From assembly GCA_051859245.1 (NCBI GenBank), contig JBHYGA010000001.1:416001-480000 (forward strand): 64,000 nucleotides of DNA. The letters are read 5' to 3'. A program made the position numbers and the translations under genes. Shown here in pieces: positions 1 through 64,000 of the stretch. The DNA is from Gemmatimonadaceae bacterium (GTDB lineage: Bacteria; Gemmatimonadota; Gemmatimonadetes; Gemmatimonadales; Gemmatimonadaceae). How positions within the stretch are numbered: position 1 is the first letter of the stretch; every line of letters begins with the position of its first letter. The notes beneath the pieces are model-generated. The model had not been told where the DNA came from. It searched no databases and saw only the letters and a list, made by a program, of their open reading frames with translations.

Positions 1-175
1 GGCATTCTGCCGCGTACGGAATGTTCATGTCGTGCAGCACTTTTGCCGATACCGTTGCCGGCATTTCATGCAACACGGCCGCCGCGTGCGCGAGTGGCAT
101 GCGTTCGAGCGTCATGGCCGCGCGTGTTGAGTGCGTGTCGAGAAACGCGCGCGCGAGGCGGCGTTCGGCAATCAC
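1..175 (-). CDS. Partial CDS running off the window edge; probable MgtE N-terminal/CBS-type protein
   Basis: Manual translation from GTG at 175, which overlaps the upstream TGA: MIAERRLARAFLDTHSTRAAMTLERMPLAHAAAVLHEMPATVSAKVLHDM..., an MgtE_N-like helical repeat pattern. Open to position 1. Confidence 0.5.
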   Translation of the reverse strand, partial: MIAERRLARAFLDTHSTRAAMTLERMPLAHAAAVLHEMPATVSAKVLHDMNIPYAAEC

Positions 176-1029
176 GCGGTCTCTCGCTTAATCAGCAGCA
201 TAGCCGGCATTTCGCTGAACTGCTTGGCCGGCACGATCATGCGTCCGTCTGGCACCTCGAGAATCACAGTGGTTGCAGTGAGTTCTGTAATCACGCCTTC
301 CACATCACCAATGCGTACCGCTTGCCCAACTTCGAACGACTTTCTGAGGTAGTGCGAGCCGATAATGTTCGCAATGGCTGTGCGCGCACCGAGTCCGAAG
401 GCCAGCGCAAACCCACCAAGAAGTGCCGCCAACCCCACGGAGAAGAACGCGGTGAGAATGGCGATGTCGACACCGAGCTCGCCCATCGCGATGAGCACCG
501 CCGACGTGACAATGCCAATGCGAACCAGCTGACCCAGTCCCGGGCCGAACGAACTGCCAGCGTCGCTCGCCGTAGCGCTGATCGCACCGCGCACCAGACT
601 GCCGATCACCAGACCAACAATCAGGATCAGCGCCGCCGCGAATACCCGTGGCACAAAGAGCGAAAAACTCGCGACGACCGACGTGAGCAGCGGGAGTCCA
701 AGTGCGTCAGCGGCGGTGGCAATGAAAAACAGCAGCACGCCCCAGAACACCACGCCGCCGATAATGTTTGCAACTCGACGTTCTTTTGCGATGCCGCCAA
801 ATGAGGTGCGGAAGGCGCGCCCTGGCACCGCGCGCTCGATCGCGTTCACAATGCGCACCGCCAGCATGCGACCTACAAACGCCAGCACGATACCGAGCGC
901 CAGCAATACGGCGGCGGCGACAATGCGCGGTTGATTGGTTGCCAGCCACTGACTGACGTCAGTGGCTGACTGCTGAACGTCGTTGACGATGGCAGATTGC
1001 AGCGCGGCCACTGCGCGGAGTGCAGTCAC
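172..1029 (-). CDS. Small-conductance mechanosensitive channel (MscS) family protein with TM-helix repeats
   Basis: Multi-TM protein with ALAFGLGARTAIANIIGSHYLRKSFEVGQAVRIGDVEGVITEL. Start moved to GTG 1029, a GTGA overlap with the upstream stop. Confidence 0.85.
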   Translation of the reverse strand: MTALRAVAALQSAIVNDVQQSATDVSQWLATNQPRIVAAAVLLALGIVLAFVGRMLAVRIVNAIERAVPGRAFRTSFGGIAKERRVANIIGGVVFWGVLLFFIATAADALGLPLLTSVVASFSLFVPRVFAAALILIVGLVIGSLVRGAISATASDAGSSFGPGLGQLVRIGIVTSAVLIAMGELGVDIAILTAFFSVGLAALLGGFALAFGLGARTAIANIIGSHYLRKSFEVGQAVRIGDVEGVITELTATTVILEVPDGRMIVPAKQFSEMPAMLLIKRETA

Positions 1030-1727
1030 CGGAGCATGCGGGCGGCGTCGTACGGTGTTCGCTCTGCAACGCGGAAGCGCACGGTGTTCACGCCTGTCGA
1101 GCGGGAGCGTTTGAACCACTGTCGTACACGATCAACCGCGCGTTGTTTGCCCTCGGCGGCCCCGACTGACGCGCCTGCTGCCGGAGGCGTGCGCAGCGAC
1201 GTGATCACTGCGCCGATGGCGGCGGCGACAACGGCGCTCGCGATCGTAACACCGACCAGATCTTCCCAGATGCTTCCGTGACGCAACGACCAGCCGGCGG
1301 CATACCCTGTCCAGATGAGCACGTTGTGCACTTGAAATCTGAGATGCGGCCGTTTGTTCGCGGGACGCCACGCCAACCACGTCAACGCCGCTGCGGTGAT
1401 CGCGAGCGCCCCGAGTGCTTCCCAATGTACGGAGCCATTGACGTACGGCCGGACAACGCGAGTCGCGAAGCCGAGTGCGACGGCGGCAACGCCACTCGAA
1501 AGCCACGTCGGCTGCCACGTATTCCGAAACCGGGTTTGCGTGGGCACAGCGTTACGCCGCTCCTGCAGCGCGGCACGAACTGCATCGGGATGAATGCCTG
1601 CTTCACTTGCGATGTCGAGCAGTTCCTTCTCGGAGATGTTGTCGCGCATTACCTCAAGCTCAACTGCCCGCGCCAACACGCGCTCCACGTCGGCGGGACT
1701 CAGCAATCGTTCGTTCTGGTCGTCCAC
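1026..1727 (-). CDS. Hypothetical membrane protein (N-terminal helical domain plus about 4 TM segments)
   Basis: GAGGAGG SD before GTG. N-terminus VERVLARAVELE...ELLDIASEAGIHPDAVRAAL, then hydrophobic segments. Confidence 0.7.
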   Translation of the reverse strand: MDDQNERLLSPADVERVLARAVELEVMRDNISEKELLDIASEAGIHPDAVRAALQERRNAVPTQTRFRNTWQPTWLSSGVAAVALGFATRVVRPYVNGSVHWEALGALAITAAALTWLAWRPANKRPHLRFQVHNVLIWTGYAAGWSLRHGSIWEDLVGVTIASAVVAAAIGAVITSLRTPPAAGASVGAAEGKQRAVDRVRQWFKRSRSTGVNTVRFRVAERTPYDAARMLR

Positions 1728-1804
1728 TTGCGCCTCCTCGTGAGTCGAACAGCAGGGAAGTCTCGGTCTAATGAGAACGCTGCGTCAAGGAATTGTCGCG
1801 CAGG

Positions 1805-2041
1805 CTACCCGCGGGTCCAGGCAATCTCAACACCGGGCTTTGCACCGAGCGCAGTGCGCAGCAAGGCCAGCAGCTCAGCGGAGGCACCATCGGCCTCAAG
1901 GAGATCGATGGTCTCGGCCTGCACGTAGTAATCGGTGTCGGTGCGCGACTCTTCTTCAAGCGAGTCAACGAGTACGGCCAGATCTTCTTCGGTGATTGTG
2001 CCGATGGCAACACCGGAATCGTTGTCGTGCAGCGTAATCAT
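1805..2041 (-). CDS. Small acidic conserved hypothetical protein (family often auto-labelled galactosyldiacylglycerol synthase)
   Basis: MITLHDNDSGVAIGTITEEDLAVLVDSLEEESRTDTDYYV...; 78 aa. Confidence 0.7.
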   Translation of the reverse strand: MITLHDNDSGVAIGTITEEDLAVLVDSLEEESRTDTDYYVQAETIDLLEADGASAELLALLRTALGAKPGVEIAWTRG

Positions 2042-2150
2042 GGGCGGGTGGGCCGAGGGGATGTGGAAGCACGATGTCAACGTGCGCGCCTCCCGAAGGA
2101 TCAGCGCCGGTCGCGCCTCACACAACCCCAGCGTACACCTGAGTGACGCG

Positions 2151-3149
2151 TTATAGCCCTGGAACCTGATCAGTCACCACGACCACACTTCCGCGCTTCC
2201 TGTTGGTCTCTACACGTGCGTGTGCCGCCGCGATCTCGTTCAGAGGGAACGTTGAATCAATCAGCGGAGTGAACCGCCCGTCCTGCGCCATGGCCACGAG
2301 CGTGCGCAGGTCGTCCGCGCGCTCGCCTGCCGGCCCAGCCACGATGCGATGCTGTTTTGTTGTGTTCACCCACGGAGCATGTAGCATGTCGGGCAGGCTG
2401 CCCAGCACCATCAGCAGCCGTCCCTGTGACGTGAGGACTTGGCGCACGCGTGAGTACGGCGCGTTGCCAACTGTGTCGGCAATCACATCGTACTGTTTCC
2501 CTTGCGATGCAAAATCGATGTGTGTGTAGTCCACAACATGCGTGGCGCCGAGCTGATGCATTGATTCGACATTGGGACTACTGCACACCGCGGTAACCTC
2601 CGCGCCAACCGCGACGGCGAGTTGCACCATTGCTGAGCCAACCGTACCTGACGCACCATTGATCAGCACGGTGTCCCCTTTCTGCAACGCACCGCGTCGG
2701 AAAAAATCGAGCGCCGTGGTACCGCCAAACGCAACGGCAGCCGCCGTGGTGTACGTGAGTGCTTCCGGCTTGTGCACAATCGCTGCATTCGCATTGATGC
2801 AGAAATACTCCGCATGTGCGCCCAGCTTCGCGCCTCGAAATGCAACAACCGCGTCGCCCAATGCAAAGTTGCGAACCAATGACCCAACCGCCACGATATC
2901 ACCGGCGAGTTCACTGCCAAGGACTGGCTGACGTGGTGCGGTGATGCCGAACGCCAGGCGTGCAGCGAGACCGAAACCGTACGGCATGCTGAGGCTGCGT
3001 ATGCGCCAGTCGGCCGACGAGACGGTGGTCGCGCGCACGCGAATCAGCACGTCGTTCGGACCAGGAACGGGTCTCGGCACATCCTCGACGGTAACAACGT
3101 GCGGCGGTCCGTAGTGCCGGAAAACGGCGGCCTTCATGTGTGATGTCAT
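2151..3149 (-). CDS. NAD(P)-dependent oxidoreductase, MDR/quinone-reductase-like family
   Basis: GroES-like N-terminus (DVLIRVRATTV, LGSELAGDIVAVG) and NAD(P)-binding INGASGTVG. Confidence 0.92.
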   Translation of the reverse strand: MTSHMKAAVFRHYGPPHVVTVEDVPRPVPGPNDVLIRVRATTVSSADWRIRSLSMPYGFGLAARLAFGITAPRQPVLGSELAGDIVAVGSLVRNFALGDAVVAFRGAKLGAHAEYFCINANAAIVHKPEALTYTTAAAVAFGGTTALDFFRRGALQKGDTVLINGASGTVGSAMVQLAVAVGAEVTAVCSSPNVESMHQLGATHVVDYTHIDFASQGKQYDVIADTVGNAPYSRVRQVLTSQGRLLMVLGSLPDMLHAPWVNTTKQHRIVAGPAGERADDLRTLVAMAQDGRFTPLIDSTFPLNEIAAAHARVETNRKRGSVVVVTDQVPGL

Positions 3150-3889
3150 GGAGCAGGATCAGACTTGCGACGGCCCCAGGGAATTGCAGTGGTGACACCC
3201 ATACGAATTGCGTACAGATCCGCCTTCGTGCGTTTGATGTCGAAACCGAGGGAGCCGTCTGGATTGTCTGTCAATCCGCCTTTGACGAGGTAGTCGCGGC
3301 GACCGTGACTTTGATAGGCAACGCCAACATCGATAGTCGTGCTGTGATACACGGGCAACTGGAGACCAACGCCGCCACTCCATATCACACCGGCATCGCC
3401 AAAGTTTTCGTCGGCGGCCACAAGATCCGGCACGATGCCGCCCCCCAGTCCACTGACGGTCGCGAACCGACTCATGCCAACGAGACCATAGCCGTACGTA
3501 CGCAGTCGTCCGAGCGGCAAGGTGACCTGTGGCCCGACGCCCATCGACAAGATTCCATTGGCCGTGGTGACATTCACGGCCACGCGACAGCGTGTACTCG
3601 TGGTCAGGCAACTGCGCTGGCTCTCGTGGCCATAGTTCAGCCACCCACCCTGCAGACGCAACGACGCGAGACCGTATCGGTCGAGCCGGAGCAACACGTG
3701 GCCCTGCACACCGGCCGCGTTGTTGACATTGCGTTTGAAATCGCCAACCGGCTGGCCGACATCGGCCGCCAGTCCAACCTGCCAGCGCGGAGTGACCACG
3801 GCCGTGCTGTCAGCAGCGGGTTGGGCCTGCCCGGCGGCAGGTGTGGCGAAGGAAAGGAGCCCGGCGAGGGCGGCAAGGGAGCGTCGCAT
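3146..3889 (-). CDS. Exported putative outer-membrane beta-barrel protein
   Basis: Signal peptide MRRSLAALAGLLSFATPAAG and alternating amphipathic strands. Start moved to ATG 3889. Stop overlaps the next start (ATGA). Confidence 0.65.
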   Translation of the reverse strand: MRRSLAALAGLLSFATPAAGQAQPAADSTAVVTPRWQVGLAADVGQPVGDFKRNVNNAAGVQGHVLLRLDRYGLASLRLQGGWLNYGHESQRSCLTTSTRCRVAVNVTTANGILSMGVGPQVTLPLGRLRTYGYGLVGMSRFATVSGLGGGIVPDLVAADENFGDAGVIWSGGVGLQLPVYHSTTIDVGVAYQSHGRRDYLVKGGLTDNPDGSLGFDIKRTKADLYAIRMGVTTAIPWGRRKSDPAP

Positions 3890-3917
3890 AGGGAAGATAG
3901 GAATGGCGGGTGAAAAA

Positions 3918-3993
3918 CTTACGCTGTATGTAGAAACGTACGCTGTAAGTGCAGCGGGGTCAAGCGGCCGGTCAGCTTGCCTTACACTGTCAG
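3918..3993. promoter_or_regulatory. Three copies of a TetR-type operator (consensus CTTAC-N3-GTAAG)
   Basis: CTTACGCTGTATG (3918), CGTACGCTGTAAG (3937) and CTTACACTGTCAG (3981) lie in the divergent intergenic region next to tetR. Confidence 0.7.
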
Positions 3994-4012
3994 TGCCTGT
4001 AGTGTCTTCCGC

Positions 4013-4666
4013 ATGTCCTCCACTCGACGCGCTCCACTGAGCCGCGAGCGCATTGTGCGCGCGGCCATCAAGCTCGCTGACCGGCACGGTCTCGAGGCGC
4101 TCTCCATGCGCAAACTCGCCACGACGTTGAAAGTCGAAGCGATGTCGCTCTACAATCACGTGGCCAACAAAGACGAACTGCTCGACGCCATGGTCGATGC
4201 CGTGATCGGGGAAATCACACTGCCGACACGGGGCGGCGACTGGAAGGCGGCCATGCGTGCTCGCGCCACGTCGGCGTTGGCGGTGATGACAGCGCATCCG
4301 TGGGCGCCAATGCTGGTGGTGTCGCGCATCAGCGTGGGCCCCAACATGCTCGGCTACATCGAAGCAACGCTCGCCACGCTGCGCGAGGCAGGACTGTCAT
4401 GGTTCGAGACGGATCGCGCGTGGAATGCCATGGACAACTACATCTACGGCTTCACCATGCAACAGCAGAACTTTCCCGTGAACCCCGAAGAGTATGCGTC
4501 TGCTGCAGCGGGCTATCTGCCAATGTTGCCGGCCGACCTGTACCCCTGCATGCACGAAATGACCGTGCTCGTGGCGAACGGGTCGCACGACGGGACGCTC
4601 GACTTTTCGTTCGGACTGGAACTGATTCTCGACGGACTGGAGCGGCTGCGGAATACGCGCGCGTAG
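4013..4666 (+). CDS. TetR/AcrR family transcriptional regulator with TetR_C domain
   Basis: LSRERIVRAAIKLADRHGLEALSMRKLATTLKVEAMSLYNHVANKDELL and C-terminal FSFGLELILDGL. Confidence 0.95.
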   Translation: MSSTRRAPLSRERIVRAAIKLADRHGLEALSMRKLATTLKVEAMSLYNHVANKDELLDAMVDAVIGEITLPTRGGDWKAAMRARATSALAVMTAHPWAPMLVVSRISVGPNMLGYIEATLATLREAGLSWFETDRAWNAMDNYIYGFTMQQQNFPVNPEEYASAAAGYLPMLPADLYPCMHEMTVLVANGSHDGTLDFSFGLELILDGLERLRNTRA

Positions 4667-4700
4667 CCGTACCCAGCGGGAGCGATCCCGCACCGATCCA

Positions 4701-4766
4701 CGCTCACCGCCCCATGCCCACCGTTGGTCCCGGCCGCCATGCCGTTCGCCGAAAGATGTGTAGAAT
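4701..4766 (+). promoter_or_regulatory. Putative LytTR-binding direct repeats and -10 element
   Basis: CGCTCACC (4701), CGTTGGTC (4722) and CGTTCGCC (4743) at a 21-bp period; TAGAAT at 4761. Confidence 0.55.
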
Positions 4767-4772
4767 CAAGCG

Positions 4773-5843
4773 ATGGGAATGACTCGCGCCGCCCCATCAT
4801 CAGCCGCTGAACAATCGAACCGCTGGCCGCTCTGGTTGGCGATCGCTGCCGCGTGGTGGACGCTGAATGGGCTCGCGACCATCAGCACGTACCGCGGGAT
4901 GTCGGACGTCAGCTGGGAGCATGCGATTCGCGTGAGCATGGCCAGCTCAGCGCTCTGGATTCCACAAACGGTGTTTGCGCTGTGGCTCGCCGAGCGGTTC
5001 CCGCTCGATCCGGACACGTGGCGGAGACGCATTGCGTGGTATCTGATCGCGGTCGTCGCCGTGATCACAGTGCGCGCGGCGATCGTATACACCACGAACG
5101 ACTGGATTGGGTGGTACACCACACTCCCCGCGTTCAGTAATGTGCTCATCACGAGCGTTGCCAACAACGTGTTGCTGTTCCCGCTTATGGCTGGACTTGG
5201 CCACGCACTCGTATTCGCCCGTCGCTATCGCGAGCGTAATGAGCAGCTGGCTCGTGTGGAGTTGCAGCATCTGAAAATGCAGCTGCACCCGCACTTTCTG
5301 TTCAATACGCTGAATACCATCAGTTCGTATGTGCGCACCGATCCAGACGTTGCAAGCGGCATGATCACACGATTGAGCGAGCTGCTGCGGCATGCACTCG
5401 ACAGCAGCGGCACGCAGGAGGTCGCGCTGCAGGAAGAGCTGCGAGTACTCGGTGCGTACCTCGATATCGAGCAGCTGCGATTTGAGGATCGTCTGCGGGT
5501 GGAATGGAAGATTGAGCCGGGAACCCTTGCAGCCCGCGTCCCGCATCTCATTCTGCAACCGATCGTTGAGAACGCCGTGCGACACGGCATTGCGGCGCGC
5601 ACCGCCTCGGGCACCATCTCGATTGTCGCGGCGCGACAGAATGGATCGCTCCGACTCCAGGTCAGCGACGATGGGGTTGGACTGCAGCAATCGCCTGCTG
5701 CGGGCACGGGCCTCGGACTGACGAATACGCGCAATCGCCTGCGACAACTGTACGGGAGCAGTGGCGTGCTAGACGTCGACACGAGCGAATCTGGTGGAGT
5801 ATGCGTGAACCTTACACTCCCTTTCCGGCTGGCGGTGCACTAG
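4773..5843 (+). CDS. LytS/YehU-type sensor histidine kinase
   Basis: About 4 TM segments, then LKMQLHPHFLFNTLNTI, LQPIVENAVRHG, VSDDGVG, GLGLTN. Confidence 0.95.
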   Translation: MGMTRAAPSSAAEQSNRWPLWLAIAAAWWTLNGLATISTYRGMSDVSWEHAIRVSMASSALWIPQTVFALWLAERFPLDPDTWRRRIAWYLIAVVAVITVRAAIVYTTNDWIGWYTTLPAFSNVLITSVANNVLLFPLMAGLGHALVFARRYRERNEQLARVELQHLKMQLHPHFLFNTLNTISSYVRTDPDVASGMITRLSELLRHALDSSGTQEVALQEELRVLGAYLDIEQLRFEDRLRVEWKIEPGTLAARVPHLILQPIVENAVRHGIAARTASGTISIVAARQNGSLRLQVSDDGVGLQQSPAAGTGLGLTNTRNRLRQLYGSSGVLDVDTSESGGVCVNLTLPFRLAVH

Positions 5844-6632
5844 ATGCCTCGGTCAGCGGATCCCGCGTTGCAGGACACACACACCGTACTCATCGTGGAT
5901 GACGAGCCGCCTGCTCGTCGCAGCCTTCGCGCGATGCTCGGCGTGCACGCCGATCTGGAGATTGTGGGTGAAGCGCGCAGTGGTGCTGAAGCCATCGCCG
6001 CGATCAATTCGCTGCGACCGGATATCGTGCTGCTCGATGTTCACATGCCCGAAGGTGACGGTTTCGATGTGATTCGGGCGATCGGTGTTGAGCAGATGCC
6101 GGTGGTGATCTTTGCGACGGCGTACGACGCGTACGCTCTGCAGGCGTTTGACGCGCACGCCCTCGATTATCTGTTGAAACCTTACGACCGTACACGCCTC
6201 GACAGCGCGTTGCAGCGCGCGAGGCAGCAGCTCCGTCGTCGTGGCGTGGATGACCGGTTGCTTGCGTTCATCGACAAGCTGGACGAACGCGCCCGGTATC
6301 AAACGCGTCTGACAGTGCGACAAGGTACACGTACGCAGTTTGTCGCCGTGTCTCAGGTCGATTATTTCGAAGCGGAAGCAAACTACGTGCGAGTTCACGT
6401 GGGACCGCGATCGCATCTGATCCGCGAGACGCTGACATCGCTTGCGGAGCAACTCGACCCTTCGCGCTTTCTGCGCGTGCACCGCTCGCTGGTGGTGAAC
6501 ATTGGTCGTGTTGTTGAAGTGGAATCGCTCTTCTCCGGCGAGTACGTGCTGCTGCTCGCCACCGGGAAGAAGCTCACGTCTGGTCGCACCTATCGTCTGG
6601 CATTGCAGTCGGCGTTGCAGCTCAAGGTGTAG
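5844..6632 (+). CDS. LytR/AlgR family response regulator (REC plus LytTR)
   Basis: IVDDE, LLDVHMP, FATAYD, DYLLKP and FLRVHRS. Confidence 0.95.
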   Translation: MPRSADPALQDTHTVLIVDDEPPARRSLRAMLGVHADLEIVGEARSGAEAIAAINSLRPDIVLLDVHMPEGDGFDVIRAIGVEQMPVVIFATAYDAYALQAFDAHALDYLLKPYDRTRLDSALQRARQQLRRRGVDDRLLAFIDKLDERARYQTRLTVRQGTRTQFVAVSQVDYFEAEANYVRVHVGPRSHLIRETLTSLAEQLDPSRFLRVHRSLVVNIGRVVEVESLFSGEYVLLLATGKKLTSGRTYRLALQSALQLKV

Positions 6633-6655
6633 CGCAGGCGCGCAAGGCGGCTCGC

Positions 6656-6706
6656 GTTTCACCGAGACGTTCGCGTTGTTCGCCAAACAGAATCACGCCG
6701 TTCGTC
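6656..6706 (+). promoter_or_regulatory. Second set of putative LytTR-binding direct repeats
   Basis: GTTTCACC (6656), TGTTCGCC (6677) and CGTTCGTC (6699), spaced 21 and 22 bp, upstream of the CDS at 6791. Confidence 0.55.
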
Positions 6707-6790
6707 ACGAATCCGTACGTCCCCGATTGGTTTTGGCGTAGCCTGTGTGCACTACAGCTCACCTACGCGCCACTCTGCCGGGAGACGGAA

Positions 6791-7792
6791 ATGGAAATCG
6801 CTCATGCAACAGCACGCAAGCACGTGACGACCAGCATCATCGCAGGCGCAATCATAGTCAGCATGGCGGCATGCGTGACCGACCATGATGCAAGCAGTCT
6901 CGTTGCGCCCTCGCACGCATCATTCGCCGAAACGACCAACATCAGTACCGCAGCTGCCGCCGCAATTTTCTCGCCTGGTGTGATCTCGGACGCGGCCGAG
7001 CAATGGCGCATCACGTTCTCGGCCAATGGCAAGACCGCGTATTTCGCGTCGAGTCCGGAGTTCTTCCCGTTCACGCGTCGCGCAACGATTTACGTGTCGC
7101 ATCTCGAAGCAGGGCAGTGGAGCACACCGCAAGTTGCCTCATTCTCAGGCGTGTACAGCGATATCGATCCGGCGTTGTCGCCGGATGGACAACGGTTGTA
7201 CTTCTCGTCGATCCGACCGGTGAACGGCGTGCCGCGCGGTGACATCGACATCTGGATGGTGGAGCGTACCCCCGACGGATGGGGAGAACCGATTCATCTC
7301 GGTCCCGAAGTGAATTCGTCCGATGCGGATGAGTTGTATCCGTCCGTCGCCGCCAACGGCACACTGTATTTCGCGAGTGGACCCTTCTTTCCGCAGCCTG
7401 GGAAACATTTCGACATTTACAGCGCGGTGCCTCGTGGACACGGCTTTGCCCCGCGTGAACCGCTCGGTCCTGCGATCAATACCGTGCCCGCCGCATCCGA
7501 TATCTCGCTACAGGATGCGTGGGACTTCAATCCGGAAATCTCCGTGGACGGCAACACGCTGCTCTTCACATCGCTGCGACCGGGCGGCTACGGCCTGGGT
7601 GATTTGTACGTCAGCAACCGAGTGGGCGGTCAGTGGTCACCAGCACGCAATCTTGGTCCGGCGGTGAATACATCCTCCGACGAGTACCACCCGTCGTTAT
7701 CGCGAAACAAGCAGCAGCTGTATTTCGTGCGACGCATTCCGCGGCGCGGCGATTTCTATCGTATTGCAACCAAGGAGCTGGACCTGCGATAG
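6791..7792 (+). CDS. PD40/WD40-like (TolB-type) beta-propeller lipoprotein
   Basis: Lipobox MAAC; repeats DIDPALSPDGQRLYFSS, ELYPSVAANGTLYF, FNPEISVDGNTLLFTS; GGAG SD. Confidence 0.85.
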   Translation: MEIAHATARKHVTTSIIAGAIIVSMAACVTDHDASSLVAPSHASFAETTNISTAAAAAIFSPGVISDAAEQWRITFSANGKTAYFASSPEFFPFTRRATIYVSHLEAGQWSTPQVASFSGVYSDIDPALSPDGQRLYFSSIRPVNGVPRGDIDIWMVERTPDGWGEPIHLGPEVNSSDADELYPSVAANGTLYFASGPFFPQPGKHFDIYSAVPRGHGFAPREPLGPAINTVPAASDISLQDAWDFNPEISVDGNTLLFTSLRPGGYGLGDLYVSNRVGGQWSPARNLGPAVNTSSDEYHPSLSRNKQQLYFVRRIPRRGDFYRIATKELDLR

Positions 7793-7906
7793 CCGTGTGA
7801 GCCACTTCGCGAAACGTTTCCGCCTACTTCAGTGACGAGGATATCAACGCCTCCGTCGCACGACGCTGCCGTGTGGCACGTCGGCAAATCGCGGTCACCA
7901 TGTCCA

Positions 7907-8250
7907 TACGGCTTTCTGTTCATGGATATGTGCATGGTGGACGATTCGCCGGCCAACGAAGGTGGCATGGGCCTGCACTACGTGAACCTTGGTCTGCTCG
8001 ACACGGAACTCGACGTGACGAAACCCGAAGCGTTGCTGTACGAGCCGGGCCCCGGTGGCAAGTTGGTACTCGTGGCGGTGGAGTACGCGATCCCAGCCGA
8101 TCTGTGGACGAAGGACGAGCCGCCCGTACTCTTTGGTCAGGAACTCAAGGTTAACAGCTTCAACCTGTACGCGTTACATGTGTGGGCATGGAAGAACAAT
8201 CCCAGTGGCCTGTTCGCGTCGTGGAATCCGCGCGTGTCGTGCGAGTACTG
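7907..8250 (+). pseudogene. N-terminally truncated fragment of a conserved secreted hypothetical protein
   Basis: Conserved-looking core GGMGLHYVN...PEALLYEP...LVAVEY...LHVWAWKNNPSGLFASWNPRVSC, but no signal peptide or plausible N-terminus. The ORF (7832-8413) runs 153 bp into the convergent gene. Bounds approximate. Confidence 0.55.
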
Positions 8251-8260
8251 GCAAGGCCGG

Positions 8261-9473
8261 TCACTCAGGCCATGCGCGCGGTACCTGACGCCGCGTGCGC
8301 GGAAAACTGCCGTCGTACCCCGACAGTTGGTTCCACACCCAGCCGGTGGCGTACGCCGCGTACAGCCCGTCCACATTGAGCAGCATCGCGGCGCCGCGAC
8401 CCGTGAGTTTTGAGAAACCGCCGGCACCCGAGAACCCACCACTATGACCGGGCAGGATTCGAATTGGATCACCCGGAACATTCATCATTGACCACCCAAG
8501 CGGCGTGCGCGCGCCGGTTTCTGTTTCACCGTATATGCGCAGCGCCTCCGCCTGGGTGAGCAATGCGTTCGCACGCCCCTGCGCGGCGCACAGGTGCGCT
8601 TGCAGAAACGTGACAAAATCAGGGAGTGACATGGCGAGTTCACTCGCCTCAAGTAAAGGCAGTGGCCGAGCACGCCGTTCGTACCACGGATACCGCAGCA
8701 CTTCGTCTTGCTCATAATGTGCACGCGGTTGGTCGTCTGTGTATTCCCCTCGGCGTACGAACGTCGCGCGCATCCCAAGCGGTTCAAACGTCGTCGTGTA
8801 ACAGCTGCGCAATCGATTTTCCGGTGACGTGCTCAAGAATTCCTGCGGCTACCACAACCGCCGGTGCAGATGAACGCGCACGCGACGGGATGCTGTCCGG
8901 CTGCTGTGCGAGGTACCAACGCGTTGCGTGATAGGCCGCTGACCGTCCACGGCTGGCTGTGAACGCGGGTACGAGCGACGCGCTGTCGCCCAGGCCATAG
9001 GCGGGGATCGGCGGAACAAACGACAACAACGTCCCCAGCGTGATGTCCGCGTACCACGGCGCTGATCGCGCAGCGCTCGGCCACAGCTCGCGTAACGGCG
9101 CGTCGAGTCGTAGCACGCCGCGTCGCTCGAGGCGCAGCGCGGCGGTGGCCAGCATTGGTGCCGCGTGGTATTCGAGTCGAAAGAGCGCGTGCGGGCCGAT
9201 CGGCGAGTCTCCGTCAACGCGTGTCACGCCGTCCCACGCCAACCGACGCGAGTCACACGTAAAGGTTGCAAACGCCGCGCCCGGAAGCATCCACTCGTTC
9301 CGGTACCAGGCCACGGTGTCACGCAACACGCGATCGAGTGTCACAGGCGGCGCAGAGGACACACTCACGTTGGTCGGAGCGAGCGCCGCCATCTCGGCGC
9401 GCGGGGGAGCCGTGTAGCAGCCAGCCAGCACAACGAAGCATGCAGCAGCGCATACTGTCGACGGAATTCGCAT
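8261..9473 (-). pseudogene. Beta-lactamase-fold (serine hydrolase-like) lipoprotein, frameshifted at about 8786
   Basis: Two consecutive ORFs join as ILEHVTGKSIAQLLHDDV / FEPLGMRATF. Lipobox LAGC and GHSGGFSG present; SxxK absent. Confidence 0.7.
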
Positions 9474-9608
9474 TGCGGTCCTCGGGATATCTCGGCGGGC
9501 GGACACGTACCGTTCGCCCTCAACGACGCCGAAGGACCGGTATGGTCACACTCCGTGCTCGTGCACATCCGGCTTACTGCACCCTGCGCGCCACCGGGAT
9601 CAGACACA

Positions 9609-9636
9609 CTGGTCACTCGCGTTCGTTCAGGCATAG
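9609..9636 (+). promoter_or_regulatory. Putative ECF sigma promoter (CTGGTCA-N15-GCATAG), autoregulatory
   Basis: The identical bipartite motif recurs at 13914-13941. Confidence 0.6.
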
Positions 9637-9645
9637 CCCTTGTGC

Positions 9646-10224
9646 ATGATGACGATCGATCCCCCCGCCCTCGACCCATATCCGGAGTGGACGAGACGCC
9701 TGCTGGCGTCCGACCACGCCGCGCTGGAGGCTGTCTTCCATGATGTGCACGAGGCGCTTGTGGCCTACGCCCGTCGGATGATCGCTGATTCGGCGCAATC
9801 GCGGGATGTGGTGCAGGTGGCCTTTATTCGGTTGTGGGAGCACCGCCATTCCCTCGATCCGGCGCGCTCCATGCGCGCCTGGCTGTTTCGTACCGTGCGG
9901 AACGAAGCGTTGACGCGACTTCGCGACGCCCGCAATCAGGCGCGTTCGCTGGAAACGTGGGACGAACCGCTGCAGTGGCGGGCACCGCAGCCTGAAGCGT
10001 TGCTCGAAGAGCGCGAGCTTGGTCAGGCGATGGCACGATGGTTGGACGAACTGCCGGAGCGGCAACGCGAGGCGGTGCGTCTCAGTCGTTTCGAGGGGCT
10101 GTCGCACGAAGAAATCGCGGAGGTGATGGAGATCGCTCCGCGAACTGTCAACAATCACATTGTGCGCGGTCTGCAAACGCTGCGCGCGAAATTCGACGCG
10201 ACGTGGTCGCGGGAGGGGGCGTGA
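9646..10224 (+). CDS. ECF RNA polymerase sigma-70 factor
   Basis: DVVQVAFIRLWE, AWLFRTVRN, LPERQREAVRLSRFEGLSHEEIAEVMEIAPRTVNNHI. Confidence 0.95.
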   Translation: MMTIDPPALDPYPEWTRRLLASDHAALEAVFHDVHEALVAYARRMIADSAQSRDVVQVAFIRLWEHRHSLDPARSMRAWLFRTVRNEALTRLRDARNQARSLETWDEPLQWRAPQPEALLEERELGQAMARWLDELPERQREAVRLSRFEGLSHEEIAEVMEIAPRTVNNHIVRGLQTLRAKFDATWSREGA

Positions 10225-11219
10225 GCAACGCACCACAGCGAATGCTGCCGGCGGACGTCGCGCGCGGCGTCGCGGATGACGCCGAACGAGCGGCGCTTGA
10301 GACGGTGTGGACCGCGCTTGACGCTGCTCGACCGGGTGCCGCGGTGACGCCATCGGAAAGCTCCGCCATGTGGGCGGCCATTGTGGCCGGTACATCGCAG
10401 CCAACCAATGTAGACGGGTCTGCGTCGCGGAGTGTGCTGGCCTCGCAACCACGTGGCATTCGTGGCGACCGACCCGCGTGGGCGCGACGACGTGTGCGTG
10501 CGTCCGCGCTGATGACGCTCGGCTTTGCGATCGTGGCTGTCGTCGCGGCGCGACCTGGACGTTGGCAGGAAGTGCAGGTGCCGCGTGCGCAGCAGCGCGT
10601 GGTTTCACTTCCGGATGGATCGCGGGTCACGCTCGATGCGGGTGCGCGCTTGCGCTATCGCGATGGATTCCGTGGCTGGTTCGGCCGTGCCGCAGACCGA
10701 CACACGGAACTCGAAGGCGCCGCGTACTTTGATGTCGCGAGCAATGGTCGACCATTCACCGTGCACACGTACAACGCTAGCGTGAGCGTGCTTGGCACCG
10801 AGTTCGAAGTGCAGTCGTGGTCAGCTGAGGGTACTGGTACGACGGTGGCGGTGGCGGAGGGGCGTGTAGCCCTCGCAGGCCACACTGCCAATGCGGTCAC
10901 GCTCAACGCTGGTCAGCGCGCGGTCGTAACGCACGCCGAGAATGCGCCCGATAGTGCTGCGCCGTTGCCGGTGGACCGTGTGGCCCCATGGCGTCGTGGA
11001 GGTTTCGTGGCGGTGAACGAACCGCTCGCCAGCGTCGTGGCCACGCTCGAACGCCATTTTGATACGAACATTGAACTGGCCGATGCATCGCTCGGACAAC
11101 AGCGCATCACGCTCTACTACCCAGTGGCCGCGCTTGATCGCGTGCTCGGTGATGTCGCTACCATGGAGTCGCTCACCCTCGAACGGCAACGCGACGGTTA
11201 CGTTTTACGACGACCATGA
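10221..11219 (+). CDS. FecR family anti-sigma/transmembrane signal transducer
   Basis: Single TM, then LPDGSRVTLDAGARL, LEGAAYFDV, SVLGTEFEV, VAEGRV. GTG 10221 overlaps the sigma stop. Confidence 0.92.
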   Translation: MSNAPQRMLPADVARGVADDAERAALETVWTALDAARPGAAVTPSESSAMWAAIVAGTSQPTNVDGSASRSVLASQPRGIRGDRPAWARRRVRASALMTLGFAIVAVVAARPGRWQEVQVPRAQQRVVSLPDGSRVTLDAGARLRYRDGFRGWFGRAADRHTELEGAAYFDVASNGRPFTVHTYNASVSVLGTEFEVQSWSAEGTGTTVAVAEGRVALAGHTANAVTLNAGQRAVVTHAENAPDSAAPLPVDRVAPWRRGGFVAVNEPLASVVATLERHFDTNIELADASLGQQRITLYYPVAALDRVLGDVATMESLTLERQRDGYVLRRP

Positions 11220-13909
11220 TCGTGCAAAGTGTGCGTTGCATGTCGCTGATCTGTGCGCTGTTATTGATTGTTACGCTGCCACTGGCTGCACAGCCGAATG
11301 AGTCCACGGATCGCCTGACGATCAGTTTGCGTGGTGTGCCGGTTGCTGAAGCGCTCGATCGGTTTGCCGCCGTCAGCGGCGTCAGCTTGGCATTTGATCC
11401 GTCCACCGTCGGAACCAGACGCGTTTTTTGTCAACTTGACAACGTCCGCGCGCTCGATGTGTTGCGCTGTATTGTGCGCGAGGCAGGTCTCGACTTCTAT
11501 CAGTTGTCGTCCGGTACCTACGTGGTGATCGCGTCCATCACACAGGCGCCGCAGATTGCGTCATTGGTGGGACGAATCACTGATGCGGCCAGCGGCGAGC
11601 CGATTACGCGCGCACGTGTGACCATCGATACAAACGAAGGGGCACGCGCGGTGAATGACGGCGGCACATTCCGTTTTGCCGCGTTGCTGCCCGGTCGTTA
11701 TCGTGTGCGCGTGCAAGCGGTGGGCTACCGACCGCTCGTGCGCGAGCTGGTTCTGGTGCCTGGGCGAGCAGAACGTTGGGCGCTGGCGCTTGATCCGCTA
11801 CCGGCCACGCTTTCGCTCGTGGAAGTCACTGGGCTTGCAATGAACACGACACCGCGCGCAGCGGCTGCGCAGCAGATCGTGCCCGACTCCCTGCCAGCCG
11901 TACTGGCATCTTCGGGGATGCTTCGCGCGGCCGCAAACCAACTTGGTATCGGACAACGCGCGTTGGCCGGTGATCTGCACATTCAGGGTGGTGAGGCGGG
12001 CGAACATCAGTTCCGCCTCGACGGCGTGCCTGTGTTTGATCCCGTATCGGTAGCCCGCATGTTCGGCGCCTTCGCGCCGCTCGCCATTCGGCAGCTCACC
12101 GTGCACAAAGCAGGATTCGGCGTGTCGCACGGGAGTTACACGGCCGGTGTGATTGATCTGGAGCATTCCATCGGCGCCGGCTCGGAGGCTATCACCACAA
12201 CCATTGATCCCATGTCGGCGTCTTTGCGTTACGCAGCGCGGGGAATGCTGCTGGGCAAGCGCACAACGGGCATGTTCGCGGCGCGACGAAGCCTGTGGGA
12301 TGTATCTCCGATGCCGTCGGTGGAACGCGCGCTGCACGGTTGGGCGCGGGTGGATCCGCTGCTGCTCGATGCAACGGCAGTGGGCGCACCGACCACGAGA
12401 GGTGATCCGTTTCAGGTCAGCAAAAGTACGCCGCAGTTGCACTTCGTGGATGTGCACGGCGCCGGACGCATGGAACTGGGCGCGTTTCAGTCACTGGCGG
12501 CGTCATTCTTTGTGTCGGATAATTCGGTGAGCGCCGATGTGCAGGCGACATCCGCACTCGAAAATCGCATGCTTGATACACGCGATGCCTACGCTTGGCG
12601 AACCGGTGGCGGCATGCTGCGGCACGATTGGATGCCGAACGCTCGTGTCCAGCAAATGCTTCGATTGCGCGTGAGCACGCATTCGCTCGCGCATCTTCAC
12701 TACGCACGCGAGGCCGGCGCCGCGCGCGTAGCGGACGTATTCGGCAGTAATGCGGCCGACCGGCGTGAGACAAACGGCGTGCAGGAATACGCGCTGGATG
12801 CCGTGACGCGTGTGTCGGCCACCGATCGTGGTGAGCTGGTGCTCGGCACGGAAATCGCGCGAACCGGCAGTCATGTCGATATGAACAACGGCGTGTTTCG
12901 CCCGATGCTGAATCGTTCGGGCGCGTGGCGTATGTCGCAGTTCACGGAGTGGCGGCAGCAGTGGGCGCATGGTCTGCAGGGTGACGCCGGCCTGCGGCTT
13001 ACCTGGGTTCCGACCTTCGCCACGGTATACGCCGAGCCGCGCGTGTCACTGCGCGGAGAGCACGCGCGCGCAGACGATGTGATCGCCTGGCGCGTATCGG
13101 GCGGTGTGCATCGACAGTTCGTATCTCAGTTCGAGTTACCGGCGTTGGGTCCAACTGCGGTCGCGAGCGGCGTGCGGTTCTGGCTGCCGGTCGACGGCAG
13201 CATTCGACCTGCCGAATCGTTTCACACCACGAGTGAGTTTGTCTGGCGACACCAACGTGGCTTTGAGGTGCACACGGAAGCGTACTACAAATGGTTAAAC
13301 AGTGTCCCAGCCCTTGATTTTGGTATTCTGCTCGGCGCGGGTGGTGCGATGCCGCACGATATCCCGCAGGCCATGTTCGTGGGGCGTTCGCGCGGACACA
13401 CGTTTGGCGCCGGGGTACGCGTGACGCAGCGCGCACAGTGGGCGACCGCGACGCTCGGCGTTGACGGCGGACAATCCGTGCGCACGTTTCCTGGTCGATT
13501 TGGCGGACGTGAACAGCGCACCCCGTGGAACGAATCCCTGCGCATCACCTCGTCGATTGAATCGCAACTGCCCGGGAGCGTTGAACTCTCGTTGCAGTCA
13601 CGTCATGTGTGGGGCCGAACGTGGGCGTTGCGCCGTGCGTACTATGATCTCGCGATTGACGGGCTGCCAGTGAACACACCCGGCAACGATGCGCTCCCTG
13701 CGTGGCATGAGGTAGACGTCGCGTTTGCACGCGCGCTGCGCATTGGGAGTGCCCGCACGGTGCTGTCACTCTCGGCGTTGAATGTGTTGGGGCGCTTAAA
13801 CACAATCGACCAGTGGCTGGTTCCCGGTTTCACTGACAATTCGGTCGCGCGCGAATCGCGGACCGCAGTCGGTCGACAATTATTGCTGACAATGCGCATC
13901 GCGTACTGA
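11216..13909 (+). CDS. TonB-dependent receptor/transducer with N-terminal STN-like signalling extension and carboxypeptidase-regulatory-like domain
   Basis: Signal peptide; ISLRGVPVAEALDRFAAVSGV; GRITDAASGEPI; plug LHIQGG...FRLDGVPVF; aromatic C-terminal residue. Confidence 0.85.
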   Translation: MIVQSVRCMSLICALLLIVTLPLAAQPNESTDRLTISLRGVPVAEALDRFAAVSGVSLAFDPSTVGTRRVFCQLDNVRALDVLRCIVREAGLDFYQLSSGTYVVIASITQAPQIASLVGRITDAASGEPITRARVTIDTNEGARAVNDGGTFRFAALLPGRYRVRVQAVGYRPLVRELVLVPGRAERWALALDPLPATLSLVEVTGLAMNTTPRAAAAQQIVPDSLPAVLASSGMLRAAANQLGIGQRALAGDLHIQGGEAGEHQFRLDGVPVFDPVSVARMFGAFAPLAIRQLTVHKAGFGVSHGSYTAGVIDLEHSIGAGSEAITTTIDPMSASLRYAARGMLLGKRTTGMFAARRSLWDVSPMPSVERALHGWARVDPLLLDATAVGAPTTRGDPFQVSKSTPQLHFVDVHGAGRMELGAFQSLAASFFVSDNSVSADVQATSALENRMLDTRDAYAWRTGGGMLRHDWMPNARVQQMLRLRVSTHSLAHLHYAREAGAARVADVFGSNAADRRETNGVQEYALDAVTRVSATDRGELVLGTEIARTGSHVDMNNGVFRPMLNRSGAWRMSQFTEWRQQWAHGLQGDAGLRLTWVPTFATVYAEPRVSLRGEHARADDVIAWRVSGGVHRQFVSQFELPALGPTAVASGVRFWLPVDGSIRPAESFHTTSEFVWRHQRGFEVHTEAYYKWLNSVPALDFGILLGAGGAMPHDIPQAMFVGRSRGHTFGAGVRVTQRAQWATATLGVDGGQSVRTFPGRFGGREQRTPWNESLRITSSIESQLPGSVELSLQSRHVWGRTWALRRAYYDLAIDGLPVNTPGNDALPAWHEVDVAFARALRIGSARTVLSLSALNVLGRLNTIDQWLVPGFTDNSVARESRTAVGRQLLLTMRIAY

Positions 13910-13913
13910 GTCG

Positions 13914-13941
13914 CTGGTCATCAGTGCGCGCTGTTGCATAG
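13914..13941 (+). promoter_or_regulatory. Second copy of the putative ECF promoter, upstream of the fasciclin gene
   Basis: CTGGTCA-tcagtgcgcgctgtt-GCATAG. Confidence 0.6.
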
Positions 13942-14007
13942 TGAAGGTGCATGTGATGTGCAGTGCATGCACATCAGCTCTTCACTCTTCAGCAAGGAAA
14001 CCGTCTG

Positions 14008-14925
14008 ATGCGAACTCTGATTTCTTCGCGCCGTTCACGGCTGCGTGTGCTGCCCGCTGCCATTGCAACCACGCTGCTGCTTAGCGCGTGTGGCGATGAC
14101 GATGTCGTTGCACCAGAACCACCCGCAACAATTGTGGCGGCCGCGCAAGCGACGCCTGATCTGAGCACGTTGGTAACGGCGCTCACGGCCGCTGATCTTG
14201 TTGGCACGCTGAGTGGTCCTGGTCCCTTTACCGTGTTCGCACCGGTGAACAGCGCGTTTGCCGCCGTTCCAGCCGACGTACTGCAGCGTCTGCTCGAAAC
14301 CGGCAACGTGAACATCTTGTCCAAGGTGCTGCGCTACCACGTGGTGCCAGGACGCGTGCTGGCCTCGGATCTGCGTGAAGGACAAGTGGTCACGACTGTT
14401 GAAGGCACCACGTTACGCATCACGCTGGCAGGTGGCGCACGCGTGAACAACGCGCGCATTACCACCACCGATATTGAGACGGGCAACGGTGTGGTGCACT
14501 TGATCGATGCGGTGATGACCGAAAGCCTCGATGTGGTTGACGTGGCCACGATTCGTGGCTTCAGTTCGCTGGTGAATGCCGTTGCGACGGCCGGCCTGGT
14601 GAATGCGCTGCGCGGCAATGGCGCCGGTCAGGGCATCACGGTATTCGCGCCCACCAATGCCGCGTTTGCGGCGCTCGGCACACTGCCTGCCAACCCCACG
14701 CTCACGAGTGTACTCACCGCGCACGTTGTGAACGGTCGCGCACTGTCAACCGGGTTGACCAACAATCAGGTGGTACCGTCACTGCAGGGTGGCAATCTCA
14801 CCATTCAGACGGGACCGCTGCGTGTGCGTGGTGTTGGCAACACAACGCCGCTCAACATCACGGCTACCGACATTGTAGCCAAGAACGGTGTGATTCATGT
14901 GATCGACGGCATTATTCTGCCGTAA
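14008..14925 (+). CDS. Tandem fasciclin (FAS1) domain lipoprotein
   Basis: Lipobox LSAC; two FAS1 repeats (FTVFAPVNSAF...NGVVHLIDAV and ITVFAPTNAAF...NGVIHVIDGII). Confidence 0.95.
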   Translation: MRTLISSRRSRLRVLPAAIATTLLLSACGDDDVVAPEPPATIVAAAQATPDLSTLVTALTAADLVGTLSGPGPFTVFAPVNSAFAAVPADVLQRLLETGNVNILSKVLRYHVVPGRVLASDLREGQVVTTVEGTTLRITLAGGARVNNARITTTDIETGNGVVHLIDAVMTESLDVVDVATIRGFSSLVNAVATAGLVNALRGNGAGQGITVFAPTNAAFAALGTLPANPTLTSVLTAHVVNGRALSTGLTNNQVVPSLQGGNLTIQTGPLRVRGVGNTTPLNITATDIVAKNGVIHVIDGIILP

Positions 14926-14960
14926 ACATCTCGTACACTACGAACGATGGTGTGGGTTGC

Positions 14961-14993
14961 ATCTCCAACACCGGCGCCACCGGTGTTGGAGAT
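14961..14993. terminator. Hairpin between convergent genes (probable terminator)
   Basis: Perfect 14-bp stem: ATCTCCAACACCGG-cgcca-CCGGTGTTGGAGAT. Confidence 0.6.
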
Positions 14994-15045
14994 CTGTTCG
15001 TGAGCGCATTGTGATGCCTGTAACGCCGTAGACCGCACTACGCGA

Positions 15046-15519
15046 TCAGGACGTCCGCTCCATCGTCGCGATCGCGTCGGCGAGGCTACTCTCCTGCGTG
15101 CTCGCCACAACCACACCGCCGCCCTGCGACAGCACTTCGCCGGCACGCTCCGCGCTCTGCGCGTCTACCAATGCTACGAGCATGGACGAGTTGAAGAGCA
15201 GCCCGTCGCCCATTTGCTTGAGCAACGCGTCAGGAAAGCCGCGGTCAATGAAGTAGGCGGCGAGTGCGCCGCCAGCCGCCAACGTCAGCGTGCCGATACC
15301 CGGAAGAATGAGGCCAGCAACCGCGCCCACCAGCGCGCTCTTGCCGATGCCCCAGTCCTGCGACTCGGTAAACTCCACCTCTCCGCCCTCGTCACGCGTG
15401 ACAATTGCCACGTTTCCGAGCCCGATCGAAGCGGCTTTGAGCATAGCTTCACCGGCTTCGGCGCCGTTCAGCGTGTTAAAACTGGCAATCAGAATGTGGC
15501 GCGTGGTGGAATCAGACAT
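15046..15519 (-). CDS. DUF1269-like membrane protein
   Basis: AIVTRDEGGEVEFTE, glycine-zipper GALVGAVAGLI-type segment, DRGFPDALLKQMG; GGAG SD. Confidence 0.75.
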   Translation of the reverse strand: MSDSTTRHILIASFNTLNGAEAGEAMLKAASIGLGNVAIVTRDEGGEVEFTESQDWGIGKSALVGAVAGLILPGIGTLTLAAGGALAAYFIDRGFPDALLKQMGDGLLFNSSMLVALVDAQSAERAGEVLSQGGGVVVASTQESSLADAIATMERTS

Positions 15520-15556
15520 GACTTCTCCAAGAAAGGTGAGCGATAGAGTTACACAG

Positions 15557-16852
15557 CTATTGGCTCAGTACCCGCCACGCACGCACATGTGGCACATCGT
15601 CCTCATCGATCCACACGCCGAGCACGCGTTCTCGACTCACAACATGCGGCGTGACACCCGGCGGCAGTACAACACGGGCGATTGCTTGACCACCGGCGTC
15701 AAATACCAGAAAGCGCTGCGCGTCCGTTGGCCAGACACTCGGCGTCTGCGCCCACAACGTGCCGTCCTGACCAATCTGCAGCCCATCGTGATACGGAAAC
15801 ACCGTCGCAAACCGCCAGCGGCGGCGCATGGCTTCCCACTCCACCTTCACTGACGCGGGTATCGGCTGGCTCTCCACGGACGCCGCAACTTCTGCGCGCA
15901 CGCGATCTGCGGCATCAGTCGGCACCGGTTCGGGGCTGACCGCGACGCGCGTTAGACGTGAAAGCGCAGCGTCACGGTATTCGCGCAACTCAAAGCGTTC
16001 GTTGGTGCCAATCACCAGACGCGATCCCTTCCATGCAACGTCCGTTGAGCGACCGTAGCGCACATAGTCGCGATCCGGGTAGCTCTCGCCCTGCTCGGTG
16101 GTGATCGTTTCGAATCCTTCAACGTCAGGAACCAGCGCAATGGTATCAATGCGCAGTATTGCGTTACTGTCAGCCGCCGTTGGCGTGAGTACCGTCACCA
16201 GCGCGAAGGTATCTCGGCGCACGCGGTCATCCATCACGGCAGACGGGATCCAGCGCCGACGTACGGATGCCAGAAACCGAGAGTCGCCGAGCAGGGCGAG
16301 TGGCCGCAGATCGTCGCGGTCGTCTGCACGCGGATACATAATCTGCTCCACATAGTCACCGGCGCTGGTGAACAATGAAATGCGACGCTGCGACGCATCA
16401 AATACGGCCAGGCGTCCGTCGTCGAGCAGTTGTATCCGTTGCACAAAGTCAACTTCACCCGGTCCACGTCCAACCGGCATCATTGTTCGGAGGAATGCGC
16501 CATCGGCCGAATATTCCCGCACATCGCGATGTCGCGCATCGACCACCAGCAACCGACCGTCCGACAGCTCGGTCACCAATCGAATACTCGAAAACGCATT
16601 CGCCGGGTTGTCTCCGTCGATACGCAGTATCGGTGAGGTATCAAGCGTCCACGTTGGCAAGGCCGCAATAAACGTGGAGTCCTGTTCCACGATTGCAGCG
16701 CCAGCGCTATCACGTGTGACAACGCTGTTCGCCGCGCGATCGGATGGTGCACCGCACGCGGACAACGCGGTGCACGCGGCCGTGAGCAGTGTAAATACAC
16801 GTGTACCTGAACAGGTCTCACGTTCGCGGAATCGACCTATCGATTGGTGCAT
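15557..16852 (-). CDS. 6-bladed beta-propeller lipoprotein
   Basis: Lipobox LSAC, RDSAGAAIVE, GRGPGEV, C-terminal DEDDVPHVRAWRV. Confidence 0.8.
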   Translation of the reverse strand: MHQSIGRFRERETCSGTRVFTLLTAACTALSACGAPSDRAANSVVTRDSAGAAIVEQDSTFIAALPTWTLDTSPILRIDGDNPANAFSSIRLVTELSDGRLLVVDARHRDVREYSADGAFLRTMMPVGRGPGEVDFVQRIQLLDDGRLAVFDASQRRISLFTSAGDYVEQIMYPRADDRDDLRPLALLGDSRFLASVRRRWIPSAVMDDRVRRDTFALVTVLTPTAADSNAILRIDTIALVPDVEGFETITTEQGESYPDRDYVRYGRSTDVAWKGSRLVIGTNERFELREYRDAALSRLTRVAVSPEPVPTDAADRVRAEVAASVESQPIPASVKVEWEAMRRRWRFATVFPYHDGLQIGQDGTLWAQTPSVWPTDAQRFLVFDAGGQAIARVVLPPGVTPHVVSRERVLGVWIDEDDVPHVRAWRVLSQ

Positions 16853-16900
16853 GCTCCAAAGTACTGCGGGGGCGCGAGACGTGCGCGAGCGCTGTGCTGG

Positions 16901-19900
16901 CTACTCTGCACGCATGACCGTCATGGGCTGCACGCGACTGGCGCGCCAGGCCGGACCGGCCGCCGCGGCTATGCCGGCGAGTGCCATGCTCACGAGCGCC
17001 ACGGTCCAGACCGCTGCGTCGCGTGGTTCTACCCCGAACAGCAAGGAGGCCATCAGACGCGTGACCCCCCACGAGACCGCGGCCCCCAACGCGAGGCTCA
17101 TCGCGACGAGCCGCCCGGCACCGCTGAGTACGTAGCGACGCAGGCGTGCGGGCGGCGCACCCAGCGCGGCGCGAATGGCAAAGTCACGCCGCCGCTGCTC
17201 CACGCTGTAGTTGAGAATGCCGAACAGCCCCGCGAGCGACAGCAGCAGCGCCACGCCGGCCAACGTCGCGAACAGGGCAAAGATGAAGCGCGGCCAACCG
17301 ATGCTCTCGCGCATCACGACCTGCATTGGCTTGACACGCGAGACAGCGACGCCGGGATACACTGCGCGCAACGCCTGTTCAACGTCAGCTGCAATCACGG
17401 CCGGGTTCGCTTGCTGCGTTCGGATCACCAGGCTGTAGCCGACCGCTTGAGGATGCCGCTGCGCGAATGTCCAGTACGCCTCCGGTCTCGGTTCCGTGAG
17501 TGGTCCGAAGTTGCGAATATCGCTCACGACGCCCACAATCTCGATCGGTCGCTCGCCCAGGAAGAACCGTTTGCCGAGGATATCACCGTCCGGGAAGTCG
17601 CGCGCGGCGAGCGCCGAATTCACGACGACGCGTTGTATCGTGTCACCGTCCATCATGTCTCGCGCATCGAGCAGTCGACCGGCCACGAGTTGCTGACCCG
17701 TTGCCGCGAAGAACCCGGGCGTAATGTTGCGCGTTTCAATGAGCGGACGCTCAGTGGGCGGCACCTCTGGTCGTCCTTCGTAGCGCACCCAGGCGTTCCA
17801 GCCCCATTCGTTGTAGGGAAGCTGCGAAATTGCACCGGCCGCCTCAACGCCGGGAATGCGCTGTATCGCCTCCAACGCCGGCGTGAGGAACGCTGTCGCC
17901 GCGCGATCGGCAGGAAAATCCGTCGGTGCAACGCGAACGCGCAGCGTGAGCACACGTGCTACATCAAAGCCCGGATCTTCATTCATCGCGCGCACAAAAC
18001 CCTTCGTCACCAAACCGGCGGAAATCAGCAGCGTCACGGCGAGCGCGCCTTCAATCACCACCAGTGCCGCAAGCGTACGATGCTGGTGCTGTGCACCACT
18101 CCCGCGTCCGCCGCGCAGTACGTCTGCCGGAAGTGCCAGGGCGGCTCGCCACGCAGGCGCCGCAGTGCCCGCAAGTGCAGCGACTATTGCCGCAAGCAGT
18201 GCGACGCCTGCCGTTCGCAGATCAACAGCGGCGTACTCAAGCTGCGTGATGCGAGTTGATCCAAGCGCGACGACCATCTTGAGTGCCAACAACGCAAGTC
18301 CCAGCCCCGTCACCCAGCCGCACAGCGCAATCACGATGCCTTCGGCAAAGACCGGGCGCATCACTTCCCAGCGCGTTGCACCGAGCGCGGTGCGCACACC
18401 GAGTTCGCGTTGACGACTGATGCCGCGCGCCAGGAGTAAACTCGAGACATTGATCACCGCAATAATGAGTACAACGAACGTCGCGACGATCAGCAACGCC
18501 AAGGAGCGTCGCGCTGATCCGGCCGCGTCGTGCACCAGGGGTGTGACCGCAATGCTGTGACCTTCGAGCTCGGGATACGCTTCCAGCAGTGGCGCAAACC
18601 GCTGAATAAGCGCGGCCTGCAGCCCCTCCGGTTGCTGTTGCGAACCAAGTCGGCCAAATACCCGCAGAAAATTACTCGTGCGTTGTCTCAGCTCCGATTC
18701 GGAGAATCGCATGGGCACCCACAGCTCGCCCGCGTATGTCGTTCCGGAGTTAGTAATGCGAAACCGAGGCGGCAGCACGCCGACGACTTCGTGTGGCTCA
18801 CCATCAAGGCGGAGTGACGAGCCCACAATACCCGGACTTCCACCGAGATGACTGCGCCAGTACTCGTAGCTGACGACGACTACCGCCGGTGCATCCGGAA
18901 CATCGTCTGATGGCAGGAGCACACGGCCGTGCAGCGCGCGTGTGCGGAGCACATTGAAAAACTGACCAGATGTTCGAATGACAAAGGACGGTTCGTACCG
19001 ATCGCCAAGCGCCAGCAATCGCGACGTGGACGCGAACGCAGCGATTCCCTCGGCGCTCGGCTCTCCCGCAATGTCAACAAAGTTCGGTGCGGAGAATGGA
19101 AGCTCGCGCGACGAGGGCAGTGCGCGAAAGATCGAGACAAGACGATGCGCTTCGTCAAAGTCCACGGGCCGCAACAGCACGCGATCGGCGACGCTGTAAA
19201 TGGTGGCGGCGCTGCCAAGTCCAATCGCCATGCAGAACACGCACGCTGCAAACACCACCGGGGCGCGCCGCAACGTGCGCCAGGCGCGACGCAACTCGCG
19301 CAGCGCGTCACCCACTGCGTGTCGGCTCGCGGGCTCTGGCTCCGCGACCTCGCGTGTCGTGCCTGGCGCGATGGCGAGCAGCGATGGTGATCGCAGCGCT
19401 CTCAGCAGCTCGGCGACCGACGACGGGCGCAGCGCTGGATCCTTCTCGAGACATTTCAGGATCAGCGCGTCGAGCGCCGGTGGGATATCGGCACGTCGTG
19501 TGCGTAGCGGTGCTGGTGGCTCGGCGACATGCGCACGTGCGAGTGCCGAGGGCGTAGGACCGGCGAACGGTGGTACGCCGACGAGCATTTCGTAGGCCAC
19601 CACCCCGAGCGAATACAGATCGACGCGATGGTCCGCGCCCGGATCCGCCGCAAATTGCTCCGGTGACATGTACCGCGGCGTGCCAAGTGAGAAGCCCGCG
19701 AGTGTCAGATCCGACGGCGTGCGCATTGGAACCGGTGTGTTACCCAATCGACGCGACACCGCCTTGGCGATGCCAAAGTCGGCAACGACTGCAGCACTGC
19801 CGGTGAGCAGAATGTTGCCAGGTTTGATATCTCGATGCACTACACCAGCCGCGTGCGCACTTTCAAGTGCCTGCGCAACGTCTTCAAGAATCGCCACCGT

Positions 19901-20254
19901 TTCGCGCACCGACAACGGTCCGCGCGTGAGACGTTCACTCAGCGATTCGCCGCGTACGAGTGGCATGACGAAGTACGGCACATCGTCCACGGTGCCGGCG
20001 GTGAGTAGCGGAACGATGTTGGGGTGCTGCAGCGACGCGAGCAATGCGATCTCGCTTTGAAAGCGATCACGTGCATCCACGCTGTCGAGACGGCTCGAGA
20101 CACGCTTGATGACCACGCGTCGGTTCAGCGTGCGCTCGCGGCCCACCAACAACTCGGCCATACCGCCGCCGCCCAGCGGCTCAAGATCCGCATAGCGATC
20201 GCGCAGTTTGTTAGCGAACGCCAGCAGGTCAGAGTCGGGAGTGGGTTCGGTCAT
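16901..20254 (-). CDS. Ser/Thr protein kinase fused to an ADOP-family duplicated ABC permease (MacB-PCD/FtsX x2)
   Basis: Kinase motifs GGGGMA, VVIK, HRDIKPGN, DFG, GTPRYMSPE, DLYSLG. Then DALRELRRAWRTLRRAP...VLLRP, RQRELGVRTALGA, QRRRDFAIRAALGA, PAWRASRVQPMTVMRAE. Confidence 0.9.
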   Translation of the reverse strand: MTEPTPDSDLLAFANKLRDRYADLEPLGGGGMAELLVGRERTLNRRVVIKRVSSRLDSVDARDRFQSEIALLASLQHPNIVPLLTAGTVDDVPYFVMPLVRGESLSERLTRGPLSVRETVAILEDVAQALESAHAAGVVHRDIKPGNILLTGSAAVVADFGIAKAVSRRLGNTPVPMRTPSDLTLAGFSLGTPRYMSPEQFAADPGADHRVDLYSLGVVAYEMLVGVPPFAGPTPSALARAHVAEPPAPLRTRRADIPPALDALILKCLEKDPALRPSSVAELLRALRSPSLLAIAPGTTREVAEPEPASRHAVGDALRELRRAWRTLRRAPVVFAACVFCMAIGLGSAATIYSVADRVLLRPVDFDEAHRLVSIFRALPSSRELPFSAPNFVDIAGEPSAEGIAAFASTSRLLALGDRYEPSFVIRTSGQFFNVLRTRALHGRVLLPSDDVPDAPAVVVVSYEYWRSHLGGSPGIVGSSLRLDGEPHEVVGVLPPRFRITNSGTTYAGELWVPMRFSESELRQRTSNFLRVFGRLGSQQQPEGLQAALIQRFAPLLEAYPELEGHSIAVTPLVHDAAGSARRSLALLIVATFVVLIIAVINVSSLLLARGISRQRELGVRTALGATRWEVMRPVFAEGIVIALCGWVTGLGLALLALKMVVALGSTRITQLEYAAVDLRTAGVALLAAIVAALAGTAAPAWRAALALPADVLRGGRGSGAQHQHRTLAALVVIEGALAVTLLISAGLVTKGFVRAMNEDPGFDVARVLTLRVRVAPTDFPADRAATAFLTPALEAIQRIPGVEAAGAISQLPYNEWGWNAWVRYEGRPEVPPTERPLIETRNITPGFFAATGQQLVAGRLLDARDMMDGDTIQRVVVNSALAARDFPDGDILGKRFFLGERPIEIVGVVSDIRNFGPLTEPRPEAYWTFAQRHPQAVGYSLVIRTQQANPAVIAADVEQALRAVYPGVAVSRVKPMQVVMRESIGWPRFIFALFATLAGVALLLSLAGLFGILNYSVEQRRRDFAIRAALGAPPARLRRYVLSGAGRLVAMSLALGAAVSWGVTRLMASLLFGVEPRDAAVWTVALVSMALAGIAAAAGPAWRASRVQPMTVMRAE

Positions 20255-20502
20255 GGCCGTCTGATAGACAGACTAACCGAAAGGTTTGACGGCGCTCCGC
20301 GTGGAGGGGTGAACTGCGGTGCGAACGTGACGAACCGTTCGCGTGAAGACTACCACCGAGCGCGCGCTGTCTTCAGGGGGTAGATCTTCTTCCGCAATGT
20401 CCTACAGAAAATTGCAGCCGATGCTGCCAGCTGTACTGAACGGTGCGCGTTAGCGTCATGCACGGTTCATTTTCTCGCTCACCATCTCTCAGGAGGATTC
20501 AT

Positions 20503-21141
20503 ATGCGACGAACGCTGCTTCTGGCGGGCACTGCTTTGGTAATGCTCAGCTCGCCTGCATCAAGCCACGCGCAACAAATCATCACCTTCAACGCTGACCC
20601 GTTTGCCGGCAGCAATGCTCGCGAAACACCGGGTCGTCAGATCGTCGGCAACGAGCTCTTTACGCCGTTCAATATTGGCACCGATGTCTTTGCGTTTAAT
20701 CAGGGCATCTTTGGTATGGGCGACGTGATCAAGTTTGCAAGCGGTCCGATCAATGAGATACCGCAGACCGACGTCAACGCGATCGTGCTCAATACCTTCG
20801 ACAATGACGGGGATCCACTCACGCCGTTCCTTGCGGGTACGGCGGCCAATCTCATCGCCGAACGTGTCACGACGTCTGGCGCCGGGGTGTTCATCTATTT
20901 CAACAGTGGGCTCGATCTTGCACGCCTCGTGTACTCAACTGATCTGAGTGATAACACTGCCGATCTGAAGATTCTCGCTCGCCTGACCAATGTGGCGGGG
21001 GAGAGCGGACGTGAACAGATGGCAACGTTCACCGAAGAGAACTTCCGCATAGTTCCAGAACCCGCCACGCCGCTGCTCTTGCTGGTCGGCCTGGCAGGAC
21101 TCTTTGCGCGGAAGGCAGCGCGCAACATGGTGTCGTTGTAA
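20503..21141 (+). CDS. PEP-CTERM sorting-domain protein
   Basis: AGGAGG SD, signal peptide, C-terminal VPEPATPLLLLVGLAGLFARKAARN. Confidence 0.85.
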   Translation: MRRTLLLAGTALVMLSSPASSHAQQIITFNADPFAGSNARETPGRQIVGNELFTPFNIGTDVFAFNQGIFGMGDVIKFASGPINEIPQTDVNAIVLNTFDNDGDPLTPFLAGTAANLIAERVTTSGAGVFIYFNSGLDLARLVYSTDLSDNTADLKILARLTNVAGESGREQMATFTEENFRIVPEPATPLLLLVGLAGLFARKAARNMVSL

Positions 21142-21223
21142 TCTGGGTATTCGTGTAGATGAGGCGATTCACTGGTGGTGCGGTGCGTGTGTCGCACCAC
21201 CAGTGAATCGCTGCAAGGCGCTG

Positions 21224-22168
21224 CTAGCGGCTTGCGTGCGCGCGAAAAAACTCCATCACTCTGGAGTGCACGATGGTCGACTGCTCGATGTGTGGCAGAT
21301 GTCCGGCGGAATCCACCGGAAAATACTCGAGTGAGGGGATCAGGCTCCGGATCGCTTCCGCGCGCGCAATGGGTGTGGTTTGATCCTGTTTGCCCCAGAC
21401 AAGCAGAACAGGTACGCCGGTCTTGCTCACCGACGCAAAGAGGGCGGGGAAGTCGGTGCGACTCATGGTGAAGGCGCTCCGCAATAACGCGCGCCCAAAC
21501 CCGTCGTACCGCATTTGCGGACGGTACTGTTCAATCCACGTAGGGAATCGCTCCGGATGCAGAAAGTCACTCAGCTGTCCGTCTGCCATCCCGGGCACTT
21601 GTGTCACCTGCCACACCCACGGCCCCACGACTGGCCACGCCATGAAGGCCGGCATGGTACGCGACTCGCTGGCGGGATCCATCAGCGTGAGCGTGCGCAC
21701 CCGCGTGGTGTGCGTCGACACGAAATGTGACGTGACATACCCGCCGAACGAGAGGCCGATCAGATCCACCGGTGTTCTTATCTTGAGCGAGTCAAGCAGC
21801 TCATTCAGCTGCGCGTCATACATCGCGCCATCGTACGCCGCGTCGGGGCGATCTGACCATCCGCGTCCGAACATGTCGTAGCGAATCACGCGCAGACCGG
21901 CTGCGCTGAGTGCTGCAAACGTGGAGTCCCAGATATACGATGGCACCGAGAATCCATGCACCAGTACGACCACGCGTCCGGTATCCGGTCCGGCTACGTC
22001 ATAGTGCGTGGTGCCACCGGAGAGCTTCACGAAGCGCCCTGGGGCTTGAGCGCGCGCGTCGTCATTCAGCGGCCCCTGTTCCGGGTTCCTCACCGACCCA
22101 TAGATCGCCAGCGCCGCAATCAAGGCAAGTAGTACCAACAGTGCACCGCGCCGCCGTTTCAGAGCCAT
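21224..22168 (-). CDS. Alpha/beta fold hydrolase
   Basis: N-terminal TM, VHGFS, GLSFGG nucleophile elbow, WGKQD, GHLPH. Confidence 0.92.
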   Translation of the reverse strand: MALKRRRGALLVLLALIAALAIYGSVRNPEQGPLNDDARAQAPGRFVKLSGGTTHYDVAGPDTGRVVVLVHGFSVPSYIWDSTFAALSAAGLRVIRYDMFGRGWSDRPDAAYDGAMYDAQLNELLDSLKIRTPVDLIGLSFGGYVTSHFVSTHTTRVRTLTLMDPASESRTMPAFMAWPVVGPWVWQVTQVPGMADGQLSDFLHPERFPTWIEQYRPQMRYDGFGRALLRSAFTMSRTDFPALFASVSKTGVPVLLVWGKQDQTTPIARAEAIRSLIPSLEYFPVDSAGHLPHIEQSTIVHSRVMEFFRAHASR

Positions 22169-22171
22169 TCT

Positions 22172-22201
22172 TGTGTGTTGTTGTGTGTGTTGTTGTGTGT
22201 G
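22172..22201. repeat. 12-bp tandem repeat (TGTGTGTTGTTG x2.5)
   Basis: Read directly; lies immediately upstream of the ATG at 22168 (minus strand). Confidence 0.85.
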
Positions 22202-22232
22202 ATGAAATGGCGTGTCCCTGCCAGGTGTCGCG

Positions 22233-22949
22233 TTATTCACCGTACCGGCGCACACGATAACGCACGGCGGTCATCGGCGTTGGCACATCGTTGTTGATCG
22301 ATGCTTCCACCGTTGTTGGTTGCAGCCAATCGCTCCAGTCGGCGCTTGGCGTGGGGGTGCGTTTCAGTGGCAGCGCGTAGAGCTCGGTGTGTTTGCCTTC
22401 AAGGCGTACGACGAGCGTGCGACGGCCGGCACGATACAACGGTTGCTGCACCACTGGAATGATCGTGTGCGCACCTTCAACGCGCGTGCGTGAGGGGAGC
22501 GGCGTGCCTTCCGGGCGCGTGCTTTGCGTATGCACTTCCACGCTCAACCATCGCGAGTTCAGATCGGTGGGCAGCTCGGTCGTTTTAAATCGCAACTCCA
22601 TTTCGAGCGTGGCCAGCGCGCCGTCGTACTCCAACGGGGCCTCGCGCATTTGCAACAACGACCACGCACCGCCCGCGAGCAGTACCAGCAGCGCGGTTAA
22701 TCCCAGAACCGCAGCAACGAGTTGTTTGGTGCCTTCACCGGCCGGTGCGGATCGCACAAACAGTGACACGCCCACAACCAGGCCGACCAGCGCGCACAGG
22801 ATCGCCACGCCAATGACGAAGTAACCCGCCGCACCTTCACGATCTGTGATGTTTGCGATGCGCGCGAACAGCGTGCCGCCGCCGAGGCCGAGCAACAGAC
22901 CGGCGATGGCACCTCCCAGCGCGTAGAGTACTCCGATAAGTGGGCGCAT
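22233..22949 (-). CDS. Hypothetical membrane protein (3 TM plus soluble C-terminal domain)
   Basis: Hydrophobic N-terminal half with a DREGAAGYFV loop. Confidence 0.7.
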   Translation of the reverse strand: MRPLIGVLYALGGAIAGLLLGLGGGTLFARIANITDREGAAGYFVIGVAILCALVGLVVGVSLFVRSAPAGEGTKQLVAAVLGLTALLVLLAGGAWSLLQMREAPLEYDGALATLEMELRFKTTELPTDLNSRWLSVEVHTQSTRPEGTPLPSRTRVEGAHTIIPVVQQPLYRAGRRTLVVRLEGKHTELYALPLKRTPTPSADWSDWLQPTTVEASINNDVPTPMTAVRYRVRRYGE

Positions 22950-23041
22950 GCGTGGCGGAGAATATGCAGCGGGCACGCGCCGATGTCATTATGATGGTGT
23001 CCGTTGGCCAAACGTGCGGCCGCCGTCTGCGTTGGTCCCGT

Positions 23042-23605
23042 TCACGCCCCCCGCACCACATACTGCAGCACCACCGCTCCAGACGCGAACTCGCGTCGGC
23101 CGGTGAGCGTCAGGTCTACATGCCTTGAGAGGCCCGCGAGCAAGTTCGGCCCGTGGCCGGCAATCCGTGGCTGCACGACAAACTCATACTCATCAATCAA
23201 TCCCAACTCGGCCAGCGCCAGCGGAAGCGTCACGCCGCCCGTGGAGATCGGCCTGCCCGGTTCGCTCTTGAGCTGTCGCACAAAGGCCGCGAGATCGCCA
23301 CGTACGAGTGATGCGTTCCAATCCACATCGGGTAGCGTGTTCGACACCACAAACTTTCGCGCCGCGTGAATGGTGTGTGCGAACGGCTCCATCCACGCGG
23401 GCATCCACTCAGGGCGAACGCCCGTCTCCGCTACTGGACGCCACGCGTCTTCCATCATGCCGTACGTCACGCGTCCGAGGATCATTGCATCAACGGCGGC
23501 GATGTTGCTGGCATGGAAGTGATGCATCTCCTCATCGGGCATCCCGGCGCGATGATCGACGCATCCGTCAAGCGTGATATTGATGGAGTAGCGGAGTGGG
23601 CGCAT
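23042..23605 (-). CDS. Dihydrofolate reductase/RibD C-terminal family protein
   Basis: INITLDG, LGRVTY, KFVVSNTL, GLIDEYEFVVQPRIAGHG. Confidence 0.92.
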   Translation of the reverse strand: MRPLRYSINITLDGCVDHRAGMPDEEMHHFHASNIAAVDAMILGRVTYGMMEDAWRPVAETGVRPEWMPAWMEPFAHTIHAARKFVVSNTLPDVDWNASLVRGDLAAFVRQLKSEPGRPISTGGVTLPLALAELGLIDEYEFVVQPRIAGHGPNLLAGLSRHVDLTLTGRREFASGAVVLQYVVRGA

Positions 23606-23713
23606 GGCGTACGTCCTGAAGTGCGGGTGGGCGGGGGGAGGAACCGTATTCTACGCGCTGTCCCTGCGCAAAGCCTTGCTGATTTCACTCACCGGGCGCA
23701 ATCTAGGCCGACC

Positions 23714-24286
23714 ATGCCTGCAACGAAGACAAAGAACGAGTTGATCTGGAAGGTGGACGGTCCGTTCGAAGTCGCCGCCGATCATCGGCGACTCTATGTC
23801 CGCGAGACTGTTGAATCGGAAGTGTTCGGCGCGGTTGTCATGGGAGCCCTCACGATTGGCATGGCGCTCTTTGGGTGGAAACTTGTGCACGCCACCGGCG
23901 CTGGATCCCGAATATTCGGTGGGTTGCTGCTCGTGCTTGCCACGCTGATTGCGGCGGTCGCGTTGCGACAGGTGTTGGCGGGGCTCGGTCTGATCAAGTG
24001 GAGTCGTACGCCACTCCTTGTGTTCGATCGCGGTGACAGCGCGTCGATGCCGCCGGCCATTGAGTACGGGCGCAAACGTTTGCTCACGTCCACGATTCGT
24101 TGTCTCTCAACGCGACCCTCCACGGTTGGCAGCAAGCACGACCTCAAGCGGCATATTCTTGTGGCTGAACTGCACGACGGCTCGGAGGTGGTGCTCACCG
24201 TGGACCAGACGCCGGATTGGACGGCGCACTACGCGAATCGAGGGGCGCGCTGGCTTGGCCTGTCGTACCGAGCTTTCCGGGGATGA
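23714..24286 (+). CDS. Hypothetical membrane protein (2 TM)
   Basis: ATG at 23714; two hydrophobic helices followed by a soluble domain. Confidence 0.65.
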   Translation: MPATKTKNELIWKVDGPFEVAADHRRLYVRETVESEVFGAVVMGALTIGMALFGWKLVHATGAGSRIFGGLLLVLATLIAAVALRQVLAGLGLIKWSRTPLLVFDRGDSASMPPAIEYGRKRLLTSTIRCLSTRPSTVGSKHDLKRHILVAELHDGSEVVLTVDQTPDWTAHYANRGARWLGLSYRAFRG

Positions 24287-24489
24287 TGCGGCGCGCCGAC
24301 ATGCCTAGGCGCGCAACACCATCTGCACAGAGGTATCCACGTCAAGCACGAACCGTCCGCGCCCTTGGTTCGGTGCCGTGCAACCTCCGATAATCGCGAT
24401 CCACTCGAACCGGCCGCTCAGTCCGCCATCGGGAACGCTGGCGCTCATGCGTTGACCGCACGCCCGCTTATCGCTCGCTCAGTGCTCGC

Positions 24490-25584
24490 TCATCGCACGC
24501 GATAGGCCACAATACTGGGCACGTCTTCCGCATCGTGCTCAATGCTGATCATGATGCCGCTGCGCAGAAACAGCACGGGGCGCGCGGTGGCAAGCGTGAC
24601 CGTTTTGACGAATCCCGAGTCGAGGTGAAAGACGTCGGCTACTGGTGGTTCGTCGCTCAACACATCGCGCGTGGCCCACACATGACCGCGTGTGTCCAGC
24701 GTGAGATGCGTATAGGCCGGCATGCGCGCTGCAATCTGTGCGTGCTCGAGCAGTAACTCGGTTGGAACGGTGCACGGCTTTTTCCCGCGCAGCTGCATCG
24801 TGCGTCCAGGGCCGAGCTCACGCGCGGCGAGTGCGCGATCGGTGGGTCGGCGTGTGGTGTCGCGTGTGAGCGCGCGCGGCGGCGCATTGGGTGTCCGCAC
24901 GGTGATGCTGAACTCGCCGACAGAAGAGATGACGGTGTCGCCACGCGCGTCCCACGCGAGCAGCGGATGAAACACGGGTTCCACGGGATAGCCGATGACA
25001 TCGCACACCAATTCGATCTCGCCGGTCTCGGCGGGTGCAATGGAATCGAGCGTTTGCCATCTGCCTCCGCTGTCGACAAGCAGACGCACAGTTGCATTCG
25101 AGCGAGGCGGCGTGCTGCCCACGACTGAGGTATCGGAGCGGAACCGAAAGCGGAACGGACTCCCGGAGCGCCTTGGGTACTCTTCTCGAAATCGTCCGTC
25201 CGCCGTGTATACCACGAGTTTGTTTTTCTCGGCGTCGTGTACATGCACCGCGCCATCAGGAGCAACGGCCAGCGTGAGCGGGAAGAGCAACTCACCCGGA
25301 CCGGGCCCGCGCGTGCCCCAGCTGTCAATCTGAGTGCCGGTTGAATCGAGCACCGCAATACGTCCACCGGTTCGGTCAATCACCAACAGGCGATCGTTGG
25401 CATCAACCACGATGTCATTGCGCGACAGTGACTCGAACATGAAGGTCGTGTCGTTGGCCCCGCCGACGTGCCAGAGACGCTCCATGTTCGATGGCACGAG
25501 CGCATCGGGGGTGAGGCGCGGCGGCTCGTCCGCACACGCCACGAGCAGGCCACTCAGCAGGAGGCCCAGTGCACCCGTGCGCAA
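24490..25584 (-). CDS. 6-bladed beta-propeller lipoprotein
   Basis: Lipobox LVAC, WGTRGPGPGEL, C-terminal DAEDVPSIVAYRV. Start uncertain (TTG 25584 chosen). Confidence 0.8.
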   Translation of the reverse strand: MRTGALGLLLSGLLVACADEPPRLTPDALVPSNMERLWHVGGANDTTFMFESLSRNDIVVDANDRLLVIDRTGGRIAVLDSTGTQIDSWGTRGPGPGELLFPLTLAVAPDGAVHVHDAEKNKLVVYTADGRFREEYPRRSGSPFRFRFRSDTSVVGSTPPRSNATVRLLVDSGGRWQTLDSIAPAETGEIELVCDVIGYPVEPVFHPLLAWDARGDTVISSVGEFSITVRTPNAPPRALTRDTTRRPTDRALAARELGPGRTMQLRGKKPCTVPTELLLEHAQIAARMPAYTHLTLDTRGHVWATRDVLSDEPPVADVFHLDSGFVKTVTLATARPVLFLRSGIMISIEHDAEDVPSIVAYRVR

Positions 25585-25711
25585 TCGCGCGGGGCGCGTA
25601 TATTCCCCCTCAGAGGTCGGCCAGGCGCACGGGATTCGGCTCTGCGGTGTCGAGAATTTTGGCGCTCTTTGCACGGGACACCATTCTCCAGGATCGGTGT
25701 ATATGCGTTTC

Positions 25712-26368
25712 ATGTCGAGACAGCTCACGCCGCGAACCGCGGCCCTCGCCACTGCGATGGTGGCCAGCAGCTTGTTGCTGGGCTGTGCAACCGGGCGAGC
25801 GCCATTACCCGCCACGCACGCATCCGTTTCCTCGCTGCCGACAGACGGTGCCATCGCGTTTGGCGCTATTGATGAGCTCGGCGCAGAGCCGGTGGTGCAG
25901 GTGCGCGACTTTCGGGTGCTGCGCACGGTCTCGGTACTCGGCCACTACGACGAGAATGCCACGTACGGACTGCGTGCAGAAGTGCGACCCGACGGCGAAA
26001 TCACGTCGCCGCGCAGGCTTGGCGATCACCGCTTGTACATCAATACGTTCGTTGTGGGCGCCAATGGTGGTTTCCGGCGCGCATCCGTAGGAACGCGCGA
26101 CAATCCCCTCGTGGTGGATTACTTGTTCGACCCGAACGCGTGCCTCAAGGGGCCAACGTGTTCGCCGTATCGAGCCATCACGCTCGGCATTCCAGACTCG
26201 GTGCTGCGAAACTCTCGCGATGGTTTGGTCGTGCTGTTTGAACGTCAAACGCCTACGCAGTGGACGATCTCGTTGTCATCCAAACTGATCGCCGCGTATC
26301 TGAATACGGTCGACTCCGTTTCCGCGGCACGTCGCAGCCAGCAGGTGTTCCGCGGCATTGATCGCTGA
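25712..26368 (+). CDS. Hypothetical lipoprotein
   Basis: Lipobox LLGC; C-terminal LIAAYLNTVDSVSAARR. Confidence 0.65.
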   Translation: MSRQLTPRTAALATAMVASSLLLGCATGRAPLPATHASVSSLPTDGAIAFGAIDELGAEPVVQVRDFRVLRTVSVLGHYDENATYGLRAEVRPDGEITSPRRLGDHRLYINTFVVGANGGFRRASVGTRDNPLVVDYLFDPNACLKGPTCSPYRAITLGIPDSVLRNSRDGLVVLFERQTPTQWTISLSSKLIAAYLNTVDSVSAARRSQQVFRGIDR

Positions 26369-26448
26369 GGCGCGCGGAACGAGGTGAACGAGTCAACGTT
26401 CGTCTCTCTGCAACAGCGCAGAAGGGTGTGGCAAGAGGATCGACAAGG

Positions 26449-27012
26449 TTAAAGCTGCGCGTTCGACAGGCCGAGCGCGTCGGTGAAGAACGCTGACACG
26501 TCAACCCGCAACGCATCGTGCGCACCATCCGGTTGCCACGTCAACGCGGTGTCGGCAATCAGATCCTCGGTGTCGTTCCGCACCACGCGAATGGTTCGGC
26601 TCCAGCGATCCACGATCCAGTACTGCGCGACGCCGATTCGCATGTAAAACGCACGTTTCTGCTCATGATCGCGGCGGCGTGTGGTGCCAGAAAGAATCTC
26701 CACAACCAGCAGCGGTGTCGGCATCTCGGCCCATGTGCTTGGAAGTGTGTCCGCGGCAGGACGCACCATGAGATCGGGCTCCACCTGCGATTCGGCGGTG
26801 CGGACTACGGCGCGTGGTGTGTACACGCGCCCGAGCTGTTGTGCCCGAACGTAAGGAACGAGCATCGAGAGCAACGTCGACGCCAGTTCTTCGTGCGCGG
26901 TGCACGGTGCGGGCGTCACGAACAGCTCGCCGTCAACCAGCTCGTACGTGCTGCCGTCGTCAGGCAGACGGTCAAGCTCGGCGAGCGTCCATGGTCGTGT
27001 TGCAAGCGCCAT
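26449..27012 (-). CDS. Uma2 family (PDDEXK-like) endonuclease
   Basis: WTLAELDRLPDDGSTYELVDGELFVTPAP, VEPDL, LVVEILS, DHEQKRAFY, YWIVD. Confidence 0.93.
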   Translation of the reverse strand: MALATRPWTLAELDRLPDDGSTYELVDGELFVTPAPCTAHEELASTLLSMLVPYVRAQQLGRVYTPRAVVRTAESQVEPDLMVRPAADTLPSTWAEMPTPLLVVEILSGTTRRRDHEQKRAFYMRIGVAQYWIVDRWSRTIRVVRNDTEDLIADTALTWQPDGAHDALRVDVSAFFTDALGLSNAQL

Positions 27013-27160
27013 GTGCATGATCCGCGTGTCCTCGGCGATAGGGGGTGCGTGCGCATGCGTGAACATGCGCCATATCGCCGAGTTGTCCGTCACCATTTCG
27101 CTGCGCCCCGTAGCAGCGTGTCGCTTCCGCATGGACGGTACGCTCGGCGATGGGGCCGAG

Positions 27161-29323
27161 TCAATGCCGCTGCTGTTCGCGACGCCGCCGAAGCAGCGCA
27201 GTCACTTCCTCGACCACCTGCACCAAATTGCGCTCGGCGGGCCTCACTGGAAGCAGCGCGACCACTGATTCGCTATCGCTGCCAAGGTTGAAGTTCGGCA
27301 GCACGTCTGTGTCCGACAGTTCAATCGGTGCCCATTCCTGTGGCGTTGAGGCAATGAAGCGACGATCACGCACGCGGTACGTGATCGCCATCAAACGATG
27401 ATCGACGTTGGTGAACAGCAGCTCGTTGCTGAACGGTGACCAGCGCGCGGCACGCGCACCGCGCGCGACACGGAGTACCTGCGACGTATCGTCAAGCGAA
27501 CGCACATACAACTCGGCCACACCAGAGGCGTGTGACGTGTACGCAAGCCAGCGCCCGTCGGGAGATATCGCCGGGTATGTTTCTATCGCATTGGTGCGCA
27601 ACAACGTTCGAGGCGTGCCGGCGTGCACGGAATCACCGAGACGCTGTACTGACGCGGTCCATAGGTCGAAATGCGTAGCCGTATCGAGAATGGCCACGGC
27701 AACGCCGCGATCGCCGCTCATGAATGACCACGGTATCACGATATTCCGCGCATCAAAAAACGTGCGCGCTTTCCCATCGCTCGCGGAGAGCCACTGCAAG
27801 CCGTTCTTGTCGTTCCTTGCAATGAGCGCATCGCCATCGCTGGTCCACATGACCGCATCGAGGTTCGGTGCGCTCCACGCACGCCGCGCGGGCGTGTGCA
27901 AATCAAATACCGCAAGTGCCGACACCGCGCTCTCGATCGTGACCACCGCGAGGCGCTGACCATTTGGTGACAACGCTGGCCACGCATACTGCCCCGCGCG
28001 TTCCAGCAAGTTGCGTCGTGCACCCGAGCGTTCAACGCGCGCGACGATTGACGGGACGTTTCGCCTGTACACGAGTGTCCCCGTCTCGGAAAACGAGACC
28101 TGCGCGAAGCCAAACGTACTCGAATACGAAATGCTATCGATGATCGGCGTCGCTGACCCGGTCACCCGCAACTGCGTTGCATCAAAGTCGATTGCGAACA
28201 GCGTGCCTTGGTTGACGTAGGTGAGGTGATTCGGCGCAACGAAGCGTGCAAACGTGCCGCCTTTCACCAGCACCTTCCGCTCGCCACTGCGCAGTGACGC
28301 CACTTCGATGCTCGCGAGATCAACACCCTCGGCCGACAGTGCCGTGTACAGCACATGTTCTCCGTCGGGCAACAGTTGCGGCCAGAGAGCTGCGCTTCGA
28401 TTCGCCGAGAGATCGAGCACCGGTGTGGGAGGCGTTTGGCGAGTGACATCAATACGGAACAGCCGATTGCTCGCGTCGATCGCGGCAACAATCGTGTTGT
28501 TGCTCCCCCACGTTGCGCCGAGCAGATCGGGCGCGTCGCACAGCACCTCAGGTGAGCCGCCGTCTACCGCGATCTTGCGCAGCTGCCGTTCTGCCCAGTA
28601 GCCAATCCATCGTCCATCAGGTGACCAGAAGGGTGCGCGCGCTCCCAACGTTCCGGGGAGATCGACCGGCGAAGAACCATCAAATCGATGGAGGCGCAGG
28701 TGCTTGGTGGCCATCGAATCGATTGACACATACACGACGCTCTTCCCATCGGGCGCGACAGCAACGCTCGTTCCCACATCGGAGGCGATGCGCTCATTTG
28801 TCTGCAAGGCGACGGGATAGATCTTAGGATCGCGCTCGATTTCTGTGGGGCGCGAGAATGCACCGGGCAAGAACACCATGCCCAGTCCAGCCAATCCGGC
28901 CGTCAACCAAAGCCACGGTTGACGAGATCGCGATGCGACCGACGTGACTGTTGGCAACGCAACCGGCGCAGACACCTCCGCCGGCCGCTGCTCAAATCGC
29001 ACGGTGTACGCGCCGCGAGGAAGTGAAATCGTGAGGGGTGCGTCGCGACCTTCTTCGGCGTAGTAGCGCTCCAGGCGACCGCGCAGTCGCGAGGCTTCGG
29101 CCCGCACAATGGGATCCGTGCGAGGGTCGAAGTCGGTGTCGCGACCAAGAGCTTCGAGCCCGACTGTGTATTCCTTGAGCCGGTCGGCCGTTCCGGACAG
29201 GGCTTGGTCAACGAGGTAGCGCAGCAGCGTGGACGAGCGTTCGGCCTGCCGGAAGGGAGTACTGACCAGGAGGCGCTCCAGCTCGGCCAACACCGCGTCG
29301 CGTTCGATTCCGTCACGCATCAT
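27161..29323 (-). CDS. Putative membrane-anchored regulator: N-terminal winged-helix-like domain, TM, TolB/PD40 propeller
   Basis: LLRYLVDQ...LKEYTVGLEALGRDTDFDPRTDPIVRAEASRLRGRLERYY...ISLPRGAY, one TM, then SPDG repeats. Confidence 0.8.
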   Translation of the reverse strand: MMRDGIERDAVLAELERLLVSTPFRQAERSSTLLRYLVDQALSGTADRLKEYTVGLEALGRDTDFDPRTDPIVRAEASRLRGRLERYYAEEGRDAPLTISLPRGAYTVRFEQRPAEVSAPVALPTVTSVASRSRQPWLWLTAGLAGLGMVFLPGAFSRPTEIERDPKIYPVALQTNERIASDVGTSVAVAPDGKSVVYVSIDSMATKHLRLHRFDGSSPVDLPGTLGARAPFWSPDGRWIGYWAERQLRKIAVDGGSPEVLCDAPDLLGATWGSNNTIVAAIDASNRLFRIDVTRQTPPTPVLDLSANRSAALWPQLLPDGEHVLYTALSAEGVDLASIEVASLRSGERKVLVKGGTFARFVAPNHLTYVNQGTLFAIDFDATQLRVTGSATPIIDSISYSSTFGFAQVSFSETGTLVYRRNVPSIVARVERSGARRNLLERAGQYAWPALSPNGQRLAVVTIESAVSALAVFDLHTPARRAWSAPNLDAVMWTSDGDALIARNDKNGLQWLSASDGKARTFFDARNIVIPWSFMSGDRGVAVAILDTATHFDLWTASVQRLGDSVHAGTPRTLLRTNAIETYPAISPDGRWLAYTSHASGVAELYVRSLDDTSQVLRVARGARAARWSPFSNELLFTNVDHRLMAITYRVRDRRFIASTPQEWAPIELSDTDVLPNFNLGSDSESVVALLPVRPAERNLVQVVEEVTALLRRRREQQRH

Positions 29324-29360
29324 GCCGCCAATATGCGATTGGGTTGTGCAAAGTCGCCAT

Positions 29361-29386
29361 ACGGAACGGTTCGCGAACCGTTCCGT
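29361..29386. promoter_or_regulatory. Perfect 26-bp palindrome (candidate operator)
   Basis: ACGGAACGGTTCGCGAACCGTTCCGT, in the centre of the 100-bp divergent intergenic region. Confidence 0.6.
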
Positions 29387-29423
29387 GCTTTTGCGTTATG
29401 CGCTGGCTTCGAATGTTCGGGCT

Positions 29424-30350
29424 ATGAAAACCTCCTTCATGCAGTCGAGCGGGCTTCTCGTTGGCGTTCTGCTGGCCACAAACGCTCATGCCCAAAGCAC
29501 CACCACTCGGCCACCGGTGATCGACGTGCATGTGCACGCAACCCCGCAGGCAGCGACGCGATGGCCGCGAAACGACTCACTGCTGAACATTCGATATCGC
29601 GTGGTGACGGCCGGGGCGCGCGACCTCGACGCGTGGCTGCGTACGGACACCAGCCGGATCATGCTGGCGATGGGGATGCCGTGCGACAAAGGACGCTCGG
29701 TGTTCACCGGCGCTCCGTGCTACACCACGTCCACGGATTTCCCTGATCTCGCGTGGCTTCGCCAGGAACTGCAGAACGGACGAGTACGTGCCCTCGCCGA
29801 GCTCACGCCGCAGTATCTGGGAATGTCGCCGGCTGATCCGAAGCTCGAACCGTTCTGGGAGTTGGCGGAGGAGTTCGATATTCCGGTCGGCTTGCACATG
29901 GGGTCAGGGCCACCATTCGCCGCGTATCCCGAGTCGCCACTCCCTGTTCCCACACCGAACTTTCGAGCAGCGTACAACGATCCACTGCTGCTCGAAGAAG
30001 TCCTGCTGCGACACAAGAAGCTGCGACTCTATCTCATGCACGCCGCGTGGCCTTTCGTTGATGGTGCGATTGCACTGCTCTATGCCCATCCGAACGTCTA
30101 TCTCGACGTGGGTGTCTTGCAGAACGAGCGGCTCGTACCACGCGCGTCGTACTACCGACATCTGCGCGGACTCGTGGAGGCCGGCTTTGCCCAACGTATC
30201 ATGTTCGGTTCGGACTCTCCGGTTGGACAGGAAGCGCCGGGGATCGACGCGATTCTTGCGGCCGATTTTCTGACGGCGGAACAGAAGACGGACATCCTCT
30301 GCGGTAATGCGCAACGATTCCTTCGTTTGCCGTTGACTATCTGCCAGTAG
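29424..30350 (+). CDS. Secreted amidohydrolase family protein (Amidohydro_2-like)
   Basis: Signal peptide ending AHA-Q; IDVHVH, GLHMG, MHAAWP, MFGSD. Confidence 0.9.
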   Translation: MKTSFMQSSGLLVGVLLATNAHAQSTTTRPPVIDVHVHATPQAATRWPRNDSLLNIRYRVVTAGARDLDAWLRTDTSRIMLAMGMPCDKGRSVFTGAPCYTTSTDFPDLAWLRQELQNGRVRALAELTPQYLGMSPADPKLEPFWELAEEFDIPVGLHMGSGPPFAAYPESPLPVPTPNFRAAYNDPLLLEEVLLRHKKLRLYLMHAAWPFVDGAIALLYAHPNVYLDVGVLQNERLVPRASYYRHLRGLVEAGFAQRIMFGSDSPVGQEAPGIDAILAADFLTAEQKTDILCGNAQRFLRLPLTICQ

Positions 30351-30365
30351 TTCGATGCGGCGAAC

Positions 30366-30869
30366 CTAGGCTGGCTTGCTCGAAGATTCTTGACCGAAGA
30401 GCGCGAGGGCCACAAGCCCAACCGCACCGGCAATAACAAGTCCGAGATGCAACGTGCTCAACGACACCACGCCAAGCAGCGGGTTGCGCGACGACAGCGG
30501 CGCGAACGGGTGCATGTCAGCGTGCATGATACCGTCAAAGATCAGATGTGAGCCTGTACCGATGAGTGCACTTAACAGCGCAGTGCGTGCGCTGATTGGT
30601 GCATATGCAGGACGCCCCGTTCCCGCGAGCGCTTTCAGCCACGCGTTGGCTATGGGGCGTGCGATCCACGCGCTACCCATACCAATCGCGATCGCGCCGA
30701 GTGCGGTGTGCGACCATCCGTGCAGGACCGCATCACCGCGAATAATGCGTACGAGTGGCTCAATGTCGATTGCGATCTGACTCGCGCCAAAGATCAGCAC
30801 CGAGAAGTTCAGACGGAGCGCCGGTTTGAGCAGCAGCGCGGCACCCATGTGGAATGGAGTGAACGGCAT
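30366..30869 (-). CDS. Membrane-bound metal-dependent hydrolase-like protein (DUF4184/YdjM-like)
   Basis: MPFTPFH, IDIEP, LHGWSHT, SHLIFDGIMH. Confidence 0.75.
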   Translation of the reverse strand: MPFTPFHMGAALLLKPALRLNFSVLIFGASQIAIDIEPLVRIIRGDAVLHGWSHTALGAIAIGMGSAWIARPIANAWLKALAGTGRPAYAPISARTALLSALIGTGSHLIFDGIMHADMHPFAPLSSRNPLLGVVSLSTLHLGLVIAGAVGLVALALFGQESSSKPA

Positions 30870-30890
30870 GGTCTTCTAGCCTCCGCGATT

Positions 30891-31490
30891 TCAGTGAGCG
30901 CAGCCACGCACAAGTATCGCGCTGACACGTCCTGACCCAGCATAAGGCTGCAGCATGACGCGCACATCGGACTCTGTACCGGAGAGAGCGCGCGCCGTCG
31001 CGTCGTCAAGGCGAAAGCTCAGGCCACACCACGGCGCGTCGTCGCTCCACACGAAAAAGTCCCCTTCGCCAAAGTCACCCTGCAGGTTCGGAATTGACAA
31101 CAATCGAGAAAGTGGTACGCCGACCTTCAGTGAATCCGCTGTCGCAAACAACGGCGATTCCACCATGATGGAGTTCACGCTGTTCTCCGTGATGCGGATG
31201 CGCAGGGTGTCCCCGCCCATCGTCGCGAGCAGCACACGCGTGGGATCGCCCTCTTCGTACGCGATGGTGTCACGCGCCGACGCGCACAAGGCGATCGCTG
31301 AGTCAGCTGACATGCCGAGTTGCAGCGAGCCAACATGCTGGCCATCAAGCTCGCCTGCACCACCGGCGCACGCCGACGCACTCATAACTGGCGTCGATGT
31401 CTCGTCTCGGGATTCCGAGCGATCGCCCTGCGCGCAGCCAAGCGCGATCGCAATAAGCGGAAGCCAGTACATTCGTTTCACCCGTTGCAT
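30891..31490 (-). CDS. Hypothetical lipoprotein
   Basis: Lipobox ALGC; GAGAG SD. Confidence 0.65.
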   Translation of the reverse strand: MQRVKRMYWLPLIAIALGCAQGDRSESRDETSTPVMSASACAGGAGELDGQHVGSLQLGMSADSAIALCASARDTIAYEEGDPTRVLLATMGGDTLRIRITENSVNSIMVESPLFATADSLKVGVPLSRLLSIPNLQGDFGEGDFFVWSDDAPWCGLSFRLDDATARALSGTESDVRVMLQPYAGSGRVSAILVRGCAH

Positions 31491-31507
31491 AGCTCTCTCA
31501 CCAACCG

Positions 31508-32776
31508 CTATTCGCGCGCGGCGGTCACGGCGTCATGTTCAACACGGAGCCGTACTACGTAGACCTCACCGTCCTCACCGGTTCGCGTGCCCCACGCCTG
31601 CTCGCCGCGCACGAGCATGAGACTCGTTCCTTTCGGGACGCGTACCTCGCCGAGGTATGTACCGTCTGGTTCAAACACGTCGTACACCGACGGCTCTCTC
31701 CACGACAATCTCGGCGCCCGCTGCTCCGTGCCGGCGTCGCCTTCGCCCGTGCGCTCGGCGGTCACATGACGTTGTACCCACACGCGACCATCCTGACCAA
31801 TGAGCAGCGCGCGATAGGGAGGTTTGGTTGTGGGAACGGGCGGCAACTCGGCGGTCATGAACCGCCCCTGATATTTGCGATACCAGTCGTTCACTGATTC
31901 GCGTTCCGCGCGCTCCTCCGGCAGCACCGGCACCGTCGAAGCGCTGCGCTCGATGCGAACCACTTGTCCGTTCGGCTTTCGCAGTTCCACGCGATATGTG
32001 CCGTTCACTGCGTTGCTCACACCAACGACCATATGGCCGAGCGGACTCCAGGCCCACAGCTTGGCCGGGAGAAACACGCCACCGGCGGTTGTTGGTTCGC
32101 CTTCAATCGCGGGTATGCTGATGGAGTCTACGATGCGGCCCTGATCGTCCACGTGTAAAAATCCAATATTCCACGGTCGATCTTTCTCCGGTTGTGAAAG
32201 AAGAATCTTGAGAAACACGTGATCGGCAGTGTCGAGCACCATCGCGTTGGCCGTGAACAGTCCACTCGCCACCGGCATTTGTGTGCTGGGCGTGCCATCC
32301 GGCTCGTACACATTGAGGCGCGAGTTGCGCGGATCACGCAGCACGATGCGGCCGTCGCTGCGAACCGCCAGGCCAAGCGCGGCGTCCTCATACTCTCCAG
32401 GTCCGCTGCCTTTGCCACCGAGCGTGCGGACGTAGTTGCCGCTGGCGTCGAAGTAGCGAAGCGCCGGTGCGCCGCCGTCGAACACATAGATGCCATCCGA
32501 CGTATCGACCGCGAGTTCCTGAATACTGCCGAACATCAGTTCGTCTCGCCCTTCAAGCACGCCGATGGCCAGATCTTCGCGCATTATGACGGAGTCGCCC
32601 CATACGCTGCCGGCAACGGTGCGTACCACGAGCGTGTCGCCAATTGTCTGTCGTTCGACTTGCCATGTGCCTTGCTGTTCGTTGTCTGCGCTTGCGCAGC
32701 TGGCGAGCAGCACGATCGCTGCGACTGCAATGAGCTCGTGTGCGTTGCGTGGACGTACAAATCGAAGGCGTGGCAC
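31508..32776 (-). CDS. 6-bladed beta-propeller lipoprotein
   Basis: GAGG SD before GTG 32776; lipobox LASC; LGGKGSGPGEY; YDVFEPDGTYLGEV. Confidence 0.85.
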   Translation of the reverse strand: MPRLRFVRPRNAHELIAVAAIVLLASCASADNEQQGTWQVERQTIGDTLVVRTVAGSVWGDSVIMREDLAIGVLEGRDELMFGSIQELAVDTSDGIYVFDGGAPALRYFDASGNYVRTLGGKGSGPGEYEDAALGLAVRSDGRIVLRDPRNSRLNVYEPDGTPSTQMPVASGLFTANAMVLDTADHVFLKILLSQPEKDRPWNIGFLHVDDQGRIVDSISIPAIEGEPTTAGGVFLPAKLWAWSPLGHMVVGVSNAVNGTYRVELRKPNGQVVRIERSASTVPVLPEERAERESVNDWYRKYQGRFMTAELPPVPTTKPPYRALLIGQDGRVWVQRHVTAERTGEGDAGTEQRAPRLSWREPSVYDVFEPDGTYLGEVRVPKGTSLMLVRGEQAWGTRTGEDGEVYVVRLRVEHDAVTAARE

Positions 32777-32793
32777 GATAGTTCCTCTTTTGT

Positions 32794-32870
32794 TCACGGT
32801 TCGACGCGCAGTCGATGCAGCGCCACGCGCTCCACACCAAGCGAGTCGCGCATCCTTCCCACGACAAGAG
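32794..32870 (-). pseudogene. C-terminal remnant of another 6-bladed propeller gene
   Basis: Manual translation LVVGRMRDSLGVERVALHRLRVEP* matches the family C-terminus (compare VLTHEQDSLGVERVRQYTL in 34423-35709). Confidence 0.55.
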
Positions 32871-32912
32871 CAGGCACTGAATCGACGTATGGCGAGAAGC
32901 GCGCGCATATAC

Positions 32913-34433
32913 TCAGGGTACTCGTTTCGGTCCGAGAGTATCCAACATCCGTTGCGCGTCAGTCAGCATGTCGCCGGTCATTCCACTGTTTACGATGCGC
33001 TGAAGATAGGTGCGAGCCTCGGCAGGATTCGTTTGCGCCGTCATCTGCGCGAGTGCCATCCAACTCCACCCGCTGAAGAGACGACGAAGGAAATCAGGCT
33101 CCTGATTCGGTAGTGCAAGAATGCGTTGAAAGATGGCGCTGCTTTCGCTGACACGTCCGTGCTGCTGGAGCAAGTAGCCCTGCGCGAGCAGTATCCATCG
33201 GTTATATGGATGCTCGCGCAGCAGTTGCTCACCGTCAACGATTGCACGTTCGCGGGCCGCAGAGTCTTGCAGGCGCAGCGTGGCAAAGTGAAGCACGGGG
33301 TCCGGACCAAAGTCGCGGTAGCGATCGCGAGCGAGATCAGTCTTCTGCTTCGCCTTGGCCACGCTGTCGGTCCAGATGTCAAGCAGCGCCCAGGCTATCA
33401 GCTCGTCACGGTATTGGTATGTCGTGCGTGATTCACGCGCTGCCACAGCGTCCGCAAGCGCGGCGTCCGATCGTTCCGGGCGATCCAGCGGCGCGCCAGG
33501 TGGAGAGAACGCAAAGAGGCGCAAGAAACTCATCGCAAACGGTGACTTGGTTACATCTCCCATGAGCAGGCGAAACGGGTCACTGAGCACGTTCGAGTTT
33601 GCGAGGATGAACAGCGAAAGCTTCCGTTCGGGAAGGCGAACAAGTAGCGCTCCTGAGTGTTCCGGATCATCCTGGCCAAAACTCCACATCACGCGCTGCC
33701 CTTGCACAGTTTGCGCAAACCAGCCAGCGCTCACCGGGAGCGTAGACTGTGATGGCGTGCGAGATGGTACGGCAAGTCGCTCCAATGCATCAGCCGACAA
33801 AAGCGTTCCGCGCTCCAGCGCCGCCAGGTACGCCGCCATGTCGTCAACCGTAGACACGAGACCAGCGTGCGAACCGAGGTAAGGCGACGGGTACGCGCGC
33901 ATCGCGGCGCGATCGAGCACTCGCGAACGGACCACCGCCTCAAAACTCGAGTCGGTCACCGCTTCAATGATCGTTCCAAGCATGGCGTACCGCGAACTCG
34001 AGTACACGTACTCTGTGCCCACGTCGCCCTCCGACGTGTGCGAGAGCAGATGCCGTACGCTCACGCCAGTCGGCACTCCCAATTCGGGTGCATACTGCAG
34101 CGCAGGTGCATCGAGGTTGAGCCGACCTTCCTCCACGAGCTGTAGTGCGATGACTGCCGTCATCGATTTGGTCACCGACGCAATGCGAAGTGGCGTAGAC
34201 GTTGCGAATGCGGCGTGATCGGCCTCCTGGGCGACGCCAAACGCACGTGAGGCGACGACGCCACTGTCCGAGACGATGACGTAGGCGAGGCCTGGGATTG
34301 CAAGCGCCGACTGAAGATCCCGGAGTTCTGCTTCAAACACTTTAACGTTCTGCGTCCAGTCGCTCGACTGCTCTGCGCTGCTGCACCCCACGAGCAGTGC
34401 AACAAGCGCAACGATACAGCGGCTACCGGGCAC
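32913..34433 (-). CDS. Serine hydrolase (beta-lactamase family) lipoprotein with TPR-like C-terminus
   Basis: Lipobox LVGC, IASVTK (SxxK), LLSHTS, YSS; helical C-terminus. Confidence 0.88.
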   Translation of the reverse strand: MPGSRCIVALVALLVGCSSAEQSSDWTQNVKVFEAELRDLQSALAIPGLAYVIVSDSGVVASRAFGVAQEADHAAFATSTPLRIASVTKSMTAVIALQLVEEGRLNLDAPALQYAPELGVPTGVSVRHLLSHTSEGDVGTEYVYSSSRYAMLGTIIEAVTDSSFEAVVRSRVLDRAAMRAYPSPYLGSHAGLVSTVDDMAAYLAALERGTLLSADALERLAVPSRTPSQSTLPVSAGWFAQTVQGQRVMWSFGQDDPEHSGALLVRLPERKLSLFILANSNVLSDPFRLLMGDVTKSPFAMSFLRLFAFSPPGAPLDRPERSDAALADAVAARESRTTYQYRDELIAWALLDIWTDSVAKAKQKTDLARDRYRDFGPDPVLHFATLRLQDSAARERAIVDGEQLLREHPYNRWILLAQGYLLQQHGRVSESSAIFQRILALPNQEPDFLRRLFSGWSWMALAQMTAQTNPAEARTYLQRIVNSGMTGDMLTDAQRMLDTLGPKRVP

Positions 34434-35709
34434 CGGTCGCGACCTCCTGTGCCGCCTGCAGCGTGTACTGCCTCACCCGCTCAACACCCAGCGAATCCTG
34501 CTCGTGCGTGAGCACATAGTCTGCACCAAACTCCAGCACATCATCAAAGCGCGGCGTTGTCATGCGACAGGCAAATCGGCCGTCCGCGTTGAACGCAATC
34601 CAGCGATGCTCCGCGGGGTCGCGCGGACGAGGATACTCGCGCACCCACAGCCGTCTGTCACGTGCAATGCGCAACCGACCAAAGGCAGGGAATCGTTCGG
34701 CAATGGGTCGTTTGTCGCTGAGCTCCGGCGCGATAAACCGCGCGCGCATCTCTGGCGGCAGCTTGGCACCACTCGCCTCAACGCGAGCGCGCTCCGCGCT
34801 GATGTCCTCGCTGAGAACCGTTCGATCACCGGCGTTCCAGCGAATGATGAGCGACACCGGAAACCCACGCGCTGGTTGATGCACGCGCAACTCGGTTTCT
34901 GATGCGTGCCCGAGGACAATTCGTTCGTCCCGCGCCGCCATCACCGCGAATGATTCGAACAACGGAAAGTGCCAGGGATACTCAGGGCCGGCGATTGCTT
35001 GCCCCCATCGCCCGTTTGGCATGCGAGCAATCGTATCGGTGAGGCGGCCGTCGTTCGCGTGCAGCACGATGGTCATGAAGCGCTCGCGAAATGTGCCTTC
35101 CGCGTCGCGCTCAAGGCGCTCTTCCTGACCCAGCATCATTCGGCCGTCGTGCAGCACGTTCATTGTGCCGGGCGTGTTCGGATATTGCGGTGTCGGGCGC
35201 ACCGTGCGCACCCACTGACCATCCGGACCGAGCACAAGAAACTGAAACGGGCGATAGTCACCCACATACAGCGTGTCGCCAGGCAACCAGTGAATGTAGA
35301 ACGCATCGGAGAACTCGCCGGGGCCTTGACCTTCGCGTCCGTACGCGCGCACGAACTGACCGTCGGGCGCAAAGAACCGCACCTCATGCGAGCCGCCGTT
35401 TACCACGGCGATCGTGCCGTCGGTAAGTCGCGTCGCGCCGAACACTCGGAACAACGTTGACTCGTCATCTCCTTCATCGGTGCCAATCGACGTGATCGGC
35501 GCTGGCGAGATGCTGCAGACGTTGTTGAGTTGCGTCAGATCGTTCGTCACAATGGACACGCCACCGCTGTCGCGCGCAACAATCGCCTCTGCGGAACTGC
35601 CGCCGGAATCGCTGCACGCGGTCGTAAGCGTAAACACCAGCGCGGCGATGTACCGACGACGGTATGCTGTCTGCGCGATCGAGTCCGACGCTGTGCAAAA
35701 TGACGTCAT
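34423..35709 (-). CDS. 6-bladed beta-propeller lipoprotein
   Basis: TTAC lipobox-like, RDSGGVSIV, GREGQGPGEF, DSLGVERV. Confidence 0.85.
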   Translation of the reverse strand: MTSFCTASDSIAQTAYRRRYIAALVFTLTTACSDSGGSSAEAIVARDSGGVSIVTNDLTQLNNVCSISPAPITSIGTDEGDDESTLFRVFGATRLTDGTIAVVNGGSHEVRFFAPDGQFVRAYGREGQGPGEFSDAFYIHWLPGDTLYVGDYRPFQFLVLGPDGQWVRTVRPTPQYPNTPGTMNVLHDGRMMLGQEERLERDAEGTFRERFMTIVLHANDGRLTDTIARMPNGRWGQAIAGPEYPWHFPLFESFAVMAARDERIVLGHASETELRVHQPARGFPVSLIIRWNAGDRTVLSEDISAERARVEASGAKLPPEMRARFIAPELSDKRPIAERFPAFGRLRIARDRRLWVREYPRPRDPAEHRWIAFNADGRFACRMTTPRFDDVLEFGADYVLTHEQDSLGVERVRQYTLQAAQEVATGAR

Positions 35710-35836
35710 GGCGGTGCGGGTGAGTGGGCGACGTGCAGTCCGTGTCCGCGTGCCGCATACGTGAGTTGGAGAGGCACAGAAAAAGAAAGTGCGATTCCGA
35801 CACACAGACCCGCAAGTCGCCGCTGCTCAACCCATG

Positions 35837-36223
35837 CTACTTCTGTTGCGCGATCTGCAGCAGGTTGCCGCACGTGTCGTCAAACACTGCAGTAATCACA
35901 GGACCAAAATCCGTCGGCGGCTGCACAAATCGCACGCCCTTCGTGCGGAGCGCGGCATGTGTAGCGAACACATCTGTAACGGCGAATGAGTTGAACGGAA
36001 TGCCGTCTTCCATGAGTGCGTTTTTGAACGGAGGTACCGCTGGATGTGACGACGGTTCGAGCACAATCTCCGGACCGTCAGCGCGATCGGGCGCGACAAC
36101 CGTGAGCCATCGATGTTCGCCCAGCGGAATGTCGTGCTTCAGCTGGAAGCCGAGCGTGTTGGTGTAGAAGTCGAGCGCTTTCGCCTGATCGTCGACAAAA
36201 ATTGAGGTGAGTGTGATGTGCAT
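35837..36223 (-). CDS. VOC/glyoxalase family protein
   Basis: IFVDDQAKALDFYTNTLGF and FDDTCGNLLQI. Confidence 0.93.
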   Translation of the reverse strand: MHITLTSIFVDDQAKALDFYTNTLGFQLKHDIPLGEHRWLTVVAPDRADGPEIVLEPSSHPAVPPFKNALMEDGIPFNSFAVTDVFATHAALRTKGVRFVQPPTDFGPVITAVFDDTCGNLLQIAQQK

Positions 36224-36510
36224 GGGGGGAGTGGGTTGGTGGTGGTGCCGAGCCAGCGTTCGGTGATAACCGAGAGTGGGGTGGGGTCCAGATCGTGGTG
36301 TTTGCAGCGGCCGACCTTACGCGTGCGCACGAGTCCGACGTCCTCGAGTACGGCCAGGTGTTGACTGACCGCTTGGCGACTGAGCGCCAACCCGTGCTTC
36401 ATCGTGATCCGTGCGACCAGCGAGAAGAGCGTCTGTCCGTTCTCCTCGCGCAGTTCATCGAGCAACGCACGACGTGCGGGAGCGGCGAGGGCTTCGAAGA
36501 TGTCGGTCAC
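36139..36510 (-). CDS. ArsR/SmtB family transcriptional regulator
   Basis: IFEALAAPARRALLDEL and SRQAVSQHLAVLEDVGLV. The C-terminal tail overlaps the VOC gene by 85 bp. Confidence 0.88.
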   Translation of the reverse strand: MTDIFEALAAPARRALLDELREENGQTLFSLVARITMKHGLALSRQAVSQHLAVLEDVGLVRTRKVGRCKHHDLDPTPLSVITERWLGTTTNPLPPCTSHSPQFLSTIRRKRSTSTPTRSASS

Positions 36511-36516
36511 ACGTAG

Positions 36517-36546
36517 TAAATAGGCAAGTCACAACTTGCCTGTCAA
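36517..36546 (-). promoter_or_regulatory. Promoter with inverted-repeat operator upstream of arsR-like gene
   Basis: Minus-strand TTGACA-N18-TATTTA; AGGCAAGT-caca-ACTTGCCT palindrome at 36522-36541. Confidence 0.65.
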
Positions 36547-36576
36547 GGAGACCCGGACGCACCGACCCCGCGCGCA

Positions 36577-37125
36577 TCAGTCCGCAAACTGACGCGCGTA
36601 GTCCTTGTGCAGCCGCTGCCAACCCGGAGTCTGGAGCGCGTCAATCCCTGCAATGCGGCCGAGCGGCGCGCCCGACAACAAGTGATCCAGCACGTCGAAG
36701 CACACATGCCAACCAGCCGCGCCCATTGCGATGTAGCGGCGATCGATGCGCGTCCACAGCGTAAGCTGCGTGCCAGAGCCCTTCGGCTCGAGCTCCCATC
36801 GCATGTCGTGTCCGCCCCACTGATACACCAGCACGCGCGGCGCTTCCGCACGAATGACCGTGGTTTCTGATTCCATCAGCGAACCGGTGCCAACCGTGGT
36901 GAGCGTTACTGTAGCACCGGGCACGGCCAGGCTCCCGTTCGCATCAAACGGTGCCCACTCGCGCAGCTGCGCGGGATCAGTGAGCGCGGCCCACACCAAT
37001 TCCGGCGCATGTCGTAACTCACGCACAATGATCAGTCCCCAACTGTCGCCGTTCTCGCGCAATACACGCGCGCCGACGTTCGCACCAACGTTCGCACTCG
37101 GCTCGTAGTCTTCGTGATTGGTCAT
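36577..37125 (-). CDS. SRPBCC (AHSA1-like) family protein
   Basis: RELRHAPELVWAALTDPAQLREWAPF and AAGWHVCFDVL. Confidence 0.9.
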   Translation of the reverse strand: MTNHEDYEPSANVGANVGARVLRENGDSWGLIIVRELRHAPELVWAALTDPAQLREWAPFDANGSLAVPGATVTLTTVGTGSLMESETTVIRAEAPRVLVYQWGGHDMRWELEPKGSGTQLTLWTRIDRRYIAMGAAGWHVCFDVLDHLLSGAPLGRIAGIDALQTPGWQRLHKDYARQFAD

Positions 37126-37131
37126 TGGGCG

Positions 37132-37509
37132 TTACGCTCCCACCGGATCGCGAACGAACCGACCGTACGCCACGAACACGAGCAACAGCGCCATCAGCGC
37201 GCTGAACACCAGCGGATTCTCGGCAGCAAATCTGGTGGAGTAGCGCGCGTAAAACATCGAGATCGCGATTGCTTCGACCAGTAGCACGATTGCAACCGTT
37301 GCTGTGTGGTTGGACAAGAATCGCAGTGACGCGGGAAGCACCAGCAACACGCCGCCAATCACTTCAATCACACCAAGGAGTTGCCACCCGATTGATGGCA
37401 TGCTTGCGAACTGTGATGCCAGTTCGGCGGACTTGAACAGTTTGTAACCGCCGCCGGAGATGAGCAGCAGTGCGAGGATGGCCTGAGCGGCCCACAGCAG
37501 AACGTTCAT
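37132..37509 (-). CDS. DoxX-like membrane protein
   Basis: LWAAQAILALLLISGGGYKL, LGVIEVIGGVLLVLP, FVAYGRF. Confidence 0.85.
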   Translation of the reverse strand: MNVLLWAAQAILALLLISGGGYKLFKSAELASQFASMPSIGWQLLGVIEVIGGVLLVLPASLRFLSNHTATVAIVLLVEAIAISMFYARYSTRFAAENPLVFSALMALLLVFVAYGRFVRDPVGA

Positions 37510-37538
37510 GACACGGGGAGTGGGAGTGCGGTGGTGGA

Positions 37539-37874
37539 CTACGGCTCAGGCGTGTCGCACGTGGCGGACGCCTGCACGCGGTCGAGATGGCGTTCGAGAG
37601 CGTCGATGTGCGGCGTCCAGAACCGTCGGAACGGCTCGAGCCAGCTATCAAGCGATTGCAGCGGCTCGGGACGGATGCGATAGCGACGACGCTGCGCGTC
37701 GACGGTGGCTTCGACGAAGCCAGCATCGCGAAGGACTCGCAGATGCTTGGATACCGTGGGCTGCGGCAGCTGCAGCCGGCGTTCGAGATCGCCCACCGAC
37801 TGCTCCTCGCCGAGCAGGAGGGTCAGAATGGCGCGGCGATTGGGCTCGGCGAGTACGGCGAAGACAGATTCCAT
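37539..37874 (-). CDS. ArsR/SmtB family transcriptional regulator
   Basis: FAVLAEPNRRAIL and QPTVSKHLRVLRDAGFV. Confidence 0.93.
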   Translation of the reverse strand: MESVFAVLAEPNRRAILTLLLGEEQSVGDLERRLQLPQPTVSKHLRVLRDAGFVEATVDAQRRRYRIRPEPLQSLDSWLEPFRRFWTPHIDALERHLDRVQASATCDTPEP

Positions 37875-37878
37875 GAAA

Positions 37879-37909
37879 GTATATACACATCAATGTATAT
37901 ACGTGTCAA
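37879..37909 (-). promoter_or_regulatory. Promoter with symmetric operator upstream of the second arsR-like gene
   Basis: GTATATAC-N8-GTATATAC (37879-37902); minus-strand TTGACA at 37909-37904. Confidence 0.65.
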
Positions 37910-38018
37910 GGCATAGAAAGTGCGTTGTTTGACCGGGTAATGCGAGAAAACACCTGGTCGAGCGGTCAGTTCAGCTTGTCACCAACTCATGTCATCCAGA
38001 AACGAAAACGAAAGCGCC

Positions 38019-38414
38019 ATGCCACAATCCAGCATTTTGCGAGTTGCACGCCCCACCGATCACCTCACGCGCGTGGTCGAGATGTACTGCGCGGGACTTG
38101 GCTTTTCCGAGCTCGCCACCTTCCACGATCACGAGGGGTTTGATGGCGCGATCCTCGGGCTGGCGTCGCATCCGTACCACCTGGAGTTCACGCACCATCG
38201 TGGTCACAGTGTGGGCCGAGCACCGACTGCGGACAACCTGCTGGTCTTCTACGAGCCGGACGAAGCCGCGTGGCAGGCTCGATGTGATGCCATGGAGCGA
38301 GCGGGATTTGTGCTCGTTCCTTCGTACAATCCGTACTGGGATCGCGCCGGACGCACATTCGAAGATGTGGACGGTTATCGCGTGGTGATTCAGCGCGATT
38401 CGTGGCGACTGTGA
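38019..38414 (+). CDS. VOC family protein (YycE-like)
   Basis: LRVARPTDHL, FHDHEGFDG, YHLEFT, NPYW, TFEDVDGYRVVIQ. Confidence 0.9.
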   Translation: MPQSSILRVARPTDHLTRVVEMYCAGLGFSELATFHDHEGFDGAILGLASHPYHLEFTHHRGHSVGRAPTADNLLVFYEPDEAAWQARCDAMERAGFVLVPSYNPYWDRAGRTFEDVDGYRVVIQRDSWRL

Positions 38415-38542
38415 TCGCGAGTGCGTTTCACGCGATCGCACGATGCAGCCGTCTCAGCGGGCATCACGGTGTCCTCGCGCCTTGAGCCAACTCACCCTAT
38501 ACTCGAGGCACGCCGACCCTCTTTCCCGCCCCGGAGTGAAGC

Positions 38543-40624
38543 ATGCGCCGTCTGCTCGCGCTCGTTGTCCCGACTCTGCTCTGCACGGTCATCACGCCGT
38601 CACGAGCGACAGCACAAACCCGCACGCTATCCGCCGCTGACATTTTTCACATGGAGTACGCGGCGGATCCAGCCATCTCTCCCGATGGCGAGTGGGTGGC
38701 GTACGTGCGGCGCTGGAGTGATCCGATGACGGATCGTCGCTACAGCAACATCTGGGTGGTGAAGCGCGACGGCAGCGGCCACCGCGCGATCACGTCGGGC
38801 AAATACAACGAGAACACACCGGTATGGTCGCCAGACGGAAAGCGACTCGCATTTGTCTCTGACCGCGGTGATCGCGCACAGCTCTGGGTGCGCTGGATGG
38901 ACACCGGTGACGCGCTCGCGATCACCAACGGCAGTGAAGCACCGAGTGCGCCGGCGTGGTCGCCTGATGGCACACAGCTCGCGTTCTTCAAACTGGTGCC
39001 GCAGCCGGCGCTGGTGATTGGTGCACCGCTCAAGCCGCCGGCCGGAGCCACGTGGTCGGCCGCGCCCAAATACACCGATCGCCTTGTGTTCCGACAAGAT
39101 CAGATTGGCGAACTGCCAACGGGCTTTGTCCACGCGTTTGTCGTGCCATCTGATGGCGGCACGCCACGACAGATCACCAGTGGCGACTTTCATCATGGTG
39201 GTCAGGTGTTTGGCGGCGGCACACTCGCCTGGACGCCCGACGGCGCGGAGCTCGTACTGCCTGCGCGACGCGGCGATAATCCGGAATGGAACGCACGCGA
39301 AACGGATCTGTATGCGTTTCCCGTGAGCAATGGCAACGTTCGTCAACTCACGAAACGCTTTGGTCCCGACATGAGCCCGGCGATTTCTCCAGACGGGCGG
39401 TTCATTGCGTATGTCGGGTACGACGATCGCAAGCAGGGCTATCAGAACACGCTGTTGTACGTGATGAATCGCGACGGGACAGGTATTCGTGCGATCTCGG
39501 AAAAGATGGATCGCAGCGTGTCGAGCCCGGTGTGGAGCAGTGACGGACGCACTATCTATGTGGCGTTCGATGACGAGGGCAACACAAAAGTTGCGCGTGT
39601 ATCGCTCGACGGCGCATACACGGTGGTCGCACGAGATCTCGGCGTGGGAAGTTCTGCGTACAGCGGAGGCAGTTTTTCCGTGTCGCAGCGGGGCAGCATG
39701 GTCGTAACGGCGAGTACACCCGTTATGCCGTCTGAGCTGGTGTTGTTGCCCGCGCCGGCAAGTGCGCGTTCAAGCGCACCGCCAACGCCCGTCACGCTGA
39801 CGTCGATCAACGCCGATGTGCTCGCTGGCAAAACGCTCGGCGCCGTGGAAGAGATCTGGTACGAATCGTCAAAAGACAAGCGCAGGATTCACGGCTGGAT
39901 TATCAAGCCGCCCAACTTTGATCCCTCGCGCAAATATCCGCTGATTCTCGAAATTCACGGCGGACCATTTGCCAACTATGGTGATCGCTTTGACGAAGAA
40001 AAGCAGATTATGGCGTCGGCGGGTTTCGTGGTGCTGTACACGAATCCGCGTGGCAGTACGAGTTACGGTGAAGAGTTTGGCAATCTGATTCATCACACGT
40101 ATCCAGGCGACGATTTTTACGATCTCAACGCCGGTGTGGACGCGGTGATTGCGAAGGGTTACATCGACGAGCGCAATCTGTTTGTCACCGGTGGCAGCGG
40201 TGGTGGTGTGCTGACTGCGTGGATGATTGGGCAGACGGATCGCTTTCGTGCGGCGCTCGCGTTTTATCCCGTGATTAACTGGGAGAGTTTTGCACTGACG
40301 GCCGACATGGCGCCGAGTGCGGTGAACAACTGGTTTCCGGGCTTTCCGTGGGATCACCCGGAGAACTATGCCAAGCGCTCACTGCTATCGGTGGTGAAGA
40401 ATGTGAAAACGCCCACGTTGATCATGACCGGCGAAGAAGATTTCCGCACACCCATGTCGGAGTCGGAGCAGTATTACAAGGCGCTCAAAATGCGCGGCGT
40501 GGAGTCGGTGCTGGTGCGTGTGCCCGATGAACCGCACGGCATTCGACGTCGGCCGAGTCACGCCGCGTCGAAGCTGACCACGCTCGTAGGATGGTTCGAG
40601 AAGTATCGCGCGACGGTACAGTAG
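38543..40624 (+). CDS. S9 family peptidase (acylaminoacyl/dipeptidyl peptidase)
   Basis: Signal peptide, PD40 propeller, IHGGP, NPRGS, GGSGGG, GEEDFRTP, EPHG. Confidence 0.95.
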   Translation: MRRLLALVVPTLLCTVITPSRATAQTRTLSAADIFHMEYAADPAISPDGEWVAYVRRWSDPMTDRRYSNIWVVKRDGSGHRAITSGKYNENTPVWSPDGKRLAFVSDRGDRAQLWVRWMDTGDALAITNGSEAPSAPAWSPDGTQLAFFKLVPQPALVIGAPLKPPAGATWSAAPKYTDRLVFRQDQIGELPTGFVHAFVVPSDGGTPRQITSGDFHHGGQVFGGGTLAWTPDGAELVLPARRGDNPEWNARETDLYAFPVSNGNVRQLTKRFGPDMSPAISPDGRFIAYVGYDDRKQGYQNTLLYVMNRDGTGIRAISEKMDRSVSSPVWSSDGRTIYVAFDDEGNTKVARVSLDGAYTVVARDLGVGSSAYSGGSFSVSQRGSMVVTASTPVMPSELVLLPAPASARSSAPPTPVTLTSINADVLAGKTLGAVEEIWYESSKDKRRIHGWIIKPPNFDPSRKYPLILEIHGGPFANYGDRFDEEKQIMASAGFVVLYTNPRGSTSYGEEFGNLIHHTYPGDDFYDLNAGVDAVIAKGYIDERNLFVTGGSGGGVLTAWMIGQTDRFRAALAFYPVINWESFALTADMAPSAVNNWFPGFPWDHPENYAKRSLLSVVKNVKTPTLIMTGEEDFRTPMSESEQYYKALKMRGVESVLVRVPDEPHGIRRRPSHAASKLTTLVGWFEKYRATVQ

Positions 40625-40632
40625 GTTGTGGC

Positions 40633-41631
40633 GTGAGCACGAATAAGCGCGGGCGGTGGTGGCTCGTGGCGCTGTTCGTTCTGGCTGCAGTCGCTGTGGC
40701 CGGACCGCGCGCGCGAGTGGACGTGCCGGGTTTTGACTCAAGCGACGGCTTTTGGCCGAGCGAACTGCGCTCCTGGCCGTCTTGGCTCGCAGCGCGTGAA
40801 GGTGCGGCCGGTGTTGCCGACACCGCGAACGCTGCACGCGTCGTGTTCGCGAACGGGGACATGTTGCCAGCGCGTACGGCTTGGAGTGTGGTGTATCTGC
40901 ACGGTTTTTCCGCCACGCGACAGGAGACTGCACCGCTCGCCGAGCTGGTCGCGCAACAGCTCGGTGCGAACCTGTTCGAGGCGAGACTGCGCGGGCACGG
41001 CCTGCCTGGCGACTCCATGGGAGTCGTGGCAGCCGAAGACTGGCTACAGGACGCGCAGTTCGCGCTCGAGGCAGGGCGCCAGCTTGGCGACTCTGTACTG
41101 GTCATCGGGACATCGACCGGCGGCACGCTCGGCGTGTGGTTGGCTACGCTACCGCGTGCGCAGCGTGAAGGACTTGCGGCGCTCGTGTTGATATCGCCGA
41201 ATTTTGGGCCGGAGGATCCATCAGCCGCTGTGCTCACATGGCCGTGGGCGCAGCAGGTACTGCCTCGTTTCATGCCTTACCGCGAGTGGACACCGCGCAA
41301 CGATGAACAAGCGCGCTACTGGACCATTCGTTATCCGTCTGCGGCACTGTTCCCGATGCAGGCGTTGGTTGAGCACGTGCGTGAGCGCGCGCTCGACGAG
41401 TACGACACGCCAACGCTTGTGTTGTACAATGTGAATGACGAAGTGGTGGACGCGAAGCGGATCGAGGAGTGGATCGGCGAAGTGGCTCCAAGCACGAGCG
41501 TCCGCCTGCAACAGATTCGCGTCACGCCATTAGCCAGCGAAGACGGACATGTGCTCGCGGGTCGTATTGTATCGCCCAGTCAAACGCTGCCCATGCGCGA
41601 TCGCATTGTTGCATTCGTGCGGGGACGTTAG
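40633..41631 (+). CDS. Alpha/beta hydrolase (esterase/lysophospholipase-like)
   Basis: YLHGFSATRQE, GHG, GTSTGG, GHVLAGRI. Confidence 0.88.
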   Translation: MSTNKRGRWWLVALFVLAAVAVAGPRARVDVPGFDSSDGFWPSELRSWPSWLAAREGAAGVADTANAARVVFANGDMLPARTAWSVVYLHGFSATRQETAPLAELVAQQLGANLFEARLRGHGLPGDSMGVVAAEDWLQDAQFALEAGRQLGDSVLVIGTSTGGTLGVWLATLPRAQREGLAALVLISPNFGPEDPSAAVLTWPWAQQVLPRFMPYREWTPRNDEQARYWTIRYPSAALFPMQALVEHVRERALDEYDTPTLVLYNVNDEVVDAKRIEEWIGEVAPSTSVRLQQIRVTPLASEDGHVLAGRIVSPSQTLPMRDRIVAFVRGR

Positions 41632-41676
41632 CGGCAAAGTTTCTCCCGGATCATCGCGCGCAACCAGTGCAGAGAT

Positions 41677-42318
41677 CTACGCGACGAATCCGACGATCAC
41701 GCGGAGCACCCGCCACGCTGGACCGCTGCGCTCCAGCGATACTGTGTAGCTGCCGCCACACATGCCATCACATCCGAATGTGACATACACCAGAGCGCGC
41801 GTGTAATCGAGATTGTATCCAACCGACGTAAAGCCGACCAGCGTTTTTGCGGGCGCGAACTCGCGGTGAAAACGCTTCCAGTACGCACTGGTCGGCGTGA
41901 TGTATTTTTGCGGATCCGTTTGCTGGTCCCGTTCGGCCAATGCGTACATCTCAGCCAGCGACGCGCTGTCGGCGAGCGCAATGGTGGCGGCACTGTTCGC
42001 CTGAACGTCGGCGAATACCGGCCTGATGGTGCCAGCAGCTACGGCACGATCCCAGAAGTGTTTGGCAAACGCGCGATCGCCCTCGGCGAGGGAGTTGATG
42101 TCGCCTACAAATTCTTGCGCAACTCGATCCACGAGCAGCGATGTCAGTTGGTCCTCCACCACAACGCCACTCTTTCCGAGCGATTGGCGGGAGAAGAGCG
42201 AGTCGATCACGGCTGCGTAAACGGCGCCGTCGTGCAGGCGTTCGGCGCGGTCCTGCGGGGCGCAAGCGACGAGGCCGACGCTCGGAACTGCGATGAATGC
42301 GGAGACACGAAGGGGCAT
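41677..42318 (-). CDS. Hypothetical lipoprotein
   Basis: LVAC lipobox; C-terminal VGYNLDYTRALVYVTFGCDGMCGG motif. Confidence 0.7.
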   Translation of the reverse strand: MPLRVSAFIAVPSVGLVACAPQDRAERLHDGAVYAAVIDSLFSRQSLGKSGVVVEDQLTSLLVDRVAQEFVGDINSLAEGDRAFAKHFWDRAVAAGTIRPVFADVQANSAATIALADSASLAEMYALAERDQQTDPQKYITPTSAYWKRFHREFAPAKTLVGFTSVGYNLDYTRALVYVTFGCDGMCGGSYTVSLERSGPAWRVLRVIVGFVA

Positions 42319-42488
42319 GGCTGGACTTTCGCTCGTTTGATATACGATTCCGCGTGCCCTTCGATCAACGGACGCGCTCCGGTGGCGGTTTCCAGATTAC
42401 GTCCACGTCTTAAGAACAGCAATGTGGAAGCTAACCGCCGACTCGGCCCTGGTGTGCCGCCGGTGTCGACCGCGACTAGTTTGCATTC

Positions 42489-43418
42489 GTGAAGAAACGC
42501 CGATTTGCTCTGTTGGTGGCATTGCCGATGGCTGTGATCGCATCTGCCATCATGCTGTACACACCAGACGCCTCGCGCAGCGCGCTTGAGGCACGCTACC
42601 TTGAAGATCCCGCACACCTGCGCACCATCGCCGGCATGACGGTGCATGTGCGCGACAACGGACCGCGCGATGCTCCCGCGCTCATTCTGCTGCACGGTAT
42701 GGGCGCGAGCCTGGACACCTGGGAGCCGTGGGCGCGCGCGCTCGCTGACAGCTTTCGCGTCATTCGCTTTGACCTGCCCGGGCACGGTCTCACCCCCGCC
42801 GATCCCACCGGTGACTATCGCGACACACGCAGCCACGCGATTCTCGCTGCGCTCATGGACACACTCGGCGTCTCACGCGCCACGCTGATCGGCAACTCCA
42901 TGGGCGGCCGCATTGCGTGGTCATTCGCGGCGGAACGTCCGGAACGTGTCGACAAACTTGTACTCATTTCGCCCGACGGCTTTGCGAGTCCCGGGTTTGC
43001 GTACGACACACCCGCCGAGGTGCCGGCGTCGATGGGACTAATGCGTTATGTGCTGCCGCGGTGGATGCTGCGCATGACGCTTGCGCCGGCATATGCGAAT
43101 CCGGAGGTGATGACGGATAGTCTGGCCTCGCGGTATCACGACTTTTTGATAGCGCCTGGTGCACGAGAGGCGATGCTGGCGCGTATGCAGCAGACGGTGC
43201 TCAGGGATCCGGTGCCGCGACTAAAGCGCATTCAGGCAGAGACCTTGCTGCTGTGGGGCGAGCTTGATGCGATGATCCCGATCCGTAATGCGCAGGACTA
43301 TCTGGATGTGCTGCCGAACGCGCGGCTGGTGCGGCTGCCGGGGTTGGGGCATTTGCCGTTTGAGGAGGCGCCGGAACCTGCATTGACGCCGCTTCGCACA
43401 TTCTTGATCGGGCAGTAG
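42489..43418 (+). CDS. Alpha/beta fold hydrolase
   Basis: LLHGMG, DLPGHG, GNSMGG, WGELD, GHLPFEE. Confidence 0.93.
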   Translation: MKKRRFALLVALPMAVIASAIMLYTPDASRSALEARYLEDPAHLRTIAGMTVHVRDNGPRDAPALILLHGMGASLDTWEPWARALADSFRVIRFDLPGHGLTPADPTGDYRDTRSHAILAALMDTLGVSRATLIGNSMGGRIAWSFAAERPERVDKLVLISPDGFASPGFAYDTPAEVPASMGLMRYVLPRWMLRMTLAPAYANPEVMTDSLASRYHDFLIAPGAREAMLARMQQTVLRDPVPRLKRIQAETLLLWGELDAMIPIRNAQDYLDVLPNARLVRLPGLGHLPFEEAPEPALTPLRTFLIGQ

Positions 43419-43420
43419 CC

Positions 43421-43837
43421 CTACTTCAACCCACCCCGCGCCCGCGCAACCCTACCACCAAACCACGCGCTCGGCAGCGGCACCAGCACACTCGCCACCA
43501 TCATCCAGATCGGATGCGGCAACTGTACGAGATTGATGATCACCAGCACCAGACTGATCTGACCAATCACGAGTGCGGGCATCAACCCGCGGTTCGGCGC
43601 AAGCTTTGACGCAACGAATGCACCGCCAAAGTTGCCGGCCGCGTACGACAGCAGCACCATCAACATAGCGGTAATGGGTACGCCGCCGCCGGTGAGGTAA
43701 TTGCGCATCTGCATCATGTTGCTCGCGTCGATTCCGGGTGGCAGTGGGTGCATCAGTGTGCTGACAAACTGCACACCGGCAACGAGCGCCGTGTGAACGA
43801 TGAGGCCAATCAACAGCGCAAAGAGAAGGCGACCCAT
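43421..43837 (-). CDS. Hypothetical membrane protein (4 TM)
   Basis: GGAG SD; PLPPGID and C-terminal PHPIW motifs. Confidence 0.8.
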   Translation of the reverse strand: MGRLLFALLIGLIVHTALVAGVQFVSTLMHPLPPGIDASNMMQMRNYLTGGGVPITAMLMVLLSYAAGNFGGAFVASKLAPNRGLMPALVIGQISLVLVIINLVQLPHPIWMMVASVLVPLPSAWFGGRVARARGGLK

Positions 43838-44035
43838 CTGAACTCCGGTCCAAAGATGCAGGCAATCGACGCGCCGAGTTGAAGCGCCTAGCTCACCCGT
43901 CGGTATTCAATATGCGCCGTGTGCGTCAGATGCACTTCATGTCAGCGCATCAGGGAATCGTCGGTTGAACGCTACTTCCCGTGTTGGGTGTCGAAGAAGA
44001 GAGCATCGCGCCTTACTCACTCCCGGTCAATACGC

Positions 44036-45019
44036 GTGGCAACTCTCCCCATTCTCGGATCCATTCTGCTCGCCGTCAGCATACTCTCCGTAGCTGACCC
44101 TGACTTTACCGAGCGCGAAGTCGTCGTGGGGTCCGGCGAATGGTCCGTGCCCGGCGTGCTTACACTCCCCGCAGGCCGCAACGCGCGCGCAGCGGCAGTC
44201 CTGCTACACGGCTCCGGGCCCGGTCCGGCCGACAATCTCAAGGAAGAGGCGCACGGACTGGCACGTCGGGGCGTCGCCACGCTGCGCTACACAAAACGTC
44301 CAACCGCACATGCCGCCAGCTATCGTGCACTTGGGCGACGCGCCACGTTGGCTGAAGAACACATTGACGATGCCGTGCTCGCGACCGAGCTACTCAAGCG
44401 CGTCCCCGAAGTGGCTCGGTTGCCACTTTTCGTGATTGGGCACAGTCAGAGCACCGCGATCGCACCTCTTGTTGCTGAGCGTGTTGCCGGACTCTCCGGA
44501 ATCGTGCTCGTTGCTGCGTCGTCGCGGGCTCCCGCTGATATGATCGAATCGCAGGTGCGTTACGTTGGGCAACTCCCCACGGACAGCGCCGGAGCTGAGG
44601 ACGTGAAGCGGACCCTTGCCGCCGTCACCCAAATGCGCACCGCATCTACTCCCGATACCGCGCGTGTACTCGGATTGCCCATGTCGTACTGGCGAGAGCT
44701 GACGAACCTGAATGTGTTTCAGCTGACGCAATCGTTTCTCGCGCGCGAAGGTCGCTTGCTCGTGATTCACGGCGGACGCGACTATCTCGTGACGGATGCC
44801 GATTTTGACGCGTGGAAGGCTCGGTATGCGCATCAGCCGTTGGCACGCTTCATTCGATTTGCCGAGCTGAATCACATGATGCAGGCGGGCGAAGGTCGAA
44901 TGACACCTGCCGAATATTCAGAGGGTCGTCCGCTCTTTCCAGCGTATCTCGATTCGCTGTCGGTATGGATGCAGCAACCGGGACGCCGCTCGCATAGTGA
45001 GCGCGGCCGAAAGGATTGA
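44036..45019 (+). CDS. Alpha/beta hydrolase
   Basis: VPGVLTLP, LLHGSGP, GHSQS (atypical GxSxG), HGGRDYLV, LNH. Start uncertain. Confidence 0.85.
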   Translation: MATLPILGSILLAVSILSVADPDFTEREVVVGSGEWSVPGVLTLPAGRNARAAAVLLHGSGPGPADNLKEEAHGLARRGVATLRYTKRPTAHAASYRALGRRATLAEEHIDDAVLATELLKRVPEVARLPLFVIGHSQSTAIAPLVAERVAGLSGIVLVAASSRAPADMIESQVRYVGQLPTDSAGAEDVKRTLAAVTQMRTASTPDTARVLGLPMSYWRELTNLNVFQLTQSFLAREGRLLVIHGGRDYLVTDADFDAWKARYAHQPLARFIRFAELNHMMQAGEGRMTPAEYSEGRPLFPAYLDSLSVWMQQPGRRSHSERGRKD

Positions 45020-45035
45020 GTTACCGACTGATGTC

Positions 45036-45497
45036 TCACGGATCTGACCGCAGCAACTCCGCAAGCTTGGCGAGCGATTCGTTCCATCCAGCCTCATTAT
45101 CCGACGGCGCCACTCCTGGTGGCAGATTCTCGTGCACGGCCGTCAAGCGCGTGCCGTTGCCCTCCGGCTCGAGCTGCGTTGTGATTCGCATCTCGCCTTG
45201 CATTTGCGGGTCCGTTGTCTCGAACTCCATGCATTCCACAATGCGCTCGTGTTCGACGAGCTGCTCAAACCGTCCGTGATATGTGTCGGTATGCGCGCTC
45301 GACTTGCCCGTTGCATCCGGCGCATCGTACGTAAGCGACACGCGAAACACGCCGCCTTCGCGCGCCTCAAACTCATGCACCGCGCAGCGCATTCCCAACG
45401 GCACGCGCCAGCGCGGAATTAGCTGCGGGTCAAGCAGCGCCGCATACACGCTCGCGGGCGATGCGTTGATTCGAACTGAATGGTGTGTGGTTCCCAA
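45036..45497 (-). CDS. SRPBCC family protein
   Basis: INASPASVYAALLDP and NEAGWNESLAKLAEL. Confidence 0.9.
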   Translation of the reverse strand: MGTTHHSVRINASPASVYAALLDPQLIPRWRVPLGMRCAVHEFEAREGGVFRVSLTYDAPDATGKSSAHTDTYHGRFEQLVEHERIVECMEFETTDPQMQGEMRITTQLEPEGNGTRLTAVHENLPPGVAPSDNEAGWNESLAKLAELLRSDP

Positions 45498-45505
45498 GAA
45501 TCGTC

Positions 45506-47470
45506 CTACCTCGGCAACGCGTACGCCACAATCTCCGCCGGCTGTCCCGCCGCCGTTGTCGCAAATACCACGTACTGCCGGCCATTGTGCAGATACGTCA
45601 TCGGCAATCCCGACTGCGTACCACTCGGCACATCAAGTCGCGCAATGCGTGCACCTGTGCGCTTGTTCAGCACCCACAAGTTGCCAGTCCCCGCCGTACC
45701 CTCACCCGCGAACAACAGCGTGCGTGTCACCAGCAAGCCCGCACGCGACGCCTTGCCGGTATTCGGGATGCTAGCCGGCGGCAGCTGCAGTCGTTCAGCG
45801 ACATACGAAGGCGTGTCACCATTCGGCACCATCCACGCGTGGTCGCCGGTGGTGAGATTGATCGCCGTAATGCGACCCCAGGGTGGCTTCACAATGGGAA
45901 CACCTGGCGCGAGCTGCCCGCGTCCGCCACCGGCGATGTAGTTCATGTCAGACGCGCGACCACCAGCCACAAGCGAGAGAAATGACGGTGCCGTCACCGA
46001 CGGCACGTACAGGTATCCCGTTTCAGGATCGAGCGCGCCGCCTTCCCAGTTGGCACCACCGAGTGCAGATGGCAATGTGATCGTGCCTTTGGTGCTGTCG
46101 GCGGCGTTCTGCAGTGAGGGCGGGGAATACAGCGGCCCCCAGCGAAACTGACTCGCGATATCCTTGGCGCGCTTGAAAATCTCCGGCGTGAAATCGAGCA
46201 GATCGGACTCACTGAATCCCTGCCGTTCAAATGGCGCGGGCTTGGTGGGGAACGGTTGCGTAGGACTGTACCATTCGCCGGGCACGTCGCCTTTGGGAAC
46301 GGGTCGTTCTTCGATCGGCCAGATCGCTTCGCCCGTCACGCGATCAAGTACAAACACAAACCCTTGCTTCGTGATCTGCGCAATGATCTTTCGTGCGCGT
46401 CCGCCAATTGTCAGATCCGCGAGAATTGGTGCGTTGGTGTTGTCCCAATCCCAGATGTCGTGGTGAATGGTCTGGAAATGCCACACACGTTTGCCGGTGC
46501 GTGCGTCGAGTGTGAGAATGCTCGTGGAGAAGAGATTGTTGCCCGGCCGGTGTCCGCCGTAGTAATCGCCTGTGGCGGCTTCGGTCGGTAGATACACATA
46601 ACCAAGCTCTGCGTCCCACGAGATCTGCGCCCACACCGCCGTGTTGCCGGTGTAAGACCACGAACTGTCGAGCCACGTGTCGTTGCCAAGCTCGCCCGGC
46701 TCCGGAATCGTGTGAAACGTCCAGAGCAATCGTCCGGTGCGCGCATCGAATCCGCGTATGTCACCGGGAATGTTCACTTTTGACGGCGGACGCAGCCCCA
46801 CGTGCAACGCTGCGCCCACCACCAACACATCACCAATCACGGCTGCGGGCGAGCTCGCACCAATGGAGCCCACCGGTGACACGCCGTCGCGCGTGCGCAG
46901 ATTCTTGTGCAGGTCGACGATCCCGTTGCTGCCAAAGCCGCTGATCACGTTGCCCGTTGCAGCGTTGAGTGCAACGAGTTGGTAGCCCGGCGTGACCACG
47001 TAAATGCGATCATCTCCTTTGCCGTCCGACCAGAACGACACACCGCGCCCCGAGTTCACGCGCGGCGCTTCGGCGATGCGCTCGCCTTCGTCAATGCGAT
47101 AGGTCCAAACTGTTTCGCCAGTAGCCGGGTCAATTGCAACTACGTTGCGCCGAGTGCCGGCGGTGGCGTACAGCATGCCGTTGGCGAAGATGGGCGTAGT
47201 CTGGCTCGCGGCGAGCGGGTTGGGACCCTGATTGCGAGCACTCCAACGCCAGGCAACCGCCAGCTTATCGGCGTTTGACGAATCAATCTGATCAAGCGAC
47301 GAGTATCGCGTGTGCCCTGCATCTCCGCCGTACACACGCCACTCGGCGCCGGTGCCTCGCTGCGCACTGGCGAGTGCCGGGAGCGCTAGCGCAGCCACCG
47401 CAAGCGCAGCCAGCGCTGCGGTCGTGCCGCGTAACGCCACGGTGGGTCGGATCGCGAACAGTCGTGCCAT
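45506..47470 (-). CDS. PQQ-dependent dehydrogenase (quinoprotein glucose dehydrogenase-like, periplasmic)
   Basis: TRYSSLDQI, WHFQTIHHDIWDWD, YSPTQPFP, GGANWEG, KPPWGRITAI, PMTY. Confidence 0.9.
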   Translation of the reverse strand: MARLFAIRPTVALRGTTAALAALAVAALALPALASAQRGTGAEWRVYGGDAGHTRYSSLDQIDSSNADKLAVAWRWSARNQGPNPLAASQTTPIFANGMLYATAGTRRNVVAIDPATGETVWTYRIDEGERIAEAPRVNSGRGVSFWSDGKGDDRIYVVTPGYQLVALNAATGNVISGFGSNGIVDLHKNLRTRDGVSPVGSIGASSPAAVIGDVLVVGAALHVGLRPPSKVNIPGDIRGFDARTGRLLWTFHTIPEPGELGNDTWLDSSWSYTGNTAVWAQISWDAELGYVYLPTEAATGDYYGGHRPGNNLFSTSILTLDARTGKRVWHFQTIHHDIWDWDNTNAPILADLTIGGRARKIIAQITKQGFVFVLDRVTGEAIWPIEERPVPKGDVPGEWYSPTQPFPTKPAPFERQGFSESDLLDFTPEIFKRAKDIASQFRWGPLYSPPSLQNAADSTKGTITLPSALGGANWEGGALDPETGYLYVPSVTAPSFLSLVAGGRASDMNYIAGGGRGQLAPGVPIVKPPWGRITAINLTTGDHAWMVPNGDTPSYVAERLQLPPASIPNTGKASRAGLLVTRTLLFAGEGTAGTGNLWVLNKRTGARIARLDVPSGTQSGLPMTYLHNGRQYVVFATTAAGQPAEIVAYALPR

Positions 47471-47666
47471 CTATGTGCTCCACACGTTGTGAAGGAGTAT
47501 CGAAGCAAATCGAATGCGCCTCCAAGCTGCCGTGCGGGTGCCGGTCTCGCTAGGGAGTACCGCCCCCCCCCGTCTTCCGCTCCGCGAGCATTGGTGCAGA
47601 TTCTGCGCCATGAGACACTCTCGCCAACCGTTCCCGGTCGTGACGTCACGCGGGTTATGCCGGTGG

Positions 47667-48308
47667 GTGCGTACGCTGTTGGTACTGACGGCCACGTTGA
47701 CACAGGCGACGACGCTGTCTGCGCAAGCGCACCAACATGCCGCCGAGCCACGATCGCGTGACGCGCAACTGGAGTTGGTACTCGGCGGTCCGCACCTGAT
47801 TCTCTATCACCGCGGTTATCTCGCACTCGGAGACGCGCAAATCACCGGGCTGCAGCGTCTGCAACGCTCAGTGTGCGACGCGGAACAGTGGTACGTGGAA
47901 GAGACCGCGAGGTGGCGCAAGCGACTCGTCGTACTGCTTGATGACACGGCGCCGCTGCCGTCGAGAGCGACGATTGATGCGACGAAGCCCACACGTCTCA
48001 ACCAAGCGATGATCGACATCGCATCCGTTGAGTCCGCGTGGCTTACCGTGTTGCTGCACGCGCGCCGTGATGCATTAGCGCTGCTCACGGTAACGCAGCG
48101 TGCGCAACTCGAACAGTTACGCAACCACTGGCTGCGCGAGTCGGTGTTGATGATCGAAGAGGCCACGCGCCCCGGACAGCGCGGTCATCCGGGGACACAG
48201 ATTCCGATTCGGGTGCCAGGAATGGTTGTGCACACCACAACATTGTTGCCGCATTGTGAATCGCTGCACGGGCCGTCTCGCCACATTGTGATTCCGCCGC
48301 CGCGCTGA
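47667..48308 (+). CDS. Exported helical protein, Spy/CpxP/ZraP-like
   Basis: Signal-like N-terminus, LALGDAQITGL and LLTVTQRAQL (LTxxQ), His-rich termini. Start uncertain (47610 is an alternative). Confidence 0.5.
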   Translation: MRTLLVLTATLTQATTLSAQAHQHAAEPRSRDAQLELVLGGPHLILYHRGYLALGDAQITGLQRLQRSVCDAEQWYVEETARWRKRLVVLLDDTAPLPSRATIDATKPTRLNQAMIDIASVESAWLTVLLHARRDALALLTVTQRAQLEQLRNHWLRESVLMIEEATRPGQRGHPGTQIPIRVPGMVVHTTTLLPHCESLHGPSRHIVIPPPR

Positions 48309-48310
48309 GG

Positions 48311-48350
48311 ACGCGTTCAACACGCGTTCAACACGCGTGATGACACGCGA
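48311..48350. repeat. Short tandem repeat (ACGCGTTCAAC x2 plus degenerate copies)
   Basis: Read directly between convergent stops. Confidence 0.7.
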
Positions 48351-48359
48351 CCAAGCGCG

Positions 48360-49208
48360 TCAATCCGTGACTTTCACCTTCACATAGCCGTTCGTCCAGC
48401 AACATTGCTGACCCAGCGCACTATCTGTAATGCCAAAGTTGTCCACGCGCACGCGCAACATGTACTCACCGGGCGCGCTGAATCGTACGGACGTTGTCGC
48501 GTCGCCGCCGCCTGGTGCCGTCTTCGCAGTTTTCGGCGCAAACGTGACATCGCCAGGCCCCTGATGTTTGAACCACGACATGTTCACAGGAATCGGTTTA
48601 CGCTCGCCGCGATCTTCCATCCAGATGCGAATATCGAGCGCTGCACCGACGGCCACAGTGAGCGGACCAGTGATCACGCCCTCGCGACCCTCTGATGCGG
48701 GGCCGTCTGCTGCAAACCGCACCACCGGCATCATTGATCCGGCCGCCTGCGGCGTGTACGACAGCTTGTAGTAGTCACTCGTGGCGCGCCCCGGCACGGA
48801 GTATGTCACACCGTTATGCCGCAGCGTCCACACCACATCGCTTTTGTGTCCCTTGGGCACTCTCACCGCAAACGCGCCGCGCTCGCGTTTACCGCCGAAC
48901 GCGGAGTAGCTCACCACCGGGAAGTGTGTGGGTTGTAATCCCCCAAACTGCGCCGGCTCGATGCTGTTATCGGGCCCGATCGGTATGTCTATAGCGCCAC
49001 TGCGATTGCGGTTCATGAATCCGAACGACAGCGTGATGCTTCCATCGGGATTCGCGTACCAACCATCAAAGTACGGTGCGACGCCGGCGCCCGCGGGTGC
49101 GCTCGGCCCAAGCGGCAATCGCTCGCTCTGTTGCGCGGCGAGCGGCACTGCGATGGGCGCAGCGCTTGAGACAAACGTGCACAGCGCAACGATGGCGCGC
49201 AGTCTCAC
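48360..49208 (-). CDS. Conserved exported hypothetical protein (partner of the Cu-monooxygenase-like gene)
   Basis: Signal peptide; PYFDGWYANPDGS, FGFMNRN, QPTHF, Ig-like FSAPGEYMLRV, QQCCWTNG. GTGA overlap with the upstream gene. Confidence 0.8.
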   Translation of the reverse strand: MRLRAIVALCTFVSSAAPIAVPLAAQQSERLPLGPSAPAGAGVAPYFDGWYANPDGSITLSFGFMNRNRSGAIDIPIGPDNSIEPAQFGGLQPTHFPVVSYSAFGGKRERGAFAVRVPKGHKSDVVWTLRHNGVTYSVPGRATSDYYKLSYTPQAAGSMMPVVRFAADGPASEGREGVITGPLTVAVGAALDIRIWMEDRGERKPIPVNMSWFKHQGPGDVTFAPKTAKTAPGGGDATTSVRFSAPGEYMLRVRVDNFGITDSALGQQCCWTNGYVKVKVTD

Positions 49209-50584
49209 CTTTTCGCCCGCTTCGCGAGCAACTGCTGATACGCCGCTTCATCCAGCTGCGTCACCGCAATCCACGCGTGACTCATCTCGTCTGTGGTCCG
49301 ATCACCCATGCCCACCCATTGGTCCGGGTCCGGATTGAAGATGTTTTTCGATGTGTTGTCGTACCACGCGGTGTTGATGATCACGGATCCTGCGGGCAGC
49401 AGCGGCGCGGCGGACTCCTGATACACGTGACTATGGTGCCAGCCGGGATTCCAGTTCGACACCATGCTGAGCGTCTCGCGACGGCCGTCGGGATACAGTA
49501 CTTCCAGCCGTTTTGCGACGAGACGCAAATGCCCGTGCGGTTGCCACGAGTCAATGCGCACGGGTGTGTTGAATCGATGAAATCCTTGCGTTACCAGCTT
49601 GCCATTCGGTTCGATTTCAAAGTCTCCCGATCCGCTCTGCAAGGCGTAGAGGCCGAGCGTTTGACGATGACGTGTTTGCGGCGTGACCTCGGGCCCGTGG
49701 AACCAGATGCCGATTTCGAGTTGGTCGTCGACGATTTCTTTCCCATTCGGGAAGTAATGAATGTCGAACAACACGTTCGATCCGGCGGGCGCAATTCGAC
49801 ACGCATCGGCCGGCACCACTTCACCAATCTTTCCAAGCGCGTATTCAGAGAGTCGCACGCTTCCCGGACCACCGCCACCTACTGCGTCTGGTTCGGCGTC
49901 TGATGTGCCAGGCACGAAAATAGAATTCGCGTGATGCGTGACCGAACGTCCGGCGACACTCGGGCGCGTCTCTACCGCTTTGATGCATCGATCGTTGGTG
50001 ATGCCACTCGGCACGGATGGCCTCCACCAACGATCCTGACCACTTGCCGGCACGGTGTACTTCGATGCCTTCACAATCAGATCGGGCGGGCCGTATGTAG
50101 CGGCTAGGCGATACGCTGACGGATCGGGCAGCGTTGGCGCCGGTGGCATGTCGGCCGGATTACCTTCGGGCATGCCGGCGTCCACCCACTGCACAATCGT
50201 GGCGATGTCGCGCTCCGAAAGACGCCAGTCGTGCTGCAGCTGCTGAATGCCAATGTGCGCGTCGTACTGATACGGCGGCATCTCGCGTGACTGCACCATC
50301 TGCTTGATGAGCGGACCGTCACGCCGAACGTGCTGATACGTGAGCAGCGACATCGGACCGATGCCGCCTGGCGAGTGACAGTTCTGACAGTTCTTTTGAA
50401 TGATCGGCGCAACGTCACGCGAGAAGTTGACGGCGGTCGTGTCCACGACGCGCGGAGCGATGTGAGGAGACTCGCGCAACGCACCAGCGGCGGGTGTGAC
50501 CCGAAGTGCCGCGGTCAGAACAACGGCTGTTGCGCATGAGACAGCGAGTGAGAGACGCCAACGTCGCGTGCTGGTGGGTTGCAT
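49205..50584 (-). CDS. Cytochrome c plus copper type II (PHM/DbetaM-like) monooxygenase-like protein
   Basis: Heme motif CQNCH; His/Met motifs VTHHAN, DIHY, QPHGHL, TDEMSH. Confidence 0.78.
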   Translation of the reverse strand: MQPTSTRRWRLSLAVSCATAVVLTAALRVTPAAGALRESPHIAPRVVDTTAVNFSRDVAPIIQKNCQNCHSPGGIGPMSLLTYQHVRRDGPLIKQMVQSREMPPYQYDAHIGIQQLQHDWRLSERDIATIVQWVDAGMPEGNPADMPPAPTLPDPSAYRLAATYGPPDLIVKASKYTVPASGQDRWWRPSVPSGITNDRCIKAVETRPSVAGRSVTHHANSIFVPGTSDAEPDAVGGGGPGSVRLSEYALGKIGEVVPADACRIAPAGSNVLFDIHYFPNGKEIVDDQLEIGIWFHGPEVTPQTRHRQTLGLYALQSGSGDFEIEPNGKLVTQGFHRFNTPVRIDSWQPHGHLRLVAKRLEVLYPDGRRETLSMVSNWNPGWHHSHVYQESAAPLLPAGSVIINTAWYDNTSKNIFNPDPDQWVGMGDRTTDEMSHAWIAVTQLDEAAYQQLLAKRAKR

Positions 50585-50670
50585 CACGAACCTCGGAGGG
50601 TCGGGTTGCGGAGAACGTCGCGCTCAGTGCTGACGGCGGCGCGCGTCAAATAGGGCGCCAAAACGCCGCG

Positions 50671-50712
50671 GGCGCCAGCACCCCCGCCGCTTGAGCAAGG
50701 GGTGCTGGCGCC
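50671..50712 (-). terminator. Hairpin downstream of the PEP-CTERM gene
   Basis: 14-bp stem GGCGCCAGCACCCC / GGGGTGCTGGCGCC. Confidence 0.55.
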
Positions 50713-50732
50713 AGCTCAGCGCACACTCCGTA

Positions 50733-51488
50733 TTAGCAGCAGCGGCGACGCCGAGTGGTCACCAGCAATCCCATCAGGCCCAGGCCGAGCAGCGCGAAGG
50801 ACTTCGGCTCCGGAACGGACACGCCGGGGTCGCCGCCGCCCGGACCCTCGCCGTCGCCCGGCTCTTCACCATCTCCCGGCAGCCCCTCACCAAGGTAGGT
50901 GAAGGTTGCGCTCTTTCCGCCGAAGCACGCACCGTCAAACAAATAGTTGGCGTCCACGCCACAGGCCTGCGTGGAATACGGCTCGGTCCAGTCGTCCGAG
51001 TAGAAGTGCGTAGCGATCCACAGTGGCCGCGTCCAGCCGGCATCGAGAAACAGGCCATTGCCTTTGGCGTTGCGATAGTCGAACAGTAGACCCGTCAGCT
51101 GCCCGGCACCGTTGGACGTGTAAAAGCCCGCCAACAACTCGGCGCCCGATGCAATGGACCATTGCTGCTGACCGATCTGAATGTCGAAGCCGAGCAAATC
51201 GTCGAGCGTGAACTGTTTGAGACTGGCGTGTGGCAGCAGGCCGTTTTTGAAGGTCAGCATGGCCGAGAATGTTTTGCCGAGCACGTCGGCTTTGTCGTAG
51301 TACTCGTTGAAGAGCGGCACGACCGTGTCCTGCTCTGCGTCCAGAAAATACGGCTGAATTGGCAGACGGCTGCCCGCGTACAGCGTGAGCAGATCGATCT
51401 GATAGGACGGTTGCGCAGACGCGACAGTTGGCGCGATGGCGCCCGCGCTGAATGCCGCGCAGGCGAGAGCGATGAGAAGACGACGCAT
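50733..51488 (-). CDS. PEP-CTERM sorting-domain protein
   Basis: Signal peptide, Gly/Pro/Asp linker, VPEPKSFALLGLGLMGLLVTTRRRR. Confidence 0.88.
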   Translation of the reverse strand: MRRLLIALACAAFSAGAIAPTVASAQPSYQIDLLTLYAGSRLPIQPYFLDAEQDTVVPLFNEYYDKADVLGKTFSAMLTFKNGLLPHASLKQFTLDDLLGFDIQIGQQQWSIASGAELLAGFYTSNGAGQLTGLLFDYRNAKGNGLFLDAGWTRPLWIATHFYSDDWTEPYSTQACGVDANYLFDGACFGGKSATFTYLGEGLPGDGEEPGDGEGPGGGDPGVSVPEPKSFALLGLGLMGLLVTTRRRRCC

Positions 51489-51678
51489 GAAGAATCCTCG
51501 GACGGTTGACGGTTTCGCGAGCCCTTGCCCGAAACGGATCGGCAGTGGTTCGCGCCTTGGTGAACGTCCGGAAGATCGAAGTGGCGGTCACCCGTCGATT
51601 TGCGTCGGACACAGACGCCCGGGTGAGTCGCAGGTGATGCTCAGGTGATCCGGTGACAAGGCTGGCGTTGATGTGCCA

Positions 51679-54345
51679 TCACGGCTTCAGCTTCGCCTTG
51701 AGCTCCGCAAAAAAGTTGTGGACCACGACGAGCGTGGGCGTTCCTGCCATGTCTTCCCACTTGTTGTCGCGCACCATAAGAAAGCGCTGATCGTCGGGCG
51801 CAATTGCGTAGGTGCCGCTCACCGGCGACCCGACGCGCACACCTTCAGGAATCTCGAACAGCACACGCGGCGGGTCAGCCGAAAATGGAGGTCCGGGATT
51901 GACGCGCACCACATGCATCTTGCGGTTGGCGACATAGAACAGCTCGTCTCCGCTGTGGGCCCACACGGGAGCGCTGGCGCCGCCGCTTGAGACTTGCCAC
52001 TTGCCGCTGCTCACATTGGGATACGGGCGCACGAACAGCTCGTTCGGTCCTTGCTCGTTCGACACGTACGCGAGCCAACGCGAGTCCGGCGACAGCGCGG
52101 CGCCCGATGTGTTCGTTCCAGGTGACATGATGCTACGCATCACACTGTCGACGCGGGGTTGCGCCGCGAGCCGAGGCTCGCCGGTGCCGTCGGCGGACTG
52201 CTCCCAGAGGTTGAACCCATTCGGCGTTGCATCGCTCGACGTTGGCCGGTCCGAGAGAAACGTGACGGATCGACCGTCGGGCGACCATGCCGGCATGCGA
52301 TCCACGCCATCGTGGAGGGTGAGCCGCGTCGCCGGACCGATCGGTAGCGGTTTGATCCAGATGTCCGTGCCAAGCTCGGTGAGCTGCGTGAGCGCAATGC
52401 GCCGTCCATCGGGCGATAGCGCGAGTCCCCAGTCGGTGTCCATCAGCCCGTTGTACATACCCCCGGTGTTCACGTACCACGTGGAATCCACCGGCTCAAC
52501 GCGGCCGCTGCGATCTACCCACACGACGGCGGCATTCGGCAGTGGTCCGGGCGCGAACTCTGATTCACCCAACAGGTAGTATGCGGTGCCGTCGTTCGAA
52601 ATCAGGAAGCCCGGCGCCTGAATACCGTCGAGCACGGCCACCGATCCACCAGTTGGAGCAAGCGCCGAGTTATCCCACGGCGCGGCCATGAGTGTGCCGG
52701 CGCTGGTGAGGTAGAGCACGTGTCCCGTTGGCACGTACCACGCACCAATCGCATCGTCAAACAGCTCGCGAATCGTATCCTGGCGCGCGTCGTACACGTA
52801 CACTTTGCTTGGACGACAGCTGACGGGGCCCACGCATTGCGTGAGATGCGCCGTGAACAGAATTCCGCGCGACGACGGCAGTGGTGACGGTAGCCACGGA
52901 AAGCGGCCGCCGAGCGCCTCGCGTGTGACGATCACGTTCGCAGTGGCCGCTCCGGCACTGAGTTGGCGCAATGTGCGGCTCGGGGCGTCGTAGTACACGA
53001 TTGAACCATCGTCGAGCCACGCGGCGCGATTGAACGAGGCGTTCACCGAATCCGCGAGTTTGATCGACGCGCCGCCAGCGCTCGGCACGCGACGCAGTTG
53101 CCCGTTGGCCACGAAGCCGATCCACGCGCCGTCGGGCGAAAAAAATGGACCCGAGCCACCTTCTGTGCCGGCCAGCGGCTGAGCCAACACTTCATCACGA
53201 TGTTTGATGTAGAGCTGGCCGGGTCCCGTGAGTGGGCTGCGGAATACCAGTGATTCACCATCTGGCGAGAGCGCGGCTTCGACACCAAACGTGATGCCGT
53301 CGAGCACACCCGATGCGCCGAGCGTGGTGGGATGGCGTGAGACGAATGTCGATTGACGTTCACGAGTCAGCGCCCACGTGGCCAGCGCGATCGCAAGCAG
53401 GGAAACCAATGCCAGTGCGGGCAGTGCGAACCGACGCGAATTCACGTCGGCGTGCTTTGAGGTCGTGGCGTTCGCAACGGGCCAGACGTACGCCGGATTG
53501 TGCAGCGCGTCGGCAAACGCTTTTGCGTGATCGAAGCGGTCTGCCGGAAGTTTCTCCAGCGACTTGGCGATCGCGGCGGCAACATGCGGCGGCACGGCTT
53601 TGCGCAACTCGCGCACCGGTCGCGCTATGTCCGACACAATCTTCAGAATGATTGCTTGTGCCGAGGGACCATGGTGCGGCGGTTCGCCTGTGAGCATTTC
53701 AAACAGCACAGAACCGAGCGAGTAGATGTCCGAGCGGTTGCTGATGTGTGTGTCGGCGGTTGCCTGCTCAGGCGACATGTAGTGCGGCGTGCCCAGCGAC
53801 AATCCCGTTTCTGTCATGCGGCTACCAGCCGCAGCGCTTACCGCAAGTGCAATACCAAAGTCCGCGACAAACGCGCGACCATCGCGCAAGAGAACGTTCT
53901 CAGGTTTGATGTCGCGATGAATCACTCCGTGCTCGTGTGCGTACTGCAACGCGTCCGCGACTTCGGTGGTGATTTGCACGGCTTCATCAATGCCGAGTTG
54001 CTGTTCGCGATCGAGTTTATGTCTGAGCGTTTCGCCGTGAATGTACGGCATCACATAGTACAAGAGCCCCGTGCTGTCGCCGTGTGCTGCGGCGGTACTG
54101 CCGCTGTCGTACAGCGGCAGAATGTGCGGGTGCTGCAGTCGTGCCGTAGTCTTGATTTCCTGCAGGAATCGATCGGCGCCAAGCACCACGCCGAGTTCCG
54201 GGCGCAGCACCTTGAGCGCGACTTCGCGGTCGTGCTTGAGATCGTGGGCCAGGTACACCGTGGCCATGCCGCCTTCGCCGAGCTGACGCTCGATGCGATA
54301 GCGGTCGGCAAGGGCCGTTGCGAGTTGCTCGGTGACGTCAGCCAT
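51679..54345 (-). CDS. Ser/Thr protein kinase with TM and TolB/PD40 propeller
   Basis: LGEGGMATVY, VALK, HRDIKPEN, DFG, GTPHYMSPE; SPDG repeats. Confidence 0.95.
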   Translation of the reverse strand: MADVTEQLATALADRYRIERQLGEGGMATVYLAHDLKHDREVALKVLRPELGVVLGADRFLQEIKTTARLQHPHILPLYDSGSTAAAHGDSTGLLYYVMPYIHGETLRHKLDREQQLGIDEAVQITTEVADALQYAHEHGVIHRDIKPENVLLRDGRAFVADFGIALAVSAAAGSRMTETGLSLGTPHYMSPEQATADTHISNRSDIYSLGSVLFEMLTGEPPHHGPSAQAIILKIVSDIARPVRELRKAVPPHVAAAIAKSLEKLPADRFDHAKAFADALHNPAYVWPVANATTSKHADVNSRRFALPALALVSLLAIALATWALTRERQSTFVSRHPTTLGASGVLDGITFGVEAALSPDGESLVFRSPLTGPGQLYIKHRDEVLAQPLAGTEGGSGPFFSPDGAWIGFVANGQLRRVPSAGGASIKLADSVNASFNRAAWLDDGSIVYYDAPSRTLRQLSAGAATANVIVTREALGGRFPWLPSPLPSSRGILFTAHLTQCVGPVSCRPSKVYVYDARQDTIRELFDDAIGAWYVPTGHVLYLTSAGTLMAAPWDNSALAPTGGSVAVLDGIQAPGFLISNDGTAYYLLGESEFAPGPLPNAAVVWVDRSGRVEPVDSTWYVNTGGMYNGLMDTDWGLALSPDGRRIALTQLTELGTDIWIKPLPIGPATRLTLHDGVDRMPAWSPDGRSVTFLSDRPTSSDATPNGFNLWEQSADGTGEPRLAAQPRVDSVMRSIMSPGTNTSGAALSPDSRWLAYVSNEQGPNELFVRPYPNVSSGKWQVSSGGASAPVWAHSGDELFYVANRKMHVVRVNPGPPFSADPPRVLFEIPEGVRVGSPVSGTYAIAPDDQRFLMVRDNKWEDMAGTPTLVVVHNFFAELKAKLKP

Positions 54346-54516
54346 GCGCATTGGCGGTTAGCCTGACTCGGCGTGGTGCGGTGGGGTGACGCGTCGGTTG
54401 ACGAGCTGTTGATTTCCAATAGGAATTCCTGCTTGCCGTGCCAAGGTACGCCTCGCTGGAGAGGCCGTCCAGACACGTTGCCTCTTCGCCGCCAACCGGA
54501 GCCAGGTGATCTTCTC

Positions 54517-55053
54517 ATGCGTCTCGTGCAAACGGCTGTCATTGTTGTGATTCTGGGCGCCATCTTCGCTGCCGCCTTTGGTGGCGGTGGTGTGCTCCTG
54601 GCGCGCAATCTGCCGATGGTGCGTGAGGGATGGAGTTCGCGGTCATGGCCTTCGGTGCAAGGCGAGGTGCAGCAGTCGGCAGCCGTGGCCAAACCAGTTG
54701 TGGCTTCAACGCGCCGCGGAACAGTCGGCACGCATGTGCTGATGCTGCGTTACGCGTATGCGGTGAACAACACCGTGTACACGGGCACACGCCGGAGTCT
54801 GGCGGATGAAGGCATCATTCGCAGTCAGGAGTTCGCGGAGAGCGAAGCCGCGGCGTTGCCCGTGGGGACAAACGTCACTGTTTTTTACGATCCGGGTAAT
54901 CCATCACGTTCGCTGCTGACCCGGGGCGTATCAGCGGCGAGTGTCGTGGGGATCAGCATTGGACTGGTGCTCATCGCAGGCGGAGCAGGGCTGGTCGGCG
55001 TTGCGCTGCGGTTGCGCTCGCATCACGTGCGGCGCCGTGCGCAGCGGGGGTGA
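54517..55053 (+). CDS. DUF3592 domain membrane protein
   Basis: TM, SRSWPSVQGEV, YAYAVNNTVYTG, VTVFYDPGNPSRSLL, TM. Confidence 0.85.
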   Translation: MRLVQTAVIVVILGAIFAAAFGGGGVLLARNLPMVREGWSSRSWPSVQGEVQQSAAVAKPVVASTRRGTVGTHVLMLRYAYAVNNTVYTGTRRSLADEGIIRSQEFAESEAAALPVGTNVTVFYDPGNPSRSLLTRGVSAASVVGISIGLVLIAGGAGLVGVALRLRSHHVRRRAQRG

Positions 55054-55194
55054 GCAGCCGGTCATCCGCGGCGAGCATCTCCCTCTATCTTGCGCCGCGA
55101 AGATGCCGACCGGTGACACATTCGTTGTGCGTCCGTGACTTTCGCGAGGAATTTTCCGGGGTTGTTGTATTCTCCTTCCCCCGGATCCCCTCAC

Positions 55195-56832
55195 ATGACA
55201 CGCTTCGGTTCCCTCCTGCTCGTGGGCGCGACGATCGCGCTCGTTGGCTGCGACCGCGACAAGTCGGTCGCCGTCACCGCTCCTGACGACCTCTCGCCGG
55301 CGCTGCGCGCGTCGCCCTCCGATCCAACGCCGACTACCATCACATTGCAGAAGATCGGTGAGTTTGCGGGCGGCGGGAACGGTGCCGCCGAAATCACTGC
55401 TTTCGACGATGTCAGCAAGCGCTTGTTTGTCGTCAACGGCGCACTGGGAAGCGTAGACGTACTCGACCTTCGCAACCCGTCGAATCCCAAGAGGATCGCC
55501 AGGATCGAGGCAGGTGCACTGGGTGGTGGTGCGGCCAACAGCGTGGACACGAATAATGGCGTTGTCGCCATCGCGGTGCAGGCCGCCAACAAGACAGACA
55601 ACGGCACCGTGTTCTTCTATCGTGCGACCACGCTGCAGCTGATCAGTCAGGTAACGGTTGGTGCGCTTCCCGATATGCTGACGTTCTCGCCTGACGGCAA
55701 AACGGTGTTCGTGGCCAATGAAGGCGAGCCGAATACCGACTACACGATCGATCCTGAGGGTTCCGTCAGCGTGATCGACGTGCGCAACATCAATGCCCCG
55801 AGCGTTCGTACGGCCGGCTTCACGTCGTACATTGGTCAGGAAGAGGGACTGCGCGCGCAGGGTGTCCGCATCTACGGACCCGGGGCCAATGCCGCCCAGG
55901 ACTTTGAGCCCGAATACATCACCGTTTCTGCCGATGGCCGCACGGCGTGGGTGTCGCTCCAGGAGAACAATGCACTTGCGGTGATTGATGTCGCGTCAGC
56001 GAGCGTGACTGACATTCTGCCGTTGGGATACAAGGATCACTCGGTGCCCGGCAATGAGCTGGATCCCAGCAACGCCGATGGCATCAACATTCGCAACATG
56101 CCCGTCTTCGGTATGTATCAGCCCGATGGCATTGCGTCGTATTCGGTGAATGGTCAGACGTACATTGTGACCGCCAACGAAGGCGATGCGCGCGAATACA
56201 TTGTAGAGAACGGCGACGACGAGACTGAGGTATTCGTGGAAGAAGTGAGCGTTGAGGACCTTGCACTCAACCCGAGCATCTTCACCGATCTGGCATGCGG
56301 CGGACCGTGTGCAAACGAGGAGCAGCTGGGCAGCCTCAACGTCACCAAGACGCTTGGTTTCAACAGCAGCACGGGCCAGTACGACAAGCTCTTCGCGCTC
56401 GGCGGCCGATCGTTCAGCATTTTTTCGGCGACTGGTCAACTGGTGTTCGATTCCGGCAGCGATTTCGAGCAGCGCACCAAGGCACTCGGCACCGTCAACT
56501 TCAATGCGTCGAACACCGGCAACGCGCTCGACAATCGCAGCGACAACAAGGGTCCGGAGCCGGAGGGTGTGGTGCTCGGACGTCTGGGCACGCGTACGTT
56601 CGCATTCATCGGCCTTGAGCGCGTGGGCGGCGTGATGGTCTACGATGTGACGTCACCCGCGGGCGCGTTCTTCGTAACGTATATCAATCCGCGCACCGGC
56701 CCCACGGGTGACCGTGGCCCCGAAGGACTGACGTTTGTTCCGGCCGTGCGCTCGCCGAACAAGCAGCCGTTGCTGATCGTCGGCAACGAAATCAGCGGTA
56801 CCACGGCGATCTATCAGATCAACTTGTTCTAA
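55195..56832 (+). CDS. Choice-of-anchor I family lipoprotein (alkaline phosphatase-associated propeller)
   Basis: Lipobox LVGC; AAEITAFD, VGALPDMLTF, ANEGEP, DFEPEYI, LQENNA, YQPDGI, DNRSDNKGPEPEG, GNEISGTT. Confidence 0.88.
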   Translation: MTRFGSLLLVGATIALVGCDRDKSVAVTAPDDLSPALRASPSDPTPTTITLQKIGEFAGGGNGAAEITAFDDVSKRLFVVNGALGSVDVLDLRNPSNPKRIARIEAGALGGGAANSVDTNNGVVAIAVQAANKTDNGTVFFYRATTLQLISQVTVGALPDMLTFSPDGKTVFVANEGEPNTDYTIDPEGSVSVIDVRNINAPSVRTAGFTSYIGQEEGLRAQGVRIYGPGANAAQDFEPEYITVSADGRTAWVSLQENNALAVIDVASASVTDILPLGYKDHSVPGNELDPSNADGINIRNMPVFGMYQPDGIASYSVNGQTYIVTANEGDAREYIVENGDDETEVFVEEVSVEDLALNPSIFTDLACGGPCANEEQLGSLNVTKTLGFNSSTGQYDKLFALGGRSFSIFSATGQLVFDSGSDFEQRTKALGTVNFNASNTGNALDNRSDNKGPEPEGVVLGRLGTRTFAFIGLERVGGVMVYDVTSPAGAFFVTYINPRTGPTGDRGPEGLTFVPAVRSPNKQPLLIVGNEISGTTAIYQINLF

Positions 56833-56842
56833 GTCCCGACAA

Positions 56843-56875
56843 CTCCGTCCGGCGCGAGCGCTGCGCCGGACGGAG
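56843..56875 (+). terminator. Hairpin downstream of the choice-of-anchor I gene
   Basis: 13-bp stem CTCCGTCCGGCGC / GCGCCGGACGGAG. Confidence 0.6.
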
Positions 56876-57010
56876 CATTGTGTCCAAGCGCTTTCAGCAA
56901 CGCTGGGCGACGTTGGACGGGCGCGCACTACCTCTTCGTGCGCGAAGTCAAGTAACAGTTGCGTTGGTCAACGCAACACACGTGCATCAGCACGCCGCGC
57001 TGCGGCAACC

Positions 57011-57028
57011 GTGACAGACACATAACAA
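57011..57028 (-). promoter_or_regulatory. Pho-box-like direct repeat upstream of susC
   Basis: Minus strand reads TTGTTAT-gtgt-CTGTCAC (11-bp period; E. coli consensus CTGTCAT-N4-CTGTCAY). Confidence 0.45.
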
Positions 57029-57097
57029 GACTGTGGTGAAGCGCGCGGAATATTGGACGCAGTTACACCGTCCTTCTCATTCCCTGCCCATCACCCG

Positions 57098-60000
57098 ATG
57101 CGAACTCTCCGTTTTCCGATGCTCGGCGTTGCCGCGTTGTTGGCCTTCGTGGCGCGCGCAGCTCACGCGCAGACCGGCACGATCAGTGGTACCGTCACAG
57201 AACAGCTCACCTCAACGCCGATCTTGCAGGCCTCGGTGTTCGTGCAGGGGCTGAATATGGGCGCCGTCACCGATGCACAAGGGCGATATACCATTGCGAA
57301 GGTTCCCGCCGGCACCTACACCATCCTTGCGCGTCGCCTTGGCTATGTCGCAGGGCAAACGCAGATCGTCGTGGCGGCGAACGGAACGGTCACGACCAAC
57401 TTCACGCTGGCGCGTGCTTCGGTGCAACTCGACGATGTTGTGGCCATCGGATACGGCACCGCCGACCGTCGCAATGTCATGGGCGCCGTTGAGCAGGTGA
57501 ATGCCGCACAGCTCGCCGAACGGCCCGTGCCCAACCTCACCATCGGTCTGCAAGGTCTGGTTCCGGGTGTGAACATCCGCCCGGGTGATGGCAAGCCGAT
57601 TCAGACACCCGCCATCAACATTCGCGGTGCGACGTCCATCGGAACGGGCGGCAGTGCGCTCGTACTCATTGATGGTGTTGAAGGCGATCCCGCCATCCTC
57701 AACCCCGATGATGTCGCGTCCATTACGGTACTGAAAGACGCATCGGCGTCAGCGGTGTACGGCGCACGCGGCGCGTTCGGCGTGCTCCTCATCACGACCA
57801 AGCGCCCGCAGAAAGATCAGTTTCAGGTGAACTACGGTGTGAACTACGGTAGCCGTGCACCCATCCAGCGCACGTCGGTAGTGACCGATGGTTATACGTT
57901 TGCCCGTTTATTCGACCAGGCCTTCCAGAGCTGGCAGGGTTTCGCGCCGCAGAACGTAAACAAGACGCTTGTGTTCTCGGCGGCGTATCTGGACTCGCTG
58001 CGCGTGCGCTCCGAGACGAATCGTGCGCCGGAAACCATGGTGGGTCCGGACGGCGCGTACCAGTACTACAACAGCACGAACTGGTACGATGAGTTGTATC
58101 GAGAGAACGCGCAGACCATGGAGCACAATCTTTCGATCTCCCGCGGCTCTGAAAACGCGCAGTTCATGATTTCCGCACGCACGCTGGGACAGGACGGCAT
58201 CTTCCGCTACAACTCCGATGATTTCGGACAGCGAAACCTGCGCGCCGAGGGCTCCATCCGTGCGGCAGACTGGCTGAACGTGCGCAGCGGATTTCTGTAT
58301 TCCAATCGCACCTACCGCAATCCGGAGAACGTTGGCGAAGGCGGCGCGATCTGGCGCAACCTGCAGGACGAAGGACACGTGCTGTCCGCACTCCGCAATC
58401 CGGACGGGACGCTCACGCATTCGGCCGCGTACACCGTGGGTGATTTCGCCTACGGAAAAAACGGCATCAACTTTGACACCGACGTCTACCGCACCAACGT
58501 AGAAGCAGCCACGAACTTCTTCGAGGATCGCGTCAAGTTCACGAGTGACTTCACGTACCAGCGCACCACCGACGATCAGCAGCGCCGCCGAGTCCCGGTG
58601 CCATATAGCCGCCGTCCGGGTGTGATTGAGTATGTCGGTGCGGCAACCAATACGCTCACCGAAACCCGCGGCACCACCGACTACATCGCGACGAACGCCT
58701 TCGGCGAGTTCAACACCACGTTTGGTAGCCGCCACACGCTTCGTGTGATGGGCGGTGTGAATTATGAAGAGCGCACCTTCAATCAACTGAGTGCGTCGCG
58801 CAACGGCCTGATCTTCCCCGACGCGTCAGATCTCAACCTGGCGTTGGGCACGTCGACCGTTATCACCGGTGGCTACGAGAAGTGGCAAATCATGGGCGGC
58901 TTTACGCGCCTCAACTACTCGTTCGCTGATCGATACCTGATCGAGTTCACGGGTCGTTACGACGGATCGTCAAAGTTTCCTGAGGACCAGCGCTATGCGT
59001 TCTTCCCGTCGGCGTCCGCTTCGTGGCGTATTTCGCAAGAACCGTTCTGGAAGGTGCCGCAGGGATTGGTGAACGATCTGCGACTGAGTGTGTCGCACGG
59101 CTCCATGGGCAATGGCAACGGCGGCGCGTACCAGTTTCAGCAAACGTTCAATATCGGACAATCGGGCGTGATCGTGAATGGGTCACGTCCGCAGCAAACG
59201 AGTGCGCCGGGCGTGTTGCCCGACGGCTTAACGTGGGAAACGGCGACCACGACGAATTTTGGTCTGGACGCAGACATGCTCGACAATCGCCTGAACATCA
59301 GTGCCGACGTGTACACGCGCCGCACCACGGACATGTATACCACGTCGATCACACCGCCGGCTGTATTTGGTGCGGGCGCGCCGCGTGGTAACTACGCCGA
59401 TCTCAAAACGCGCGGCTGGGAACTGTCGGCGGCCTGGCAGGACGGCGTCCAGCTTGCCGGAAGTCGCGCTACGTACGGTGTGCGCTTCATTCTCTCCGAC
59501 AATACATCCGAAATCACGAAGTACAACAATCCGAACGGGCTGCTCAACGACTACCGCGTTGGACAGAAGATCGGCGAGATCTGGGGCTACACAACAGAAG
59601 GCTTTTTCGCCGATTCCGCAGATATTCTGAGCCACGCCAATCAGAGCTTCATTCAGTCCCGCAACTCGCGCATCTGGCTGCCGGGTGATCTCAAGTTCCG
59701 GGACATCAATGGTGATGGCAAGATCGACGTGGGGAACCAGACGCAAGCCAATCCCGGCGACCTCTCGGTGATTGGCAACACGACACCGCGTTACAGCTAC
59801 GGCATCAATCTCAATAGCGCGTGGCGCGGTGTGAGTGTCAGCGCGTTCTTCCAGGGCGTGGGCAAGCAGGATTGGCACGCGAATCCCGAAGCTGACTATT
59901 TCTGGGGCGCGTACAATCGTCCGTATAACAACATTCCGTCGTGGCACCTGGAAGACGGGATCATCTATGATCCGGCCAATCCGAATCCCAATGCCTTCTT

Positions 60001-60343
60001 CCCGCGCCTGAACGGTTACGCGTCGCTCGGCGGCGAGCGTCAGATGTCGCGCCCGCAAACCAAGTATCTGCAGAGTGTTGCGTACATCCGACTCAAGAAC
60101 CTGCAGGTGGGTTACGACCTCCCCAAGTCCTGGCTGTCGCGCACGGGAACGCGCGGAGCAAAAGTCTACCTCTCGGCCGAGAACCTGTGGACGCATTCAC
60201 CGCTCTACAGAATCGTGAAGAATGTGGACGTTGAAAATCTGAGCAATGGCTCTGACCGTATTCTCACCGGCGGTACGAGCGGTGATGGTCTGAACTATCC
60301 GATGATGCGGACGTTCGTGACTGGCGTCTCCCTGACCTTCTAA
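57098..60343 (+). CDS. SusC/RagA family TonB-linked outer membrane transporter
   Basis: Signature LVLIDGVEG...[52 protein letters not shown]; C-terminal F. Confidence 0.95.
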   Translation: [1081 protein letters not shown]

Positions 60344-60348
60344 TCACC

Positions 60349-62130
60349 ATGACTTCACAAATTTCGATCCGTCGCGTGGCCGTCGTTAGTCTTTGCCTGC
60401 TGGCCGCAGCGTGTGATCTCGAGCAATCGCCGGTATCGGCTACCAATCAGTCGTCGGTGTTTGGCAGCGAAGCCGGTTTGCAGCTGTACGCCAACTCGTT
60501 CACGAACGTGTGGCCGTCGGTAAACTCCGTGTACATCGGCGACGATGTGTCTGACTACATCGCAGCGCGCGGTGCCAGCAACTATTTGCTGCCAACCTTC
60601 ACGCCGAACAATCAGGGCGGATGGTCGTGGTCGGCGCTCCGCAACATCAACTACTTCATCGAAAGCAACGTCGACCCGGCGATTCCCGAGGCAACTCGCA
60701 ATCACTACACGGCGCTGGCGAGACTTTCACGCGCGCTATTCTATTTCGACAAGGTGAAGACGTACGGCAATGTGCCGTGGATCGATCGCCCGGTGTCCAT
60801 CACCGATTCCGCTACGCTGTTCGGCGAGCGCGACTCGCGTGATCTGGTCATGAACAAAGTGATGGAAGATCTGGACTACGCGATCGCGAACATTCGCACG
60901 GTAACCAGCGCATCCCGCACGGAAGTCACGAAAGACGTTGCCCGTGCGTTCAAGGCACGCATTGCGTTGTACGAGGGCACCTTCCGCAAGTATCACGCAA
61001 CGGGGCTCGCCAGTGGACTCGGCAACTCCGTCACGATGTGGCTCACCGCCGCGGCAAGCGCCGCGCAGGAAGTGATGGATGGTGGGCGCCACAGTCTCAA
61101 CACGTCAGCGGGCAGTCTCGGTTCGTATCGTTCGTTGTTCAGCAGCGAGGTCGCGCCAACGAACGAGACCATGCTCATGTACGTGATGGACGTCAACCTT
61201 GCCGTCCGTCACGAAGCGAACTGGCGCTACACGTCGGGTACGTTCGGTGTTGGTGCGAGCTTCACCCGCGACTTCATCAACACCTATCTGAATGCGGACG
61301 GCACGCCGTTCACCGATCGGCCCGGCTATGACACGTTGTCGTTCATGACGGAAACAAAGAACCGTGACCCGCGCTTGCGCCAGACGATTCGCATGGGCGA
61401 CTTCCGGCGCCTGAACGCCGGCGCGCTGGTGCCGGCGCCGCCTGCGTTTACGGTGACGCTCACCGGCTATCAGCCGATCAAGTGGACGACGGATGATATC
61501 GGTCTCGATGCCGGAGCCAACAACACGAACGACATTCCAATTCTTCGGTACGCTGAAGTGCTGCTGATCTACGCTGAGGCGAAGGCTGAGCTTGGCACTC
61601 TCACCGACGCGGATTGGGCGAGAACGGTTGGTGCACTGCGTACGCGCGCAGGAATCACCGGCAACGTGTCGGCGCGGCCGACGCGCGCTGACCCGTACTT
61701 GCAGAGCGTGTACTTTCCCGGCATCAGCGATCCCATCATTCTTGAAATCCGTCGTGAACGTGGCATCGAAATGGCGCTGGAAGGGCTGCGTTACGATGAC
61801 CTCATGCGCTGGAAGCGCGGCGAACTTCTGGCGCGTGTTTGGCGCGGTATGTACGTCACGGCGAACACGTACTACGATCTGAACGAGGACGGCATTCGGG
61901 ATGTGTACTTCCACACGGGCACGGTGCCGTCGCCCGCGGTCGCCGGCGTGGTGTATCACAACATTACGCCGGGCAACAGCAGCCAACGCTCGCTCCAGAA
62001 CGGAACGTTTGGTCAACTGCAGTGGCAGACCAACGTGGTGCGTGCATGGAGTGACAAGATGTACCTGCGTCCGATCGCCGCTTCGGACCTGGTCGTGAAT
62101 CCAAAGCTTGGACAGAATCCGGGGTGGTGA
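60349..62130 (+). CDS. SusD/RagB family nutrient-binding lipoprotein
   Basis: Lipobox AAAC; LRYAEVLLIYAEA, RRERGIEMALEGLRYDDLMRWK, QNPGW. Confidence 0.95.
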   Translation: MTSQISIRRVAVVSLCLLAAACDLEQSPVSATNQSSVFGSEAGLQLYANSFTNVWPSVNSVYIGDDVSDYIAARGASNYLLPTFTPNNQGGWSWSALRNINYFIESNVDPAIPEATRNHYTALARLSRALFYFDKVKTYGNVPWIDRPVSITDSATLFGERDSRDLVMNKVMEDLDYAIANIRTVTSASRTEVTKDVARAFKARIALYEGTFRKYHATGLASGLGNSVTMWLTAAASAAQEVMDGGRHSLNTSAGSLGSYRSLFSSEVAPTNETMLMYVMDVNLAVRHEANWRYTSGTFGVGASFTRDFINTYLNADGTPFTDRPGYDTLSFMTETKNRDPRLRQTIRMGDFRRLNAGALVPAPPAFTVTLTGYQPIKWTTDDIGLDAGANNTNDIPILRYAEVLLIYAEAKAELGTLTDADWARTVGALRTRAGITGNVSARPTRADPYLQSVYFPGISDPIILEIRRERGIEMALEGLRYDDLMRWKRGELLARVWRGMYVTANTYYDLNEDGIRDVYFHTGTVPSPAVAGVVYHNITPGNSSQRSLQNGTFGQLQWQTNVVRAWSDKMYLRPIAASDLVVNPKLGQNPGW

Positions 62131-62186
62131 GGTCTCGTGCCCTTACCCGCGTTCACGTCTCCTCACTGCACCACCCAATCACTCCC

Positions 62187-63086
62187 ATGCGATCTGTTCT
62201 TCTTCCGCTCCTCGCGTTTGCATTGGCGGCATGCGCGACCACGCCCTCTACCGGTGTGTCGTCGGCCAGCCCGTCTGTCGCCAGCACGCCGCTCCGCGTG
62301 ATGACCTTCAACATCCGCTACAACAATCCCGGTGACGGCATCAATGCGTGGCCAAACCGAAAAGATCGGGTGGCGAACCTGATTCGTTTTCACGACGCCG
62401 ATGTGGTGGGCGTGCAGGAAGCGCTGCACGGCATGCTGCTCGATCTCGATACGCTGCTGCCGGAGTACGATCGTGTGGGTGTGGGGCGCAAGGACGGCCA
62501 GAACGCGGGTGAGTTCAGCGCGATTCTGTACAAGCGGAATCGCGTGGAGATGCTCGAGAACAAAACGTTCTGGCTGTCCACGAATCCCGAAGCGGTCGGC
62601 GTGAAGGCATGGGATGCCGCGCTCGAACGCATTGCCACGTGGGGACGCTTTCGCGATCGCGCGACCGGATGCACGTACGTGCATCTCAACACACACTTTG
62701 ATCACGTGGGTGAACAAGCGCGCAGAGAAAGCGCGAAGCTTGTTCGCACTCGACTGGCCACGATTGCCGGCACTTTGCCGGTGATCGTGACGGGCGATCT
62801 CAACGTGCCACCAACATCCGACGCGTACAAAACCTTGACCAGCGGTACGGTTAATGGCGGCCTCGCGCCGCTGATCGACGGTTTTGTATCGAGCCGCGAG
62901 GGAAACTATGGCCCGTCAACTACCTCCACGAGCTTTAAGGAAATCGGTGGCAACCGAATTGACTATGTGCTCGTGTCATCAGCAATCGACGTGCTTAAAC
63001 ACGGTATCCTGAGCGACCGGTGGGACCAGCGTTTTCCATCGGATCACCTGCCGGTGCTTGCGTCGCTCAGCATGCGCTGTCGCTGA
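62187..63086 (+). CDS. Endonuclease/exonuclease/phosphatase (EEP) family lipoprotein
   Basis: Lipobox LAAC; MTFNIR, GVQE, NTHFDH, TGDLN, RIDY, PSDH. Confidence 0.93.
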   Translation: MRSVLLPLLAFALAACATTPSTGVSSASPSVASTPLRVMTFNIRYNNPGDGINAWPNRKDRVANLIRFHDADVVGVQEALHGMLLDLDTLLPEYDRVGVGRKDGQNAGEFSAILYKRNRVEMLENKTFWLSTNPEAVGVKAWDAALERIATWGRFRDRATGCTYVHLNTHFDHVGEQARRESAKLVRTRLATIAGTLPVIVTGDLNVPPTSDAYKTLTSGTVNGGLAPLIDGFVSSREGNYGPSTTSTSFKEIGGNRIDYVLVSSAIDVLKHGILSDRWDQRFPSDHLPVLASLSMRCR

Positions 63087-63104
63087 GCATTGTGGTTGTC
63101 TCGC

Positions 63105-64000
63105 ATGACGCGGGTTTCGCGGGCAGCGGTGGCGCTGTTGGTTGGCACGCTGGCGGCCGCCGAGGCCACAGGTCTCAATGGATATGGGCCCGGTGAGCGA
63201 GTGCTTATGGATGCGCACAACGCGTATCCCGAACGCGGACAGTGGCGTGACCGCCTGGATCGGGCGCTCGCCACTGGCACGCCGTTGGCGATCGAACAGG
63301 ATCTGTATTGGTCTGCTGGCGCCAATGGCGAGCCTGCGGTTGTGGTCGCGCATGACGACGACGCGCTAAACGGCGCGCCCGCGTTGCGCACGTATTTCTT
63401 CGAACGCATTCGGCCTCTCATGGAGCAAGCGCTTCACGAGAACCGCCGTGAGACGTGGCCACTCGTCGTATTGAATCTCGATTTCAAGGACAACCAGCCG
63501 GCGCTTCTCGACGCGGTTTGGGCGTTGCTTGGCGAGTACGAGCAGTGGCTCACCACCGCGCCTCGCACCGTCACGCGGCACACGGTTGAACCGATGCGGG
63601 TCGGGCCGCTGCTGGTGCTTAGCGGCGCGGATAGTGCGCAGCGCAAACGATTCCACGACGACGTGCCTATCGGCGGCGCGCTGCGCGTATTCGGAGCGAT
63701 GGCACCGGCGCCTGTCGACGGTGACACCAAAGAAGTGCGGGCGTTGCGGGCCATGCAGATGTCGGCGGCGCAGCACATCCCACAACGCGCGGACAACTTT
63801 GCGCGCTGGGTGAACTTTCCGTGGAGCGTGGTGGAGTTCGGTGGCCCCCAGTACGCGCAGCAGTGGACGGCAGGCGACTCAGTGCGTCTGGATTTACTCA
63901 CGAGGCGCGCGCACGAATACGGCTACTGGATTCGGTTCTACACGCTCGATGGCTTCGCAGCGACCGAGGACCGCGGGTGGACCGCGTCCTACAACTTTGG
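63105..64000 (+). CDS. Partial CDS: exported PLC-like/GDPD-like phosphodiesterase (TIM barrel)
   Basis: Manual translation MTRVSRAAVALLVGTLAAAEA...LMDAHNAYP...LAIEQDLYW...VVAHD...LNLDFK...GYWIRFYTLDG. Open to the window end, so missing from the ORF track. Confidence 0.7.
   Translation, partial: MTRVSRAAVALLVGTLAAAEATGLNGYGPGERVLMDAHNAYPERGQWRDRLDRALATGTPLAIEQDLYWSAGANGEPAVVVAHDDDALNGAPALRTYFFERIRPLMEQALHENRRETWPLVVLNLDFKDNQPALLDAVWALLGEYEQWLTTAPRTVTRHTVEPMRVGPLLVLSGADSAQRKRFHDDVPIGGALRVFGAMAPAPVDGDTKEVRALRAMQMSAAQHIPQRADNFARWVNFPWSVVEFGGPQYAQQWTAGDSVRLDLLTRRAHEYGYWIRFYTLDGFAATEDRGWTASYNF

Follow-up and report, generated by a model that had tools for sequence, protein, structure and literature searches.

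A Hanks-type Ser/Thr kinase fused to an ADOP permease in a Gemmatimonadaceae bacterium: a candidate transporter-based receptor kinase

On the minus strand of the 64,000-nucleotide stretch of DNA that we analysed (the window) lies a gene, P0001, in which a Ser/Thr kinase and an ADOP permease are joined (Table 1). Soil and sediment bacteria have very many ADOPs, for which we know of no function; just 2 papers in the literature that we searched use the full name of the family. The original prediction described an uninterrupted reading frame leading from a kinase with all its catalytic motifs into a complete permease, and in this it was right: the frame is free of stops, every motif it named is present, and besides Pkinase (residues 21-281) Pfam finds MacB_PCD and FtsX twice each. 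The TIGR03434 ADOP model matches residues 318-1117 with its positions 2-803 and scores 671.8 bits, above the cut-off of 622.3. The predicted structure (AlphaFold2) has a mean pLDDT of 83.9 and a pTM of 0.62.

Table 1. Position of the P0001 gene, its parts and its candidate promoter in the window
Feature	Position	Strand	Basis or description
Kinase-ADOP fusion gene P0001	16901..20254	-	1117 aa, single stop-free frame
ADOP duplicated MacB/FtsX permease, residues 316-1117	16904..19309	-	TIGR03434, hydropathy, fold match
Coupling-helix loop, second half (TM6-TM7), residues 1017-1046	17117..17206	-	Aligns with streptococcal MacB-like permease
Coupling-helix loop, first half (TM2-TM3), residues 611-637	18344..18424	-	Aligns with MacB; putative ATPase docking site
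Variable cytoplasmic linker, residues 291-315	19310..19384	-	pLDDT and family comparison
Hanks-type Ser/Thr kinase domain, residues 16-290	19385..20209	-	Pkinase, 146.6 bits (cut-off 31.7)
Candidate ECF-sigma promoter	20260..20288	-	AAC-type -35, 17-nt spacer, YRTC-type -10; function inferred from consensus shape

The fusion is real. The same kinase-ADOP layout occurs in 25 other full-length clusters that come from independent assemblies, which rules out both a chimeric assembly and the read-through of two genes at the junction (~19310-19384). One public contig covers positions 15000-22000 unbroken, possibly from the same source run as the window DNA. Compared with three relatives, dN/dS is 0.10-0.16 for the kinase and 0.15-0.18 for the permease, ratios that are rough because pS, at 0.55-0.67, is close to the saturation of synonymous sites; they indicate purifying selection on both halves and rule out relaxed selection. 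The gene is thus neither the chimera nor the singleton under relaxed selection that the original prediction had allowed for.

Judged from its sequence, the kinase domain is intact and PknB-like. PknB is matched with E = 4.6e-46, and by comparison of folds it is PknB-like as well (Z 31.6, rmsd 1.8 over 256 residues); a PknB D76A mutant is among the structure matches. K50, E68, HRD, K144, N147, DFG, E199, D212 and R276 are each present in all 27 family members, so that a pseudokinase is ruled out; the catalytic Lys, the alphaC Glu, HRD, DFG, the APE-type Glu and the alphaF Asp and Arg pair that mark a Hanks-type kinase are all found. The kinase is of the RD type, with T184 and T192 in the activation loop, and T184, at the position of PknB T171, is kept in 27/27. 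At the position of PknB T173 most members (24/27) have Glu, P0001 itself Ala. PknB D76 presumably has a role in dimer activation; its position is not Asp in the fusions that, like P0001, lack an HTH (most commonly S, T or N, in 10, 5 and 4 of 27).

Between kinase and permease, the linker is 24-34 residues long in the family, falls below pLDDT 50 at residues 296-311 of the AlphaFold2 model and has a dN/dS of 0.5-1.1, calculated from few codons, against 0.10-0.18 in the flanking domains. Its variability and low model confidence would suit a simple tether and count against a reading in which the kinase reports the state of the permease. A complex prediction for the kinase and the membrane part, scored without folded controls, gave 0.00 and counts neither for nor against any reading.

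The flexible linker tethers the kinase to TM1, the place where MacB carries its ATPase. The permease consists of an amphipathic helix, 8 TM segments by hydropathy and two periplasmic domains, which the family conserves at a mean identity of 0.55-0.61. It has the type VII ABC architecture, with 4-TM units in which the first TM is followed by a large periplasmic domain and TM2 is joined to TM3 by a coupling helix, and the best fold match of the model is E. coli YbbAP (9ge6, E = 5.6e-19). The position of the first-half coupling helix agrees with the description in the part of PMC5985334 available to us; the TM2-TM3 loop may be a docking site for an ATPase. Both coupling loops contain residues that are present in 27/27 members (E617, R621 and G625; R1028, A1030, L1031 and G1032). 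There is no decay of these residues in the fusion family; they are kept about equally well in unfused ADOPs, and may therefore be structural.

The absence of a prefix domain and of PadR, as originally predicted, was borne out: there is no perm_prefix_1 match on P0001 and no PadR gene near it. The domain was found on P0056, P0073 and L066, and each of the three prefix-bearing ADOPs of the source genome follows a PadR gene. P0001 is thus not part of a HAAS-PadR sensor dyad. The kinase does occupy the cytoplasmic N-terminal slot, as had been proposed, but it did not replace a prefix domain, since unfused members of this permease subfamily begin at most ~0-3 residues away from the permease, with no PadR gene in front. 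Nor does the locus have the gene pair of a Bce module: the kinase is Hanks-type, and no conserved pair of histidine kinase and response regulator lies beside the nine HTH-less loci.

The window and the 8 other HTH-less fusion loci share no conserved neighbour gene, and in none of these nine does an adaptor gene or a MacB/LolD-sized ATPase gene adjoin the fusion; at one locus an ABC-type gene of 609 aa lies three genes upstream. ADOPs are called orphans because no ABC ATPase gene is fused or adjacent to them. P0001 is an orphan in this sense, and other ADOPs, one of them in the source genome, have adjacent ATPases. The statement that no ABC ATPase lies nearby was correct (the nearest ABC_tran matches on the contig are ~64 kb and ~71 kb away), but it does not imply a permease that works without one, given the conserved coupling helices and an adaptor-ATPase operon with the same promoter motif.

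The candidate promoter ends 5 nt before the ATG, so a leaderless transcript is probable; in 6/9 HTH-less fusion loci the distance between the end of the site and the start is -1 to 6 nt. The motif was originally chosen by eye from these loci. The P0001 promoter has a matrix score of 12.6 and ranks 19th among the 2441 upstream regions of the source genome, a modest result, as a score of 12 is reached by 22 sense and 7 antisense regions. With a matrix trained on other genomes, a sigma-Toastrack operon ranks first and an ADOP-adaptor-ATPase operon third of the 2441 regions, and in five other fusion-bearing genomes the site precedes the sigma ortholog in 5/5 and the adaptor operon in 3/5. The promoter appears to derive from the permease gene: it is present in 14/15 unfused permease orthologs as opposed to 1/23 kinase genes of the source genome. 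Furthermore, in two genomes an HTH-kinase-ADOP gene is directly followed by genes for an HlyD-type adaptor and an ABC ATPase; both cases come from one genus and are of the HTH-bearing type, unlike P0001. Because of the coupling helices, the shared ECF-type promoter and these operons, we consider it probable that the permease is no true orphan. The shared promoter singles out candidate partners in the source genome: an ATPase (C1:165340-166050), an adaptor (C1:166089-167333) and a sigma factor (C1:559607-560296), for which no assignment to an ECF group was obtained.

As for the origin of the fusion, each of the 23 other proteins that share at least 60% identity with the P0001 kinase domain also has FtsX and MacB_PCD. 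At 52-58% identity come the next kin, many of which are kinase-TPR proteins, and in 3/3 next-kin kinases checked a single TM follows the kinase directly, near the position of the ADOP TM1. By these relationships the kinase derives from single-pass kinase-TPR receptor kinases, and the ADOP permease replaced a receptor ectodomain. A second, larger kinase-ADOP lineage also carries an HTH. AU tests were run on quick LG+G4 trees of subsets chosen by hand (22 fused among 48 rows; 13 among 43 rows). They reject a clade that unites the HTH-less with the HTH-bearing kinases (p = 0.007) and show the HTH-kinase module on many unrelated ADOP bodies (p = 1.5e-55). The wider tree requires 4 changes, at least 3 of them forced by strong branches. 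A single origin is thus rejected, and on these trees the fusion arose independently in at least three kinase lineages. The contig scan with generic kinase motifs returned mostly unrelated kinases, which served only as outgroups; a metagenome scan gave 8 loci.

The modules have also been exchanged. The P0001 kinase type is found joined to two or more unrelated ADOP bodies, the P0001 body type carries three kinase types, and close orthologs of the permease exist without any kinase. Among 14 genomes of the same genus none has the gene or an ortholog of its permease, a patchy distribution. In one case the gene of a kinase, L067, and that of an unfused ortholog of the P0001 permease are arranged head to head; this kinase falls near the P0001 kinase type in trees, where a sister placement is without support. 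Upstream of HTH-kinase-ADOP genes there is a conserved direct repeat (15/18 loci), as expected of an output module; this repeat is absent upstream of 9/9 HTH-less fusion loci. The HTH-kinase is still attached to an ADOP in 15/16 loci, and the remaining locus ends at a contig edge.

We propose that P0001 acts as a signalling kinase tethered to the membrane, with a working type VII ABC permease as its sensor: the permease would borrow an ATPase in trans and report its state through the kinase, like BceAB-BceS in one chain. We put the probability of this reading somewhat below one half, at about 0.45. An envelope-stress ECF sigma factor would transcribe the gene together with the ADOP-adaptor-ATPase operon, and the permease may take the ATPase of this operon, perhaps its adaptor too. 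In the least certain step, binding of a periplasmic substrate, or the ATP-driven movement of the permease between open and closed states, would alter the access of the kinase to a partner kinase or a substrate. Phosphorylation would then report the load of the permease, as flux sensing does in BceAB-BceS, with a Ser/Thr kinase. A receptor-like role fits the ancestry of the kinase among single-pass receptor kinases.

That same ancestry would also suit a receptor that needs no ATPase, in which a periplasmic ligand changes the shape of the 8-TM body or makes it oligomerise, followed by PknB-like trans-autophosphorylation with no transport cycle. The invariant T184 of an RD kinase, the conserved periplasmic domains and the lack of an adjoining adaptor-ATPase pair at the HTH-less loci examined all agree with it. 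We nevertheless regard it as unlikely, since the coupling residues have not decayed, the D76 position is not Asp in the HTH-less type, and a promoter common to the fusion and the ATPase operon is left unexplained. Retained and co-regulated features of the transport machinery, and a kinase slot next to the ATPase docking place, could also mean that the kinase is the input of an exporter and phosphorylates the permease loops, the ATPase or another pump part, thereby switching export on or off. Glu at the T173 position could partly pre-activate such a kinase and lessen the need for a membrane signal; P0001, on the other hand, has Ala there. Since the other occupants of the slot are transcriptional outputs (HAAS/prefix with PadR in the available parts of PMC11237479; the HTH-kinase with its own upstream site) and close unfused orthologs do without a kinase, this gated exporter seems improbable to us.

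It may also be that the fusion supplies only the promoter of the permease and a place at the membrane, the two halves acting side by side without allosteric coupling. A variable linker that is disordered in the model, the free swapping of kinase and permease modules, the apparent origin of the promoter and the many chances for fusion in a genome with 37 kinases and 7 ADOPs would all be in keeping with this. We think it quite unlikely, because at least three separate kinase lineages became fixed on ADOPs, close kinase kin (23/23) and HTH-kinases alike have stayed attached to them, and the length of the linker stays at 24-34 residues.

Returning to the borrowed-ATPase reading, the repeated joining of kinases and ADOPs suggests that ADOPs can feed a phosphorylation signal. 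More tentatively still, ADOPs in general may be transporter-sensors with a plug-in cytoplasmic output slot. Kinase fusions would then be receptor Ser/Thr kinases driven by a type VII ABC conformational cycle, in which an 8-TM body powered in trans by a single shared ATPase switches the attached kinase; the design would have evolved at least three times and would spread as a constant kinase module takes on different sensor bodies. The built-in kinase is a direct read-out: autophosphorylation could be used to screen ligands and to probe the need for an ATPase in a single polypeptide.

We found no paper on the kinase-ADOP fusion in the literature searched, which excluded subscription journals and most supplements, in agreement with the original prediction that the architecture was undescribed. 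It does not appear in the passages and the one supplement of PMC11237479 that were searched, and PMC11032199, on Planctomycetota kinases, has 0 matches for MacB, FtsX or permease. That ADOPs can be sensors is, on the other hand, not a new idea: available passages of PMC11237479 already propose that HAAS-MacB_PCD-FtsX x2 proteins relay a membrane signal to a PadR regulator. According to these passages, they have the same ADOP body and the same N-terminal cytoplasmic slot as P0001, but the slot holds a small helical domain whose partner is a separate PadR, whereas in P0001 it holds the kinase.

In the parts of PMC12646458 available to us, E. coli YbbAP-TesA (9ge6, 9ge7) contains, like P0001, a type VII permease with an internal duplication and a pair of coupling helices, and YbbAP has a separate ATPase. 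YbbP, at 13-14% identity, has two further linking TMs; its ATPase gene is adjacent, its partner is a periplasmic hydrolase, and it has no kinase. PknB/PknA-type kinases and PknS-EcfK, as far as described in the text available, share with P0001 the Hanks fold, the catalytic residues and a cytoplasmic kinase at the N-terminus with a membrane anchor behind it, and PknS-EcfK is a precedent for the phosphorylation of an ECF sigma factor (PMC13147305). PknB/PknA-type kinases and PknS cross the membrane once and have PASTA, TPR or other ectodomains, while the anchor of P0001 is an 8-TM transporter body. Closest to the proposed mechanism is BceAB-BceS(R) of Firmicutes, in which, in the parts of PMC5985334 and PMC10314905 available, a MacB-like single-chain permease with a separate ATPase is physically coupled to a kinase, so that sensing is done by the transporter. 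Its kinase, BceS, is a dimeric histidine kinase on a chain of its own that contacts BceB in the membrane and signals to a response regulator, whereas P0001 has a covalently tethered cytoplasmic Ser/Thr kinase, two periplasmic domains, 8 TMs and no linked response regulator. If the coupling is true, transporter-based sensing of the BceAB-BceS kind extends to Ser/Thr kinases and Gram-negative phyla, and has arisen repeatedly.

P0001, the product of the fusion gene, is by profile both a Hanks kinase and a member of the ADOP family of duplicated MacB/FtsX permeases. Pfam assigns Pkinase to residues 21-281, together with two MacB_PCD and two FtsX domains, and the NCBIfam ADOP model TIGR03434 matches residues 318-1117 with 671.8 bits (cut-off 622.3), so that the predicted fusion in a single 1117-aa frame stands. 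We were not able to find an NCBIfam match to the prefix domain on P0001. Hydropathy places eight membrane segments C-terminal to the kinase. In the AlphaFold2 model (mean pLDDT 83.9, pTM 0.62) both halves are predicted with confidence, and low-confidence stretches are limited to the N-terminus, residues 162-189 (activation loop), 296-311 (linker) and 717-720; its closest folds in a fold search are E. coli YbbAP, PknB and MacB. The source genome has 37 kinase genes and seven full-length ADOP-like genes, and the two are combined only in P0001.

Features in the window and on contig C1 of the source genome (G000)
Feature	Location	Strand	Remarks
Beta-lactamase-family ORF	window 8784-9506		profile positions 14-171 of 329 only; possibly truncated
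ECF sigma, FecR and probable TonB-dependent receptor genes in a row, then two-domain fasciclin gene	window 9646-14925
6-bladed beta-propeller-like gene	window 15557-16852		weak DUF5128 match; directly downstream of the fusion gene, not conserved beside its relatives
Kinase-ADOP fusion gene	window 16901-20254	minus	single open frame, 1117 aa
Divergent gene with PEP-CTERM sorting signal	window 20443-21141
6-bladed beta-propeller-like gene	window 24490-25926		weak DUF5128 match
ADOP-adaptor-ATPase operon	C1:165340-169834		the only one in G000
ECF sigma, putative anti-sigma and two Toastrack (DUF4097) genes (L220)	C1:556762-560296		best promoter-matrix match of the genome

Among the 120 matches listed for P0001, at least 25 other clusters are full-length kinase-ADOP fusions without an HTH (42-71% identity) and at least four are fusions with an additional N-terminal HTH (type B); a kinase-only search gave six more HTH-less fusions. 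Where the sources name a host, HTH-less fusions come from Gemmatimonadota, chiefly Gemmatimonadaceae. The catalytic residues are invariant in all 27 HTH-less sequences (type A, which includes P0001), as are T184 and T192, while the linker (24-34 residues across type A) evolves much faster than the domains. Comparison with three relatives for which DNA is available gives a dN/dS of 0.10-0.16 in the kinase and 0.15-0.18 in the permease, synonymous sites being close to saturation. Judged by these sequences the fusion is a family under selection, and the suspicion of a singleton under relaxed selection was not borne out. At the position equivalent to PknB T173 (window 19697-19705, residues 184-186) 24 of the 27 members have Glu, possibly a built-in phosphomimic of the type A family, and P0001 has Ala.

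The distribution of the type A gene is patchy. Its kinase type was found fused in 5 of 401 Gemmatimonadota genomes (only two candidates scored per genome), and neither the fusion nor an ortholog of its permease was found in 14 genomes of the same genus, which are 64-98% complete. One public contig, possibly from the source sample, spans the fusion region in one piece. For a relative of about 95% identity from another sequencing run, 29 of 30 bins are covered and none of the pieces listed bridges the junction.

In our trees (quick or FastTree runs on selected subsets, unrooted) the type A kinases form one well-supported clade. All 23 other proteins at least 60% identical to the P0001 kinase have permease domains. 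Kinase-TPR proteins make up a large share of the next kin (52-58% identity); three next-kin kinases were examined, two of them with TPR matches, and each has a single TM directly after the kinase. A common clade of type A and B kinases was rejected by the AU test (p 0.007). In type B an XRE-like HTH precedes a non-RD kinase in which Cys replaces Arg (112/112), and all 120 listed matches of the type B search combine HTH, kinase and full or partial ADOP. Among 401 Gemmatimonadota genomes 11 carry type B, at 16 places altogether (15 in frame with ADOP, one ended by a contig edge); under a stricter filter it was found in 2 of 401 Acidobacteriota sample genomes. A search of 50%-identity representatives yielded a second member of type C, a further kinase lineage fused to ADOP, and a fourth lineage with a single sequence; the kinase tree with these additions needs four changes, at least three of them forced by strong branches. 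On the evidence of the trees, kinase-ADOP fusion arose repeatedly. The P0001 permease belongs to one fully supported subfamily (67 of 271 rows), in which types A, B and C occur alongside many unfused prefix-less genes. Since this subfamily holds all three types and type B bodies are dispersed among unfused ADOPs (AU p 1.5e-55), it follows that kinases and permease bodies are exchanged as whole modules.

Three further loci or genomes deserve mention. At L067:7682-11119 (G381:C214) an unfused ortholog of the P0001 permease and a kinase gene are arranged head to head; this kinase shares 57% identity with the fused one and has an in-frame stop immediately ahead of a TM-like segment. At L063:8814-15100 (G402:C92) a permease of the P0001 subfamily, whose N-terminal extension resembles a kinase tail, runs off the contig end, and an HTH-kinase-ADOP gene directly follows it. 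Genome G366 has five HTH-kinase-ADOP paralogs (L074, L075, L201, L204, L205).

The P0001 loops behind TM2 and TM6 align with the coupling region of MacB. E617, R621, G625, R1028 and G1032 are kept in 27/27 type A and 112/112 type B sequences and about equally in unfused ADOPs, so that the fusions are not singled out thereby. According to passages of PMC5985334, an amphipathic helix joins the ATPase of MacB to TM1, and in duplicated permeases the ATPase is always separate; the P0001 kinase occupies that vacant slot. As the original prediction stated, neither a PadR gene nor an ABC ATPase gene lies near the fusion gene. The G000 adaptor has a single ortholog, with an adjoining ATPase, in each of the five other genomes that bear the fusion, and in two genomes of one genus adaptor and ATPase genes directly follow a type B gene. 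The P0001 permease is probably no genuine orphan. At another locus (L079, G019:C357) an adaptor gene and two ATPase genes of the MacB/LolD type are interspersed among four ADOP genes.

An ECF-type motif upstream of the fusion gene ends 5 nt ahead of the ATG. As a by-eye pattern it is present in 8/9 HTH-less fusion loci and 14/15 unfused orthologs; in G000 the background is 25 of 2216 upstream regions, with 31 matches on the opposite strand, and of 23 kinase genes the fusion gene alone has it. A matrix built from 14 unfused orthologs of other genomes gave scores of at least 12 in 7/9 fusion loci and 1/18 type B loci, and at least 15 in 6/7 further orthologs (two of the six being near-identical loci). 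In G000 the fusion ranks 19th of 2441 regions, and the top three are an ECF sigma gene, a PadR gene that precedes an ADOP gene, and the ADOP-adaptor-ATPase operon. This sigma gene heads the Toastrack operon; a link of Toastrack to membrane stress is its authors' proposal in a passage of PMC11237479. In the five other fusion-bearing genomes the matrix site precedes the sigma ortholog in each case (5/5; in one genome this is the second-best copy); adaptor operons have it in 3/5 and PadR genes in 0/9. We infer that an autoregulated envelope-stress sigma factor may co-induce the fusion gene together with its candidate partners, and that the kinase was probably inserted just behind the promoter of the permease gene. 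Upstream of the promoter lies a short inverted repeat, CGAAC-G-GTTCG (window 20331-20341); an 8-mer overlapping it recurs in 3/8 type A upstream regions.

Type B genes have a direct repeat (CGAAC, 5 nt, CGAACACTTT), conserved in 15/18 loci 50-95 nt upstream of the genes, in two phyla and whatever the permease body (loci: L063, L073-L077, L196-L204, L206, L207). A TAnnnT box follows 36-38 nt downstream in 9/17. An exact-pattern scan gave eight matches in five genomes, seven directly upstream of HTH-kinase-ADOP genes, and none with the reversed control. The repeat is a candidate autoregulatory activator site.

Our best reading, with a probability of roughly 0.45, is a type VII permease that uses a shared ATPase and reports its state via the tethered kinase. 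The permease part would draw on the shared ATPase, and the kinase would report the permease state, as a one-chain analogue of BceAB-BceS, the flux-sensing transporter-histidine kinase system of Firmicutes. An output role is favoured because the kinase descends from receptor kinases and because of the other occupants of the slot, namely HAAS/prefix domains paired with PadR (3/6 other G000 ADOPs) and the HTH-kinase module of type B with its upstream direct repeat. The signal step from membrane to kinase is a proposal.

A receptor working without an ATPase would fit the lack of an ABC ATPase gene near the fusion gene and fits less easily with the MacB-like coupling loops; we think it unlikely. 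A pump gated by the kinase is just as improbable. That kinase and permease are only tethered to each other is more doubtful still: the fast-evolving linker would suit it, and the recurrence of such fusions would not.

We found no description of a kinase-ADOP fusion in the searched literature, subscription journals and most supplements being outside the search; the passages concerned in PMC3914696 and PMC11573002 mention the ADOP family name and no kinase. The fusion architecture is real and conserved, and it is apparently undescribed. This part of the original prediction holds, whereas its suggestion that ADOPs can be sensors had already been proposed, as a passage of PMC11237479 indicates. 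P0001 adds a second, independent fusion origin without HTH, a receptor-kinase ancestry and a promoter link to candidate partners. Compared with known systems, it is a member of neither the Bce module nor the HAAS-PadR dyad, but it may work like either of them.
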